From positions 96,001-160,000 of the forward strand of contig JBNRMN010000034.1 of the NCBI GenBank assembly GCA_050309605.1: DNA of 64,000 nucleotides, written 5' to 3'. Shown here in pieces: positions 1 through 64,000 of the stretch. The first letter of the stretch is position 1, and the number at the start of each line of letters is the position of its first letter. The translations under genes and the position numbers were made by a program. The notes under the pieces were generated by a model that was not told the DNA's origin, did not search any database, and saw only the letters and a list, made by a program, of their open reading frames with translations. Source of the DNA: Anaerohalosphaeraceae bacterium (lineage in GTDB: Bacteria > Planctomycetota > Phycisphaerae > Sedimentisphaerales > Anaerohalosphaeraceae).

Positions 1-617
1 CTGGCCAGCAGTTCGCTTTTGGCCTGATTGGAGCGAGTTGCCTTTTCCGCCAGCAGACGCGCCTGTTCGGTGGCGGCCTTAAGATGACGATTGGTTTGCT
101 CAAGCTGGGATTTGGCTTTGAGCAGATCATCTTCAGCGCGTTTCTTGTCCGTGATGTCTATCGCAAATACCATCACCCCGGTAATGCGTCCGTTTTCATC
201 CCGCAGAGGAATACGATCCACCAGTGCCCAGCGTTTCAAGCCGTTGTAGGCGGTAAATGAACGCAATTGTCCCAGCAGCGGTCGTCCGGTTTCCATGACC
301 TCAAGATCCTGCTGCAAGGCCCGTTCGGCGCCATCGGGAAACAGGTCATAGTAGTTTTTACCCACCAGACTGCGGATGCTCATACCCACCGAGTCGGCGG
401 CACACTGGTTTACCTTTAGAATCCGACCGGAACGATCGCGATACCAGATCATCGCCGGCACCGAATCGAAAATGGCCAGATATTCCCGACGTGTTTTCTT
501 GAGCTTCTGGATAAGCTGCTGTTTGCCTTCAAGCGACTGTTTGAGAGTTTCCTGTGTGTCGCTCAACGCTTGCTGCAATGTCTTGTCCGTCGTTGTTTCA
601 GAGTGTTTCACCCGCAT
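1..617 (-). CDS. PAS-domain sensor histidine kinase, N-terminal part (runs off window)
   Basis: Manual translation from ATG at 617: MRVKHSET...IFDSVPAMIWYRDRSGRILKVNQ...RIPLRDENGRITGVMVFAIDITDKKRAE (PAS/PAC), then coiled coil and SNQAKSELLA (entry to the HisKA H-box); absent from the ORF track because it has no stop in the window. Confidence 0.85.
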   Translation of the reverse strand, partial: MRVKHSETTTDKTLQQALSDTQETLKQSLEGKQQLIQKLKKTRREYLAIFDSVPAMIWYRDRSGRILKVNQCAADSVGMSIRSLVGKNYYDLFPDGAERALQQDLEVMETGRPLLGQLRSFTAYNGLKRWALVDRIPLRDENGRITGVMVFAIDITDKKRAEDDLLKAKSQLEQTNRHLKAATEQARLLAEKATRSNQAKSELLA

Positions 618-924
618 ATTCCCTCAGCATCAATTGTTGCCGGGCCGCACAAGGCGGCGTTTTAATTATTGTCTGTCCTGAACAAGTACAAAAAGGAGCG
701 ATTCAGGGATTGAATCGCCCCATTCTGCATATACATAATCTGTACACTTTTTGAAAGGAGACTGCATTATTCCTAAACAATCAAGCAGGCGGCGCTTTGC
801 GCGGCGCCTTGGTTACATTGTTCTGTGTATATTATCGGGAAGGATCGCGGCGGACATTAGTGGGAATTTTACCCAATTTAGCAGGAAAGATTACCCATCA
901 AGCGGGAATGGCTAACATATCGCC

Positions 925-1572
925 TCAGGGGGTTGTCAAGCCTTCACGCATCGCATATTTTGTTAACCCGGCCACATTACGGATGCCCAGTTTTTCCATA
1001 ATATGCTCGCGATGCGAATCGACGGTTTTGGGGCTGAGATGGAGAATTTTTGCGATTTCTTTGGTCGTATGTCCCTCGGCTACCAATTGAAGGACTTCAC
1101 GCTCACGGCTGCTCAAACCGTCGCTTTCGACCGCTTTTGGATTAGTGAGCATATTAATATAGTCGGAGAAAACGACTTTAGAGATTTGTCGGCATAAAAA
1201 TACTTGTCCCTGGAGCATTGTGACAATGCCTTCTTTCAGTTCGGAAAAGGCCGATTCCTTGAGCATATATCCGCTGGCGCCGGCTTTGATCATTTTGGCT
1301 ACAATCGTGCCGTCGGAGTGGGTGGACAAGGCCATTATTTTGAGAGCGGGCCGCTGCGTCTTCATTTGGCGCGTGGCCTCGATGCCGTTGAGATTCGGCA
1401 TTCCAATGTCCATAATGACCACATCCGGGTCCAGTTGTTCCACAAGCTCAACTGCTGCGCGACCGTTGGCGGCCTGGCCGACGACTTCAATATCTTCACA
1501 TTTACGAAGCAGTGCGCACATCCCTTCACGCATGATTTCGTGATCATCAACCAGTATCACACGTACTGCCAT
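925..1572 (-). CDS. NarL/LuxR-family DNA-binding response regulator
   Basis: REC domain (LVDDH, IMDIGMP, K in YMLKES) plus LuxR HTH LSSREREVLQLVAEG...TVDSHREHIMEKL. Confidence 0.95.
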   Translation of the reverse strand: MAVRVILVDDHEIMREGMCALLRKCEDIEVVGQAANGRAAVELVEQLDPDVVIMDIGMPNLNGIEATRQMKTQRPALKIMALSTHSDGTIVAKMIKAGASGYMLKESAFSELKEGIVTMLQGQVFLCRQISKVVFSDYINMLTNPKAVESDGLSSREREVLQLVAEGHTTKEIAKILHLSPKTVDSHREHIMEKLGIRNVAGLTKYAMREGLTTP

Positions 1573-1872
1573 AGGTCTTCCCTCAAAGAATCGTTTCAGG
1601 ATTCTGTTCGTATTCCAATCTAACGAATCGGCTTGGTGTTTTCAAATCAAATTAAGGATTTGATATAGTAGTTCTATAGATATATGTCATTTCGTGACAA
1701 TTATCCGAGATTTTTCAGATTTTTTCCTGCAACAGCCCTGTTCTTCTTGTGGCAAGAGGAACACAAAAGGGGATAATAACTATGCTGACAAAGCACTATC
1801 CAGTGAATCACAAATCGGATAACACGGCGATCGAATCTTTGCAACATATTCATTAATAAAGACTTATGAGAC

Positions 1873-1947
1873 TCGGAGAGACAGGATTTGAACCTGCGAC
1901 CTCTGCGTCCCGAACGCAGCGCTCTAGCCAAGCTGAGCTACTCTCCG
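1873..1947 (-). tRNA. tRNA-Pro (anticodon CGG)
   Basis: Reverse complement CGGAGAGTAGCTCAGCTTGGCTAGAGCGCTGCGTTCGGGACGCAGAGGTCGCAGGTTCAAATCCTGTCTCTCCGA folds as a cloverleaf; CCA not encoded. Confidence 0.97.
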
Positions 1948-2001
1948 CCAATGAAAAATGAAACTATACATAAAAAAAACAAAAATGCAAGCCGCAACAT
2001 G

Positions 2002-4365
2002 CTACAAAACGTAAATTGGGTCAATATCAGGCTGAATGCGGACGGCCGGACGAATTGGCGGCTGACGGCGCAACTGCTCAAAAAGCCGCTCGAAGGCCGT
2101 CGGCGTGGGAGATTGCAGGATAATCTGCATCCGATGTTGCTGCTGAATCCGTTCGATGGGGGCGGGCATTGGGCCGCGGCGTTTGATTTCAAGTCCAAGG
2201 CTGTCTACAAAATGGTCAATTCGCAGCCGCATTTGCTCTGCTGCGGCGGTGAGGCGGTCGTATTTGGTATCCCGAATCTGAATTATCGCCAATCTCCAGT
2301 ACGGCGGCAGCGAGCAGGTTTGTCTGTGCTTTAATTCTTTTTCTACAAAGGCTTTATAATCGTTTTGCAGAGCCAGTTGAATGGCCGGCTGCTGGGGCAA
2401 AAACGTTTGAACGATAACCGTGCCGGGTTTTTCGCTGCGTCCGGCCCGACCGGCCACCTGACTGATGAGCTGAAACGTACGTTCATTGGCCCGAAAATCC
2501 GGCAGTGAAAGGGCCGTATCGGCACTGATGATGCCGACCAGGGTAACATTGGGGAAATGCAGCCCTTTGGCCAGTATTTGTGTACCCGCCAGAATATCGA
2601 TGCCGCCTTGCGCAAATTCACGTAAAATTTGATAATAATCCTGCCCGGCCATGGCATCGCTGTCGATTCGCCGGATACGGGCGTCAGGGAGTTTGGCGGC
2701 GACTTCTTCTTCCAGTCGCTGCGAACCGAGGCCGATCATAATCATCCGCGTATTGCACAGCGGACAGCTTTGCGGCACAAGCGTCTTGGCCAGACAGTAA
2801 TGGCAAATGGCATAGCCGCCGAGAATGTGTTTGCCCAGACTTGTTTCGCTGAGCTTGTCCAGTTTGGGGCGTTTGTGAAATGTCAGTGTCACATCACAGT
2901 TGCGGCAATGCAGACTGTGCCGGCAGGACGGACAAAACACATAGTTGCTGTACCCGCGTCGATTCAGCAGCAAAATAGCCTGTTCTTTTCGCTCCAGCAC
3001 GCCGCTGAGTCGGTTGACCAGCTCCGGACTGAGCAATTGGACGCCTTTGTGCCCAGCATCGCTGAAGGCCGCGGCCATATTGACCAGACGCATCTCCGGC
3101 ATCGGCAAATCACAGACCCGACGGGGCAGTTCGATGAGCGTGTAATGTTTTTTGGTTCGGCTGTTGTACAGACTTTCCAGCGACGGTGTTGCCGAACCGA
3201 GCACGCAGTGTGCCCCGGCAAGATGTGCCCGCTTGATGGCGACGTCGCGGCCATGATAACGCGGCGCGGTGTCCTGCTTGTAGCTGGGTTCATGTTCTTC
3301 ATCGACCACAACCAATCCCAAGCGCGAGAGCGGGGCAAAAATTGCCGAACGAGCGCCGATGACCACATCGGCCTGCCCGTTGCGGATGGTTTGCCAGTGA
3401 GCGTTACGCTGCGGGGCGGTTTGCTGCGAGTGCAGAATCGCCAGGCGTTCAAAACGGGTATGAAACCGCTGGACGGTCTGCGCGGTCAAGGCAATTTCCG
3501 GCAGCAGGACAATAGCCTGTCTGCCGAGGGCCAGGCACGCTTCAATCGCGCGAATATAGACCTCGGTCTTGCCGCTTCCGGTAACGCCGTGCAGCAAGGT
3601 AACGCCGAAAGCGCCGCTGTTGATTTGGCGGGTGATATGTGCCAGTGCGGTTTGCTGATCGTTGTTGAGGACAACCGGCCCGCTGTCAAGCGACAGGCCG
3701 TTGGGGATCGACGGCAGCGTCTGTAAGACCGCCCGTCGCGTGATGACCGCCAGTCCTTTTCGGACAAGCTGCTTGAGAGGGGCGTCGGTGCAATCGGCCT
3801 CTGCAAGCAGAGTTTCTTTCTCAAGAGCGGTTTCGGGGCTGTCGGCGTTGGCTTGGCGCAGGAGATTGACCAGTGCTTTTTGTTGGGCGCTGGACAACGC
3901 GGCGTTTTCATCGAATGTCCTTGACAATGAGACAAACATGCGTGTCCGAACGCCGGCGTTGTGCTTGACCGCGGCCGGCACCATGGCCGCAAAGACCTGA
4001 CCCAACGGACAGACATAATAGCGGCTGATCCATTGCGCCAATTCAAACAACTCGCCGGCAATCAGCGGCTGATCGTCAATAATACGCTTGATGGATTTAA
4101 GCCGAATGCGGCGCTGGGAGGTCTTTGCGTCCGGCTTGGGCGATGTTTCCACCACGAACGCCTGATGCAGTTTGTTGCTTTTGCCGAAAGGCACCTGCAC
4201 ACGCTGTCCCGATTCGACCTGCCCCAGATGCTCCGGCAGGCGATAATCAAACAGCGCATCGGCCCCCGTCTCCAGGGCGACCCGTACCACCGGCCCGTTG
4301 TCTTGCGGCATCGGCTGCGGTTCATCCATTCCGGCGAATAAATTGTCTTGTGCTTCATTTTTCAC
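2002..4365 (-). CDS. priA: primosomal protein N' (replication restart helicase)
   Basis: GVTGSGKTEVY Walker A, DEEH, LNRRGY, Cys-rich zinc region, GRAGR; start at GTG 4365 is a guess. Confidence 0.95.
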   Translation of the reverse strand: MKNEAQDNLFAGMDEPQPMPQDNGPVVRVALETGADALFDYRLPEHLGQVESGQRVQVPFGKSNKLHQAFVVETSPKPDAKTSQRRIRLKSIKRIIDDQPLIAGELFELAQWISRYYVCPLGQVFAAMVPAAVKHNAGVRTRMFVSLSRTFDENAALSSAQQKALVNLLRQANADSPETALEKETLLAEADCTDAPLKQLVRKGLAVITRRAVLQTLPSIPNGLSLDSGPVVLNNDQQTALAHITRQINSGAFGVTLLHGVTGSGKTEVYIRAIEACLALGRQAIVLLPEIALTAQTVQRFHTRFERLAILHSQQTAPQRNAHWQTIRNGQADVVIGARSAIFAPLSRLGLVVVDEEHEPSYKQDTAPRYHGRDVAIKRAHLAGAHCVLGSATPSLESLYNSRTKKHYTLIELPRRVCDLPMPEMRLVNMAAAFSDAGHKGVQLLSPELVNRLSGVLERKEQAILLLNRRGYSNYVFCPSCRHSLHCRNCDVTLTFHKRPKLDKLSETSLGKHILGGYAICHYCLAKTLVPQSCPLCNTRMIMIGLGSQRLEEEVAAKLPDARIRRIDSDAMAGQDYYQILREFAQGGIDILAGTQILAKGLHFPNVTLVGIISADTALSLPDFRANERTFQLISQVAGRAGRSEKPGTVIVQTFLPQQPAIQLALQNDYKAFVEKELKHRQTCSLPPYWRLAIIQIRDTKYDRLTAAAEQMRLRIDHFVDSLGLEIKRRGPMPAPIERIQQQHRMQIILQSPTPTAFERLFEQLRRQPPIRPAVRIQPDIDPIYVL

Positions 4366-4447
4366 GCGGGCTATTGTACCGCTTGAAACGGTATTCGAGA
4401 AGTGAAAAAGCATGTCGGGTGGCTGGCCTGCTGAAAGGCTGAGGATA

Positions 4448-5131
4448 TTATTCGTCGTGCAAGTCGAATTTGTAGCCGAAATTCCTCACGGTCAGAAGGT
4501 ATTGAGGGTTATGCGGATCCGGTTCGATCTTGTTGCGCAGGGTCGTGATGCAGCGATCCACGCTGCGGGGCGTGACAAAGCAATTATACCCCCACACGTG
4601 GTTAAGCAGGGTGTCCCGCGTCATCGCCCGGCCGGGGTGTTCGGCCAGACAGCACAGCAGGCGGTACTCCTTGGGCGTCAGCTTGACCGGCTCGCCGTCG
4701 CGGCTCAGGGTGCAGGCGGCGGTGTCCAGCGTACAGCGGTCGAAAGTAAAGATGGTTTTTCGACCTTCGCGCTTGCGCCGCAAAAAGGCGTTGGCGCGGG
4801 CCAGCAGTTCCTTGATACTGAACGGCTTAGAGACGTAGTCGTCGGCGCCGAGGTTCAGCCCCAGCACGACGTCGGATTCTTCGCCCTTGGCCGTGAGCAT
4901 GATGATGGGCATATCGAGCTTTTCGGCCCGCACCAGCCGGCAGATCTCATAACCATTGACCTTCGGCAGCATAATATCCAGCACGATAAGGTCAGGCGTC
5001 GCCTCCAGCGCCGCGGCCAGCCCTTTCTCCCCGTCGTCAGCCGTCAGGACGGTAAAACCCCGCTGTTCGAAGTTATCCTTCAACCCCCGCAGCATCGACG
5101 GGTCATCTTCAATGATTAGAATCGTTTCCAT
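4448..5131 (-). CDS. OmpR/PhoB-family response regulator
   Basis: REC (IEDD, LDIMLP, GADDYVSKPF) plus winged helix (LTPKEY...RSVDRCITTLRNKIE...TVRNFGY). Confidence 0.95.
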   Translation of the reverse strand: METILIIEDDPSMLRGLKDNFEQRGFTVLTADDGEKGLAAALEATPDLIVLDIMLPKVNGYEICRLVRAEKLDMPIIMLTAKGEESDVVLGLNLGADDYVSKPFSIKELLARANAFLRRKREGRKTIFTFDRCTLDTAACTLSRDGEPVKLTPKEYRLLCCLAEHPGRAMTRDTLLNHVWGYNCFVTPRSVDRCITTLRNKIEPDPHNPQYLLTVRNFGYKFDLHDE

Positions 5132-5158
5132 TATTCTTTCTCTTCATGTGCTTCAGGG

Positions 5159-7150
5159 TTAAATCGCCGGTACAAACACTGTAAATACGCTTCCTTTGCC
5201 GGGTTTGCTGTCCACCGTGATCGTCGCGTTGTGGGCGTCGAGGATGTATTTGACGATGGACAGGCCCAGGCCGCAGCCCTCGGCCCGGCGGGCCAGGCTG
5301 GTGTCGGCCTGATAGAACTTGTCGAAAATTCGCCTTATCTGCCGCCGGGTCATGCCGATGCCATTATCCGTGACCGAAAAGCACACGCCGCCGTCCTGCT
5401 CAAAGACCCGCAGGGCGATTTCCTTATCGTCGCCGGAGTATTTGCAGGCGTTGTCCAGCAGGTTGACCAGCACCGTGACCATCGCATCCTTATCAACCCT
5501 TACAGACGGCAGGGGGGCGTCGGCCGTTACGGAAAATCGGCACTTTTTTTCCTGAAATTTCGTCTGCACGGCCTCGGCGGCGGCCTGGGCGATGGCGACG
5601 GGGTCAACCGCTTGCATTTCGAAGACCTGTTTGCCGCGTTCCATCCGGGAAAACGTCAGGAAGCTGTCAATCATCCGGCTGAGGCGGTGGTTCTCGCGGC
5701 AGATAAGCTCCAGATATTCGCGGTTCTGTTGTTGGTCGGTGCAGCCGCCGTCCAGCAGGGTATCGACCAGCAGCCGCATCGACGATAGGGGGGTCTTGAG
5801 TTCGTGCGTGACTGTCGCGATGAAATTGTTTTTGAGGGCATTGAGCCGAATCTGCCGCCCGACGGCCCGAATCGCCACGATCCCGGCCAGCAGCATCAAG
5901 GCCGCCACCAGCACCCCCGTCCATGTATAAATCGCGGCCTGACGCTCGGCGGCGGCGAAAAACGGATCGTCGCTGTCAAAATACAACGCCAGCGACCAGC
6001 CGGGCGAAAAATCGTCAAGGGCGATCGTTACGAACGGATCGGCTTGTCCCGGCGGCGTGCCGTAGATCAGCCGTCCTTGGTTGTCAACCATTACCAGCAC
6101 TGTGCCGCGAATCGGAAAATCGGCCAGTACCGGCTCAAACGACGATGCAAAAGTATCCTGTGTTTTTAGAAAGAAAAGCTCATAGTCTTGGGCAGAAACA
6201 CGCAGGCAGTACAACGGCGGTTCTGTCGGTATGGCGTACCACATTCCGGCGACACGTTGTTTGAAGGCCGGCCGGGCGTCGAGAAAGTCAGTTGCCGTCA
6301 TCGCCAGCGACTCGATGCGGATCGTTTTTCTGAGCCATGCGATCGGTGCGCCCAGACTTTTATGGAGGTTGTCATAATCGCTGATGGTTTCGGCGACCGT
6401 GAGTATTTTACCCAGCGCCCAAACTGTCGTTGCGGAAGGATAGCGTTCCGACGCCCTGTACCACGCCTCAAGGTCATCGAGCAGCCCTTTTCCGGGATAG
6501 ATGTTCCAATGTGCCGCCAACACTTCATATTCCATCACTCGCAGCATCGCAATCTGTTCGGGAGACCATTTCTCGCGATGTGTGTACAATACGGTGTTAA
6601 ATAAGGGACTCATCGCATGAATCTGACCCAGTTTTTCCAGGCATCGCAGTTGTCCGGCATAAGCGGCAAACAACTGTTCGGACGGCAGATCGCTTTCGGC
6701 AAGCTGCTGATAGACGGCCAATGCCTCTGTGAAATTCCCCGCCCGCTCGAATGCAAATGCCGATACGAACGGCTCGTAATACGACACAGCCGTTTTTGTT
6801 TCAGGCACAGGAAATACCGCTTGACCGTCCTGATCATAGATGACCACACTGTCGGCATCCTGCCGGATGACTTGTGCCCCGACGATACGCATCGCCTGGA
6901 TATTCCCATGGGTTCCGGCTCGCCGATAGTCCCTTGTGTGAGCAGCGGTGGCCTTGACGAGGTCTTGCTGCAGGTCTTGGACGGCTTCGCTGCAGATATC
7001 CAGCAGTTTTTGCCGCACGGCCAGCCGCTCGTTCCTGACTGCCTGGGTCATAAACCAAAGCAAACACACGGTGGGCAGTATCACCGCCGTCGCCAGCAGC
7101 AGCACGACCGGCCGCAGTGAATCCGAATTGGATTGATGTTTCAAATTCAT
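5159..7150 (-). CDS. membrane sensor histidine kinase
   Basis: Two TM segments around a large extracytoplasmic domain; H-box THELKTPL, N-box NLLDNACKY, DNGIG, GLGLSIV. Confidence 0.95.
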   Translation of the reverse strand: MNLKHQSNSDSLRPVVLLLATAVILPTVCLLWFMTQAVRNERLAVRQKLLDICSEAVQDLQQDLVKATAAHTRDYRRAGTHGNIQAMRIVGAQVIRQDADSVVIYDQDGQAVFPVPETKTAVSYYEPFVSAFAFERAGNFTEALAVYQQLAESDLPSEQLFAAYAGQLRCLEKLGQIHAMSPLFNTVLYTHREKWSPEQIAMLRVMEYEVLAAHWNIYPGKGLLDDLEAWYRASERYPSATTVWALGKILTVAETISDYDNLHKSLGAPIAWLRKTIRIESLAMTATDFLDARPAFKQRVAGMWYAIPTEPPLYCLRVSAQDYELFFLKTQDTFASSFEPVLADFPIRGTVLVMVDNQGRLIYGTPPGQADPFVTIALDDFSPGWSLALYFDSDDPFFAAAERQAAIYTWTGVLVAALMLLAGIVAIRAVGRQIRLNALKNNFIATVTHELKTPLSSMRLLVDTLLDGGCTDQQQNREYLELICRENHRLSRMIDSFLTFSRMERGKQVFEMQAVDPVAIAQAAAEAVQTKFQEKKCRFSVTADAPLPSVRVDKDAMVTVLVNLLDNACKYSGDDKEIALRVFEQDGGVCFSVTDNGIGMTRRQIRRIFDKFYQADTSLARRAEGCGLGLSIVKYILDAHNATITVDSKPGKGSVFTVFVPAI

Positions 7151-7155
7151 TTTTT

Positions 7156-7503
7156 AACTACGAAGAACACGAAGCACACGAAGTTTTTAATTTTCAGTTA
7201 TACTCATCGGCATAGTCCCGAAGGGACGCTATACAAAAGCCGAGCCGCGCAAGCGGCCGGATAGCAATACATATGCGGCCTCGCATTATCGGGCAGCTTG
7301 CGCTGCCGCGCTTTTGTTCTTAATCGGCAATAGAGTCCCGACGGGACGCTATACAATGGCCGGCGGTTTCGCTGCGCTTCACTGCCGGCTATTATAGCAC
7401 GTTCCGCCGTGGCTTGACAGCAGCTATATTGTTTGTCTGACTCTTCGGGCGAACACATAGGTTCGTTCCTACGCGATCGAATCCCCGGCCTTTCAGGCCG
7501 GTG
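7156..7503. repeat. intergenic cluster of REP-like/palindromic short repeats
   Basis: ACGAAG x3 at 9-nt period; GTCCCGA(A/C)GGGACGCTATACAA x2 exactly 120 nt apart; imperfect inverted pair 7236-7260/7290-7315; GTAG-type REP 7447-7472; CCGGCCT-TTC-AGGCCGG hairpin. Confidence 0.65.
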
Positions 7504-7513
7504 AAATTGCATT

Positions 7514-9688
7514 TCATTGTTCCATTTCCGCCAGCGATTTTCTTGCCTTTTCCAGTCCGTCTTTGGCGTCCTGATTGTTCGGCTCGGCCCTGAGCCACAT
7601 TTGGTAATAGCGAATCGCATTTTGATAATCCCGACGCTCCATATAGACCTGCGTCAGGCCGCTCAGCGACGCTGTGGCGCCGGGTTGTGCGGCGACGGCC
7701 TTTTCCCACCAGCCAATCGCCTCGTCTTTGTTATCCTGACCGTGGGCAATCCAACCCAGTCCGTTCAGCGCCGCCGAATTCTTCGGGTTCAGTGAAACAC
7801 ACCTTTCAAATGAAAGTTTGGCGTTGGCGCGTTTGCCCTGATTGAGCTGCGCCCAGCCCAATCCCTGATACGCTCCATCACTGGTCGGATCGGCGGCGGC
7901 CGCTTCTTCAAACATCTTTTCCGCTTCGGCCAGCTTCCGCGCCTGCCATAGCGCCCAGCCTTCGGCGATTAAATCTTCGGCGCGCAGTTTATCCGGTTTA
8001 GACGGTTTTGCGGCAACGCTGTCCAGTTCGGTCAACTTTGTCAGCATCGTGATGGCCGCCTGGGCGTTTTGTTTGACAAGATCCTCTTTATCCTGCAGTG
8101 CCTGTTCCAGTACGGGCAGGGCTTTCGAATCGCCGAGCAGTCCGAGGGCATACGCCGCGCAGCGGCGGGCGTAGGCGTCTTCATCGTGCAGGGTCATCCT
8201 GGCAATCGCGTCATACGCATCGGAAACCTTGCTGCCGCCCAGGGTGATGGCGGCCATGCCGCGGGTGAAATTTTCCGGATGGCCGCACAGTTCCAGAAGG
8301 CCTTGTTCGGCTGCCGAGATGTCCGAAAACTCACCCTTCCAAAGAATGTAAATCGCCGACCGCCGAACGGTTGGCGATGCTTCGTCCAAGTAGGCGCTGA
8401 CCGCTGCGGTTACGGCCTCATCCGGAAGACCCTTAAGCGAGTCGAGCGATGTCTTTACCCTCGGATCGGTCTCGGCACACGTCGAAATCGTCAAAACGGC
8501 TTTTTCTACAACCGCTTTCAGTTTTTCATCACTGTAAAGATAGACCCCGTTTTCATCAATTCCGAAAGACAGTTCCACCGGGCCAAGCACATCGGCAAGC
8601 GCCTGGGCGGCGGGTTTGCCGGCAATGCGCAGCGGTGCGATATACCGGGTTCGCTGCGGATGGGCCAACTGGGCGGATTTGTCCCACTGATACGGCACGC
8701 CGGCCTCCTCGGCAATGGCAATCGCCGCATATTGAACCGTCAGCCGGTCGCCGTCAGGGCTTTGGGCCACATTGACCGTGATGGGTTGTTTGAGTTTCTG
8801 TCGATACGCTTCTGCTGTGTATTCAGGCGATGCAATTTGTATTAGTGCTACTTCTACTTCATCAAACCATACCGTTCCCGGCCCGTACATTTGCAGACCG
8901 ATGACAATGGTCTTTGTTTTTTCCGGGATATCGACCGTGCCCGCATACTTTTTCCAATCGTGGTCGGCAGGAGGGTCGCCCGGGTTTTTCGCTCCGATAT
9001 AGGCTGCCCATTGGTGCTTGATCCATTCGTCGTTATCATCCAGAAACAGCACATCCAAAACAGCCTTATAGGCCTGTTGGGCTCGCACTTTGGCGGAAAA
9101 TTCGATTTGGCCGGTATCGCCGACGTACTCAATCCTTCGCGTCCATTGGGCTATCGGGAAATAGCGTTCCGCCGTTTTCCTGAAGCCAAGGCTGGCTTTT
9201 CCGTCGCTGGCGACATGTTTGTCCCAGATATACTCCACGCCGTCGATGAACGCGCCTTTCTGCCAGCCGTCGGGTGCGCCATTGCCTTTTTCAAAACTGT
9301 CCTGCACGATGATGTGCCGAATCAATTCCGTTGTGTCCGGAGCAATGGCCTCAAGCTCTTTGGCGGCCCGCTCGGCCAGCGTTTTTTGAGAGGGAAACTC
9401 GTTGACGACTTTTTGGTAGTACTCGGCGGCCTTGGCGGTGTCGCCTTTTTTCTGGTAGCAGACGGCCAGTTGGAAGGCGGCGCGAGCCGCCAGCCGCTCG
9501 ACTTGGGCCGCCTCGGTCATCACTTGGCCGTACAGTTCGATGGCTTTGTCGAGATCGCCGGCGGTCTGTTCCTGATACTGGGCCTCCTGCAACAGGGTCA
9601 TCAGTTCTCTGGTCGGCCGGGGTGATTGAGCTAAACAGACCGCTGAAACAATCAGCAGCCCCACGATGAGCTGTTTTGTCTTTTCCAC
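7514..9688 (-). CDS. exported TPR / CBM-like / HEAT-repeat protein
   Basis: GTG start after AAAGGAG; signal peptide; N-terminal TPR; beta-sandwich ending GPGTVWFDEV (CBM4/9-like); HEAT repeats (RRCAAYALGLLGD); C-terminal TPRs. Confidence 0.8.
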   Translation of the reverse strand: MEKTKQLIVGLLIVSAVCLAQSPRPTRELMTLLQEAQYQEQTAGDLDKAIELYGQVMTEAAQVERLAARAAFQLAVCYQKKGDTAKAAEYYQKVVNEFPSQKTLAERAAKELEAIAPDTTELIRHIIVQDSFEKGNGAPDGWQKGAFIDGVEYIWDKHVASDGKASLGFRKTAERYFPIAQWTRRIEYVGDTGQIEFSAKVRAQQAYKAVLDVLFLDDNDEWIKHQWAAYIGAKNPGDPPADHDWKKYAGTVDIPEKTKTIVIGLQMYGPGTVWFDEVEVALIQIASPEYTAEAYRQKLKQPITVNVAQSPDGDRLTVQYAAIAIAEEAGVPYQWDKSAQLAHPQRTRYIAPLRIAGKPAAQALADVLGPVELSFGIDENGVYLYSDEKLKAVVEKAVLTISTCAETDPRVKTSLDSLKGLPDEAVTAAVSAYLDEASPTVRRSAIYILWKGEFSDISAAEQGLLELCGHPENFTRGMAAITLGGSKVSDAYDAIARMTLHDEDAYARRCAAYALGLLGDSKALPVLEQALQDKEDLVKQNAQAAITMLTKLTELDSVAAKPSKPDKLRAEDLIAEGWALWQARKLAEAEKMFEEAAAADPTSDGAYQGLGWAQLNQGKRANAKLSFERCVSLNPKNSAALNGLGWIAHGQDNKDEAIGWWEKAVAAQPGATASLSGLTQVYMERRDYQNAIRYYQMWLRAEPNNQDAKDGLEKARKSLAEMEQ

Positions 9689-9756
9689 GATACGTCTCCT
9701 TTCGCACACTTAAGTAACAAAAACGGTTGATACTGAACAGCAAAATACCGCCTGTT

Positions 9757-9774
9757 TGTTACCGTTGTGTTACC
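9757..9774 (-). promoter_or_regulatory. putative OmpR-family tandem binding site (GGTAACA-N4-GGTAACA)
   Basis: Perfect 7-mer direct repeat with 11-bp period, about 70 bp upstream of the TPR-HK-RR gene set. Confidence 0.55.
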
Positions 9775-9828
9775 AATTTGTCCTTTTTTGTGGAAATTTT
9801 CTTTTTTTATTCCGGCCCGGCAGCGAAT

Positions 9829-12800
9829 TCAGCCGCGAAAGAGTTTACGCAGCAGGGCCAGCAGGGTGGGCGGTTCGAAATAGTTTTTCTCCAGGCGCAG
9901 GTGGACGGTGCGGGCATCGGGGATGCGGACGGTGCCCGGCCAGCGGGCGAACAGGTCGGTTGCGTCGGCGCCGTCGGCAAAGGTGAAGATCACGTCCGGT
10001 TTTTGTACGATGATGCTCTGGATATTCCATCGGCTGGCCAGCAGACGAATGCGGGCCAGTTCAAGCGTCAGCGTCACCTGATCAGGCGCCGGACCGAACA
10101 GGTCGCGCAGCTCACGATTGAGCTGATCGATATCCTGGGGCCGCGGCGCCGTGGCCAGGCGGCGATACACTTCCATTCGCTGGCGGTCGGAGTGGATGTA
10201 ACGCTTGGGAATATAGGCGGCAAAGCCCGGATCAATGAGGGTCTGCGGCTCTTGTTCAATCGGTTCATTTTTCAGTCGCTTGACCGCCTCGCTCAGCAGC
10301 TTGCAATACAGCTCATAGCCGACGGTGTTGATATGGCCGGATTGTTCGGCGCCGAGGATGTTGCCCGCTCCGCGAATCTCCAGATCGCGCAGGGCAATGC
10401 GAAAACCGGCGCCAAGCTGGGAATATTCTTCAATCGCCTTAAGCCGTTTGCCCGCCACCGGCGAAACCGATCGCGCTTGCGGCAGCAGCAGCCAGGCATA
10501 GGCTCGATGCTTGTAGCGCCCCACACGGCCGCGAAGCTGATGCAGTTGGGCCAGCCCCATCCGGTCGGCCTCGCAGATGATGATGGTGTTGGCGTTGGGG
10601 ATGTCGATGCCCGATTCGATTATCGTCGAACAGACCAGCACATCGGTGTCGCCGGTCACAAAGCGAATCATGGCGTCTTCCAGTTCATGCTTGGGCATTT
10701 GTCCGTGCGCGACATCGATGCGAATGCGCGGGTCGCCAACGATTTCACGCAGCTTCCAGGCGGCTTGTTCGATGGTCTGGACACGATTATGCAGATAGAA
10801 CACCTGTCCGTCGCGGGCGGCCTCGGTAAGAATCGCCTTGCGGATAACATCCGGATCAAAACGGCAGACCCGCGTCATGACGCTGCGGCGATCCAAAGGC
10901 GGCGTCGAAAGCGAGCTGATATCGCGCAGCCCGATCAGCGACATATGCAGCGTGCGCGGGATGGGCGTGGCCGTCAGCGTCAGGATATCGACATTGACGC
11001 GAAAGCGTTTGAGCCGTTCTTTATGTTCAACGCCGAAACGCTGCTCTTCATCGATAATCAGCAGTCCCAAATCTTTCAATCCCACATCATCGCTGAGCAG
11101 GCGATGTGTTCCGATGAGAATATCAACTCGTCCCTGGCGTGCGGCTTCCAAAATCATCTGTGTCTCTTTGGGCGTGGTAAAGCGGTTGAGCACTTCCACA
11201 CAAACCGGAAAATCGGCGAACCGCTGACGAAAGGTCCGTCCGTGCTGGACGCTGAGTACCGTCGTCGGCACAAGAATGGCAACTTGCTTGCCGGCCTGTA
11301 CCGCCTTGAAGGCCGCCCGCATTGCCAGTTCCGTCTTGCCGTAACCCACATCGCCGCACAGGAGCCGATCCATGGGTTTATCGGAAGCCATATCGCGTTT
11401 GATGTCCGCGGCGGCGGTGATCTGATCAGACGTTTCCTGATAGAGAAATGATTCTTCAAACTCCTTTTGCCAGAGCGTGTCCGGCCCATAGTTAAATCCG
11501 CCGAGCTTGTCGCGTTTGGCCTGTGTGGCCAGCAGTTCGGCCGCCAGTTCTTCAACGCCCTGAGCGACCATTTGTTTTTGGCGTTCCCAGCGTTTGCCGC
11601 CGATTTTGCTCAGCGGCGGTCGCCTTGGCCCGGAGCCGATATATTTCTGCACGAGATGGATGTTGGACACCGGCACGTGAATCTGTATCTTGTCGGCGTA
11701 TTCGAGCGTCAGATACTCGGCCTTCGAATCGCCCTTGTCCATCGTTTTCATTCCGATGAATTTGCCGATGCCGTGCGTGATGTGTACGACGTAGTCGCCG
11801 CGCTGCAGATCCAGCACGTTGTCCACGGGCGAAACGCTGCTGATCCGCCGGACGCGACGCCGCACGGAAACCTGCCCGAACAATTCGTGATGGGTAATCA
11901 ACGCGGTGTTCAGCGATGTGATGATGAACCCCTGCCGGACAAACCCTCTTTTCAGATGCAGGGTGTCGGGGAGGTTGCCGTGTTCTCGCAAAATTTCGCG
12001 GACGCGCTGCATTTCGGCCTGATTTTCACAGTACAACAGCACGGTATGGTCCTGGGCAAAGGTCAGCAGTTCATCCAGCAGGGCGTGTCGATCCTTCCAC
12101 ACCGCGCCGGCCTTGTGCTCAAACTGTTGGGCGCTGGTCACGCCCAGATGGATATCGCAGTCGGCGCCGGTCGAAAACCGGCTGACCTCTAATCGAGCGA
12201 ATTGATCGGCGGTCTGATAGATGGCTGAGAACGGATACAGCCCCCGCGGATCATCCAGCCGATGCAAAAAGACATCCGACACCTCAGCCGCTTCAACGGG
12301 TTCCTCGAAGAACAGAATCGTATCCGGCGGCAGCAGATTCAGCATCAGTTCCGTTCCTTCCGGCTCCAGACGGGGCCGAGGAGCGACGACGGCCACCTGC
12401 CGAATGTTTCGGGCCGAACGCTGCGTATCCAGATCAATGATGCGCAGACTTTCAATCTGATCGCCGAAAAATTCGATTCGCACCGGCTCCGGCTCAGTCA
12501 GTCCCGGCGTGTCAAGATCATCGTCAGTCGAGGCGGCCACGGGCGAAAAGATATCAATGATCCCGCCGCGATGGGCGTACTGGCCCGGCATATCCACGCT
12601 GTCAGTTCGCTCAAAGCCCTGGTCGTTCAGCCAGGCAGCGACCCGTTCCGGCTCAATGGACTGGCCGACGGCCAATTCGAGCGTTTGTTGATGGAGCATT
12701 TCGACGCGGGGAATCGGCTGGTTCAGCGCCTGGATGCAAGTCGAGAGCATAAACGGCTCCGTTCGTCCGGTCCGGCGCATGGTATCGAGCCACATGGCCA

Positions 12801-13125
12801 GTCGAAGCCGCTGGGCGCCGATCTCATCGGTTGCATCGGACGGTTCATTTTCCCCTTCCCAGACTGGAAACGTCGGTACAAGCCCGCCGGCAAAGACCTG
12901 CAGATCGTCGGCGACATTATCTGCGTCGTCAATGTGCGGACTGATGTATAAGATCGGCCGATTCAGCGTGTGGCCAAGGTGTGCCGCCAGCAGGGGCGCA
13001 TACGATCCCCACGTCCCGTCGGCTTTAACAGCGGGTCGGCGGTCGCTTTTGGCAGTCAATCGCTCAAGGATCGACCGCACCGCGGCATCCTGCTCCAGGC
13101 AAATCGTTGCGTTGTGTTTGTCCAT
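9829..13125 (-). CDS. mfd: transcription-repair coupling factor
   Basis: UvrB-like N-terminus, CarD-like RID (GDYVVHITHGIG), GDVGYGKTE, DEEQRFG, QLRGRVGR, TRG motif DLEIRGAGNILG. Confidence 0.97.
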   Translation of the reverse strand: MDKHNATICLEQDAAVRSILERLTAKSDRRPAVKADGTWGSYAPLLAAHLGHTLNRPILYISPHIDDADNVADDLQVFAGGLVPTFPVWEGENEPSDATDEIGAQRLRLAMWLDTMRRTGRTEPFMLSTCIQALNQPIPRVEMLHQQTLELAVGQSIEPERVAAWLNDQGFERTDSVDMPGQYAHRGGIIDIFSPVAASTDDDLDTPGLTEPEPVRIEFFGDQIESLRIIDLDTQRSARNIRQVAVVAPRPRLEPEGTELMLNLLPPDTILFFEEPVEAAEVSDVFLHRLDDPRGLYPFSAIYQTADQFARLEVSRFSTGADCDIHLGVTSAQQFEHKAGAVWKDRHALLDELLTFAQDHTVLLYCENQAEMQRVREILREHGNLPDTLHLKRGFVRQGFIITSLNTALITHHELFGQVSVRRRVRRISSVSPVDNVLDLQRGDYVVHITHGIGKFIGMKTMDKGDSKAEYLTLEYADKIQIHVPVSNIHLVQKYIGSGPRRPPLSKIGGKRWERQKQMVAQGVEELAAELLATQAKRDKLGGFNYGPDTLWQKEFEESFLYQETSDQITAAADIKRDMASDKPMDRLLCGDVGYGKTELAMRAAFKAVQAGKQVAILVPTTVLSVQHGRTFRQRFADFPVCVEVLNRFTTPKETQMILEAARQGRVDILIGTHRLLSDDVGLKDLGLLIIDEEQRFGVEHKERLKRFRVNVDILTLTATPIPRTLHMSLIGLRDISSLSTPPLDRRSVMTRVCRFDPDVIRKAILTEAARDGQVFYLHNRVQTIEQAAWKLREIVGDPRIRIDVAHGQMPKHELEDAMIRFVTGDTDVLVCSTIIESGIDIPNANTIIICEADRMGLAQLHQLRGRVGRYKHRAYAWLLLPQARSVSPVAGKRLKAIEEYSQLGAGFRIALRDLEIRGAGNILGAEQSGHINTVGYELYCKLLSEAVKRLKNEPIEQEPQTLIDPGFAAYIPKRYIHSDRQRMEVYRRLATAPRPQDIDQLNRELRDLFGPAPDQVTLTLELARIRLLASRWNIQSIIVQKPDVIFTFADGADATDLFARWPGTVRIPDARTVHLRLEKNYFEPPTLLALLRKLFRG

Positions 13126-13273
13126 TAAAACAACAAGGATAATTCATCAGGCAAAGATATTCAAGAGGGCGACACGGCAAGAACAGTCTCAGGACAAGTT
13201 CTGTCTGAATAAATACAAATCGGTCGTCAGAAATCCGGAAAAGGAGTCGTGCATCAAGGTGTTAGTCTCTCTG

Positions 13274-14431
13274 CTATCGCCGCACAAATAAATTGCCTGC
13301 AAGCTGTTTGACCAATCCTTTTAACTGTAAGCTGACCGTCGCGGCATAAATTGTCCCGGCCGGCAGATCGGTTCGAGCGATCAGTTCTTCCAGATGCAGC
13401 GGACGGCCGTCAAAACACGCATAGACTTGACGTTCCGGATCACTGAGATTCAAATCGGATACATCAAACAGTGTTTTTTGTGCTTTTTTTTCTGCGATTT
13501 CAGCAGTCTGGACGGCGTGTTTTTTCAAATCCTGACCGATACAGCCCAGTGCGTCCATTAACTCCTCGATGCTATCTATCAGCCGCGCACCCTGTTTAAT
13601 CAATTTGTGCGAACCGGCACAAGATGGATTGTCAATCAGTCCGGGAACGGCCATCACTTCGCGATTATTGTCCAATGAGGCCTGCGCTGTAATCAGCGCT
13701 CCGCTGCTCAGGCCGGCTTCGACCACCAGTGTGCCCATGGCCAGCCCGGCGATAATGCGATTTCGTCCGGGAAAATTCTCTGACAGCGGCTCATAGGTCA
13801 GCGGCAATTCGCTGATGATGGCCCCGTTTTCGGCGATTTGCTCAAACAACGGCTTGTTTTCCGGAGGAAAGACGTGTGCCAATCCGCACCCTTGCACGAC
13901 GATCGTGCGTCCTTTGGCCGACAGCGCGCCGCGGTGGGCGGCCGAATCAATCCCGCGAGCGCCGCCGCTGACCACCGTAAAGCCGGTACCGGCCAAAAAA
14001 TGGGCAAACCGATTCGCCTGTTCCAGCCCGTATTGACTGCACCGCCGCGAGCCGACCACTGCCACGGCCAGACCGTCCTGACGCTGAACGGTTCCTTTGA
14101 CATACAGCACCGGCGGGGGGTCGTAGATTTGCCGCAGCGCCGCCGGATACCGCGGGTCGTCCAGACACATCAGCCACACGCCGTGTTTCGCGGCCAGATC
14201 CAGTTCCTTGGCCGTGTCAAACTGATCCCGCGAGCGCACGATGCGCTCGGCGGTTTTTTCACCGATGCCGTCCACTTTGGTCAGTTGTCGGACCGATGCG
14301 CCGAGTACGGCCTCGATTGAACCGAGTGTCTCGACCAGTTTGCGAAAGTTAACCGGGCCGACGCCGTCTGCGCGAATCAGCGAAAGCCATTTTTCGATGT
14401 CCGGTGAATGAGTTTGAGTCTGCAACGCCAT
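13274..14431 (-). CDS. dprA: DNA-processing protein DprA
   Basis: AVVGSR, VVSGGARGID, NFPGRNRIIAGL, VVEAGLSSGALITA, C-terminal winged helix. Confidence 0.95.
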   Translation of the reverse strand: MALQTQTHSPDIEKWLSLIRADGVGPVNFRKLVETLGSIEAVLGASVRQLTKVDGIGEKTAERIVRSRDQFDTAKELDLAAKHGVWLMCLDDPRYPAALRQIYDPPPVLYVKGTVQRQDGLAVAVVGSRRCSQYGLEQANRFAHFLAGTGFTVVSGGARGIDSAAHRGALSAKGRTIVVQGCGLAHVFPPENKPLFEQIAENGAIISELPLTYEPLSENFPGRNRIIAGLAMGTLVVEAGLSSGALITAQASLDNNREVMAVPGLIDNPSCAGSHKLIKQGARLIDSIEELMDALGCIGQDLKKHAVQTAEIAEKKAQKTLFDVSDLNLSDPERQVYACFDGRPLHLEELIARTDLPAGTIYAATVSLQLKGLVKQLAGNLFVRR

Positions 14432-14590
14432 ATCCCCTTCATTTCAGGTCTTCAATTTCCCGAAAATGTATCGGTTTGACCCATTCCTGTCAATCCCAAA
14501 AATCAGTCGAACAAGAGGTTTTCTTTTGGCGTGGTCTCAAGTATGATAGAGTCTGTCGGGTATGGCGGCGATTGAAAAGGGCATGCAGCG

Positions 14591-14965
14591 ATGAAACAGA
14601 TTCGACAACGATTTGCGACAAACTGGGTTGGTTTTTGGGAAGATTGGAAGGTCTTGATGTTTGTGTTTTTCGTCGCATTGCTGGCCGATGCGGTCAGTAC
14701 GATGCATTTTATGCGATATGAAGGTGTCGAGGCCGAAATGCATCCCATCGTCAACCTGGTTTCCCGTTGGGTCGGACCGGTGTGGGGGCCGCTGATCGGG
14801 GCGCTGTCCAAAGCGGCGGCCGGCGTTATTGCCGCGGTCTATTTTCGACGGATTGCCGGATTTATCTTCGGGCTGAGCAGTCTCATCTCCGTCTGGGCGG
14901 CATGGTTTAACCTGTGGGGCTATCGCATGTATGAGCCGAATATTTATGTCTGGTGGCCGTTTTGA
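14591..14965 (+). CDS. small membrane protein (DUF5658-like)
   Basis: Three hydrophobic segments with D-x2-ST...E-x-H-P motif. Confidence 0.6.
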   Translation: MKQIRQRFATNWVGFWEDWKVLMFVFFVALLADAVSTMHFMRYEGVEAEMHPIVNLVSRWVGPVWGPLIGALSKAAAGVIAAVYFRRIAGFIFGLSSLISVWAAWFNLWGYRMYEPNIYVWWPF

Positions 14966-15056
14966 CGGCGGCTGATCAAGCCCTTTGCCGCAGCGCTGAG
15001 AATGCAGCAGATAGTCGTTTTTGGAGGTCGAAATATAATAATTGTGCTGACTGAAC

Positions 15057-15896
15057 GTGAGTGTTCCATTATTGAAGAACAAAGAACAACTTTCCATTCT
15101 GTTTGAAAACGATGATATTATCGTGATCAATAAGCCCACAGGCGTGTCGGTAACCGCTGATCGCACCGGTGCGGCCGATGTGCTGCAACTATTAAATGCT
15201 CAGCTTCAGCCGTCCGAACCGATTCGGCTGGTACATCGTCTTGATAAAGAGACATCCGGGGTGATGCTGCTGGCCAGACATCGCGACGCCCAAAGCCGCT
15301 ATTCGCGGTTGTTCGCCAAGCGGCTTGTCCGTAAACTGTATCTGGCGATTGTCAACGGTCCGGTCATTTCCGCGTTCGGTTCCATCAAAGATCCCATCGC
15401 CCGCAGCCGTCGCAATCCGCGTGCGATGCACATTCATCCGCGGCTGGGCAAGCCCGCCCATACCCTTTGGCGCCGACTGGCCGATTTCGGCGGCCCGACG
15501 CTTGTTGCCGCCCAGCCGATTACAGGTCGAACGCATCAAATCCGCATCCACTTTGCCCATCGCGGAATGCCGCTGACGATTGACCCGATGTATGGTCAGA
15601 CGGCTCCGCTGATGCTCTCGGCCTATAAACCAGGCTACCGCGGCAAATCGGGCCGTCCCGAATCGCCTTTAATTGACCGTCTGACGCTGCACGCCTACCA
15701 ACTGGCGGTTCCCATCGGCGAAGACGAGGACGCTGCTTCTCAGGTCTTGGTCGCGCTGCCCGACAAAAAATTTCTGGCCGCCGTCAAGATGCTGGCCAAA
15801 CACACCGGCTCGGCCGGCCGCGACGCGGCCTTTGATGACCCCCGTGATCTGGATCATATCCTTGCCGGTCGGCCTCTGGATTTCCTTGATCGGTGA
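15057..15896 (+). CDS. RluA-family pseudouridine synthase
   Basis: INKPTG, HRLDKETSG (catalytic Asp), TGRTHQIRIH, LHAYQL. Confidence 0.93.
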   Translation: MSVPLLKNKEQLSILFENDDIIVINKPTGVSVTADRTGAADVLQLLNAQLQPSEPIRLVHRLDKETSGVMLLARHRDAQSRYSRLFAKRLVRKLYLAIVNGPVISAFGSIKDPIARSRRNPRAMHIHPRLGKPAHTLWRRLADFGGPTLVAAQPITGRTHQIRIHFAHRGMPLTIDPMYGQTAPLMLSAYKPGYRGKSGRPESPLIDRLTLHAYQLAVPIGEDEDAASQVLVALPDKKFLAAVKMLAKHTGSAGRDAAFDDPRDLDHILAGRPLDFLDR

Positions 15897-15949
15897 GAGG
15901 GGCACTTTTATCCTTTGTTCTTTGTCTGTTTTTGTTATAATCATGGACG

Positions 15950-16669
15950 ATGCGACTGAAATTTATTACCTGCAAGGTGCTCCAGAAAGAGGCCTATTGG
16001 TGCGCGTCCCGGAGTGCCCATATCGTTGATGTTGTGCTGATGCCGCAGGGTTTGCACAACACGCCGGACGTGTTGCGCCGTGAGGTGCAGTGTGAATTGA
16101 ACCGTTCCGCCGACCTCTCAGGTCAACCCTATGACGCCATGCTGCTGGGGTACGGCCTGTGCAGCAACGGGGTGGCGGGCTTAACCGCGTCCATTCGAAC
16201 GGTTGTGCCTCGCGGTCATGACTGTATTACGCTGCTGCTCGGCTCCAGAGAACGCTACCAGACGTATTTTGACAGTCATCGCGGTGTCTATTGGTACAGC
16301 TCCGGCTGGATCGAAACCGGCACGATGCCCGGCAAAGAACGCTGCGAGCGGCTGCTGGCCGAATACACCGACAAATACGGCCCGGACAACGCCCGCTACC
16401 TGATGGAGGCCGAGCAGACGTGGATGAAGGAATACAACTGGGCGACCTACATTGATTGGCATCTGCCCGGCAGCGACGAGCAGAAGGCCTATACCCGACG
16501 CTGTGCGGATTATCTGGGGTGGCGGTTTGATGTGATCCAAGGCGATTCGGATTTGATGCAGCGGCTGGTGGACGGCCGATGGGACGAGCGGGATTTTCTC
16601 ATTGTGGCTCCCGGACAAACCCTCATAGACGACCTGACAAGCGCCTGTCTGATGCGGGCACAAAAGTAA
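15950..16669 (+). CDS. DUF1638-family protein
   Basis: ITC...QGLHNTP...LLGYGLCSNG...HDCITLLLGS pattern. Confidence 0.75.
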   Translation: MRLKFITCKVLQKEAYWCASRSAHIVDVVLMPQGLHNTPDVLRREVQCELNRSADLSGQPYDAMLLGYGLCSNGVAGLTASIRTVVPRGHDCITLLLGSRERYQTYFDSHRGVYWYSSGWIETGTMPGKERCERLLAEYTDKYGPDNARYLMEAEQTWMKEYNWATYIDWHLPGSDEQKAYTRRCADYLGWRFDVIQGDSDLMQRLVDGRWDERDFLIVAPGQTLIDDLTSACLMRAQK

Positions 16670-17640
16670 TGAATATGAATTCTCCGTATGCGACAACCCT
16701 TCCGGTGATGATTCTGCTGACGGCGGCAGGGACGGTGCTGCTGTTTGAGGGGTATGTGCTGGGGCGATGGCTGTGGCTGACATTTCATCGCAAAACAAAG
16801 CCGCCCATACGGCGTTTCCATGTGCTGATCCATAGCCTCGTCCTGACGGGGCTGATGTGCGTGCTTTACGCGGTGCTGATCGAACCCTATTGGCCGCAAG
16901 TTACCGTTGTTCGGCTGGAAACGTCCAAGCTGCAAAATACCGTTCTGCGCATTGTGCAGATTTCCGATTTACACTGCGATGCCAAACCGCGGCTCGAGCC
17001 GCGCCTGCCGGAACTGGTCAACGGGCTGGATCCTGATCTGATTGTCTTTACCGGCGATGCGGTCAATTCGCGTGACGGTCTTGAATTGTTTCAAAAGACG
17101 CTGGCCGCGATGACCGCGCCGCTGGGCAAATTCGCCGTACGCGGCAACTGGGATTACCGTATCACGGCCGATCTGTTTGACGGGACCGGCTTTGAGCCGC
17201 TGCCGCTGAAGGCCCTACGGCTGGAAAAGGACGGCGAGGCGGTGATGGTGTGCGGGATTGACTATCACTTCGGCCGTGTCAGTCAACAAGCGCTCGGTCA
17301 GCTTGATTCGGATACGTGGAATGTCCTGCTTTATCACAGCCCCGACCTGATTGATTATCTTGATAATCAGCCGGTCGATTTGTTTTTGTCCGGCCATACG
17401 CATGGCGGACAGGTGGCCTTGCCGTTTTACGGCGCGCTGGTGACAATGAGCCGTCATGGTAAGACCTATGAAGCGGGACGTTATACCGTCGGCGATATCA
17501 CACTTTACGTCAATCGGGGAATTGGAATGTGCGGCATTGGCCCGCGCGTTCGATTCTGCGCCCGTCCGGAGATTACCCTCTTTGAAATTTATCCGGCTGA
17601 CACTATGCCGTCTGAAACGGATGATCCCTTACATAAGTGA
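16669..17640 (+). CDS. membrane-anchored metallophosphoesterase (YkuE/YaeI-like)
   Basis: SDLH, TGD, GNWD, LLYHSP, SGHTHGGQ motifs; ATG overlaps the upstream TAA. Confidence 0.9.
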   Translation: MNMNSPYATTLPVMILLTAAGTVLLFEGYVLGRWLWLTFHRKTKPPIRRFHVLIHSLVLTGLMCVLYAVLIEPYWPQVTVVRLETSKLQNTVLRIVQISDLHCDAKPRLEPRLPELVNGLDPDLIVFTGDAVNSRDGLELFQKTLAAMTAPLGKFAVRGNWDYRITADLFDGTGFEPLPLKALRLEKDGEAVMVCGIDYHFGRVSQQALGQLDSDTWNVLLYHSPDLIDYLDNQPVDLFLSGHTHGGQVALPFYGALVTMSRHGKTYEAGRYTVGDITLYVNRGIGMCGIGPRVRFCARPEITLFEIYPADTMPSETDDPLHK

Positions 17641-18206
17641 GTATGTTTGAACTGCTGACTATTTCCGGCATTGGTATCGGCCTGGCGATGGATGCGTTTG
17701 CGGTGTCGATTGTCTGCGGGGCGGTCTTTCGCCGGCTGGGTGTTCTGCACGCGCTGCGAATGGCCTTGTTCTTCGGTGCCTTTCAATCGCTGATGCCGCT
17801 GTTGGGATTTTTCGCCGGCAGGGCCTTCGAAGGCGTCGTTGGTGTGTATGATCATTGGGCTGCTTTTGTGCTGCTGGCCCTTGTCGGCGGGAAAATGATT
17901 TACGAAGGATTCAAGATTGAAGAAGTCGAAAAAAAGCCCGCCGATCCGTCCAGCCTGTTGGCCCTGTTGGTCTTGAGCATTGCCACAAGCATCGACGCCC
18001 TGGCCGTCGGTGTAACCCTGTCGCTGCTGACGCATTCCATTGGGCTGGCCGTGAGCCTGATCGGTCTGATTACCTTTATCCTGTCCTATGCAGGTTACGT
18101 CATCGGCAAGCGGGCCGGCCATTTTTTTGAGAACAAAATTGAAATTATCGGCGGCCTGATTCTGATTCTCATCGGGTGTAAAATTCTGCTTGAGCATCTC
18201 TTTTGA
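17637..18206 (+). CDS. mntP: manganese efflux pump MntP
   Basis: GLAMDAFAVS and ATSIDALAVG repeats, six TM segments. Confidence 0.92.
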   Translation: MSMFELLTISGIGIGLAMDAFAVSIVCGAVFRRLGVLHALRMALFFGAFQSLMPLLGFFAGRAFEGVVGVYDHWAAFVLLALVGGKMIYEGFKIEEVEKKPADPSSLLALLVLSIATSIDALAVGVTLSLLTHSIGLAVSLIGLITFILSYAGYVIGKRAGHFFENKIEIIGGLILILIGCKILLEHLF

Positions 18207-18326
18207 CGATAACGTCTTTCCGCAAATCACTTCTTTCTTGTCGAAAATATGCTTGTTTGCGGCCTGGTTGTGTGTTATAAGGCCTTCTTTACGCCGGTTG
18301 TTCACCTTTTCACAGGAGATTTCGCT

Positions 18327-19589
18327 ATGCAGTCAGCCATTGAGAAAAGCGATTTAGAAGTTTTTGATATTATTTGCCGCGAACAAGAGCGTCAGGCCGC
18401 CTCTTTGCGGATGATTCCGTCTGAAAATTATGTTTCCCAAGCGGTGATGGCAGCTACGGGAAGCTGTCTGACCAATAAATACGCTGAAGGCTATCCCGGC
18501 AAACGCTATTACGAGGGACAGGAATATACCGACCGCATCGAGAATCTGGCCCGTCAGCGGGCGATGGCCTTGTTCGGGGCCGAAGGCGCCAACGTCCAGC
18601 CGCATTCCGGTTCCCCGGCCAATCTGGCGACCTACTGCGCATTGGCCGAACCCGGCTCGACGATCATGGGGCTGGCGCTGCCGCACGGCGGTCACCTGAC
18701 ACACGGCTGGAAGGTCAGTTTTACCGGAAAGTTCTTCAATTCCGTTCAGTATGAACTGGACCCCAAGACCGGCCGGCTTGACTACAACAAAATTGCCGAT
18801 TTAGCCAAAATACATAAACCCAAAATCCTCATTTCCGGCGCCAGCGCCTATCCGCGGGCGATTGATTTTACGGCGTTTCAGGAAATCGCCAGGTCCGTTG
18901 GGGCCTGTCACGTCTGTGATATGGCCCACATCGCCGGACTGGTCGCCGGCAAGGTCCATATGAGTCCTGTGCCGTATGCCGATGTGGTAACGACGACGAC
19001 GCACAAGACCCTTCGCGGGCCGCGCGGCGGAATGATTTTGTTCCGGAAGGAACACGAAGCGGCCATTAACAAGGCCGTCTTTCCCGGAATGCAGGGCGGG
19101 CCGCATATGCATACGATTTCAGCACTGGCCGTGGCGCTGGGCGAGGCCGCCACGCCGGACTTTGAGGCCTATGCCAAACAGGTCGTCGCCAACGCCAAAC
19201 GGCTGGCTGATAAACTGATGAATTTCGGCTTTCAATTGGTTTCCGGCGGCACGGACAACCATTTGATGCTGATTGATCTGCGCAACAAGGGACTGACCGG
19301 CAAACCGCTGGCCAAGGCGCTGGATCGGGCCGGTATTGTCTGCAATTATAATTCGGTACCGGGGGATACTGCCGGTCCGTTCAATCCCAGCGGCCTGCGG
19401 CTGGGAACACCGGCGCTGACTACGCGGGGAATGAAAGAAGAGCAGATGGATCAGGTCGCCGAGTGGATCAATACCGTCGCCGACAACATCGATAACGAAG
19501 AAGTCATCGCCAAAGTCGGCCGCGCGGTCAAAGATGTGTGCACTCAATTTCCCGTGCCGGAACTGTTTGTCAAACGAGCGAATCAGTAA
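18327..19589 (+). CDS. glyA: serine hydroxymethyltransferase
   Basis: IPSENY, YAEGYPGKRYY, GGHLTHG, TTTTHKTLRGPRGG (PLP lysine); ATG 18327 after AGGAG. Confidence 0.98.
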   Translation: MQSAIEKSDLEVFDIICREQERQAASLRMIPSENYVSQAVMAATGSCLTNKYAEGYPGKRYYEGQEYTDRIENLARQRAMALFGAEGANVQPHSGSPANLATYCALAEPGSTIMGLALPHGGHLTHGWKVSFTGKFFNSVQYELDPKTGRLDYNKIADLAKIHKPKILISGASAYPRAIDFTAFQEIARSVGACHVCDMAHIAGLVAGKVHMSPVPYADVVTTTTHKTLRGPRGGMILFRKEHEAAINKAVFPGMQGGPHMHTISALAVALGEAATPDFEAYAKQVVANAKRLADKLMNFGFQLVSGGTDNHLMLIDLRNKGLTGKPLAKALDRAGIVCNYNSVPGDTAGPFNPSGLRLGTPALTTRGMKEEQMDQVAEWINTVADNIDNEEVIAKVGRAVKDVCTQFPVPELFVKRANQ

Positions 19590-19615
19590 GCATGCCGTAG
19601 CGTAAAAAATATCCA

Positions 19616-19649
19616 GCCCTGTCCTCGACACAAAGGACAGGGTTTTTTT
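19616..19649 (+). terminator. intrinsic terminator after glyA
   Basis: GCCCTGTCCT/AGGACAGGGT stem followed by a T tract. Confidence 0.8.
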
Positions 19650-19667
19650 ATCAATTCCCAGCCGTTT

Positions 19668-19931
19668 TTATGGGTGGGGGTTTTGTCTATGCAGCCGTAT
19701 GGCATTGAGCTCTCGCTCAATCGGCCATTCGCAGAATGCCAGGATCAGCAGTGCAATGAAATTGGCAATGGGAATGAACATCAGCAGCCCCATGGCCCAG
19801 TGGAATCCGGCTTTGGAAAAAATTTTGCAATAAATGGCCACAAACAAGAGGACGATGGCCAAGACAACAACAATACCGAAACAGCCGCCCAGCAACTGGA
19901 CGGTTTGCGGAATATGAGGTGCAGTATGCAT
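19668..19931 (-). CDS. small membrane protein
   Basis: AGGAG RBS; KIFSKAG...GLLMFIPIANF...EWP, a recurrent small-membrane-protein pattern. Confidence 0.7.
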   Translation of the reverse strand: MHTAPHIPQTVQLLGGCFGIVVVLAIVLLFVAIYCKIFSKAGFHWAMGLLMFIPIANFIALLILAFCEWPIERELNAIRLHRQNPHP

Positions 19932-20074
19932 TTCGCTCTCCTTGTCCTTAAAACAGGTTGATCTTTTCCACGGCGACTCGATTCATACGATCAGACGCCG
20001 CCAACACAGAAGTGTTGCAGGTCTTTTTTCGATTCAGCATGATGCTGTTGCAGCGGGCGGTATGGTGTGAGCAG

Positions 20075-20257
20075 TCAATTCCGATTTGTTGTTTCCGGCA
20101 GTCGGCTCAGCAGCACGTCCACCTTGATCGACAGCGCAAATAACCCCAAACCCACACAGACCGCACCGATCAAAAAATGCTGCAAAGCCGCCAGAATCGG
20201 CCCGCACAACAGTAAAAACGGCATCAGATATCCCAACCACTGGCCAAACGTTCGCAT
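20075..20257 (-). CDS. hypothetical 60-aa two-TM protein
   Basis: GGAG RBS upstream; two hydrophobic helices. Confidence 0.45.
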   Translation of the reverse strand: MRTFGQWLGYLMPFLLLCGPILAALQHFLIGAVCVGLGLFALSIKVDVLLSRLPETTNRN

Positions 20258-20398
20258 GAGATACTCCCAAAATTAGACTGTCTTCGATGTAAACCCGGTT
20301 TGAGAAATTGTATTGCTTCCATGCAGGAATACATATATCCCGCCGCCCAAAAGAAAGATGGGCAAAACGCACAACAAAAAGAGTTTTTTAATAGCCAC

Positions 20399-21595
20399 TT
20401 AAGTCTCCAGCGTTTTTCCGTCGAGGATGTGCCAGGGCAGGCCGTAACGGTTCAGGTCTTCCATGAAGGGGTCGGGGTCAAATTGCTCCATGTTAAAGAC
20501 GCCTTTGCCGCGCCATTTGCCTTCGAGCATCATCTTGGCGCCGATCATCGCCGGCACGCCCGTCGTGTAGGAGACTGCCTGTGCCTTGACTTCTTGATAG
20601 CATTCGGCGTGGTCGCAGACATTGTAAATCATCATTTGCTTGCGCTGTCCGTCTTTGAGGCCGTCAAAGATCACGCCGATACACGTCTTACCCTTATAAT
20701 TAACGCCCAGCGAGCCGGGATCGGGCAGCAGGGCCTTGAGGAACTTGATCGGCACGATCTTGTGTCCTTCAAACTCCACCTCGTCGATCCGCGTCATTCC
20801 CACATTCTGTAAGACGCGCAGGTGCGTCAGATACTCGTCGCCGAAAGTCATCCAGAAACGGATGCGCTTTAGCCCCTTGATGTGTTTGACCAGCGATTCC
20901 AGTTCCTCATGATACAGCACATACGACGCCCGCGGCCCGACCTGGGGATAGTCAATCTCCTTGCGAAGGCTCATCGGTTCGATCTCGACCCATTGACCGT
21001 CCTGCCAGTAGCGGCCTTTTTGAGTGATCTCGCGAATATTGATTTCCGGATTGAAATTGGTCGCAAATGGATGGCCGTGCTCGCCGGCGTTGCAATCCAC
21101 GATGTCGATGGTGTGAATCTCGTCGTAGGAATGCTTCTGTGCGTATGCGCAGAACACATTCGTCACGCCCGGATCGAACCCGCTGCCCAGCAGGGCCATA
21201 ATCCCCTCGGCTTTATAGCGGTCATGGTAGGCCCACTGCCATTTGTATTCGAATTTCGCCTCGTCCGGCGGTTCATAGTTGGCCGTGTCCAGATAATCTG
21301 TGCCCGTTTCAAGACAGGCGTCCATAATTGGCAAATCCTGATAGGGCAGGGCGACATTGATGACCAGGTCGGGGTTGTGTTTGTCAATCAGTTCAACCAA
21401 TTGTCGCACATTGTCGGCATCGACCTGCGCGGTCTGCACGGGGCGAGAACTGTTTGCGGCGATGGCGTCGCATTTAGACTTCGTTCGACTGGCCAGGATG
21501 ATTTCTGAAAAGACCTCCGGCACCTGGGCACATTTCTGCACGACCACGTTGCCGACGCCGCCGGCTCCGATTATCAAGACTTTTTTACTCATCAT
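20399..21595 (-). CDS. saccharopine dehydrogenase family protein, likely carboxynorspermidine/carboxyspermidine dehydrogenase
   Basis: GAGGVG Rossmann motif; YLDTANYE, GFDPGVTNVF, ATNFNPEINIRE, QAVSYTTGVP motifs typical of CANSDH. Confidence 0.85.
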   Translation of the reverse strand: MMSKKVLIIGAGGVGNVVVQKCAQVPEVFSEIILASRTKSKCDAIAANSSRPVQTAQVDADNVRQLVELIDKHNPDLVINVALPYQDLPIMDACLETGTDYLDTANYEPPDEAKFEYKWQWAYHDRYKAEGIMALLGSGFDPGVTNVFCAYAQKHSYDEIHTIDIVDCNAGEHGHPFATNFNPEINIREITQKGRYWQDGQWVEIEPMSLRKEIDYPQVGPRASYVLYHEELESLVKHIKGLKRIRFWMTFGDEYLTHLRVLQNVGMTRIDEVEFEGHKIVPIKFLKALLPDPGSLGVNYKGKTCIGVIFDGLKDGQRKQMMIYNVCDHAECYQEVKAQAVSYTTGVPAMIGAKMMLEGKWRGKGVFNMEQFDPDPFMEDLNRYGLPWHILDGKTLET

Positions 21596-21817
21596 AGACT
21601 CCCCAATTCAGATACAAACTCACTCTATAAGTTGACAAATAAACCATTTCGATTTATTGTACACCCAAACCGCCTCCAATAAAACCCTTTTTGGGCGGTG
21701 TCCGCTGAGATGCCCAATACCGCACCATATAAGGCTGTCGAGGCAATCGATTGTCGATTGACGCATAGCATAAATAACGACTTGCATTTTTTGGCGGTTG
21801 GTCTATAATGGGACAAC

Positions 21818-21918
21818 TGTGACAGGGGAGCGGCGGATTTTGCCCCGTTCGCTGAGAGTTCGCGATGTGCGAGTACCCTTTGAACCTGATCCGGCTAATA
21901 CCGGCGAAGGGAGGCACA
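21818..21918 (+). ncRNA. TPP riboswitch (THI box)
   Basis: AGGGG...GCTGAGA...ACCCTTTGAACCTGATCCGGCTAATACCGGCGAAGGGA directly upstream of thiS; promoter TTGCAT-N16-TATAAT at 21782-21809. Confidence 0.96.
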
Positions 21919-21946
21919 AGAACAAGATAAATAAGATTTGTTTTTT

Positions 21947-21976
21947 AGCCTTCGCCGTCGGCGGAGGCTTTTTTAT
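21947..21976 (+). terminator. riboswitch-controlled intrinsic terminator
   Basis: AGCCTTCGCC-GTC-GGCGGAGGCT plus T tract; the 5' arm CCTTCGCCG is complementary to aptamer CGGCGAAGG (antiterminator). Confidence 0.85.
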
Positions 21977-21994
21977 TGGATGGTTTGGGAAACA

Positions 21995-22210
21995 ATGACA
22001 GTACGACTGAAAATCAACGGCACCGATAAGCTGTATGAACCGGCCACGATGCCCGAGACGCTGGCGGATTTGCTGGCGACGATGAAGATTGATCAGGCGA
22101 CAGTGGTGGCCGAGATTGACGGCGCTATCGTGCCGCGGGATCAGTTCGCCGCGACCCGTTTGGCCGATGGAATGGTCCTTGAGCTGGTGCGATTCGTGCC
22201 GGGAGGATAA
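21995..22210 (+). CDS. thiS: sulfur carrier protein ThiS
   Basis: Ubiquitin-like 71 aa ending ELVRFVPGG. Confidence 0.93.
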
Positions 22211-22212
22211 CT

Positions 22213-22989
22213 TTGACGGATACACTTCAATTTGCAGATCATACGTTTGATTCACGGCTGCTGGTTGGTACGGGAAAGTTTGCGTCCAATACCCTGATGG
22301 CTGAGGCCATCGCCGCATCCGGGACGCAGATCGTAACGGTTGCCCTGCGGCGGGTGGATATCGAAAACGAAAACGACAATATGCTTTCTGCGATTGACCG
22401 CACGAAGTATCTGTTGTTGCCCAATACCTCCGGCGCGCGGGATGCGGCCGAGGCGGTGCGGCTGGCGCGGCTGGCACGCGCGGCCAGCGGCATTCACTGG
22501 GTCAAGCTGGAAGTGACGCCCGACCCGTATTATCTGCTGCCCGACGGTGAAGAGACGCTCAAGGCCGCTGAAACGCTGGTCAAAGACGGCTTTGTGGTGC
22601 TGCCGTATATGAACGCCGATCCGATTCTGGCCAAGAAATTGCAGGACGTCGGCTGCGCGACGGTGATGCCGTTGGCCAGTCCTATCGGTTCCAATCAGGG
22701 GCTTAAGATGCGGTCTTCCATCGAAATCATCATTGAACAGGCGACCGTGCCGGTGGTCGTCGATGCCGGATTGGGCGCACCCTCACATGCGGCTGAGGCC
22801 ATGGAAATGGGCGCTGATGCCGTGCTGGTCAATACCGCGATTGCGACGGCCGAAAATCCCGTTGCGATGGCGACCGCCTTCAAGCTGGCCGTTCAGGCCG
22901 GGCGACTGGCCTATTGTGCCGGTCTGGCGGCATCAAGCACACAAGCCAGTGCCTCCAGTCCGCTGACGGGATTTTTGCGAAACGAATAA
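22213..22989 (+). CDS. thiG: thiazole synthase
   Basis: [38 protein letters not shown]. Confidence 0.97.
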
Positions 22990-23101
22990 CAGGCCCGAAA
23001 GGCAGAAAGTAATTAGCCGGAGACATAAGGCTCCACGAAGAGATCGTAAAGAAATAAAATGAGTGATTGTCTCTGTTCGGGGTATTTTGTGTTTTAATAA
23101 A

Positions 23102-24274
23102 ATGGATCAACACTACGACATACTTTCGATTCTCGCCGACAAGCACTTGGACAAAGACCGTTGCCGGTGGATCGACGTAATTAACGGCGTGTCTGCTGCG
23201 CAAGTCGAGCAGGCACTGGCGCAGCCGCCCGGCCGTTACCGTTTTGAGCGGATGCTGACCCTCCTGTCGCCGGCAGCGCGAGCGTATCTGGAGCCGATGG
23301 CGCAACAAGCGCAGCGGCTGACGATTCAGCGGTTCGGGCGGACGATTCAGCTTTATGCGCCGCTGTATGTGTCCAACGTCTGCGTCAATAGCTGCCGCTA
23401 TTGCGGCTACAATCGCCAAACCGATGTCAAGCGCACCCGGCTGACCATTGAGCAGGCCCTGGCCGATGCGCACGTGATTGCCGGCGAAGGCTTTCGTCAT
23501 GTGCTGCTGGTCAGCGGCGAAGACCGCCAGTTCATCACCCTGGAGTATCTGACCGAGCTGGCCGATAAACTGAGGCAATATTTCTCCTCGATCTCCATTG
23601 AAATCTACCCGCTCAGCCGCGACGAATACGCCGCGTTATTTGCCGCCGGCATCGACGGTGTGGCGCTCTACCAGGAAACCTACGACCGCGCTATCTATGC
23701 CGATTATCACATCGCCGGCCCCAAACGCGACTACGACAATCGACTCACTGCGCCCGACCGTTTTGCCGCCGCGGGGATGCGGCAGCTTGGGCTGGGGGTG
23801 CTGCTGGGGCTGGCCGACTGGCGGCTTGACACGCTGGCGATGGCCGAGCACGCGGCCTATCTGATGAAACGTTACTGGAAAAGCCGGATTGATTTTTCGT
23901 TTCCACGCATTCGCCCGGCGGTCAATGTGATGCATCGATGGCCGTATGCCGTCTCGGATGAAGACCTTGTGCAAATGATGCTGGCGCTGCGATTGTGCTT
24001 TGCCGATACGGGGATTGTGCTCAGTACGCGCGAATCGGCTTCTTTTCGCGACCGGATGATGAACATCTGCGTGACGCGCGTCAGCGCCGGCTCCAAGACC
24101 AACCCCGGCGGCTATGCCAGTGAAAAAGATGCTGTCGAACAATTTACCATCGCCGACGACCGCAGCCCCGCCCAGATCGCCGTCGTCATCGCCCAACACG
24201 GCCTGGAACCCGTCTGGAAAGACTGGGACGCAGGATTCATTGACGATGAATTAGAAACCCCAAAAGACGGTTAA
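23102..24274 (+). CDS. thiH: 2-iminoacetate synthase (radical SAM tyrosine lyase)
   Basis: YAPLYVSNVCVNSCRYC, YQETY, SFPRIRP, SAGSKTNPGGY; follows thiSG. Confidence 0.92.
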   Translation: MDQHYDILSILADKHLDKDRCRWIDVINGVSAAQVEQALAQPPGRYRFERMLTLLSPAARAYLEPMAQQAQRLTIQRFGRTIQLYAPLYVSNVCVNSCRYCGYNRQTDVKRTRLTIEQALADAHVIAGEGFRHVLLVSGEDRQFITLEYLTELADKLRQYFSSISIEIYPLSRDEYAALFAAGIDGVALYQETYDRAIYADYHIAGPKRDYDNRLTAPDRFAAAGMRQLGLGVLLGLADWRLDTLAMAEHAAYLMKRYWKSRIDFSFPRIRPAVNVMHRWPYAVSDEDLVQMMLALRLCFADTGIVLSTRESASFRDRMMNICVTRVSAGSKTNPGGYASEKDAVEQFTIADDRSPAQIAVVIAQHGLEPVWKDWDAGFIDDELETPKDG

Positions 24275-24498
24275 TATGGGAATATAAGAGTTGATACTTT
24301 GAAGTGAAATAGTATGATGATAAAGAGTGCTTGATTAAGGTTGTCCCCATGCGCTGGACAGAAACACCTTTGCGTTAAGGTGGAACTGTTCACACAGGTC
24401 ACGGTTAGCCGGTTCTGGGCGAAGGATCCCGGAAGGCGACCGAGACCAGAGCCGAGGTGTCGGCGGACCGCCCGCCATCTGTCTTTATTGTATCAACA

Positions 24499-24803
24499 TC
24501 ACTGCCGTTTGCAATACCATAAACCGGTCGCCGGCATCTTGCGTTCCAGCGACCGGTGGCGGCGGCGTTCATTGTAAAACGCAAAATAGTGCCCCAGGCC
24601 CAACCTGGCCTTGGTGGGGGTCGGATAGTCCCGAATATACACTTCCTCATACTTGACTGTCCGCCAGAGACGCTCAACCATAATGTTATCAAACGCACAC
24701 CCTACGCCATCCATGCTGATGGCAATGCCGTGTTGCTTCAGCGGTCTTGTAAACGCCTTGGACGTAAACTGGCTGCATTTGGTCGGTGTTGAATATATCG
24801 GGC
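24499..24803 (-). pseudogene. IS3 transposase OrfB (integrase core) fragment with frameshift
   Basis: PDIFNTDQ / extra base / CSQFTSKAF...SMDGVGCAFDNIMVERLWRTVKYEEVY...YNERRRHRSL. Confidence 0.85.
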
Positions 24804-24859
24804 CGCCGGCCTGTCGCCAACGCCCGCTGGTGGGCTTCTACGCAATGAAATTTAGCTTG

Positions 24860-25078
24860 TTAAGCTACCAGACGCTTGAGACGGCTGTTTTCTTTTTCCA
24901 GTACCCGCAAGCGACGCACTTCCGGCACGGCCATCTGGCCGAACTGCTTCTTCCAGCGATACCACGTCTGCTCCGAAACCCCGTATGCCTTGCAGACCTG
25001 GGCAACCGTCTGTTCGGACTGCTCGGCCTGACGCAGCATCCCGACAATCTGCTCTTCCGTAAACCATTTCTTTTTCAT
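24860..25078 (-). pseudogene. IS3 (IS407-group) OrfA, truncated
   Basis: MKKKWFTEEQIVGMLRQAE...GVSEQTWYRWKKQFG...LEKENSRLKRLVA then premature stop. Confidence 0.85.
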
Positions 25079-25178
25079 GCGATTTCTCCTGTAATTCTGG
25101 ATTCATTTACAGGGAAACCCTAACATTGTCAATGGCCTAAAAATAGGGGGATGGGCCATAAGGGTTTGGACCTATTTT

Positions 25179-26156
25179 TCAAGGCGTCGTTGAATTCGGC
25201 GATGGGGGCGATTGTGCGGGTGTGTCGTGGGAACGGTAATGGCCGGATGTTACCGTAATCAGTTTTTTTGATAATAAAAATTGAATATATTTGACCACTT
25301 CGTTTCGGTGTAGTCCCAGGCCGTTTTCGATATCCTCAATGGTGCAGGGACGTCGTGTCAAAAGCGTCAAGATGTCTTCTTGCTGCGACGCGCTTTCATA
25401 GTGTTCACTTACAGCCCTGTAATCTGCGATCGCCTCAGAGTTCTCGAAAAGCCGCAACGCAATCTGCTCCAATTGAGTAACAGGGACCGGCTCGGCAAAA
25501 TGTTCCGCCGGTGGGCGCGTGACAGTGTTGATCTGCACCTTGTCCGGCTGTATCAATGCAATAGCCGATTTGAGATTCTCGATTTCCTTGTCCGTTGTGG
25601 ACAGCCCGGCCGTCAGAAAGACTTCCAGCCAATATGGGCCGTGATAATCTTTCCGAAAAGCAATCAAGCCCTTGAGCATTTTTTCAAATGGTATTGCGGC
25701 ATGCGGCCTGTTGATATAGCGAAACAAAGTATCGCTGCCGGCGTCCAGAGAAGGGATCACCAAATCGGCACGTTTGAGCGACTCCCTGACCTCCGGCATC
25801 CACAACAGCGAGCCGTTGGTTAATACGGCAATTGGAATGTTCGTGATTTGTTTGATGTGGTCAATCAGTTCACCGCATCGGGAATACAAGGCCGGTTCAC
25901 CCGATCCGGAAAGTGTAATGTAGTCCGGCCGCAACGATAATTTATTCTCCAACTGGCGCAGGAGGACATCCATCGGATGCCATTCTTTCCGTTCGATGGT
26001 CTTGTTTGTTGTGCGGCCTAATTGACAGTAGATACAATCATAACTGCATGTCTTAAAGGGGACAAGATCAATGCCCAGCGACCGCCTCAATCGGCGCGAT
26101 GGAACCGGGCCAAAAATGTATTGTTTGTTCGTAGTGTTCACTGTGTCTGATCTCAT
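25179..26156 (-). CDS. radical SAM protein (COG0731-like)
   Basis: [34 protein letters not shown]-terminal wHTH-like segment. Confidence 0.9.
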
Positions 26157-26503
26157 TTTTTGGTGGTTTCCGTCCTGATGTCCAATTGGATATCCAGCGG
26201 ATTGTACTTGCTCATCATACCGGCCTTTCCGATCAGTTTTAAATGTATCTGGGGTTGCCCGTTTCGGTCTGTGAAGCGTTTGATACGAGTACTGTACCGA
26301 TAATGGACAACCATACTGTTCAGTTCATCCTGGAGCCGTACTAAAAGACGATCAACGTCAAGTCTGTTGTACTTTTTGAATATTCCTTTGAACGTAAATG
26401 TTCTGTCTTCAAACTCGTGAATGCAGCAAATCGCGGAGTTGATTCCTTCGCATTCGATTTCGATGACGTCTTTTCGCTTTTTGATCAAATCAATCAATCG
26501 CAT
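26153..26503 (-). CDS. hypothetical protein
   Basis: 116-aa ORF whose start and stop overlap both neighbours (operonic packing). Confidence 0.7.
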   Translation of the reverse strand: MRLIDLIKKRKDVIEIECEGINSAICCIHEFEDRTFTFKGIFKKYNRLDVDRLLVRLQDELNSMVVHYRYSTRIKRFTDRNGQPQIHLKLIGKAGMMSKYNPLDIQLDIRTETTKK

Positions 26504-27057
26504 CAGTCATCCAATAGAAACATGGCAATGGCGACAACCGTTGTCCACAGTCCTTTTTTTCCTCTTGCGGTTTGTGTGATATTCGATGTTCGAATAATCA
26601 GGCCGCTGGTTTTATAGACCTGCTCTTTTTCAGACCAAGCCTTGTCGGGATCCACTTCCAGCCCCAGCGTGGTTCCCAGCATATCGGCGGCTAAATCCTC
26701 GGCCATGTCCGCCGCCTGCTGCCGGTTCATTCCGTGGCCGTGTACCTCGCTGATATAGCCCCATTGGCCGCGATCTTTAGGGACGGCGATTCCGACGGAT
26801 GCGGCGATGAGGCGGCCGTGTTCGTGACTATCCGTCCGTGCCATCACGCAATAAGAAATCCGGCCGGGCGTCATCTGTTTTAGACCCTCGCCACGGCTGA
26901 TCATCGCGCAGTGCGGCGGCAGGATGGACGAGACTTGCACCAGGTTCTGCTGGGCGACGCCCGCCTGACGCAGGGCTTCTTCAAAAGACTTTAACTGGTA
27001 TTTGTGCCGCCCGACGCCGCGGGTCAAAAAGACTTTGTGAGGAACAAACGATTGCAT
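26503..27057 (-). CDS. pdaD: pyruvoyl-dependent arginine decarboxylase
   Basis: VPHKVFLTRGVG, SFEEALRQAG, NLVQVSSILPP (Ser-Ser autocleavage site), GYISEVH, WTTVVA. Confidence 0.9.
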   Translation of the reverse strand: MQSFVPHKVFLTRGVGRHKYQLKSFEEALRQAGVAQQNLVQVSSILPPHCAMISRGEGLKQMTPGRISYCVMARTDSHEHGRLIAASVGIAVPKDRGQWGYISEVHGHGMNRQQAADMAEDLAADMLGTTLGLEVDPDKAWSEKEQVYKTSGLIIRTSNITQTARGKKGLWTTVVAIAMFLLDD

Positions 27058-27088
27058 CAAAGTCTCCGGTAGAATGCCGTATTGGATT

Positions 27089-27931
27089 TTATAAACACAA
27101 CCGTGAACCTGCCCCGAAGAACAAACAACGGTCGTTAAAGGTGTCTTTAAGCTGCCGCATTGCCGACGAACCGGTGCAATGCAGCGGCGCAATGTATTGA
27201 ATGTCATATCGTTGAAACGCACGAATCGTTTCGTTTATGCGATTTGAATCGGCATGAACAAGGTGCATTCCGCCGATGACCGCATAGAAGGCCTGTGCGT
27301 CTGTCCATTGCCGGATTGCATCGAGGATATTGACCACGCCGGAGTGGGCACAGCCCAGAACCACCACCAGTCCCTTCTCGGATTCAAAATACAACGACTG
27401 ATCATCGGTCAGATCGTCCGGGCAGGTACACCCGGCGTCCCTGTAAAAATGCCCGCCAGTATCTTCAAACGGGGTATGGCGCGGCACCGGACCGGTCAGC
27501 ACAATACGATCACCTATTTCCGTCCGACCATTCACAAACACAACGCCGCCGGCAAGATCTTTTTCGGCCACCGCCAATTGCCCGTCGCGGGATATGCCAA
27601 TGGATCGGCATGCACCGCTTTTGAGGCTGTATTTCGGTTCCATCGCCTTTGGGTGCAGATAGACAGCAGCGTCCGGCGCCGATTGAACAGCCCTGGCCAG
27701 TCCGCCGGTGTGGTCGTAATGGCCGTGGCTCAGCGCCATGACGTCGGCGGTACGGACATCCACGCCCAGCCACTCGGCATTGTCAAACAGCCTGTCGCTT
27801 TGTCCGGTATCCCACAAAATACGCTTGTCGCCGACCTCGATCCACATCGACAGGCCGTGTTCGGTCTGCAGGGACGAGTCGGCAGCGTTGTTATCCATCA
27901 GAATCGTTATGCGTGCCGGTTTATTCATCAT
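27089..27931 (-). CDS. MBL-fold metallo-hydrolase (COG1237-like)
   Basis: EHGLS, WDTGQS, SHGHYDHTGG, GCAHSG, GGMHL, HCTG. Confidence 0.9.
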   Translation of the reverse strand: MMNKPARITILMDNNAADSSLQTEHGLSMWIEVGDKRILWDTGQSDRLFDNAEWLGVDVRTADVMALSHGHYDHTGGLARAVQSAPDAAVYLHPKAMEPKYSLKSGACRSIGISRDGQLAVAEKDLAGGVVFVNGRTEIGDRIVLTGPVPRHTPFEDTGGHFYRDAGCTCPDDLTDDQSLYFESEKGLVVVLGCAHSGVVNILDAIRQWTDAQAFYAVIGGMHLVHADSNRINETIRAFQRYDIQYIAPLHCTGSSAMRQLKDTFNDRCLFFGAGSRLCL

Positions 27932-28373
27932 TTCTCGGTCGGCGTTGTGCCAATTGAGGTTGGTCATAAAACTTGCCCTTGGCGGTCGCCTTGACCTGTC
28001 CATCCTGAACAATGTCGGCCTCCAGGAGATACAGCGGAGCGGCGTTTCGCACCAGCCGGGCATTGACGGTCGCTTGTCTATCGATATAGATCGGATGCCG
28101 AAATCGCGTGGTCATCTCGACCGTCACCGCTGCCTGTCCTCGCGCGAAAAGGCAATTGCCCATCGCGCCGTCCAGAATCGTCGCAATGATGCCGCCATGT
28201 AGGATCCCCGGATACCCCTCACAGGCCCTATCACATTCAAAACGGGCGAACACGCCGCCATTTCCAGTCTCAAACTCCAGATGCAGCCCTTTATCATTCA
28301 GCAGGCTGCACGCGACACAATACGGATGAGCCTGCTTTTGAATACGGCAATATTCATTTTCCAGCGTATGCAT
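27921..28373 (-). CDS. PaaI/hotdog-fold thioesterase
   Basis: CVAC N-terminal motif, EGYPGILHGGIIATILD, VTVEMTTRFRHP. Confidence 0.88.
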   Translation of the reverse strand: MHTLENEYCRIQKQAHPYCVACSLLNDKGLHLEFETGNGGVFARFECDRACEGYPGILHGGIIATILDGAMGNCLFARGQAAVTVEMTTRFRHPIYIDRQATVNARLVRNAAPLYLLEADIVQDGQVKATAKGKFYDQPQLAQRRPRNDE

Positions 28374-28510
28374 TATGCGTGATGACCTTTCCGGGCACCG
28401 GTGTGAACATAATTCAAGATCGCCTCCTGAATCGCCGACATGGAACGGATTGAAAATGCCTCAATCGCTTTGTCGGAAGAAAACATCATTGTACCTCGGC
28501 AGTATTCGTT

Positions 28511-29728
28511 TTAATGGTCGCAGATATTGACGCCGGCCTGAAGCGCTTGATTATGATAGGCCGTCACCAGGTTTTCGGGCGTATCGACCGGCGCACCGAC
28601 GATAACGTCAATGTCATTTTGCACGAACAACTGCTGGGCACGCTGCCCCATCCCGCCGGCCAGAATGACATTAACGCCCTGTTCATGCAGCCACCTGGGC
28701 AGCACGCCCGGCTCATGGGGCGGCGGGGCCATATCCGTGCGACCGATGATCGTACCGTTGTCGGTATCAATTACGGCAAACAGATCGCAATGACCAAAAT
28801 GCGGACACAGTTTTCCGTCAGACAGGGGAATTGCAAATCGCATCGTCGCATGTCCTTTCAAATCGGTTTTCGTGTTCGGTTTTTCAAGTTCCAGGATGGG
28901 CCGGACAACCTCGGCAAAACAGCCGGCGGTCTTACTGTCTTGATAGACTTTGACATAGGGATTGCCCGAATCGCAGGCGTCCACGATCTGCGGATCGAGC
29001 GGGATACGGCCCAGGAAGGAAACGTTCATTTCCAACGCCATATTCTCGCCGCCGCCGGATTTGAATAGATCCATGTGTTCTCCACATGTCGGGCAGGCAA
29101 ACCCGCTCATATTTTCAATTACGCCCAGGATCGGCAGGTTCAGTTGACGGCAAAATGAAATACACTTCCGCACGTCCGTGACCGCGACCTCCTGCGGCGT
29201 TGTGACAATGACCGCGCCGTCGGCGTCGCCGATCAATTGAGCCACTGACAGCGGTTCGTCGCCTGTGCCGGGCGGGGCGTCCACAATCAAAAAATCCAGA
29301 TCGGACCATTCGACGTCTTTGAGAAACTGTTTGATCATTTGATACTTCATCGGCCCGCGCCAGATCACGGGGCTGTCCGGATCGGGCAGGAGAAAACCCA
29401 CCGACATTGCCGAGAGGTTATCCATCACCGCGATCGGCTTGATGGCCTCGGCCAGGCTGACGGGTTTTTGACCTTCCAGTTTGAGAATCTTGGGCACGCT
29501 CGGCCCATGAATATCCACATCCAGAAGCCCGACCTTCCTGCCCGCCAGCGCCAGCGAAACCGCCAGATTGACCGCGACGGTGCTTTTGCCGACGCCGCCT
29601 TTACCGGACAGGACAAGAATCTTATGCTTGATACGGCTCATCCGATGACGAACCTGAAGCCGCTCCTGGTCAACCTGAACATCTTTTTGTCCTTCAGAAT
29701 ACCGCGTCATAGTGGTTTCCTTAATCAA
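28511..29728 (-). CDS. Mrp/NBP35 Fe-S cluster carrier ATPase fused to a NifX/ORP-like domain (MrpORP-like)
   Basis: SGKGGVGKST, VIWRGP, DAPPGTGD, ENMSGFACPTC; C-terminal MRFAIP...CPHFGHC...GGMGQRA...NICDH. Confidence 0.92.
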   Translation of the reverse strand: MIKETTMTRYSEGQKDVQVDQERLQVRHRMSRIKHKILVLSGKGGVGKSTVAVNLAVSLALAGRKVGLLDVDIHGPSVPKILKLEGQKPVSLAEAIKPIAVMDNLSAMSVGFLLPDPDSPVIWRGPMKYQMIKQFLKDVEWSDLDFLIVDAPPGTGDEPLSVAQLIGDADGAVIVTTPQEVAVTDVRKCISFCRQLNLPILGVIENMSGFACPTCGEHMDLFKSGGGENMALEMNVSFLGRIPLDPQIVDACDSGNPYVKVYQDSKTAGCFAEVVRPILELEKPNTKTDLKGHATMRFAIPLSDGKLCPHFGHCDLFAVIDTDNGTIIGRTDMAPPPHEPGVLPRWLHEQGVNVILAGGMGQRAQQLFVQNDIDVIVGAPVDTPENLVTAYHNQALQAGVNICDH

Positions 29729-29748
29729 TCGTAAGTATGCTTTTTTAT

Positions 29749-30639
29749 TCAGCCTGCGGCATACACGACCTGCCGCCAGAGGGTTTTAATCTTATCGGCA
29801 ATCTCACCGCCGGTATATTCGATGAGGGTTGCTTTCATAATCTGGGCTTTGGTAAACGCATCGTCATACGGCAGTTGGCCGATCATGGTCAACCCTTGTG
29901 TTTGAGCCTGTTCGGCAATCTGATTGCTCATCTGCGGGTTGATGTCCGCCTTGTTGATGCAGACCAGTGTCTTGATGCCGAAGTTTCGGGTCAACTGCCC
30001 GACACGCTCCAAATCGTGCAGCCCCGACAGCGTCGGTTCGGTGACAATCAGCACCACATCGGCGCCGGTGATTGACGCAATGACCGGACAGCCGATACCC
30101 GGCGAGCCGTCCACAATCAAAAGGCGTTTATGCTGTTCTTCAGCGATGTGTTTGGCTTCTCTGCGAATCAGTGTTACCAGCTTGCCGCTGTTTTCCTGTG
30201 CGATGCCCAGTCGGGCGTGAACCATCGGGCCGAAGCGCGTCTCGGAAACAAACCACTGCCCGTTGATCGCCGGTTCAAAGGCAATCGCGCCAACAGGGCA
30301 AAATTCCACGCACACCTTACACCCTTCACAGGCAATCGGATCGACGCGATAGGTCTTGCCGGCAACGTCATTACCCGGCCCGTCCAGCGTAATCGCGTCA
30401 AACCGGCACAGCGCCGCGCACTTGCCGCAGCCGGTGCATTTGTGCGGGTCAATGGCAGCCAGCCTGCCGCCGGAAAAATCGGATTGGCGGGCGATCTTGG
30501 GGTCTATCACCAAATGCAAATCCGCCGCGTCCACATCGCAGTCGGCCAGCACGGCGTCTTGGGCCAGCGACCCAAACGCTGCGGTAAGACTGGTCTTGCC
30601 CGTACCGCCCTTGCCGCTGATAATGACTATTTCTTTCAC
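29749..30639 (-). CDS. MinD-like P-loop ATPase with inserted 2x[4Fe-4S] ferredoxin domain
   Basis: [50 protein letters not shown]. Confidence 0.92.
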   Translation of the reverse strand: MKEIVIISGKGGTGKTSLTAAFGSLAQDAVLADCDVDAADLHLVIDPKIARQSDFSGGRLAAIDPHKCTGCGKCAALCRFDAITLDGPGNDVAGKTYRVDPIACEGCKVCVEFCPVGAIAFEPAINGQWFVSETRFGPMVHARLGIAQENSGKLVTLIRREAKHIAEEQHKRLLIVDGSPGIGCPVIASITGADVVLIVTEPTLSGLHDLERVGQLTRNFGIKTLVCINKADINPQMSNQIAEQAQTQGLTMIGQLPYDDAFTKAQIMKATLIEYTGGEIADKIKTLWRQVVYAAG

Positions 30640-30659
30640 TTAATTATCCTCATCGTCTG

Positions 30660-31019
30660 TTAAAACGTAATGATCTTATCTGCTTGGATAACCCACTGTG
30701 CCAAATCGGACATTGTGGCTTCTTCGGCGTCTTGGTAATAAGGTTCTCCCTTATGGATGCCGCAACGAGCTTTGCAGGTTCCGCAGACCTTAACCCGTAC
30801 TCCCTGAGCGATCAAGTCCTTTAACATCTGAACCAGGTCAAAATAGTCTCCAGGGGGCTTTGTCGTCTCGCGCGCCAAATCCACCGAATCATTCATCAAA
30901 AATATTTGAACACGGCTATTGGTCTTAATCAAATGCTCAGCAAGGCGAAGTCCGTTCCATGTCACATCGGTGCCGTCATAAGGAGTTCTGTTAAATACAA
31001 GAAGGATGTTTTTTGCCAT
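30660..31019 (-). CDS. DsrE/YchN-family sulfur-transfer-like protein
   Basis: PYDGTDVTWNGLRLA, IFLMNDSV, VKVCGTCKARCG, ADKIITF. Confidence 0.85.
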   Translation of the reverse strand: MAKNILLVFNRTPYDGTDVTWNGLRLAEHLIKTNSRVQIFLMNDSVDLARETTKPPGDYFDLVQMLKDLIAQGVRVKVCGTCKARCGIHKGEPYYQDAEEATMSDLAQWVIQADKIITF

Positions 31020-31389
31020 GGGATTTACCTTTTTTGTTTTCCGGTTCAAAAAATTTGTCACGCCACCACAAAAAATGACCCCAGGCGTTATCCAGCTTAT
31101 ATCTTTCATTTTCTTCAAATCCGGACCACGATGCAATTTCTTGGGTCAGTTGTTCGCACGGCGTGCCGAATGCCAGCAATTCATACGCACACTTAATCAG
31201 CACAAATCGTTTGTTGGCCTCCGGCGTATTACCGTTATGATCCGGATGATAACGACTGGCCGCCTTTCGATAGGCCTTTTTCAGTTCTTCGAGACCGGCC
31301 CACTCTTTGACCTCAAGCAGTTTTGATGCGACATTGCGCGCTTCGCAATCCTGCGTTATTTTGATCATAAAATCAGGGTCATGCTTCAT
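30991..31389 (-). CDS. small J-domain (DnaJ-like) protein
   Basis: ELKKAYRKAASRYHPDHN...ANKRFVLIKCAYELL (HPD motif). Confidence 0.85.
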   Translation of the reverse strand: MKHDPDFMIKITQDCEARNVASKLLEVKEWAGLEELKKAYRKAASRYHPDHNGNTPEANKRFVLIKCAYELLAFGTPCEQLTQEIASWSGFEENERYKLDNAWGHFLWWRDKFFEPENKKGKSHGKKHPSCI

Positions 31390-31429
31390 CGTTAATCATC
31401 CCTTTGTGTCATAAAATGGCTCAAAAGGT

Positions 31430-32317
31430 TTATACTGTTTGGCGGCTTGTTTTGTTTTTAGAATGAGTTGACAAAACGGCCATTGAATCGAAGAGATGAA
31501 TAAATTTTTTCCGATAGTCTGTCATTACGTTGACCATCATGTCGCCGCGCGAGTAGGCCTCGGCAATCCGACGGTCATTGGGGATTTCCAGCAGCACGGC
31601 AATACTTTCATTTCGACAGTATTTTACAATGCTGTCATCGCCGATATCGCAGCGATTGATCGCAACGGCGAATGGAATGCTCAACTGCCGTGCCATTCCG
31701 ACGGCCAGTTCAAGATCATTAAGGCCAAACGGCGTCGGCTCGGTGACCAGCAGGACAAAATCGCAGTCTTTGACCGCTTCAATCACAGGACATGATGTGC
31801 CGGGCGGCGCATCGAGAAGGACAATTCCGCGATCGCGTATGCCCTTTTTCAGATGCCGAATGACCGCCGGGCTTTGGATGGCGCCAATGTCCAATACACC
31901 CTGCCCGACTGCGATGCCATCGGATACGCCGTATTGCACAACACCAATCTTGCGCGGCACTTCCCGGATCGCCCCCGTCGGGCAGACCGCTATGCAGCCG
32001 CCGCAGGAATGACACAACTGCTCAAACACCATCGCCGCACCTTTGACGGCCACAATCGCGCTGTACTGACATAACTGTCCGCATTTGCCGCAGCCGTTGC
32101 ATGTGTCCAAATCCACCTGCGGCACACCGACCGTGACGTCTTCGGTGCTGTCCCAGTGGGGCTTGAGAAAAATGTGCCCGTTCGGCTCCTCGACATCACA
32201 GTCCAGATACTGCACCGCGCGCCCGTCGTGCGCCAGTGCCACGGCCAGATTGGTCGAAAGCGTCGTCTTGCCCGTGCCGCCTTTTCCACTTGCAATGGCT
32301 ATTTTCATTGTTGCCAT
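31430..32317 (-). CDS. MinD-like P-loop ATPase with inserted 2x[4Fe-4S] ferredoxin domain
   Basis: [50 protein letters not shown]. Confidence 0.92.
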
Positions 32318-32352
32318 AAATTACACAGTGCTGCTGAATCAGTTTGAGCCAA

Positions 32353-32691
32353 TTATTTGCTTTCGATTTCTTGAATCCGTTGATTGACCTGATTGAGGCT
32401 GTTTTGCAGGAATTCGGCCTGCTGCTTCAATACGTCAATTTCGGACGCGGCGGGGGCTGTCGGGCCGACGGCTGCGCCGAACCCATAACCACCTCTGGCC
32501 CGGCCGGGAAGACCGGTGGCATAATACCAATGCCGCCAGCCTCGTCCGCCGCCGCGACCGCGGCCTCCACCCCAAAATCCGCCGCCTACCGGGTTCATAT
32601 ATCCCGGAACGCCGTAACCTGCACAAAAACCGGCCGCTCGGCCTGTCATCGGGCCCAATCCTGCAGGGCCTGTTCTGTCTCCACCTGGCAT
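32353..32691 (-). CDS. DUF5320-family Gly/Arg-rich protein
   Basis: MPGGDRTGPAGLGPMTGRAAGFC, RGG-rich middle, C-terminal coiled coil. Confidence 0.85.
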   Translation of the reverse strand: MPGGDRTGPAGLGPMTGRAAGFCAGYGVPGYMNPVGGGFWGGGRGRGGGRGWRHWYYATGLPGRARGGYGFGAAVGPTAPAASEIDVLKQQAEFLQNSLNQVNQRIQEIESK

Positions 32692-32739
32692 AATCGTGTC
32701 CTTTCAAAAAAAAGTTAAGCTCATGTCATTTGTGTTCTG

Positions 32740-33627
32740 TTAAATCCCGGCATTTTCTTTATCCTCTGTCAAAACAGTTGTTTTCTGAAAAATCATCCGG
32801 CCGATCTCGCAGCCGATGTGTTCGGCGATCACCGGACATTTGACCTTCAATAAAAAATAGAGCGGTCTGTACGTCTCGCTTAAGGTTTCGTAGTTGCCTT
32901 GGCCTTTGGCAATGATCAGATCGGCGTTTTCAAATATATATCGAAATGATTCCGAACAGCAGCCCAGCAGCGTCCCCGGAGTGTCCGAGCCGTTATCAAT
33001 AACTTCAACCAAAGATGTCAAACCGACAGCCTCGGCGTCCGCCATGGTTGCGTCATTGATGACCGGCGACCCTTTCACTGCAACGGTGACTTTTTCAAGC
33101 GGCAGTTGTTCAATCAACAGCCGGTCAAAGACGATTTCACCGGCATTGTCGGCCAAAAACAAAATACGCCCGGCCGACTGAATTGCCTCCCTGAATTCCT
33201 CGATCGCGGTCGTATCAAAATCATCCTCAAGACATCCCTCAATCGTCTTGTCCAGATCGCTTTGGCGGACGCTGCCGAACACGCCTAAATCAATGATATT
33301 GCCTGCAATCGCCAGACGAACAGCCGTCTCAAGCGGATTGTCGGCACGATTGACCCGCTTGCGCAATTCAGGATACATCGCCAGGGCGATGCCGTTAAAT
33401 CTCTCTTTAATCTGACGATACGGGTCCGGGTTGCCGGACAGATTCCGCACCCACCGGTGAATTTGCCCTCCGATAGCCGGCGGGCTTTGGTTCATATCCA
33501 TATCGCTTGCAAAACGTAATACCCGCCTGACGACCTGTTTATGCACGTCAGGATCATCACTGGCCCGGCGAACCGCCTCCAGCGATTGTCGAATAAAACA
33601 CGGCATACAGTCAATGTACGTTCGCAT
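32740..33627 (-). CDS. DUF89/ARMT1-like damage-control phosphatase
   Basis: CMPC, AIAGNIID, LADNAGEIVFD, INDAT, IAKGQGNYE. Confidence 0.9.
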   Translation of the reverse strand: MRTYIDCMPCFIRQSLEAVRRASDDPDVHKQVVRRVLRFASDMDMNQSPPAIGGQIHRWVRNLSGNPDPYRQIKERFNGIALAMYPELRKRVNRADNPLETAVRLAIAGNIIDLGVFGSVRQSDLDKTIEGCLEDDFDTTAIEEFREAIQSAGRILFLADNAGEIVFDRLLIEQLPLEKVTVAVKGSPVINDATMADAEAVGLTSLVEVIDNGSDTPGTLLGCCSESFRYIFENADLIIAKGQGNYETLSETYRPLYFLLKVKCPVIAEHIGCEIGRMIFQKTTVLTEDKENAGI

Positions 33628-33644
33628 GGTTATTCTCGTAAATG

Positions 33645-34013
33645 TTACCAATGCCCTTCGACGTTCGCGGCGCTGACCTGTTTCAATTCACCCTTTTTGA
33701 AAAGCTCCACAGCATCCTGTACCGAGTGCTGATCGGCCAGATAGATTTGTATCCCGGCCGCGTTGAGGGTTTTGAAGGCGTTTGGGCCGACATTTCCGGT
33801 AATGACTGCCTCAACGCCTAAGTCCGCCATATTTCGGGCTGTCTGGATGCCGGCGCCTTGTGCGGCATTGAGATTAACCGTGTTGTCATGGGCGGTGCAG
33901 TCGCCGGTGTCCGTATTGACCACAATGATATAACCTGCTCTGCCGAATCGCGGATCGACCGCATCCGTGGGCTTGTCGCCTTGCGCTGTAATTGCCAGTT
34001 TCATTTTTGTCAT
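33645..34013 (-). CDS. NifB/NifX-family cluster-binding protein (Orange-protein-like)
   Basis: VDPRFGRA, AQGAGIQ, VITGNVGPNA, ANVEGHW. Confidence 0.9.
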   Translation of the reverse strand: MTKMKLAITAQGDKPTDAVDPRFGRAGYIIVVNTDTGDCTAHDNTVNLNAAQGAGIQTARNMADLGVEAVITGNVGPNAFKTLNAAGIQIYLADQHSVQDAVELFKKGELKQVSAANVEGHW

Positions 34014-34441
34014 CCTTTGCTGTCATTAACCTGCGTTTGTTCGATTGCTTGCTGCCATCGCCGTCCGTGTCGGCCGCGTTGCCTGACCGAACAGCCGCGA
34101 CGCCTGCCGCCGCAGCCCGGCAAAACAAATTGCGGCTGATGCAGCGATCCGGCCAGATACGCCGCCACAATCTGCTCGGTCGGGCCGGTCACAAACGGCA
34201 CAATCCGAATACCCGAACCGTTCAGCCACGCCGCTGACGTCCTGGAAATCGCTCCGCAGATCAGGACTTCAACGCCAATCTGCAACAGAAACGCCGCTTT
34301 TTCAATGCCCGACCGGCCATCCAAGTCGATGGAACGGCGAGCGATCTCCTTGCCTTGTTTCGACTCAACCAGAAGAATAGCGCCGGCAAAGTCGAAGACA
34401 TTCGAAACCTGATTTTGCCATATCGCGATTGCGATCTTCAT
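34010..34441 (-). CDS. NifB/NifX-family protein with Gly/Arg tail
   Basis: MKIAIAIWQNQVSNVFDFA, VLICGAIS, PGCGGRRRG tail; ATG at 34441. Confidence 0.85.
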   Translation of the reverse strand: MKIAIAIWQNQVSNVFDFAGAILLVESKQGKEIARRSIDLDGRSGIEKAAFLLQIGVEVLICGAISRTSAAWLNGSGIRIVPFVTGPTEQIVAAYLAGSLHQPQFVLPGCGGRRRGCSVRQRGRHGRRWQQAIEQTQVNDSKG

Positions 34442-34454
34442 AGTGAAGGAAAAA

Positions 34455-34469
34455 GCAAGGGGTGTGCCA
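34455..34469 (-). promoter_or_regulatory. sigma54 (-24/-12) promoter of the ORP-like operon
   Basis: TGGCACACCCCTTGC, a consensus TGGCAC-N5-TTGC. Confidence 0.88.
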
Positions 34470-34558
34470 GACGCTATTGCTCTCAACTGGTTTTATCTAA
34501 CTTCTTATAAAAAAAGGAATTAAAGAAGCCTGAAGAAAATGGGAACGAGGAAGATAGC

Positions 34559-34604
34559 TTGCGTTATGCAATGAATGGGTTTTCCTGGTCATTGCAAAAT
34601 ACAA
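34559..34604. promoter_or_regulatory. paired upstream activator sites for the OrpR-like regulator
   Basis: TTGCGTTATGCAA (34559-34571) and TTGCAAAATACAA (34592-34604); same palindrome as 35966-35978. Confidence 0.7.
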
Positions 34605-34614
34605 GGGAAGCTGG

Positions 34615-35943
34615 CTAAGCGGACTCCATTTCCACATCGAGTTTTTTGAGTTTGCGGAACAGGGTACTGGGGTCGATGCCCAGCGCCCGGGCGGCGGCGG
34701 TGCGGTTGCCGTTGTGCTGTCGCAGAGACTGGACAATCATCATCTTTTCCATCTGTTCCAGTGTCTGAATGCCTTGGTTGCCGGCTGCGGCATGTGAGGA
34801 AGGGTTCAAAAACGGCGGCAGATGGGCCGCCTCGATGATATCACCCGAACACAGAACAAAACAATGCTCAATGATATTTTCCAGTTCGCGGATATTGCCG
34901 GCAAAGTCATACGCCAGCAGGGCCGCCATCGCCTCGCTGCTGAACCCGCAGATGTTTTTATTGTAGCGTGCGTTGAATTGGCCGATAAAATGCTCGGCCA
35001 ACAGCGGAATGTCTTCGCGGCGTTCCTTCAGCGGCGGCAGGGAAAGCTTGACTACATTGATGCGATAGTACAGATCGCTTCGAAATGTACCCTGCTTGAC
35101 CTGCTCATCCAGGTTCTTATTCGTGGCGGTAATGATGCGTACATCGGCTTTTTCGGTTGCAATGCCGCCGACCGGCTCATAGGTCTTTTCCTGAAGGACG
35201 CGAAGCAATTTGACCTGCACCGCCGGCGAAACGTCGCCGATCTCGTCGAGAAACAGTACCCCCCCCTCGGCCAGCTTGAATCGCCCCGGCTTATCCTTTT
35301 TGGCGTCGGTAAACGCCCCGGCCTTGTAGCCGAACAGCTCCGACTCCAGCAGCGTATCCGGCAGCGCACCGCAGTTGACCGCAATAAACGGCTTATCCCT
35401 GCGACCGCTCAGACTGTGAATCGCGCGAGCAAAAAGCTCTTTACCCGTTCCCGTTTGTCCCTCGATTAATACCGAACAGTCGCTTTGGGCAATCTGCGGC
35501 AGGACATGGAACAGCTCCTGAATCCGGTGATTCCGACTGACAATGTCCTCAAAGGTATATTGTTTCCGGAGCTGTTTTTGAAGTTGTTCAACCAACGTCA
35601 TATCGCGGAATGTCTCAACGCCTCCGATGACATGGCCGTTTTTATCTTTCAGCAGGGCCGTGGAGATGCTGACGGCCTTTTGTCGGCCTTCGACATCGAT
35701 GATATGCACCGGCCTGTTCAAGACGGGACGACCGGTATCCATTGTTTCGCGTAACGCACACCCTGACTCACAGACGTCGGCCCGCAACACCTCCCGGCAA
35801 GGCCGACCAATGGCCTGCTCACGAGAAATCCCCGTGATTTTCTCCGCGGCAAGGTTAAAATAAGTCACCTTCCAACCAGCATCTACGGTAAACACGCCTT
35901 CCGTAATCGAATCCAACACGATATCTTTTACAACCTTGTCCAT
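34615..35943 (-). CDS. sigma54-dependent PAS-AAA+-Fis activator (OrpR-like)
   Basis: PAS with C-x8-C-x3-C ([14 protein letters not shown]), [27 protein letters not shown], Fis HTH. Confidence 0.92.
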
Positions 35944-35945
35944 AA

Positions 35946-35978
35946 ATGCATAATACATGAAACTATTGCAAAATGCAA
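35946..35978 (-). promoter_or_regulatory. sigma70-type promoter of the OrpR-like gene overlapped by an operator palindrome
   Basis: Minus strand TTGCAT-N17-TATTAT-6nt-ATG; TTGCAAAATGCAA palindrome covers the -35. Confidence 0.65.
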
Positions 35979-36038
35979 CAGCCTTTTGGGCCAGTGCGGA
36001 CGCAAAGGCCTTTCACCCATCATGCAACCTCAAGCCGG

Positions 36039-37193
36039 CTAATCTTTATACAAGCATAGCTCGTTGAAAATCCTCTCTGCGGTCGGAAATGAGACTGAGG
36101 CGTTGTACCACAGGCCGGGGCGGTTTTTACGATAGACAAACCAGCCAATAGTCGCCACGTGTTCTTGTCGGTTCAGTGCATAAGGATAGTATTCCGGTAC
36201 TCCGGCAGTGTTCAATTCAGCCTGCTTGAGAATCCCTTCCAGCTCGGCCGGATCGTTTTCCGCAAATTTGCCCAGCAGGCGCACGCCGTCGATGTCGATA
36301 AACCAACAGTGATAATACTGCACTTTCTTTTTTTCGCCTTCAGGTAAGCACTTTTCGCCGCGGCCGATGTGGATAATCCGCACATTCGTCAGCCGTCTCG
36401 TCCAGTCAAAATCGGGATGCAAAAGCGCATTCAATCGGGCGGTCTGTTTCTTTCGACGTTGGGCGGTCTCAAAGTCCAGCACCGCGGCGGCTTGTTTCAT
36501 TTGTCGGCGACGACTATCGATGGCCTCGGTGAGGTTTCCGTCGGCGGCCCAAACGGCCTGATCAACGTGTTGAGCATACGCCGCGCGCCCGTGTCCACGG
36601 CAGCACAGTCCGTGACAGGTCCGCATCTGCCGATAGGGACAGCTTTCGGGGTTGTCGCTGTCCAGCAGGGCGGGGTTGCGGCACAGTTCAAAGGCAAAGT
36701 TCAGACTCTCACAAAACTGAGTCGCCGTTCGGCGATTGGCAAACGGGCCGAACACGTCAACCGACTCATCAGACTCGACAGCACCGGTTAAATAAAAATA
36801 GGGGAACGGTCGTGTCCTGTCTATTGCCGCAAAGACTCGCCGCGGCAGGGCGATCCACTTTTTCCACTGTGTGCCGAATACCGCATGAGTCAGCCGCTGA
36901 TATAAAAGATGGCGTTCGAAATCATTGGCACAGCAGACATAATACACCTGCCGTGTTACGGAGGCCATATCAGCCCTGCGATGCGGGGTGTCGTCGCCGC
37001 TGTCGGCCAAACGCGAGCGGCTCAGGGTCCTTAGATTGGCGGTCTGGATAAGCTGGATCGGCTGATTCAATGCATCGGCAAAGAGCAAAACACCCCTGCG
37101 GGCAGGCAGCTCCGCAAGGGTGTCAACGTCAGTGTGTTCAGCCGAAAGCGTTAAAGAACCCTCAAACAGCGATTCCCACGCCGCCGCATCCAT
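36039..37193 (-). CDS. UvrC N-terminal-like protein (degenerate GIY-YIG, Cys cluster, UVR domain)
   Basis: LPARRGVLLF, VFGPF, C...CPYRQMRTCHGLC, MKQAAAVLDFETAQRRK. Confidence 0.75.
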   Translation of the reverse strand: MDAAAWESLFEGSLTLSAEHTDVDTLAELPARRGVLLFADALNQPIQLIQTANLRTLSRSRLADSGDDTPHRRADMASVTRQVYYVCCANDFERHLLYQRLTHAVFGTQWKKWIALPRRVFAAIDRTRPFPYFYLTGAVESDESVDVFGPFANRRTATQFCESLNFAFELCRNPALLDSDNPESCPYRQMRTCHGLCCRGHGRAAYAQHVDQAVWAADGNLTEAIDSRRRQMKQAAAVLDFETAQRRKKQTARLNALLHPDFDWTRRLTNVRIIHIGRGEKCLPEGEKKKVQYYHCWFIDIDGVRLLGKFAENDPAELEGILKQAELNTAGVPEYYPYALNRQEHVATIGWFVYRKNRPGLWYNASVSFPTAERIFNELCLYKD

Positions 37194-37666
37194 CAGACCC
37201 TCATACCGCTTATGACCGTATCGAAAACCATTTTGTCATCAACAACGCCCTGAACTTTGGCGGAGAACTGGCGGCTGCGAACTTTATGAATGTGCCCCAA
37301 CAGATAAAGCCGATCGCCCGGCACGACCGTCTCACGAAATTTGGTTTCGTCAATGCCGGCAAATCCGATAAACCCATCCAGGCCGTAAATCCGCTTCATA
37401 AAAAAGCTGCACAACTGTGCGGCCGCTTCGACCATAATCACACCCGGCATAATCGGCCGGCCGGGAATATGACCGCGAATCCAGAATTCTTTATCCGTAA
37501 CATCCTTGTACCCCAGGCACAACATGCGGGGCAAGTCATACCACACAATCGCATCAAGCTGAGACATCTCATACGATTGCGGATTGACCTGTGCAATTGC
37601 CTGACGGTCAAATTCTACCTTATCCAAGTCCAGATCCAACAAATCAAACAATCGGGTCGGGGGCAT
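37193..37666 (-). CDS. fabZ: 3-hydroxyacyl-ACP dehydratase (FabA/FabZ family)
   Basis: EFWIRGHIPGRPIMPGVIMVEAAAQL, KFRETVVPGD. Confidence 0.85.
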   Translation of the reverse strand: MPPTRLFDLLDLDLDKVEFDRQAIAQVNPQSYEMSQLDAIVWYDLPRMLCLGYKDVTDKEFWIRGHIPGRPIMPGVIMVEAAAQLCSFFMKRIYGLDGFIGFAGIDETKFRETVVPGDRLYLLGHIHKVRSRQFSAKVQGVVDDKMVFDTVISGMRV

Positions 37667-37750
37667 GCAGTCCTCATTTCCACTCAGGTTGTGTTAGGTT
37701 GTGTTTTATGCAGTACGAAAGCCTAACGACAGGGAGTATCTCCGCAGTTA

Positions 37751-37924
37751 TTATTCGGTCGAGCGAATCTCAAGGATATTATTGCGAACATCCTGAGCCG
37801 CTTGTTTGATCAGTTGCATTTGTTTGCGGACACGGGTCCCGGCAGCCTTATTGCCGCCCTCGGCCTTTTGTATATCCGATTCAATCTCCGCAACGAGAGT
37901 CTTCAGTTTTTCGTAAGCTTGCAT
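37751..37924 (-). CDS. histone H1-like protein Hc1 family (57 aa)
   Basis: Manual translation MQAYEKLKTLVAEIESDIQKAEGGNKAAGTRVRKQMQLIKQAAQDVRNNILEIRSTE; GGGAGG RBS; below the ORF-track size cutoff. Confidence 0.85.
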   Translation of the reverse strand: MQAYEKLKTLVAEIESDIQKAEGGNKAAGTRVRKQMQLIKQAAQDVRNNILEIRSTE

Positions 37925-38045
37925 GAATCATACCTCCCAAGCAGTCATAAAATAGTATTGTTTTATAGTGAATTCCAATAACAAGTTGGCCTTTTTACCG
38001 GTTTGAGCGGCATTTTGCAACCTTTTTTTGACCTGCGGCCATATT

Positions 38046-38522
38046 TTACCCGAATAGTTTAGTGGCCAGCTCCGCGATGCGCTGCCCGCGTCGGGCACAT
38101 TGGCTCAGTACCCGGTCATCGGGCTTGCCGATGGACACCGGTCCGTAATGGTCGCCCTGCGGGTCGCCCTGGATAATCATCCCGTGGATCAACATTCGGT
38201 GAAGAATGCCGCAGACGGTTGTCTCATTGCCGCCGCCGATGTTGGCGGAACTGGAGAAGGCAGCACCGATTTTTCCGTCTAATTTGCCGTGCTTGCTGAC
38301 GGATTCGTCAAACATTGCTGCTATTGGAGCGGCAGCATGTCCATAATAAGTCGGCGAACCGACGACAATCGCGTCGGCGGCCAAAAGATCATCAACATTG
38401 ACTTCCGTTGCGCTTTTGCATTTGGTCGGAACACCGGCTTTACCCATTGCCTCGGCGATTGCCTTGGCCATGGTTTTGGTATTACCGCTGCGCGAGTAAT
38501 AGACTACCAAACCGTTGGCCAT
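38046..38522 (-). CDS. flavodoxin-like WrbA-family NAD(P)H oxidoreductase
   Basis: YYSRSGNT, GSPTYYG, GKIGAAF, GGGNE. Confidence 0.88.
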   Translation of the reverse strand: MANGLVVYYSRSGNTKTMAKAIAEAMGKAGVPTKCKSATEVNVDDLLAADAIVVGSPTYYGHAAAPIAAMFDESVSKHGKLDGKIGAAFSSSANIGGGNETTVCGILHRMLIHGMIIQGDPQGDHYGPVSIGKPDDRVLSQCARRGQRIAELATKLFG

Positions 38523-38524
38523 AA

Positions 38525-39358
38525 TCAGTCCTGTCCTTTCAATTGAGGTTCCCGCTTCAGTGGTTCTCTATTTTTACGGAAATGGGTCGGTGTTTCAATC
38601 GTAAAAGTCTGCTTTTCCATTTTTTTATTGATCTGGATAGTGGAAAAACGGATGTCATAAATGTCGTCCTGAGTCGAAAGGGCACGAACACGGCGTGGCA
38701 AGTAAAGACTATTGTCAATCCAAAAATCTATCTTTTTGTAGTCCTTGTGGTATCGCGAATCCTCGCGCACATCCAAAACCAGATGGATGAGATTGGGGTC
38801 ATCATCTTCGTCAGCCTCTGCAATCTGCACGTCAAACTCCGAATCAAACTGTTTGCTGCCTGAAAAGCCCACCAGCGGAAAACGATGGCTGATATAGTCA
38901 AGCGCATCAATGGGTTCATCTTCCGGAGCCTGCTGAACCATCTCAATTTGTTCAAGAGCAAAATCGATCTTCGTCAGCCAAACACCGTCAAATAAATAGA
39001 CCTCGCGACGCTTTTCTTCTTCAAAATCGTCCTGTTTGACCGTATGAAACTCGATTCGCACCCGCGAGCGGCCGTCGCTTTTCAGGTAGAACAGTTGGCC
39101 CTTGCGAAGGGTGTGGGAACCCAAAAAATCAGGATTTTCGATAAACAAATACTCGATTTGTGAGGTGCAGGACGTCAGCCCCAGGGCATTTTTTTGCAAT
39201 CGGCTGAGGATTTTCTCGAGCGGCGAAGCCGCAGACGGGTCAGCCGAGGCTTGTGCTTCATCTGCCGAAGCACAGCACGATGTATCCTGAGTTAGTGCGG
39301 TTTCCACAAGCCCCACCAGCAGGGCGGCAAAACAAACCCATATCAGTCGCATAACCAT
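38525..39358 (-). CDS. exported LolA-like protein
   Basis: Signal peptide; beta-rich body with YLFDGVWL and IDFWIDNSLYLPRRV typical of the LolA fold. Confidence 0.6.
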   Translation of the reverse strand: MVMRLIWVCFAALLVGLVETALTQDTSCCASADEAQASADPSAASPLEKILSRLQKNALGLTSCTSQIEYLFIENPDFLGSHTLRKGQLFYLKSDGRSRVRIEFHTVKQDDFEEEKRREVYLFDGVWLTKIDFALEQIEMVQQAPEDEPIDALDYISHRFPLVGFSGSKQFDSEFDVQIAEADEDDDPNLIHLVLDVREDSRYHKDYKKIDFWIDNSLYLPRRVRALSTQDDIYDIRFSTIQINKKMEKQTFTIETPTHFRKNREPLKREPQLKGQD

Positions 39359-39362
39359 CCTT

Positions 39363-39959
39363 TCAACGGTCCTGTTCCATTTGATCAATCAGCGGCAGCA
39401 CTTCGTCCAGCCGATGAATCACATAATCGGCCAAACATTCAAAGGTATCCGCTTGTGCGTGATTTTTCAACAAAATTGCCACGGCGCCGACATTTCGTGC
39501 CGCTTCGAGATCGTGTTTGAAATCACCGATAACCAGCGTTTGGTTTGGTGCTGCGACGAATCGTTGGCATAAAACCGCCACGCCGTATCCGTCGGGCTTG
39601 GCGGGGCCGTCTTCCCGACAGATCATCGCATCAAAACGCAAATTATGCTTTTGGGCAACATAAACCGCATTTTGGCGGGTATTGCGTGTCAAAACGCCCA
39701 CCGGGATTTGGCGCGCCCGCAAAAGGTTCAGCAGTTCGGCCGCCCCATCGTTGAGCGTTGAATGTTCCGCGGCGGCCTGTTCGTGAGCTGTCAAAATCGC
39801 CTCGGCCTTTTGCCGCTGAGTTTCCGGCATGGCCGAAATCGCCTCCAATACCCCGATACCTTCCGGCTGGATGCCGATCTCACGACGTATCACATCAAAA
39901 TCCAGAAACGGCTCGGTCAATGTTCCGTCCAAATCGAATATGACAGCTTGTATCTTCAT
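39363..39959 (-). CDS. HAD-family hydrolase
   Basis: FDLDGTL, LTRN, AKPD, IGDFKHD. Confidence 0.92.
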   Translation of the reverse strand: MKIQAVIFDLDGTLTEPFLDFDVIRREIGIQPEGIGVLEAISAMPETQRQKAEAILTAHEQAAAEHSTLNDGAAELLNLLRARQIPVGVLTRNTRQNAVYVAQKHNLRFDAMICREDGPAKPDGYGVAVLCQRFVAAPNQTLVIGDFKHDLEAARNVGAVAILLKNHAQADTFECLADYVIHRLDEVLPLIDQMEQDR

Positions 39960-40846
39960 AACTCCGATTCGAAATCCTTGCGCAGCAGTTCAAGCAGATA
40001 CCGTGCGGCTTTGACTAAGTGTTTGTCTTTGCGTATGATAATACCGGTAGGGCGATAAAAGTGTTCATTGGTAAACGCCACCGCTTTCAGGGTGCCGGCC
40101 GCCAGTTCGCTTCGAAGACAAGGCTTGGGAAGAATGCTGATCCCCGCATTGATTTCAACCGCTCGTTTGATGGTTTCAACGTTATCAAACTCCATCAGGA
40201 CGCGAACCGGAACATTGTATTTTTTCAGAATGGTATCCACGTGTCGTCGGGTTGGAACTTCGGCGGAAAAAGCGATAAATTTTTCTCCCTGAAGCTGATG
40301 AATATCAATTTCATATTCCTTCGCAAAAGGATGTTCCGGCGCACAGACCAGCAGCAGCGTTTCATTTTCAAACGGATAGACCTCAATGTTCTTGTCGCGA
40401 TGCGGCAGGGCGACCACGCCGATATCAATACCGCCGCGAAGCAGCCGATCATAAATATCCTTGGCGTTTTGATATTCTATGGATAGATTGACATCCGGGT
40501 AAATGCCCATAAATTTTTTGACATACGGCTGAAGGGTGTGCATGCCGATACTGAAGATGGCCGCCAGATGAATTTTACAGCTTTGACGGCTAAGCTGAAC
40601 AATCTCACTGTTGAGCCGCTGATAGCGTTCAATGATATCCCGACAGGCCTTCAGGAAGATTTCCCCCGCGGCGGTCAGTTCAATGGGGCGTTTTTTGCGA
40701 TCCACCAACTGAACATTGTATTCCATTTCCAGTTGAGCGATTTGCTGTGAAACCGCCGATTGGCTGATGCCGTGTATCTCGGCGGCGCGAGAAAAATTTT
40801 TCAATTCCACTACATCACAAAAAAGTTTGGCGGTTTCCAGATTCAT
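39956..40846 (-). CDS. LysR-family transcriptional regulator (divergent from gdhA)
   Basis: NFSRAAEIHGISQSAVSQQIAQLE HTH; substrate-binding domain. Confidence 0.95.
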   Translation of the reverse strand: MNLETAKLFCDVVELKNFSRAAEIHGISQSAVSQQIAQLEMEYNVQLVDRKKRPIELTAAGEIFLKACRDIIERYQRLNSEIVQLSRQSCKIHLAAIFSIGMHTLQPYVKKFMGIYPDVNLSIEYQNAKDIYDRLLRGGIDIGVVALPHRDKNIEVYPFENETLLLVCAPEHPFAKEYEIDIHQLQGEKFIAFSAEVPTRRHVDTILKKYNVPVRVLMEFDNVETIKRAVEINAGISILPKPCLRSELAAGTLKAVAFTNEHFYRPTGIIIRKDKHLVKAARYLLELLRKDFESEL

Positions 40847-41071
40847 AATAAGATTTTCTAATTCGAGGTATTCCAAAAGATAATTTGTGATAACCACGTT
40901 CTAAAATTATTATAAGTTACTTTAATTTTACTGTAAACAAAAAAAATACAAGCACGGCTGCAGGACGTGTTTTAGAGAAAAAGAGATGTGAAAGCCCCTG
41001 ATTTTGTCATCTATACTTTGGGGGTTTTCGGACAACTGAATGGCTTTTAGATTTGAAAAATCGGAGGTTAG

Positions 41072-42427
<1,356 letters not shown>

Positions 42428-42452
42428 TTGGTGCGTGATTGACGGATAGACC

Positions 42453-42488
42453 AAAGCCCCTTTTCGACATGTCGAAAAGGGGCTTTTT
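42453..42488 (+). terminator. terminator after gdhA (34-bp perfect palindrome)
   Basis: AAAGCCCCTTTTCGACATGTCGAAAAGGGGCTTT followed by TT. Confidence 0.8.
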
Positions 42489-42581
42489 ACATTTCACGAT
42501 AACAAATTGCTATTTATGCGGATTTGCACGTCGAAAATCAAGCATTTCCTTAAAAAAATGCGCTCAAATCAGTTTTACCCA

Positions 42582-42635
42582 TTGCCGTTTGTGTTACGAA
42601 ATTGTAAAATTCGGCATTATGAACAACAAAATTGT
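42582..42635 (+). promoter_or_regulatory. sigma70 promoter of the NifA-like gene with two ACA-W4-TGT-type sites
   Basis: TTGCCG-N17-TAAAAT; sites ACGAAATTGT (42596) and ACAAAATTGT (42626). Confidence 0.65.
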
Positions 42636-42676
42636 ATATTGCTCTGGGGACTCATTTCGTCCTGAAAGGCTGTATC

Positions 42677-44200
42677 ATGGCTAAAAAACTTGCACGAGAG
42701 GTGGAACTGCTGGCGGATGTCGCCAAGGCGTTTGCCGAGTCGCTGCATTTGGAAGCAACGCTGGAGTCGATCCTCAAGGCCCTCGAAATCCACGTCAGCC
42801 TCGAGCGCGGGGCGATTACCCTGCTGGATGCCGACAGCGAGATGATCACCATCAAGGTTGCGCACGGTCTGAGTGAAGAGTCCAAAAAGCAGATTACCTA
42901 TAAAGTTGGTGAAGGCGTAACCGGCCTGGTGGTCCAAAGCGGCAAAGAGGTGGTCGTACCGGACATCAGCAAAGACCCGCGATTTCTGGCCAAAACCGGA
43001 CGGCGAACACGAACCAAAGGCCAAAAAATCGCTTTTTTTTGTGTCCCGATCAAACTGGAAGGTAAAACCATCGGTGCAATCAGCGTGGACCGCAAGGTCC
43101 GCAGCGGCGACGATTTCGACGCCCATGTTCGGTTGCTGGAAGTCGTGGCCACGATGATTGCCCAAGCGGTCAAACTGAACAAATTGGTTGAAAACGATCG
43201 GATGGAACTGCGGACCCAGAACGAACGATTGCTGCGCGAATTAAAAACCCGGTTCAATATTCATAATATGATCGGTACCAGCAGCGCCATGGTTGAGGTC
43301 TATCGCTTGATTGAGCAGGTCGCCAACAGCAACGCCACGGTACTGATTCGCGGCGAAAGCGGCACCGGCAAAGATCTTGTCGCGCACGCCATTCATTACA
43401 ACAGCTACCGGGCCGAAAAACCGTTTGTCAAGGTCAATTGCACGGCCCTGCCGGAAAACCTGCTCGAAAGCGAGTTGTTCGGCCACGAAAAGGGGGCCTT
43501 TACTGGTGCGGTCGAACGCAAACCGGGACGATTTGAGTTGGCCAACGGGGGCACCATCTTTTTAGATGAGATCGGCGATTTTTCGCTGAATCTCCAGGTC
43601 AAGCTGCTTCGCGTCATCCAGTTTAAGGAATTCGAGCGCGTCGGCGGTTATGAGACCATTAAATCGAATGTTCGCATTATCGTGGCCACCAACAAAAACC
43701 TCGAAGAAGATATCAAAAACGGCCTGTTTCGCGAAGACTTGTATTATCGTATCAACGTGTTCCCGATTTATATGCCGCCGCTGCGCGACCGGAAGAACGA
43801 TGTGATGCTGCTGGCGGATTTCTTCCTCGAAAAGTATGCGCGCGAAAACGGCAAAGGCATTAACCGGATTTCCACACCGGCCATTGAGATGCTGACCAGT
43901 TATCATTGGCCGGGCAATGTGCGCGAACTGGAAAACTGTATTGAGCGGGCGGTGCTGTTGTGTGATGAGGATGTGATTCGCTCCGATCATTTGCCGCCGT
44001 CGCTGCAGATGGTACGCAAAACGCAGCCAAGCGATGGCTTGACCCTGCCCGAAAAGGTAGAAAATCTTGAACGTGAAATGATCGTTGACGCCCTGAAAAA
44101 AACCGGCGGTTGTCAGCGGCGTGCTGCGGTGGAACTGGGGGTTACTCAGCGCATCCTCGGCTACAAAATCAAAAAATACACCATCCTTCATCGCGACTGA
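42677..44200 (+). CDS. NifA-like GAF-AAA+-HTH sigma54 activator
   Basis: GAF ([15 protein letters not shown]...DPRFL...FFCVPI), [27 protein letters not shown]; no REC domain. Confidence 0.92.
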
Positions 44201-44220
44201 GAAGATTCAGTCCGTAAATT

Positions 44221-44368
44221 ACAAAATTGTCCCAATAATAAAAATGTTTTACATTATTGTAACATAATCTCTGTATGTCCGCGCCTCCCTGTCCTTTTTT
44301 TAACTCATTGTATAAAATGAGTTTATGATTTTTTTATTAAGACTCCCCGCATATGGAACACGCCTTGC
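44221..44368 (+). promoter_or_regulatory. sigma54 promoter plus paired activator sites (porin-amtB1-glnK1)
   Basis: ACAAAATTGT 44221, ACATTATTGT 44251; TGGAACACGCCTTGC 44354-44368. Confidence 0.8.
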
Positions 44369-44468
44369 TATTTCCAGTATCGTGCTTTGATTGTGAAACA
44401 GGCCTGTTCACGCACGATCGTATGGAAACAATGTAAACAATGAAAACAATGAATCAGGAGAATGTAAA

Positions 44469-45224
44469 ATGAGTGTCAAAAAAACAGCGATGTTGAGTGT
44501 ACTGATGGTGTGTGGGGCGTGTGCTTATGCCGAGTCCGTCGAGATTGATGTAACGGCGGATTTTTTCGGCAAGTACATCTGGCGTGGACAGAATCTGAAT
44601 AATTCAACGGTCTTTCAGCCGGGTGTGGGGGTATCCTATGCCGGCTTGACCGGCGCAGTCTGGGGGAATCTGGATATGACCGATTCCAACGGCGAGCGCG
44701 GCGAGTTTACAGAGTGGGATTTTTCGCTGGATTACACCGTCGCGCTGCCGGGCGCAGAGGGGGTGGATGTCTCGATCGGACTGATCCATTACCACTTCCC
44801 AAGCACTCGGCCGAGCAATACCACCGAGGTGTATTGGGGATTCGAGTTTGATCTTCCGCTTACTCCGTCGATTACCGTATATCACGACGTAGATTCGTTC
44901 AACGGGACGTATGTCTCGCTGGGCGTCGGGCATCATTTCGAAGAATTGTTCCGTCTGAGTCCTCAGATGCCGGTCGGCCTGGATATCGGCGTTAGTGCCG
45001 GATGGGGCAATGCGCAATACAACGGCGATTACTGGGACGTTAAAAACAGCAAACTGAACGACTTGACGGTCTCGCTGGCCTTTCCGATGGATGTAGCGGG
45101 CTGGACGGTCTCGCCGAGCGTCAATTATGTCACGCTTTTGAATAACCGTATTCGCGCGTCGGATGAATACGCTCAAAAGAGCGATTACCTGTTCGCGGGA
45201 TTAAGCGTGTCCAAAAGCTTTTAG
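44469..45224 (+). CDS. putative outer-membrane beta-barrel porin (TorF/TIGR02001-like)
   Basis: Signal peptide, KYIWRGQ, VFQP, EWDFSLDY, amphipathic strands, C-terminal Phe. Confidence 0.75.
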   Translation: MSVKKTAMLSVLMVCGACAYAESVEIDVTADFFGKYIWRGQNLNNSTVFQPGVGVSYAGLTGAVWGNLDMTDSNGERGEFTEWDFSLDYTVALPGAEGVDVSIGLIHYHFPSTRPSNTTEVYWGFEFDLPLTPSITVYHDVDSFNGTYVSLGVGHHFEELFRLSPQMPVGLDIGVSAGWGNAQYNGDYWDVKNSKLNDLTVSLAFPMDVAGWTVSPSVNYVTLLNNRIRASDEYAQKSDYLFAGLSVSKSF

Positions 45225-45254
45225 ATGAAACAAAACGAGATGAGCACATAAGGA

Positions 45255-46625
45255 ATGTATAAAATGAATGACATCCGAGAGAATAAAGGTTGTGGTCGTT
45301 CAGGATTATGGACGGTGGTGTTGATGCTTGCGATAGGTTCTTCAGCGGCGTCGGCGCAGGACGTGTCGGCGGTCGCAGACATCGAAGCGGTACGCGATGA
45401 ATTGCAGTTGAACCTGGATATAGTCTGGACATGTATTGCCGCGTTTTTGGTGTTCTTTATGCAGGCCGGCTTTGCAATGGTCGAGAGCGGTTTTACGCGG
45501 GCCAAAAACGCCGTCAATATCATTATGAAGAATCTGATGGATTTTTCGGTCGGTTCGCTGGCGTTTTATTTGGTGGGTTTCGGGCTGATGTTCGGAGCCA
45601 CCAACGGTCTGTTCGGCACGACGCTGTTTGGACTGAACGGCATCGAGCCGGGAACGGATTGGAACTGGACGTTTCTGATATTTCAGACGGTTTTTGCCGC
45701 CACCGCCGCGACGATTGTTTCCGGCGCGATGGCCGAACGCACCAAATTTATCAGCTATCTGGCGTACAGTGTCTGTATCACGCTGTTGATTTATCCGATT
45801 TTAGGGTCCTGGGCGTGGGGCGGGCTGCTCGACGGCGGCGGCTGGCTGGAAAATCTGGGCTTTCTGGACTTTGCCGGATCGACCGTGGTTCATTCGGTCG
45901 GCGGCTGGCTGGCCCTGGCTGGGGCCGTTATCCTTGGCCCGCGCATCGGAAAGTATGGCCGAGATGGAAGGCCCAAGGCGATTCTGGGCCACAATATTCC
46001 GTTGGCGGCGCTGGGGGTGTTTATCCTGTGGTTCGGCTGGTTCGGCTTTAATCCCGGCAGCACCACCGCCGGCGACGGTTCCATCGGCTATATCGCCGTG
46101 ACGACCAATCTGGCTGCGGCCGCGGGGGCGGTTGCCGCGATGATTACCTCGTGGATTTTACTGAAAAAGCCGGACGGCTCCATGGCCCTCAACGGGGCGC
46201 TGGCGGGACTGGTATCCATTACCGCACCATGCGACGGCGTCACCCCGACAGGGGCGATTCTAATCGGATTGATCGGCGGTGTATTGGTCGTATTAAGCGT
46301 CTTGTTTATTGACCATATATTGAAAGTGGACGATCCGGTCGGGGCGGTCAGCGTCCACGGCGTTTGCGGCGCGTGGGGCACACTGTCGGCGGGGTTGTTC
46401 AATATGGAAACAGGCCTGTTTTATGGCGGCGGAATCGGACAGTTGGCGATTCAGGCTCTCGGCGCGGCGGCGGCCTTTGCGTGGGCGTTCGGCCTTGGTT
46501 TACTGATGTTCTGGACGATCAGCAGGACCATCGGTCTGCGTGTCAGCCCGGAAGAAGAAATGAAGGGGCTGGACATCGGCGAACACGGGATGGAAGCATA
46601 CAGCGGATTCCAGATTTTCAGTTAA
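45255..46625 (+). CDS. amtB: ammonium transporter
   Basis: [41 protein letters not shown] (twin His kept). Confidence 0.97.
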   Translation: MYKMNDIRENKGCGRSGLWTVVLMLAIGSSAASAQDVSAVADIEAVRDELQLNLDIVWTCIAAFLVFFMQAGFAMVESGFTRAKNAVNIIMKNLMDFSVGSLAFYLVGFGLMFGATNGLFGTTLFGLNGIEPGTDWNWTFLIFQTVFAATAATIVSGAMAERTKFISYLAYSVCITLLIYPILGSWAWGGLLDGGGWLENLGFLDFAGSTVVHSVGGWLALAGAVILGPRIGKYGRDGRPKAILGHNIPLAALGVFILWFGWFGFNPGSTTAGDGSIGYIAVTTNLAAAAGAVAAMITSWILLKKPDGSMALNGALAGLVSITAPCDGVTPTGAILIGLIGGVLVVLSVLFIDHILKVDDPVGAVSVHGVCGAWGTLSAGLFNMETGLFYGGGIGQLAIQALGAAAAFAWAFGLGLLMFWTISRTIGLRVSPEEEMKGLDIGEHGMEAYSGFQIFS

Positions 46626-46657
46626 TCCTAATCCCTCAGATGATCGGAGTATGAACG

Positions 46658-46999
46658 ATGAAGCTTATCATTGCCTATATACAGCCGCACAAGCTGGACG
46701 ATGTCAAGAAGTCGCTGACACAGGCGGATGTCGGGAAAATGTCAGTGACCAACTCCCTCGGATGCGGCGCGCAGAATGGCTACCATGAGAGTTATCGCGG
46801 CGTTGAGTTCGATGTCAACCTGCTCAAGAAGATTCGTCTCGAGATCGCCGTCAACGAAGAGTTTGTGCTGAAAACGATTGATGCGATCATCACGGCGGCC
46901 CGAACCGGTCAAATCGGCGACGGCAAAATTTTCGTGCTCGACCTGGTCGAGTGCATCCGAATCAGGACGGGAGAACGCGGGCGGGCAGCCATCGGATAG
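46658..46999 (+). CDS. glnK: P-II family nitrogen regulator
   Basis: T-loop [24 protein letters not shown]. Confidence 0.95.
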
Positions 47000-47039
47000 C
47001 CCCGCGTCATTGAATCGGGTCGGAAAACACGGAGAAGTT

Positions 47040-47186
47040 ACAAATTTGTCGTTAAATTGTACTGGCGCTACATAAATGTTGAATTTCTCGTGAAAATTCG
47101 ACCCGATCATTTTCATCATAACCTTATTTTATAAACAGGCTTATGAAACGAACAGCGGCGGAATCAGTGACTGGCATACCGTTTGC
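47040..47186 (+). promoter_or_regulatory. sigma54 promoter plus paired activator sites (amtB2-glnK2)
   Basis: ACAAATTTGT 47040, ACATAAATGT 47070; TGGCATACCGTTTGC 47172-47186. Confidence 0.8.
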
Positions 47187-47259
47187 AAATGTGACATGCA
47201 AGGTTTCTGCCAACGTTGGTGGTACGTGAGTGGGTTTCTGGACAACAGGAGAATGATTT

Positions 47260-48630
47260 GTGAGCGGATTACGAACAGCAAAAAAAACGACTCTTATGCG
47301 GCTCATCGGGGTGGGTTTTCTGTGCCTGATGCTGTCCGGCTCAGCCGCATACGCATCGGAGGACCCGGCATTGAATCTGGCGGAATTGCAGCAGGGATTA
47401 GATACGGTGTGGGTCTTGATCGGGGCGTTTCTGGTGTTCTTTATGCAGGCCGGCTTCGGCATGGTCGAGGCCGGGTTTATTCGCGCCAAGAACACCTGCA
47501 ACATCTTGACTAAAAACTTTCTGGATTTCTGCATGGCTTCACTGGGTTTTTTTCTGGTCGGCTATGCACTGATGTTCGGCAACGGCAACGGCTTTATCGG
47601 CACCAGCGGATGGATGCTCATCGGGCTGGAGCCATGGGTCGGTACTGTGCCGCTGTTTGCCTTCTGGCTGTTTCAAGCGGCCTTCTGTGGTGCGGCAGCG
47701 ACGATTGTGGCCGGTGGTATGGCCGAGCGGATGAATTTCAAGGCGTACCTGATTTATTCTTTTCTGATCTCGGCGCTGGTGTATCCGATCATCGGCCATT
47801 GGGTCTGGGGCGAAGGATGGCTCAGCTCGATGGGATTTGCCGATTTTGCCGGTTCGACTGTTGTGCATACGACCGGCGGGATTGCGGCGTTGATCGGAAC
47901 GATGATGCTGGGACCGCGCTACGGCAAGTACGGCATCGACGGCAAGCCGCGTGCAATTGCCGGACACAATATCCCGCTGGCGTCGCTGGGCGTGTTCATT
48001 CTGTGGTTTGGCTGGTTCGGATTTAATTCCGGTTCTACGCTGGGTGTCGAAAGCGGCGGCCTGGACATCGCTCGTGTGGCGATCAACACCAACCTGGCCG
48101 CGGCGCTCGGCGGCATTGCAGCCATGGCAACCGTTTGGATCCGGTTCGGCAAGCCGGATTTGTCGATGGCGATGAACGGGGCGTTGGCCGGACTGGTCGG
48201 GATTACCGCGCCGTGTGCGTTTGTCGAGCCGTGGGCGGCCTGCCTGATCGGTCTGTCCAGCGGTGTGATTGTCGTCTTCGGTGTCGAATTGCTGGATAAG
48301 CTGCAAATCGACGATCCGGTGGGTGCCGTGCCCGTACATGGCCTGTGCGGCATCTGGGGCACGCTGTGTGTGGGTATTTTCGGCAAGGCCGAGTTGGGGC
48401 TGACGTATCCGGGTTTTGTCTATAGCGGCAATCCGATGCAGTTTGGAATCCAGATGGTCGGCAGTGTGGCAACGGTGGTTTTTGTGCTGGCCACAATGGG
48501 CATAATTTTTAAGCTCATCGATTTGACCGTCGGTCTGCGGGTTAACCGTACCGAAGAGCTGCGCGGTCTGGATATCGGCGAACATGGGATGGAAGCCTAT
48601 AACGGATTCCAGATTTTCAGCACGATGTAA
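47260..48630 (+). CDS. amtB: ammonium transporter (second paralog)
   Basis: [40 protein letters not shown]. Confidence 0.97.
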
Positions 48631-48659
48631 ATACAACTTCAATACAACGGAGTAACAAA

Positions 48660-49001
48660 ATGAAACTGATTATTGCTTATATTCAGCCGCATAAGCTGGA
48701 CGATGTCAAAAAGTCGCTGACCAAGGCCGATGTCGGCAAGATGTCGGTCACCAACTCGCTGGGCTGCGGTGAACAGATGGGCTACGAAGAAAGTTATCGC
48801 GGCATACGCTTTGAGGTCAATCTGCTCAAAAAGGTGCGGCTGGAAATCGCTGTCAACGAGGATTATGTTCAGCGCACGATCGACGCCGTCATTGAGGGCG
48901 CGCGCACCGGTGAGATCGGCGACGGCAAAATCTTCATTCTTGATCTGGCCGACTGTGTCCGGATTCGCACAGGCGCACGCGGCACCAAGGCCATCGGGTG
49001 A
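48660..49001 (+). CDS. glnK: P-II family nitrogen regulator (second paralog)
   Basis: [23 protein letters not shown]. Confidence 0.95.
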
Positions 49002-49022
49002 AGCGGACCCGACATTGATGTT

Positions 49023-49168
49023 ACAATTTTGTTTTGTCGGCCTTACTTTCTTGACAATTTTGTAATATTCGTGGATGCCCCGTATTGCTTTAAGTGTGAT
49101 GTAAGCTTTTGTAAATTAAGGTTTTAAGCTAAAAATAATTGAATTGAACGCAATGGCACACAAGTTGC
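49023..49168 (+). promoter_or_regulatory. sigma54 promoter plus paired activator sites (glutamine synthetase)
   Basis: ACAATTTTGT 49023 and 49054; TGGCACACAAGTTGC 49154-49168. Confidence 0.82.
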
Positions 49169-49404
49169 TCTATAGATTAACCGACATTAGCAAAGAAATA
49201 AACCGGGTGTTTCGAAAGGTGCGCCATGCAACGAGGCACCCAACATGATAGCGGCGATTGTGTCGGCGTCGCACTCGGATACGGCATTCGCAGAGACACA
49301 CTTGCGAGTGCTTATGAAAGAAAGTATAATTTACCCGTTTATGGGGAATAGCCGCTGCTCAATTCGGCTTAAACCCATTTCATGAGATGATCAGATGACC
49401 AGGA

Positions 49405-51504
49405 GTGAAAATGAGTAACCAAATCAAATTAAATGAGATTTTCGGGGTTAATGTATTTAACGATGCCGTGATGCGGCTGCGGCTGCCGAAAATGATTTAT
49501 CGTGATTTTGTCAAGGTTCGCAACGGCCAATCGGAGATGACGCAGTCCATTGCCGATATTCTGGCCAACGCGATGAAAGACTGGGCGCTGGAGCACGGGG
49601 CCACTCATTATTGCCACTGGTTCCAGCCGATGACAGGGCTGACCGCAGAAAAGCATGATTCGTTCATCTCGCCGTCTCCGGACGGACGCACCATACTCGA
49701 ATTCAGCGGCAAAGAACTGATTAAGGGAGAGCCGGATGCGTCCTCTTTTCCCTCCGGCGGACTGCGGGCAACGTTTGAGGCGCGCGGCTATACGGCCTGG
49801 GATTACACGTCGCCGGTGTTCATCAAGGGCAAAACGCTTTATATTCCCTCGGCGTTTTGTTCTTATACCGGCCAGGCGCTGGACAAGAAAACGCCGCTGC
49901 TGCGCTCGATGGAAGCGCTGAACAAGCAGTCGCTTCGCGTTTTGCGGGCACTGGGAGAAACGGCCGCGGGGTATGTCAACGCCACGTTGGGGCCGGAACA
50001 GGAATATTTTCTGGTGGACCGCGCATTTTTTGAGAAACGTTTGGATCTGCTGCTCAGCGGCCGAACCCTGTTCGGGGCGCCGTCGCCTCGCGGCCAGGAA
50101 ATGGAAGACCATTACTTCGGCTCGGTCCATGAACGGGTTTTGGCGTTTATGAACGATGTGAACCAGGAATTGTGGAAGCTGGGCGTTTCGGCCAAAACCC
50201 AGCATAATGAAGTTGCACCGGCCCAGTATGAAATAGCGCCGATCTTTACCACTGTTAATGTGGCGACCGACCACAATCAGATTACGATGGAAACACTGCA
50301 AAAGATCGCCCGCCGGCATGGGTTCGTGTGCCTTCTGCATGAGAAACCGTTTGCCGGCGTCAATGGCTCTGGCAAACACAATAACTGGTCTCTGGTAACG
50401 GATACCGGGAACAATCTGCTTGAGCCGGGCAGCACGCCGCATGATAACATGGTGTTTCTGGTGTTTTTGTGCGCTGTGGTACGTGCGGTTGACAAATACG
50501 CCCGGCTGCTGCGTGCGGCAGTGGCCAATCCGGGTAATGAACATCGGCTTGGCGCCAACGAGGCGCCGCCGGCGATTGTGTCGATCTTCCTCGGCGATCA
50601 GTTGACGGATATTTTCGATCAGCTTGCCGCCGGCGGTGTAAAAACCAGTCGGCAGGGCGGAAGCCTTAAGCTGGGCACGTCTCTGCTGCCGCCGCTGCCA
50701 AAGGACTGCACCGATCGCAACCGAACCAGCCCGTTCGCTTTTACCGGCAACAAGTTTGAGTTCCGTATGGTCGGGTCAAGCCAATCCACTTCGGGGCCGT
50801 GTTTTGTGCTCAATACGATGGTGGCCGATGTGTTGATGGAATTTGCCGATGTGCTCGAAAAAAGCAAAGATGTTAAGGGCGAAGCACAGAAACTGCTTAA
50901 GCGCGTCGCTACCGAACATGTGCGGGTCATCTTCAACGGCGACAACTATTGTCAGGACTGGGTCCAAGAGGCCGAACGTCGCGGGCTGCCCAATATGCGT
51001 TCCACGGTGGAATCGCTGGATGTGATCCTCAACAAAGAACATGTTGAGTTGTTCAAACGGCACGGCGTGCTCAGTAAGCACGAACTGCACGCCCGCACTG
51101 AGATATTGTACGAAAACTACAGCAAAACACTGAACATCGAGGCCGGCGTAACGCTGGAAATCGCCAAACGGCAGATTCTCCCGGCCTGCATCCGGTACGC
51201 AACGCGATTGGCCGAGTCGGTCAACAAATTGGCAGAGACGGGAATCACGCCGGCCGTGCCGAAACGAGAACTGGAAAAGGTCAACAGTCTGATTGAAGAC
51301 CTCAGCAGCGCCATTGATGCACTCGAAACAGCGGTCGGTAAGGCCAAGGCGGTTGACAAGGCCCCGGATAAGGCCCGAAGTTTTCGGGACGATGTGATCC
51401 CGGCGATGGCTGAAGTGCGAAAGGCTGCCGACACACTCGAAACCATCGTGGACGCTGAGGTGTGGCCGCTGCCCAGTTACGCCCAGATGCTGTTCCTGCG
51501 ATAG
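49405..51504 (+). CDS. glnN: glutamine synthetase type III
   Basis: [74 protein letters not shown]. Confidence 0.96.
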
Positions 51505-51537
51505 CCGCCGTTTTTAATATGCTCAAAAAGTACCCCT

Positions 51538-51575
51538 CCTGCCGGGCGTAATTCTCATGCTCGGCAGGTTTTTTT
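51538..51575 (+). terminator. intrinsic terminator after GSIII
   Basis: CCTGCCGGGCGT/ATGCTCGGCAGG stem plus T7. Confidence 0.8.
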
Positions 51576-51630
51576 GTGTCTTTTTAACATAAGTCGATCT
51601 AATCGAAAAATAAATCGTAGTAATAAATCA

Positions 51631-51659
51631 TTGACTTAACGGGACAAGTTAATTACACT
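51631..51659 (+). promoter_or_regulatory. sigma70-type promoter of gltBD-nadE
   Basis: TTGACT-N17-TACACT. Confidence 0.6.
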
Positions 51660-51696
51660 TGCGATGAAATGAAACAACAAGACAGATCTATTTATT

Positions 51697-54600
51697 ATGG
51701 ACAGACAATCAATGTTATCGGTACCGATAGAATTCGGCCTCTATGAAGCCCGTCGGGAACATGACGCCTGCGGAATCGGGGCGGTCGTCAATATCTCCGG
51801 TAAGCGTGATCACTCGATCATTGAATACGGCAAGCAGATTCTGCTGAACCTGCATCATCGCGGCGCAGCCGGAGCAGACGATGTTACCGGCGACGGAGCG
51901 GGGATATTGACGCAAATTCCACATCCGTTTTTCTCTGATGAAGTCAAACGATTGGGGTTTTCGCTGAACGCGCCGGGGCAGTACGGCGTCGGGATGGTTT
52001 TTGCGCCTCAGGACGCCGAGCTTCGCGGCCAATGTATGCGCCTGCTTGAGAAGGCGGTGTCCGACTATGGCTTAACGCTGCTTGGGCGACGGGATGTACC
52101 GACCGATCATTCCTGTTTGGGTGATATTGCCCTGTCCGCTGAGCCGACGAGCCACCAGATCTTTATCGACGGGGCGGGGCTGTCCGATGAAGCGCTGGAA
52201 CGACGGTTGTATCTGATTCGCCGACGTGCTGAACGACTGGTGCATGAACAGTTTGGACAAAAGGCTGAAGATTTTTACATCGTCTCGCTGTCATGCCGAA
52301 CTATTTGCTATAAAGGGATGTTTATGGCCTGGCAGTTGTTTGCTTACTATCCCGACCTGGCGGATAAACGGTTTGTTTCGGCGCTGGCAACGGTCCATCA
52401 GCGATACAGTACGAATACTTTTCCGAGCTGGCGTTTGGCCCAGCCGTTTCGCTGCATTGCTCACAATGGCGAAATCAACACCCTCAGCGGAAACCGCAAT
52501 TGTATGCGAATGCGTGAAACACGTCTGTCCAGTGCACTGCTGGGCGCGGATTTGTCGGATGTTGTGCCGGTGCTGGACGACAACGACAGCGATTCGGCCT
52601 GCTTTGACCGAATGCTTGAATTGCTGGTTCGCGCCGGACGAAGCCTGCCGCATGCGATGATGATGCTGATCCCTGAAGCGTTCGGCCCCAAGTATCATAT
52701 CAGCGCCGACAAACGGGCGTTCTATGAGTATCATTCGACTATTATGGAGCCGTGGGACGGCCCGGCGGCGATGGTCTTTACCGACGGGCGGCTGCTGGGC
52801 GGCACGCTGGATCGCAACGGGCTGCGGCCGAGCCGCTACACAATAACCACCGACGGGCTGGCGATTCTGGCCAGTGAGACGGGCGTGGTGGAATTTCCGC
52901 CGGAAAAAGTACGTCAAAAGGGACGTCTTCAGCCCGGCAAAATGTTTCTGGTTGATACGGTCGAGGGACGCATCGTAACCGACAATGAAATTAAGAGCAA
53001 GGTCTCCCGGCAAAAGCCCTATCGCCGCTGGCTCAATGAGAATCGGATTGAGCTGCGCGGGCTGTTTGATACGCCGCATCTTGAACCCGGTGATCCGGCG
53101 ACACTGGCTGCGCGGATGCGGCTGTTCGGCTATACGCGTGAGGAATTGCGAATGGTTCTTGCCCCGATGGCGATCCACGGACAGGAACCGGTCGGTTCAA
53201 TGGGCAATGACGCCGCACCGGCGGTCTTGAGTGACCGTCCTCGGCTGCTGTATGACTACTTCAAACAGTTGTTTGCCCAAGTGACCAATCCGCCGATCGA
53301 CCCGTTGCGCGAGGGGCTGGTGATGAGTCTGATGAGCTACACCGGCAAAAAGCTGAATCTGCTCGACGAGTCGCCGCCGCATTGCCGACAGCTAAAGCTG
53401 CCGCATCCGATTCTGACCAATGAGGATATGGTCCGATTGCGCGCGGTCAAACGCAGTGATTTCAGCGTACAGACCCTCGATGCCGTCTTTGTACCTGACC
53501 CGTCTGATGGCACACTGGGACTGGAGCAGGCTATAGCGCGGCTGATTAACGACGCGCAGCATGCGATTGAGCAGGACGGCGCATCGCTGCTGATTCTCAG
53601 CGACAAGGCCGCTGATGAACACAGGATGCCGATTCCGGCCCTGCTGGCGGTGTCGGCAGTGCATCACGGCCTGATCGAGCGCGGGCTGCGCGGCGAGGCC
53701 GGATTGATCGTCGAAACCGGCGAGGCACGCGAGGTGATGCATTTTTGTCTGCTGTGCGGCTACGGCGCCAACGGCGTCAATCCCTATTTGGTTTTTGAAA
53801 CGCTCAATGAACTGCACCAAAGCCGCCAGCTTCCGCCCGAGCTTGACGCCACGCAGATTGCCGATAATTATATCGCCTCTATCAAAAAAGGTATCCTCAA
53901 GACCATGAGCAAAATGGGTATCTCAACGCTGCGCAGTTATTTCAATGCCCAGCTTTTTGAGGCCATCGGTCTGCACAAGCAGTTGGTTCAGCGCTACTTT
54001 ACCGGAACCAGCTCGCGCATCGGAGGAATCGGCCTGGAACAGATCGCCCGGGATATCCAGGCACGCCATCAAGCGGCGTTTTCGCCGCCTCGGCCGGGAT
54101 CGCTTGATTTGGATTTCGGCGGGGAGTACCACTACCGTCAGGACGGCGAGCGGCACTTGTGGAATCCGGAAACCGTGGCCCGGCTTCAGCACGCCGTGGT
54201 CAACAACGACGCCGATGCGTATGCACAGTTTTCCCGTGCGGTCAATGACCAGTCCGAAAAACTCTACACACTGCGCGGATTGTTTGAGTTCGTGCCCGGT
54301 GAATCGGTGCCGCTGGACGAAGTGGAGCCGGCCTCCGAGATAGTCAAGCGGTTTTGCAGCGGGGCGATGAGCCATGGTTCAATCAGCAAGGAAGCCCATG
54401 AATGTATGGCGATTGCGATGAATCGGCTCGGTGCGATGAGCAATACCGGCGAAGGGGGCGAAGACGAAGAGCGGTATGTTTTGGAGCCGAACGGCGATTC
54501 GAAAAACAGCGCGATCAAACAGGTCGCCAGCGGTCGATTCGGGGTCACCATCAACTATCTGGCTCACGCGCGGGAAATCCAGATCAAGATGGCCCAAGGC

Positions 54601-56271
54601 GCAAAACCCGGCGAAGGGGGCCAGCTTCCCGGCAAGAAAGTTACCGAAGAAATCGCTCGTCTGCGGCATGCCACGCCCGGCGTAACCCTGATTTCGCCGC
54701 CGCCGCATCATGATATTTATTCCATTGAAGATTTGGCGCAGTTGATCTACGATCTGAAGTGCAGTAATCCCGATGCAAAAGTTTCGGTCAAGCTGGTCTC
54801 CGAGGTCGGCGTCGGGACGATTGCCGCGGGGGTGGCCAAGGGCAACGCTGACGAGGTGCTCATCAGCGGGCATGACGGCGGCACCGGTGCCAGTCCGCTG
54901 TCGTCCATTAAACACGCCGGCTGTCCCTGGGAAATCGGACTGGCCGAGACCCAGCAGGTACTGGTGATGAATCGTCTGCGTGATCGCATTCGCGTCCAGA
55001 CCGACGGGCAGCTTCGCACGGGACGGGATATTGTCATCGCGGCGCTGCTGGGCGCTGAGCAATTTGGTTTCGGCACGGGGATTCTTGTTACGATGGGCTG
55101 TACGCTGCTGCGCAAGTGCCATGAGGGGGCGTGCACCTACGGCATCGCCACACAGGACCCCGAACTGCGCCGGCGGTTTGCGGGAAAGCCCGAATACATT
55201 GAACGCTATCTGTTGTTTGTGGCTCAAGAAGTTCGGCGCATCATGGCTGAACTGGGATTTCGCACTGTCAATGAGATGGTGGGGCGATGGGATCGGCTTG
55301 GTATGCGCAAGGCCATTGAACATTACAAGGCCAGGGGTCTGGATTTCTCGACGGTGTTTGATCAGCCGGTTCCGACAGACCCCCGACAGCGATACAATTC
55401 CGGCGCTCAGGTCAGACGTCTGGACGATCATTTGGATTGGAACATTATGAAAGAAGTTGAATCGGCCGTTCAAACCGCCCAGCCGACGGCAATCGAGATG
55501 CCCATTAAAAATACCAACCGAACCGTCGGAACCATTCTGAGCCATCGAATCGTCAAACAACACGGCCAAAACGGCCTGCCGGATGATACGATCCAACTGA
55601 CTTTCCGCGGCTCAGCCGGACAGAGCTTCGGTGCCTTTCTGGCATCAGGCGTAACACTGCACCTGATCGGCGACAGCAATGACTATCTGGGCAAGGGACT
55701 TAGCGGCGGTCGCATCATCGTTGAGACCCCGCCGGGGTCAATGTATATGGCCCACGAAAACATCATCGTCGGCAATACAGTGCTTTACGGTGCGACAAGC
55801 GGCGAAGTTTTCATCAACGGGATGGCCGGCGAACGATTTTGCGTCCGCAACAGCGGGGCAACCGCCGTCGTGGAAGGCGTCGGCGACCATGGCTGCGAAT
55901 ATATGACCGGCGGCCTGGTCGTGGTGCTCGGCAAAACCGGCTGCAACTTCGCAGCCGGGATGAGCGGCGGCATTGCCTATGTCCTGGATGAAATGCAGTT
56001 GTTTGACACGTTATGCAATTTGGATATGGTCGATCTGGAGAGCGTCTGGCGTCAGGAAGACAAAGACCTGCTGTATCGGATGGTGCAAAAACATGAGCGG
56101 CTGACCCGCAGCACCCGCGCCCAGCGGATCCTGAGTTCCTGGCAGGATTCGGTCAGTCGATTCGTCAAGGTCATACCGATTGACTACCGCAAGGCCCTTG
56201 AACGTATGCGGCAGGCCGAGGCACGCGATACCGAGACGACTCCGGCAACCGAGGAGGTGTTCCATGGCTAA
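51697..56271 (+). CDS. gltB: glutamate synthase large subunit
   Basis: EHDA-CGIG processing site, HQRYSTNT, MEPWDGP, QVASGRFG, AQGAKPGEGGQLP, GXGXG repeats. Confidence 0.98.
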   Translation: MDRQSMLSVPIEFGLYEARREHDACGIGAVVNISGKRDHSIIEYGKQILLNLHHRGAAGADDVTGDGAGILTQIPHPFFSDEVKRLGFSLNAPGQYGVGMVFAPQDAELRGQCMRLLEKAVSDYGLTLLGRRDVPTDHSCLGDIALSAEPTSHQIFIDGAGLSDEALERRLYLIRRRAERLVHEQFGQKAEDFYIVSLSCRTICYKGMFMAWQLFAYYPDLADKRFVSALATVHQRYSTNTFPSWRLAQPFRCIAHNGEINTLSGNRNCMRMRETRLSSALLGADLSDVVPVLDDNDSDSACFDRMLELLVRAGRSLPHAMMMLIPEAFGPKYHISADKRAFYEYHSTIMEPWDGPAAMVFTDGRLLGGTLDRNGLRPSRYTITTDGLAILASETGVVEFPPEKVRQKGRLQPGKMFLVDTVEGRIVTDNEIKSKVSRQKPYRRWLNENRIELRGLFDTPHLEPGDPATLAARMRLFGYTREELRMVLAPMAIHGQEPVGSMGNDAAPAVLSDRPRLLYDYFKQLFAQVTNPPIDPLREGLVMSLMSYTGKKLNLLDESPPHCRQLKLPHPILTNEDMVRLRAVKRSDFSVQTLDAVFVPDPSDGTLGLEQAIARLINDAQHAIEQDGASLLILSDKAADEHRMPIPALLAVSAVHHGLIERGLRGEAGLIVETGEAREVMHFCLLCGYGANGVNPYLVFETLNELHQSRQLPPELDATQIADNYIASIKKGILKTMSKMGISTLRSYFNAQLFEAIGLHKQLVQRYFTGTSSRIGGIGLEQIARDIQARHQAAFSPPRPGSLDLDFGGEYHYRQDGERHLWNPETVARLQHAVVNNDADAYAQFSRAVNDQSEKLYTLRGLFEFVPGESVPLDEVEPASEIVKRFCSGAMSHGSISKEAHECMAIAMNRLGAMSNTGEGGEDEERYVLEPNGDSKNSAIKQVASGRFGVTINYLAHAREIQIKMAQGAKPGEGGQLPGKKVTEEIARLRHATPGVTLISPPPHHDIYSIEDLAQLIYDLKCSNPDAKVSVKLVSEVGVGTIAAGVAKGNADEVLISGHDGGTGASPLSSIKHAGCPWEIGLAETQQVLVMNRLRDRIRVQTDGQLRTGRDIVIAALLGAEQFGFGTGILVTMGCTLLRKCHEGACTYGIATQDPELRRRFAGKPEYIERYLLFVAQEVRRIMAELGFRTVNEMVGRWDRLGMRKAIEHYKARGLDFSTVFDQPVPTDPRQRYNSGAQVRRLDDHLDWNIMKEVESAVQTAQPTAIEMPIKNTNRTVGTILSHRIVKQHGQNGLPDDTIQLTFRGSAGQSFGAFLASGVTLHLIGDSNDYLGKGLSGGRIIVETPPGSMYMAHENIIVGNTVLYGATSGEVFINGMAGERFCVRNSGATAVVEGVGDHGCEYMTGGLVVVLGKTGCNFAAGMSGGIAYVLDEMQLFDTLCNLDMVDLESVWRQEDKDLLYRMVQKHERLTRSTRAQRILSSWQDSVSRFVKVIPIDYRKALERMRQAEARDTETTPATEEVFHG

Positions 56272-57685
56272 AATCAAAGGCTTTCTTGACTATCGCCGAC
56301 AGCCGGTCGGGTATCGTCCGATTGACCAGCGCGTCACGGATTTTCGGGAAATTGAGATTCCGCTGACCCCCGATGCGATTCAGCAGCAGGCCGCTCGTTG
56401 TGCCGACTGCGGCATTCCGTTTTGTCATAGCGCATTCGGCTGTCCGGTAGCCAATCGTATCCCTGAATTTAATGATATGGTGTACCTGGGACAGTGGAAA
56501 CAGGCCTGCGAAAACCTGCATTCAACGAACAATTTTCCTGAAATTACCGGTCGGGTTTGTCCGGCGCCGTGCGAGACGGCCTGTACGCTGGCGGTCAACG
56601 ATGAGCCGGTTTTGATACGGCATATCGAATTTCAGATTGTCGAGCGGGGATTTGCCGAAGGCTGGATCGAACCGCTCAAACCCGCACACAAAACCGGCAA
56701 ACGCATTGCAGTGATTGGTTCCGGACCGGCGGGACTGGCTGCCGCTCAGCAGCTTGCCCGCGCCGGGCACAGCGTAACGGTCTTTGAACGCGACGACAGG
56801 CCGGGCGGTCTGTTGCGGTACGGCATCCCCGATTTTAAGCTCGAAAAGTGGGTTCTTGACCGTCGTCTGAGCCAAATGGCCGACGAGGGGGTGGATTTCC
56901 AGACCGGTGTTGATGTCGGCCGGGATATTTCCGCAGCGTATTTGTGCAAGCGGTACGATGCGGTGTGTCTGGCAACGGGAGCTACCCGACCGCGCGATTT
57001 GGCGGTGCCGGGGCGGGGATTTGAAAATATTGTGTTCGCAATGGAGTTTCTCAAACGGCAAAATCAACGGATTTCCGGCGAGATCACGGAGACCGAATCG
57101 AGCTTGAATGCCCGCGATAAAGATGTTATAGTCATTGGCGGCGGTGATACGGGCAGCGACTGTGTCGGCACGGCGCGTCGGCAGGGTGCCAAGTCGATTA
57201 CCCAGCTTGAGATTCTGCCCAAACCGCCCGAAACGCGACCGACGGATACGCCCTGGCCGACGTGGCCGCGGACGATGCGAACCAGTTCCAGCCACGAAGA
57301 GGGGTGCCGGCGGATATGGAGTGTGATGACGACGCGATTTACAGGAACCGAAACCCGTGTGAGTCAACTTCACGGCGTACAGGTCGAGTGGGTCAAAAAG
57401 AACAACCGGTGGGCGGCGGTTGAAATGCCGGGTACGGAATTCTCTTTGCCGGCGGATGTGGTGCTGCTGGCGATGGGCTTCGTACACGTCGAACACGAGC
57501 CGCTGGTATCGGATTTGGGACTGGAACTGGACGACCGCGCCAATATCCGGGTCGCGGATTATCAGACCAGTAATCCCATGGTTTTCTCGGCCGGCGACGC
57601 GGTACTGGGCGCATCGCTGGTCGTGCGGGCGATTGACGGCGGACGACAGGCTGCCGCGGCGATTGATAAATGGCTTTCAAGATAA
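56264..57685 (+). CDS. gltD: glutamate synthase small subunit
   Basis: CADCGIPFC, GRVCPAPCE, IGSGPAG, IGGGDTGSDC; ATG overlaps the gltB end. Confidence 0.97.
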   Translation: MAKIKGFLDYRRQPVGYRPIDQRVTDFREIEIPLTPDAIQQQAARCADCGIPFCHSAFGCPVANRIPEFNDMVYLGQWKQACENLHSTNNFPEITGRVCPAPCETACTLAVNDEPVLIRHIEFQIVERGFAEGWIEPLKPAHKTGKRIAVIGSGPAGLAAAQQLARAGHSVTVFERDDRPGGLLRYGIPDFKLEKWVLDRRLSQMADEGVDFQTGVDVGRDISAAYLCKRYDAVCLATGATRPRDLAVPGRGFENIVFAMEFLKRQNQRISGEITETESSLNARDKDVIVIGGGDTGSDCVGTARRQGAKSITQLEILPKPPETRPTDTPWPTWPRTMRTSSSHEEGCRRIWSVMTTRFTGTETRVSQLHGVQVEWVKKNNRWAAVEMPGTEFSLPADVVLLAMGFVHVEHEPLVSDLGLELDDRANIRVADYQTSNPMVFSAGDAVLGASLVVRAIDGGRQAAAAIDKWLSR

Positions 57686-57706
57686 TGATGAAAACTACGA
57701 ACTACC

Positions 57707-59341
57707 TTGCGTTTAGCATTGGCCCAATTAAATGTAACGGTCGGCGATCTGGCAGGCAACCGGCGCAAGATGGCCGCTGCCGTCGCGGCGGCCGCCGAGA
57801 AGCACGTTGACCTGCTGGTCTTTTCCGAGCTGGCGCTGTGCGGCTATCCGCCGGAAGATTTGCTGTTGCGCCCTCGGTTTCTTCTGGATTGCCGGCAAAT
57901 GCTGGAAACGCTGGCCAAAAGCATCGGCCCAATGACCATTGTCCTCGGCTGTCCCGACGGCATGCCCGGCGATTGCTATAATGCCGCGGCGGTGTGCAGA
58001 GACGGACGGATCATTTCAATGTACCGCAAGGGTCGGCTGCCCAACTATGGTGTGTTTGATGAAAAACGCTATTTCAAGGCGGGAACGGAACCGGTCGTCG
58101 TGGACATTGCGGGCAGCCGGACGGCACTGACGATTTGTGAAGATCTGTGGGATCTTCAATGGCTCACCGGTTTTTTGGGCCGATCCGGCCGTCCGATGGA
58201 TTTGATTCTGAATATCTCGGCTTCTCCGTTTCATATGGGCAAAATCCATCAGCGCAAAGAGACCCTGTCACGCTGTGCCGCTCATTTCCACTGTCCGACA
58301 GCGTATTGCAATCAGATCGGCGGGCAGGATGAACTGGTTTTTTCCGGTCGCAGTATGATTGCCGATGCCGCCGGCAGGATCGTCGCCGAGGCGGCGGAGT
58401 TTGAGGAAGACCTGCTGATCGTGGATATTGAGAAAAACCCCGACGTGCCTGCGACGGTACGTCCGCTTTCTCACATCGGCGAAAAAACGTATGATCCCGT
58501 GGAGGAAGTGTATAAGGCGCTGGTGCTGGGAACACGTGATTATGTTCGCAAAAGCGGCTTTTCCAGAGTCGTCATGGGGCTAAGCGGGGGCGTAGACTCG
58601 GCATTGACCGCTGCTGTGGCGACCGCTGCCCTGGGAAAAGACAATGTTGTTGGCGTAACGATGCCGTCACGTTTCAACACGGCCGAGACTCGCAGCGATG
58701 CCCAACGGCTGGCGGACAATCTGAGTATCGCCTTTCATTCGCTTCCAATCGGCGATCTTCTTGAGTCGTTCAGCCGGGTTTTGTCTTCGGTTTCTGGCTG
58801 GGATGAGAAAGGGATCGCCTACGAAAACCTCCAGGCACGCTTGCGCGGCACGCTGCTGATGAGTCTATCCAATCAGTTCGGCTGGATGGTACTGACCACC
58901 GGCAACAAGAGCGAAACAGCGGTCGGTTATTCGACGCTCTACGGCGATACGGCGGGGGGCTTTGCCGTGCTCAAGGATGTACCCAAAACCATGGTCTATC
59001 GTCTGTGTGAATGGATCAATGCTCACGCCGGTCGTGAACTGATTCCGCAGACGACGATTGACCGGATTCCCTCGGCTGAACTGCGCGAAAACCAAAAAGA
59101 CAGCGATTCACTGCCGGCCTATGACGTGCTGGACGCCATGCTGAAAGATTACATCGAAAACGACAAGTCGCCGATGGATTTGGTGGAAAACGGCTATGAC
59201 CGGGCGCTGGTACATCGCGTCATTCGAATGATCGACCGCAGCGAATACAAGCGCCGACAATCACCGCCGGGCATCAAAATTACCCCCAAGGCCTTCGGGA
59301 AAGACCGTCGTATGCCGATTGTAAACCACTACGTGCCCTGA
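57707..59341 (+). CDS. nadE: glutamine-dependent NAD+ synthetase
   Basis: Nitrilase domain (E-K-C: FSEL, YRK, ICEDLW) plus SGGVDS, TTGNKSE, EYKRRQ; TTG start. Confidence 0.95.
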   Translation: MRLALAQLNVTVGDLAGNRRKMAAAVAAAAEKHVDLLVFSELALCGYPPEDLLLRPRFLLDCRQMLETLAKSIGPMTIVLGCPDGMPGDCYNAAAVCRDGRIISMYRKGRLPNYGVFDEKRYFKAGTEPVVVDIAGSRTALTICEDLWDLQWLTGFLGRSGRPMDLILNISASPFHMGKIHQRKETLSRCAAHFHCPTAYCNQIGGQDELVFSGRSMIADAAGRIVAEAAEFEEDLLIVDIEKNPDVPATVRPLSHIGEKTYDPVEEVYKALVLGTRDYVRKSGFSRVVMGLSGGVDSALTAAVATAALGKDNVVGVTMPSRFNTAETRSDAQRLADNLSIAFHSLPIGDLLESFSRVLSSVSGWDEKGIAYENLQARLRGTLLMSLSNQFGWMVLTTGNKSETAVGYSTLYGDTAGGFAVLKDVPKTMVYRLCEWINAHAGRELIPQTTIDRIPSAELRENQKDSDSLPAYDVLDAMLKDYIENDKSPMDLVENGYDRALVHRVIRMIDRSEYKRRQSPPGIKITPKAFGKDRRMPIVNHYVP

Positions 59342-59346
59342 CGATG

Positions 59347-61188
59347 TCAGCCAATGGGTCCCGGCGGCATAAACGGCTGGGTATATTCACTGTGCCAGGG
59401 CGGCGCGTCCGAAAGCGTCAGGGCGATATCGATCAGGGCAATATGCGAATACCCCTGCGGAAAATTGCCCAGCAGCCGTTTGGTCTTGAAGTCCATATCT
59501 TCGCTGAACAGCCCCAGATGATTGGCGTGGGTAAGCACATCTTCAAAAAGGCGGGTTGCTTTTTCCTGCTCGCCGATTTGATAGAGACTTTTAATCATCC
59601 AGAACGTACAGACGGTAAAAGACGATTTGGGTTTGCCGAAATCATCCGGTTCGCGATAGCGATACATCAGCCCGTCCACACACAAGTGCTTATATGATTC
59701 GTGCACCGTTTTGACATAGACCGGATCGTCGGTATCCAAAAAGCCGTAATGGGCCGCCAGTAAATTGGCTGCGTCCATGGAGCGGCCGCCATAGTACTGC
59801 GTCAAGGCGCCGGTCTTCGGATCGCAGCCTTTCTCAAGGATGTCCGCTTTGATCTCTTCCCGCAGTTTGATATAGCTCATCGCTTCCGGCAGCTTGTCCA
59901 GAAAAGCGGCAATCCGGGCGGCGCGGTCCATCGCCACCCAACATAAAATTTTGGAAAATGTAAAATGGCGTCGTTCAGTTCGGAACTCCCATATCCCCGA
60001 ATCCAGTTTATACCAGTTGTTCCGCACATGCCGCGTCAGGGTTCGCACCAATGTCCAAAGATCTTCTTTGTTGTCAATCGAATTACTGAACAGGACCAAA
60101 CTCTGATAAATCGCATCCATCAGCACGCCATAAACATCATTTTGCTTTTGCTTGACCGCGGCGTTGCCGACACGAACGGGTTTTGAGTTTTCATATCCTG
60201 ATAACCACGGCAGTTCGTATTCAGTGGTCTTGCGTCGGGGGTTAATACTGTAGAGAATTTGAATTTTTTCGTCTTTGAACGGGACAATATCCAAAATGAA
60301 CCGCAGAAACCGACGCGCCACGTTGTAATGCCCCAGCCGCGTCAGAATATTGATCGTCATTGAGGCATCACGAATCCAGCAATATCGATAATCCCAGTTG
60401 CGCTGTTCGCCGATTGTCTCCGGAAGACTTGTTGTGGCTGCGGCCAGAATTGCGCCGGTTTTCTGATAAGCCAGCAGCTTCAACACCAAGGCGCTGCGTT
60501 CGATCTGTGCCGGGTATTTGGTCAGCAGATGGGTCTTGGCGGTCCAGCCCATCCAATAAACCTTGGTGCGTTCAAACTCCAGTTCCACCCAGTCAATGGC
60601 GGGTTGAACCAGTTTTTGATTGTAGCTGACCAGAAGAAAACAGTCTTTCTCAAGTGTGATTGGCTCCCGCTCAAGAATATCCTCAAACGGAAGGTCGGAA
60701 TACAAATAGAGTGATTCATATGTGCCGGCGGCGGTAAAATGTTTGACAAATTGCGACGTCACCTGCACTTCAGTCGGATGCTCGGCGTAGTTGGGACGCG
60801 GATTATAGTGGATACAAACGCGGGGACGACCGGACAAAATCCGAATATAGCGAATAATATCCGGCGGACAGTGGTAGCTCCGCTCCTCGGTGAGGTACCG
60901 CGGCATAAAATCAAGAATCTCAAAGCTGTCGCCGCTGCGCGTAAATCGCGTTCTCAGGATGTTGGTGCGGTTCAAATAGGTTTGCTCAATGCGGTAACGA
61001 CCGACCGGCACAATGCTGAAAAAACCGCCATTGTCTTTGTCGAGGATGTGGGCAAAAAATGAGCCGGAGTCAAAATCCGGCAAACAGCACCAATCAATGC
61101 TTCCGGTTCGACTGATCAGCGCAGCGGTTTTGCAATTGCCGATGATTCCGTAATCCAGATTGTTCATAGGAGGCGTTGCGGTTTTCAT
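59347..61188 (-). CDS. glycoside hydrolase family 15 (putative trehalase)
   Basis: YGIIGNC, SIDWCC, TTSLPE, RNWDYRYCWIRD, GIWEFR, GNFPQGYSH. Confidence 0.92.
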   Translation of the reverse strand: MKTATPPMNNLDYGIIGNCKTAALISRTGSIDWCCLPDFDSGSFFAHILDKDNGGFFSIVPVGRYRIEQTYLNRTNILRTRFTRSGDSFEILDFMPRYLTEERSYHCPPDIIRYIRILSGRPRVCIHYNPRPNYAEHPTEVQVTSQFVKHFTAAGTYESLYLYSDLPFEDILEREPITLEKDCFLLVSYNQKLVQPAIDWVELEFERTKVYWMGWTAKTHLLTKYPAQIERSALVLKLLAYQKTGAILAAATTSLPETIGEQRNWDYRYCWIRDASMTINILTRLGHYNVARRFLRFILDIVPFKDEKIQILYSINPRRKTTEYELPWLSGYENSKPVRVGNAAVKQKQNDVYGVLMDAIYQSLVLFSNSIDNKEDLWTLVRTLTRHVRNNWYKLDSGIWEFRTERRHFTFSKILCWVAMDRAARIAAFLDKLPEAMSYIKLREEIKADILEKGCDPKTGALTQYYGGRSMDAANLLAAHYGFLDTDDPVYVKTVHESYKHLCVDGLMYRYREPDDFGKPKSSFTVCTFWMIKSLYQIGEQEKATRLFEDVLTHANHLGLFSEDMDFKTKRLLGNFPQGYSHIALIDIALTLSDAPPWHSEYTQPFMPPGPIG

Positions 61189-61206
61189 AGGTGGAGGGGA
61201 TTCAAA

Positions 61207-63417
61207 TTATTGACGAGAGTTTGGTTTGGGTTTCGAATTGGCCATAGCCGTCAGCAATTCGCGAAAATCGCCGACGGTATTCAGACGATATTGAGCGCGG
61301 GACGGCCCCGGACCAATCTTGCAGGTAAAGGCGTTTTCGGGCATAACAGCGAACATGTCCTCGTCGGTATAGTCATCGCCGGCGACAAAAATAAACGGCC
61401 ACTGCTGCCGACTGACCCAGGGCAAAACCGCCTGTCCTTTGTTGACGCCGATGTGTTTGACTTCGACGATTTTGGCCCCTTCGAAAACGCCGATATTCAG
61501 GTTGGCGGTCATCGCCATCAGAGCATCTTTCAGTTCCTGTGTACGCAGGTTGGCAAGATCCGGCTCGCTTTTGCGGCAGTGCCAGACCAGCGAGAATGTT
61601 TTTTCTTCGATAAACGCCCCGGGCGTGCGATCCACATACAGCTCGAGCATCGGACGGATGATCTCTTTCCACTCGTTGTCCGGTTTGACCTGGGCACTCC
61701 AGACGCCCGATTCGTCTCGCATATACGCTCCGTGTTCGGCGATTAACGTCATGTTCAGATTGCCGAACCACTGGGTCAGCGTATCCCGGTCGCGCCCGCT
61801 GATAATAATGACCGTATTGGACGGGTCGGCAATCAGTGAGCGCAGTGTCCCAAGCAGCGTTTTGTCGGGCATGGCATCTTCGGGCTGTTTGACATAGCGA
61901 ACCAGCGTTCCGTCATAGTCCAGCAGAATCAGACGCTGACCGGCGGCTTTGTATTCGCTGAGCAGTTTTTTGCGAATGGCGCCGGTCAGAGGGGCCGGGC
62001 CGTGAATGTGCTGCTTGGTCTTGACTTGATCGAGACTCTGAAGAAAATCGCCGGCCCATCGGGCAACGGTATAGCGGCGCAGACGTTCCTGCATCATTCG
62101 ATTGCGTTTGAGCCGTTCGGCTTGAGGCATCTCAAGGGCCTGTCGCAAGGCCGAGGCGATGGACTCCTTGTCGTGCGGGTTGATGACGATGGCCTCGGCC
62201 AATTCACTGGCGGCTCCGGCCATTTCGCTGAGAATCAATACACCCGGATGGTTTTTGTCCTGTTGACAGGCGACGAATTCCTTGGCCACCAGATTCATCC
62301 CGTCGCGCAGCGGAGTGATCAGGGCCACGTCGGCAACCGCATACAGCGCGGTCAATTTTTCAAACGGCAGCGACCGATACATATACGATATCGGCGTCCA
62401 GTCCAGTGTGCCGTATTCGCCGTTGATATGGCCGATAATTTGCTCGATTTGCTCGCGCAGTTCGTTATACACATCCACTTTGGTGCGCGACGGAACCGCC
62501 ACCACGACCAGCGACACCCTTTCGCGGTATTCAGGGTACTGACGCAAAAACCAGTCATACGCCTCAAGCCGCTTAAGAATGCCCTTGGTGTAATCAAGTC
62601 GATCCACCGAGATAATCATCCGTTGTCCGGCAGGATGATGAATCTTTTTGATTTCTTTGGTCACTTCGGGACGCCGGCTGCTCTCGGCAAAACGGTGATA
62701 ATCAATGCCCATCGGGAACGCATCGACCCGCACCAGACGGTTTTGCACCATCAACTGGCTCAAATGCGGCTCATAATCCGAGATGCGATAGACGCTGCTC
62801 AAAAAGTGACGGACATATTCGTATTCGTGAAAGCCCACCAAATCGGCGCCGAGTATGCCTTCCAGCAGTTCCCGCCGCCAGGGCAGCAGCCGCAGCAATT
62901 CAAACGACGGAAACGGAATATGCAGAAAAAAACCAATATGCGATTCGGGCCGTTTGGCGCGCAGCATTCCCGGCAGCAGCATCAACTGGTAATCGTGCAC
63001 CCAGATTTTGTCATCGGGCTTAATCTGCGGCGTGATTTCACGACAGAAATGCTCGTTGACTTTTTTATACGCCCGCCAGTAGGATTCGTCAAAGACGGTG
63101 TAATGGGAAAAGTAATGAAATAACGGCCAGATGGTGCGATTGGCAAACCCGAAGTAAAAATCGCGCACTTCGGCACTGGTAAGAAAGACGGGTTTGCAGC
63201 CGTGCTCTTGGACGCCTTTGGCGATTTGATGCTTGTGCTCGCTGCTGAGCCGGTCGGAGGCAATGCCCGGCCAGCCGAACCAGAGCCGCTGTTTCGGCTC
63301 TTCCAGCGAGGCGATACCGGTGGCGACACCGCCGACGCTCGGCTGAAACGACAAACTGTCGGCCTGTCGTGTGACACTGACCGGCAGCCGGTTAGATATG
63401 ATTAACAGTCTGCTCAT
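61207..63417 (-). CDS. bifunctional trehalose-6-phosphate synthase/phosphatase (OtsA-OtsB fusion)
   Basis: SNRLP, WVHDYQL, FLHIPFP, DRLDYTKG, DGMNLVAKE plus HAD LDYDGTL, GDDYTDEDMF. Confidence 0.96.
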   Translation of the reverse strand: MSRLLIISNRLPVSVTRQADSLSFQPSVGGVATGIASLEEPKQRLWFGWPGIASDRLSSEHKHQIAKGVQEHGCKPVFLTSAEVRDFYFGFANRTIWPLFHYFSHYTVFDESYWRAYKKVNEHFCREITPQIKPDDKIWVHDYQLMLLPGMLRAKRPESHIGFFLHIPFPSFELLRLLPWRRELLEGILGADLVGFHEYEYVRHFLSSVYRISDYEPHLSQLMVQNRLVRVDAFPMGIDYHRFAESSRRPEVTKEIKKIHHPAGQRMIISVDRLDYTKGILKRLEAYDWFLRQYPEYRERVSLVVVAVPSRTKVDVYNELREQIEQIIGHINGEYGTLDWTPISYMYRSLPFEKLTALYAVADVALITPLRDGMNLVAKEFVACQQDKNHPGVLILSEMAGAASELAEAIVINPHDKESIASALRQALEMPQAERLKRNRMMQERLRRYTVARWAGDFLQSLDQVKTKQHIHGPAPLTGAIRKKLLSEYKAAGQRLILLDYDGTLVRYVKQPEDAMPDKTLLGTLRSLIADPSNTVIIISGRDRDTLTQWFGNLNMTLIAEHGAYMRDESGVWSAQVKPDNEWKEIIRPMLELYVDRTPGAFIEEKTFSLVWHCRKSEPDLANLRTQELKDALMAMTANLNIGVFEGAKIVEVKHIGVNKGQAVLPWVSRQQWPFIFVAGDDYTDEDMFAVMPENAFTCKIGPGPSRAQYRLNTVGDFRELLTAMANSKPKPNSRQ

Positions 63418-63703
63418 TTCTGACCCAAAATTCAATTGTTCGCTTGATATGTCTTCTATTGTATGCAAAAGTGTACCTGATGCAAGGGGTTAGTCAATTT
63501 CTGGCCAAACGGGGATATTTTGAGGCGAAAATGGAGACAATTGTGCAGAAATAGGCAATGAGGGTTGTGGATACGGCGGCGTGTGGTATAATACGGACCG
63601 GCTTTTGTTGAAGGAAAATCGAGAAAACACCTTGGAATTGTGACGGAAGAACGAGTGAGTCGTTCAATAATAGGTAACTGTCCCTATTATAGGAGATAAG
63701 GCT

Positions 63704-64000
63704 ATGAGCAAAACGTTTATCAAGAAGTCGTTTCGATTAACCGCGATGATGGTTGTCTGGGCCGCATGTTATGCCGACAACCCGATTATTCAGACCAGTT
63801 TCACCGCCGACCCGGCCCCCTTGGTCTATAATGACACGGTGTATCTTTATACCACTCATGACGAAGATGTTTTGGTGAATAACTTCTTCACGATGAATGA
63901 CTGGCTTTGTTATTCGTCAACCGACATGGTCAACTGGACCGATCATGGCTCTCCGTTGTCGTATAAGGATTTCAGTTGGGCAAGCGGGGACGCCTGGGCG
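63704..64000 (+). CDS. glycoside hydrolase family 43, N-terminal part (runs off window)
   Basis: AGGAG RBS; signal peptide then [28 protein letters not shown]...[12 protein letters not shown]...WA. Confidence 0.88.

Follow-up and report, generated by a model that had tools for sequence, protein, structure and literature searches.

A 'NifA'-labelled activator most likely switches on ammonium transporters and a glutamine synthetase through paired sites in a planctomycete

The question raised by the locus

A regulator that public annotation names NifA stands, in the genome of an Anaerohalosphaeraceae-like planctomycete of the Phycisphaerae, directly ahead of genes for ammonium transport, PII proteins and glutamine synthetase. 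What does it control, and through which sites? Nitrogen regulation in the Planctomycetota is, to our knowledge, essentially uncharted, and the paired docking sites at this locus match no activator site familiar to us. The answer proposed here is that the ammonium transporters and a glutamine synthetase are most likely switched on by the 'NifA'-labelled protein by way of these pairs. The features lie in a window (the whole stretch of DNA analysed) of 64 kb:

42582 to 42610, + strand: sigma70-like promoter of the regulator gene, TTGCCG-17 bp-TAAAAT (consensus match only, 9/12)
42596 to 42635, no strand: two operator sites over the promoter of the regulator gene itself, ACGAAATTGT (42596, one mismatch) and ACAAAATTGT (42626), at a spacing of 30 bp (site scan); spans the -10 box and first transcribed bases of the predicted sigma70-like promoter
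42677 to 44200, + strand: GAF-AAA+(GAFTGA)-HTH_8 sigma54 activator, 507 aa from the ATG at 42677, public name NifA (Pfam, NCBIfam and PDB match)
44221 to 44260, no strand: predicted enhancer pair 1, made up of ACAAAATTGT and ACATTATTGT at a spacing of 30 bp (site scan); centred about 155 and 125 bp before the predicted start of transcription
44354 to 44369, + strand: predicted sigma54 promoter P1, TGGAACACGCCTTGCT, for porin-amtB1-glnK1 (-24/-12 match)
44469 to 45224, + strand: porin-like outer-membrane protein (weak Gcw_chp match, E 3.9e-4, below cut-off)
45255 to 46625, + strand: AmtB ammonium transporter 1 (PF00909, 427 bits)
46658 to 46999, + strand: GlnK (PII) 1, Phe at T-loop position 51 (Pfam)
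47040 to 47079, no strand: predicted enhancer pair 2, made up of ACAAATTTGT and ACATAAATGT at a spacing of 30 bp (site scan)
47172 to 47187, + strand: predicted sigma54 promoter P2, TGGCATACCGTTTGCA, for amtB2-glnK2 (-24/-12 match)
47260 to 48630, + strand: AmtB ammonium transporter 2 (PF00909, 440 bits)
48660 to 49001, + strand: GlnK (PII) 2 (Pfam)
49023 to 49063, no strand: predicted enhancer pair 3, two copies of ACAATTTTGT at a spacing of 31 bp (site scan)
49154 to 49169, + strand: predicted sigma54 promoter P3, TGGCACACAAGTTGCT, for GSIII (-24/-12 match)
49405 to 51504, + strand: type III glutamine synthetase, GSIII (Pfam)

A terminator-like hairpin follows the GSIII gene at about 51539-51575. 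The two glnK genes are the only PII genes in the genome, and both encode Phe51.

Paired operator sites

The sequence ACAWWWWTGT occurs seven times exactly in the window (starts at 42626, 44221, 44251, 47040, 47070, 49023 and 49054), against a mean of 0.98 in 100 dinucleotide shuffles; the shuffle maximum was 4, and seven was reached in 0/100. All seven lie in four intergenic regions, arranged as pairs, the mismatched site at 42596 being the eighth. Spacing within pairs is 30, 30, 30 and 31 bp across the locus, and the distance from the start of the proximal site to the promoter TGG is 103, 102 and 100 bp (P1, P2 and P3, in that order), exactly as the first-pass annotation had claimed; its three -24/-12 promoters (44354, 47172 and 49154), each preceded by two palindromes, were likewise confirmed in position and spacing. 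The whole genome (3.4 Mb) contains 53 exact sites, 7 of them within this 6.5-kb stretch. Pairs at 30 or 31 bp, with at most one mismatch in total, number four genome-wide, all at this locus; the one exact pair elsewhere (C68:775/816) has a spacing of 41 bp and falls in coding-looking sequence.

The fourth pair had been said to overlap a sigma70 promoter, and it does overlap the 9/12 consensus match listed above. A further sigma70-like candidate lies at 42611-42640, and seven consensus matches were found in the regulator promoter region against 5.9 expected (shuffles give as many).

Conservation across orthologous loci

The arrangement extends well beyond this genome. In orthologous loci (101 non-redundant; 110 in the spacing count, of which 9 are duplicates) the site extends to cTACA-W4-TGTAg, and 237/306 site pairs lying 15-60 bp apart have a spacing of 29-31 bp. 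The scan of orthologous loci that the annotation had called for finds the motif conserved, and the proximal site lies 98-104 bp from the promoter in 67 of the 83 distinct pair-plus-promoter units from the 101 loci. The remainder (7 at 88-92 bp, 8 at 134-135 and 1 at 111) are shifted by about one or three helical turns. The consensus of the 83 promoters is TGGCAC-N5-TTGC, and in the aligned upstream regions A/T blocks between enhancer and promoter are conserved too.

Counted per site array, the targets are the array's own regulator (70), porin (51), amtB (40), GSIII (5) and unlabelled ORFs (30); sixteen of the unlabelled, passed through Pfam, gave 8 GSI, 3 GSIII, 2 AmtB and 3 without a family. 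Most loci keep a porin gene immediately after the regulator. In 74/101 loci the 200 bp ahead of the regulator gene contain a pair, and the 250 bp ahead of that pair hold a sigma54 box in 0/70; the combination fits the autorepression, here at a sigma70-type promoter, that had earlier been proposed for this gene.

Among relatives, the regulator, the sites, AmtB and PII come and go as a set. Across 41 genomes, 27 have both the ortholog and an exact pair and 7 have neither; 4 have the ortholog without an exact pair (G012, G015, G024 and G025; the scan took exact matches), and 3 a pair without the ortholog. In one of these three (G006) the last 33 residues of the regulator are seen at the edge of a contig, the gene having been truncated by the assembly, and in 3/3 the pairs adjoin amtB/GS genes. 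In five regulator-less relatives, with a completeness of 94-99%, PII is found in 0/5 and full AmtB in 0/5, with one 117-aa AmtB fragment. Diazotrophic relatives have a separate nif-linked paralogue of the regulator, which adjoins nifH in G021 and G023, and the same paired sites are found at this paralogue. Each part of the first-pass reading held up when relatives were compared, and we conclude that the sequence design is real and conserved.

The regulator

Queries with the protein started at 42668 and thus included three extra N-terminal residues; residue numbers given here are 3 too high. Pfam finds GAF, Sigma54_activat (PF00158, 244.5 bits) and HTH_8, with a single GAF domain at residues 27-168. 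The marks of a sigma54 activator are all found: an AAA+ domain with GAFTGA, the loop being visible in the alignment to the NifA structure 9qq6_C; rpoN in the genome (on C67); and -24/-12 boxes at the targets. The best solved match of the GAF domain is Aquifex Nlh1 (4g3k, E 4.8e-30), against 1.7e-16 for a NifA GAF (8jrc).

Against the NtrC model TIGR01818 the protein scores 354 bits, the AAA+ part alone being matched, where the cut-off is 558.6. Three EBPs with receiver domains occur in the genome, which is 99.73% complete; none is at NtrC level, the best TIGR01818 score being 373 bits against that cut-off. No NtrB partner lies in the gene neighbourhood, and no GlnD was found in the genome. These results favour the earlier proposal of a one-component activator in place of NtrBC, a replacement that would rest on the sub-threshold NtrC scores and the missing gene neighbourhood.

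Proposed circuit and its rivals

With a probability of roughly 0.8, a small, self-contained module for ammonium assimilation has the GAF-AAA+-HTH protein as its master activator, which would act at the predicted sites by the following mechanism. Dimers would bind the two 14-bp palindromes (cTACA-W4-TGTAg), three helical turns apart and with their centres about 125 and 155 bp ahead of the transcription start; once bound, the dimers would assemble into an active AAA+ ring; an A/T-rich, IHF-like bend (the genome has one HU/IHF gene) may help the ring to reach sigma54-RNA polymerase held closed at the three -24/-12 promoters; ATP hydrolysis would then open them for porin-amtB1-glnK1, amtB2-glnK2 and GSIII. 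The fourth pair, over the regulator's sigma70-type promoter, most likely represses the regulator gene, a role that NtrC plays at glnAp1 and glnLp. What the sequences show is the features themselves, how far they are conserved, their geometry and their co-occurrence with the regulator gene; we infer that the protein binds, activates and represses its own gene, and also which signal it reads. That these three operons are the targets, as first suggested, is supported by paired sites at phased distance in about a hundred orthologous loci and by their co-occurrence with the regulator. One point counts against the proposed binding: the half-site centres are only 9 bp apart, a tight fit for a Fis-type HTH dimer.

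What the GAF domain senses is a matter of pure analogy with NifA and Aquifex Nlh1: it may keep the ATPase inactive until a signal of nitrogen limitation arrives, which might be free 2-oxoglutarate, GlnK from the regulon in its 2-oxoglutarate/ATP-loaded form, or the two together. The rival that survives best accepts the circuit and changes the cue. GAF domains bind a diversity of ligands, a review describes that of Nlh1 as unknown (PMC9866876), and NifA-like EBPs are reported to adjoin nxr genes in Nitrospira; the domain here could read redox, energy charge or a carbon metabolite, in which case the regulon would not be a response to nitrogen limitation. We consider this unlikely, as in about a hundred loci the regulon comprises nothing but ammonium uptake, PII and GS, and the nif-linked paralogue of diazotrophic relatives bears the same sites.

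Somewhat less probable still is that the palindromes belong to another transcription factor, not linked to this locus (for instance a global nitrogen regulator, whether repressor or activator), and that the GAF-EBP binds a less conspicuous sequence. ACA-W4-TGT is short and A/T-rich, and there are the three genomes with pairs and no detected regulator; yet all three have their pairs beside module genes, and one has lost its regulator to a contig end. The information profile of the 83 aligned upstream regions contains no further conserved block at -90 to -160. Moreover, the pairs stand at enhancer distance with helical phasing, they precede the EBP gene itself in most loci, and regulator and sites are lost together.

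Finally, the public name might be right: the protein would be a genuine nif-specific NifA, and its link with amtB and GS incidental. The name has grounds. The protein passes the NCBIfam nifA model (TIGR01817) with 547.8 bits against a cut-off of 528.85, a small margin in a match that stops at residue 443, short of the HTH DNA-binding domain; it aligns over its full length with 9qq6_C (E 2e-123); and in its 90% cluster 6/29 members are named, 6/6 of them NifA. The genome, however, is without nitrogenase: PF00148 gave 0 matches, PF00142 only P-loop fragments of at most 29 bits, and there is no true NifH. Nitrogenase is above cut-off in 4/41 relatives, the regulator present in 31/41. The upstream site of NifA is TGT-N10-ACA, which is absent at P1 and P2 and has a single match at P3, inside glnK2; at the orthologous promoters it occurs in 8/83, where shuffles give 4.65 +/- 2.07, and these matches are scattered and not enriched. 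Diazotrophic relatives, moreover, keep their separate nif-linked paralogue. Nif-specific activator was therefore rejected as the regulator's identity; any remaining chance of it is slight indeed.

Comparison with known systems

The regulator most likely fills the role of NtrC with neither NtrB nor a receiver domain, and is not nif-specific despite its database name. NtrC (NR-I) of enterobacteria is the sigma54 activator at glnAp2 and glnK-amtB, and acts also at glnAp1 and glnLp. The likenesses are these: amtB-glnK and glutamine synthetase are controlled through sigma54 (here a prediction from sequence); two strong NtrC sites lie about three helical turns apart and more than 100 bp upstream, a geometry matched here; NtrC represses sigma70 promoters through overlapping sites, as the pair over the sigma70-like promoter may do; and PII proteins are part of the loop. 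The differences lie in the parts: a GAF domain at the N-terminus instead of a receiver, the site TACA-W4-TGTA in place of the NtrC site, no GlnD, and PII without Tyr51. With NifA the protein shares the GAF-AAA+-HTH architecture, the full-length alignment and a passed TIGR01817 cut-off; it differs in a genome without nif genes, a regulon of ammonium assimilation and an upstream site other than TGT-N10-ACA.

Nlh1 of Aquifex aeolicus, in work of 2000 attributed to Studholme, was reported to bind about 100 bp upstream of glnBA. It too is a single-GAF EBP of a non-diazotroph (GAF structures 4g3k and 4g3w), the GAF domain being joined to the AAA+ domain by a signalling helix, a type that the protein here fits. 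It comes from a different phylum, and is 'speculated' in a review to control nitrogen assimilation (PMC9866876). EbpA of Leptospira interrogans, again a REC-less, GAF-containing EBP, is reported to activate amtB via sigma54 (RpoN), to bind upstream of it, to be required for its transcription and to be needed for growth under nitrogen limitation (PMC12655853). EbpA, however, is FhlA-like with two GAF domains where the regulator here has one, its other targets are lipoprotein genes, and the accessible part of that review does not mention paired TACA-W4-TGTA sites (PMC12655853). The earlier statement that no example had been described thus needs amending, EbpA and Nlh1 being partial precedents; it stands for the specific site, the paired geometry and the spread in Planctomycetota, which were not found in print in the accessible literature.

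Implications

The first consequence is for annotation. Calling this regulator and its close relatives nif-specific NifA in organisms without nitrogenase is a systematic error, and anyone gauging diazotrophy by 'nifA' counts in metagenomes would be misled, because proteins named NifA occur without nitrogenase and the nif-linked paralogue falls below the cut-off. Nor is the textbook NtrBC/GlnD scheme applicable to this genome. The locus offers a circuit compact enough to test, with a single regulator, a single type of site, three promoters and two PII proteins, whose phased enhancer and Phe51 PII are useful for studying how GAF-type EBPs switch; its DNA code predicts a regulon in roughly a hundred uncultured species.

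A wider and decidedly tentative proposal is that general nitrogen control in the Planctomycetota belongs to a one-component activator of the NifA family with its own enhancer code (paired TACA-W4-TGTA), which would read 2-oxoglutarate, non-uridylylatable PII or both directly, without NtrB, NtrC or GlnD. In diazotrophs it would stand atop a cascade, its sites overlapping the start of the nif-linked paralogue, which would branch from within the amtB-linked regulators. If this is true, nif-specific control in the lineage arose from a general regulator of ammonium assimilation, and not the reverse.

A proposed paired operator at three sigma54 promoters

The best-supported way to read the nitrogen locus of the window is as an enhancer mechanism of the NtrC kind, in the hands of a one-component, NifA-like protein that its GAF domain would gate. 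The regulator would activate three sigma54 promoters, here P1 to P3, and would repress its own sigma70-type promoter. The genes concerned are these; the regulator's ATG is placed at 42677 by alignment and by an exact match in the protein collection.

Genes of the nitrogen locus (window coordinates; labels from Pfam except the last)
41075-42427: glutamate dehydrogenase (gdh)
42677-44200: GAF-Sigma54_activat-HTH_8 regulator, 507 aa
44469-45224: porin-like protein, weak Gcw_chp match
45255-46625: AmtB 1
46658-46999: PII (GlnK1)
47260-48630: AmtB 2
48660-49001: PII (GlnK2)
49405-51504: type III glutamine synthetase (GSIII)
51697-56271: 1524-aa ORF, named gltB from length and position only

The palindrome ACAWWWWTGT has seven exact copies in the window (42626, 44221, 44251, 47040, 47070, 49023 and 49054), whereas 100 dinucleotide shuffles averaged 0.98 copies and never gave more than 4; an eighth copy, ACGAAATTGT at 42596, carries one mismatch. 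The within-pair spacings are 30, 30, 30 and 31 bp. Canonical -24/-12 boxes follow at 44354 (P1, porin-amtB1-glnK1), 47172 (P2, amtB2-glnK2) and 49154 (P3, GSIII), 103, 102 and 100 bp past the start of the proximal site. The first-pass annotation had placed the three promoters at these positions, with pairs spaced 30, 30 and 31 bp and promoter distances of 103, 102 and 100 bp; every figure was exact on recount, and the boxes are canonical. Its fourth pair, at 42596/42626 with one site mismatched, is indeed there, 30 bp apart, and overlaps the regulator's putative sigma70 promoter as described: it covers TTGCCG-17-TAAAAT, a weak consensus match, together with the first transcribed bases.

The host genome (3.4 Mb, 54.5% G+C) contains 53 exact copies of ACAWWWWTGT, and yet pairs with a spacing of 30 or 31 bp and no more than one mismatch between their two sites are confined to the regulator locus. 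An exact pair 41 bp apart (contig C68, 775/816) was put down to chance, as it lies in coding-looking sequence where a promoter is absent. A genome scan for single sites with a position weight matrix is circular, because the matrix was built from sites picked by the core motif, and its isolated matches are indistinguishable from chance; it adds no target to the regulon.

Neither gdh nor gltB belongs to the regulon in the window: both lack upstream sites, a terminator closes GSIII, and gltB has sigma70-like boxes of its own. Rfam found no riboswitch or other RNA element between 40000 and 57000. The GSIII leader that follows the sigma54 promoter is about 225 nt long (49180-49411), much longer than the leaders of orthologues, and contains a good candidate sigma70-like promoter, TTGCGA-17-TATAAT (49302-49330, 10 of 12 consensus matches); such tandem promoters would resemble glnAp1/glnAp2, in reversed order. 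A separate sigma54 unit occupies 32740-35958 on the minus strand: a PAS-AAA+-HTH activator (34615-35958), a perfect -24/-12 box (TGGCACACCCCTTGC, 34455-34469) and, downstream, two small Nitro_FeMo-Co-domain proteins and an ARMT1-like phosphatase, in a genome that lacks nitrogenase.

Conservation and phasing

The first-pass reading had been staked on recurrence of the paired motif before sigma54 sites in orthologous loci, and recur it does. Among 110 such loci (101 non-redundant), whose record titles are of Phycisphaerae, Sedimentisphaerales and Anaerohalosphaeraceae MAGs, there are 306 site pairs 15-60 bp apart, and 237 of these are spaced 29-31 bp (82 at 29, 141 at 30 and 14 at 31 bp); a second peak at 59-60 bp is the product of three-site arrays. 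Once aligned, the sites show a longer palindrome of 14 bp, cTACA-W4-TGTAg. Regulators 72-92% identical to that of the window also occur on contigs filed as Smithella or Calditrichia (loci L045 and L106; cluster member P0004), probably because public MAGs were misbinned.

A search with a strict sigma54 pattern gave 83 distinct promoters 3' of a pair; their consensus is ttTGGCACa-N4-TTGCt. The distance from proximal site to TGG is 98-104 bp in 67 of the 83, 134-135 bp in 8, 88-92 bp in 7 and 111 bp in one. The off-peak classes are displaced from the main peak by about 10.5 and about 32 bp, which are whole helical turns, and at the 104 position most members of the 134-135-bp class lack a third site that can be recognised. 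Such phasing is what an enhancer that has to face its promoter would show. Conserved A/T blocks resembling IHF sites lie 29-52 bp 5' of the TGG; the host genome has one HU/IHF gene.

In a phylum-wide sample of 401 genomes, the exact pair was present in 15, versus one for a reversed control pattern. Eleven far loci were inspected, from the 10 pair-positive genomes outside the class: five have the regulator, amtB, glnK, a glutamine synthetase gene or gltB beside the pair, and five (L118, L119, L120, L122 and L125) had no gene context recognisable with nine query proteins.

Which protein binds the sites

The regulator's own promoter and the pattern of gain and loss both bear on which protein binds. 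A pair lies within 200 bp of the regulator start in 74 of 101 loci, and no -24/-12 box was found within 250 bp 5' of the regulator's own pair in any of 70 loci. The arrangement is different in a genome from another family of the phylum (G244, L117:4928-6756), where palindromes and then a -24/-12 box precede a 46%-identical regulator homologue; this would mean that the homologue activates its own gene, unlike in the sigma70-type set-up.

Co-occurrence was scored in 41 relatives, with orthologs called at E <= 1e-150 and pairs required to be exact. Ortholog and pair are both present in 27 and both undetected in seven; four have the ortholog only, and three the pair only. Of these last three, G006 does have the regulator, cut by the assembly: its final 33 residues open the contig, and pair, promoter, porin, amtB and glnK come after in that order. 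In G014 and G022, pairs precede amtB-glnK or GSIII at the expected distance, and the regulator was not found. Five regulator-less relatives (G002, G003, G007, G009 and G030), 94-99% complete and two of them in the same genus, have no PII and no full AmtB between them, one 117-aa fragment of the latter aside. Judged from gene content, the module is gained or lost as one unit.

Reach of the regulon

When targets are counted per site array, in loci with the regulator on the plus strand, the gene after the array is the regulator itself in 70 cases, the porin in 51, amtB in 40 and GSIII in five; 30 arrays precede a gene unlabelled by the query proteins. Pfam was applied to 16 of these 30 ORFs and labelled 8 as type I glutamine synthetase (GSI), 3 as GSIII and 2 as AmtB, leaving 3 without a family. 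Together, the target genes and the Pfam-labelled ORFs define a predicted regulon of ammonium uptake, PII and glutamine synthesis.

One group of relatives (type locus L067, 8664-10601) has, after the regulon porin, an APC amino-acid permease of 645 aa with a C-terminal PII domain; a free PII gene comes next. A provisional reading of the two PII-like genes in these loci as nifI beside nifH proved wrong, since the gene codes for this permease-PII fusion.

A NifA-like protein outside nitrogen fixation

One perspective takes the regulator's family match at face value and makes it a nif-specific activator. Its score on the NCBIfam NifA equivalog is 547.8 bits, against a cut-off of 528.85; full-length alignment to a solved NifA (9qq6_C) gives E 2e-123 with GAFTGA intact; and of the 29 members of its 90% cluster, the six that are publicly named are all called NifA. 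The equivalog match stops at residue 443 (in a numbering 3 above that of the 507-aa protein), before the DNA-binding domain, and the GAF domain is closer to that of Aquifex Nlh1 (4g3k, E 4.8e-30) than to the solved GAF domain of NifA (8jrc, E 1.7e-16). NifD/K and a true NifH were not found in the host genome (99.73% complete), and nitrogenase is over cut-off in 4 of the 41 relatives versus 31 of 41 for the regulator. The classical NifA site, TGT-N10-ACA, is not enriched, and was rejected as the regulon site on that count. With no nitrogenase and no such enrichment, the protein is not a nif-specific activator despite its family score; by sequence, it is a member of the NifA-like family for which the functional definition fails.

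Of the seven enhancer-binding proteins (EBPs) with full matches in the host genome, none reaches the NtrC cut-off of 558.6 (best 373 bits), and none has a kinase gene among its annotated neighbours. The six besides the regulator comprise one PAS type, three with receiver domains, one adjoining flagellar genes and one degenerate.

By analogy with NifA proteins, the activator could plausibly read nitrogen status by binding 2-oxoglutarate in its GAF domain, by responding to GlnK, or in both ways. The only PII genes in the host genome are glnK1 and glnK2 of the regulator locus. T-loop position 51, the place of the uridylylated tyrosine in enterobacterial PII, is Phe in both, and nearly invariant in 41 sequences; because of this Phe51, and because GlnD was not found in the host genome, the host PII proteins are probably not uridylylated.

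A paralogue beside nif genes

Three nitrogenase-bearing relatives (G021, G023 and G038) each carry a second GAF-EBP, 45-50% identical to the regulator. In G021 and G023 it lies directly 5' of the nif structural genes, and these nif-linked paralogues score 499-506 bits on the NifA model, under cut-off; the order in G021 is nifH, two PII-like genes, nifD and nifK, and in G023 nifE and nifN come after as well. In these two genomes a -24/-12 box precedes the paralogue gene, and a TACA-W4-TGTA pair with 30-bp spacing overlaps the gene's start codon, at roughly +97 to +140 counted from the predicted start site (L131:5553-5711 in G023; L132:9423-9593 in G021); this pair could act as a downstream enhancer or as a roadblock. 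Upstream of nifH (L132:7540-7815; L131:7499-7780), there is a canonical sigma54 promoter, and the palindrome gives way to another repeated motif, ACAWWTATTTCC, a candidate binding site for the nif-linked paralogue.

A quick tree, with SH-aLRT support only and long outgroup branches, puts the three paralogues and one far-phylum homologue within a subclade of 51-55%-identical amtB-linked regulators. The pair at the paralogue and its position in the tree hint at a cascade from regulator to paralogue, and at derivation of the nif regulator from an assimilation regulator.

Precedents and significance

The first-pass annotation knew of no described example of this combination of regulator, site and regulon. 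That stands for the site and for a NifA-like nitrogen regulon in Planctomycetota, neither of which a literature search found described; it goes too far for the regulator, as Leptospira EbpA (PMC12655853) and Aquifex Nlh1 (PMC9866876) are, from the accessible portions of those reviews, partial precedents. A survey of sigma54 regulons published in 2025 (PMC12316311) discusses Planctomycetota in its accessible text, in which amtB does not occur, and calls NtrBC conservation there limited. In Nitrospira, NifA-like EBPs are reported to adjoin nxr genes, which shows that the family also has roles outside nif.

The design holds up as real, is strongly conserved and makes mechanistic sense, without being new in kind: a sigma54 activator in charge of ammonium assimilation is a classical arrangement, and there are GAF-type cases of it. 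Part of its worth is in the absence of NtrBC, as judged by sub-cut-off NtrC scores and annotated neighbours, and of GlnD. The rest lies in the site itself, its paired and phased geometry, its distribution over a phylum about which little is known, and the way such regulators are systematically misnamed as NifA.
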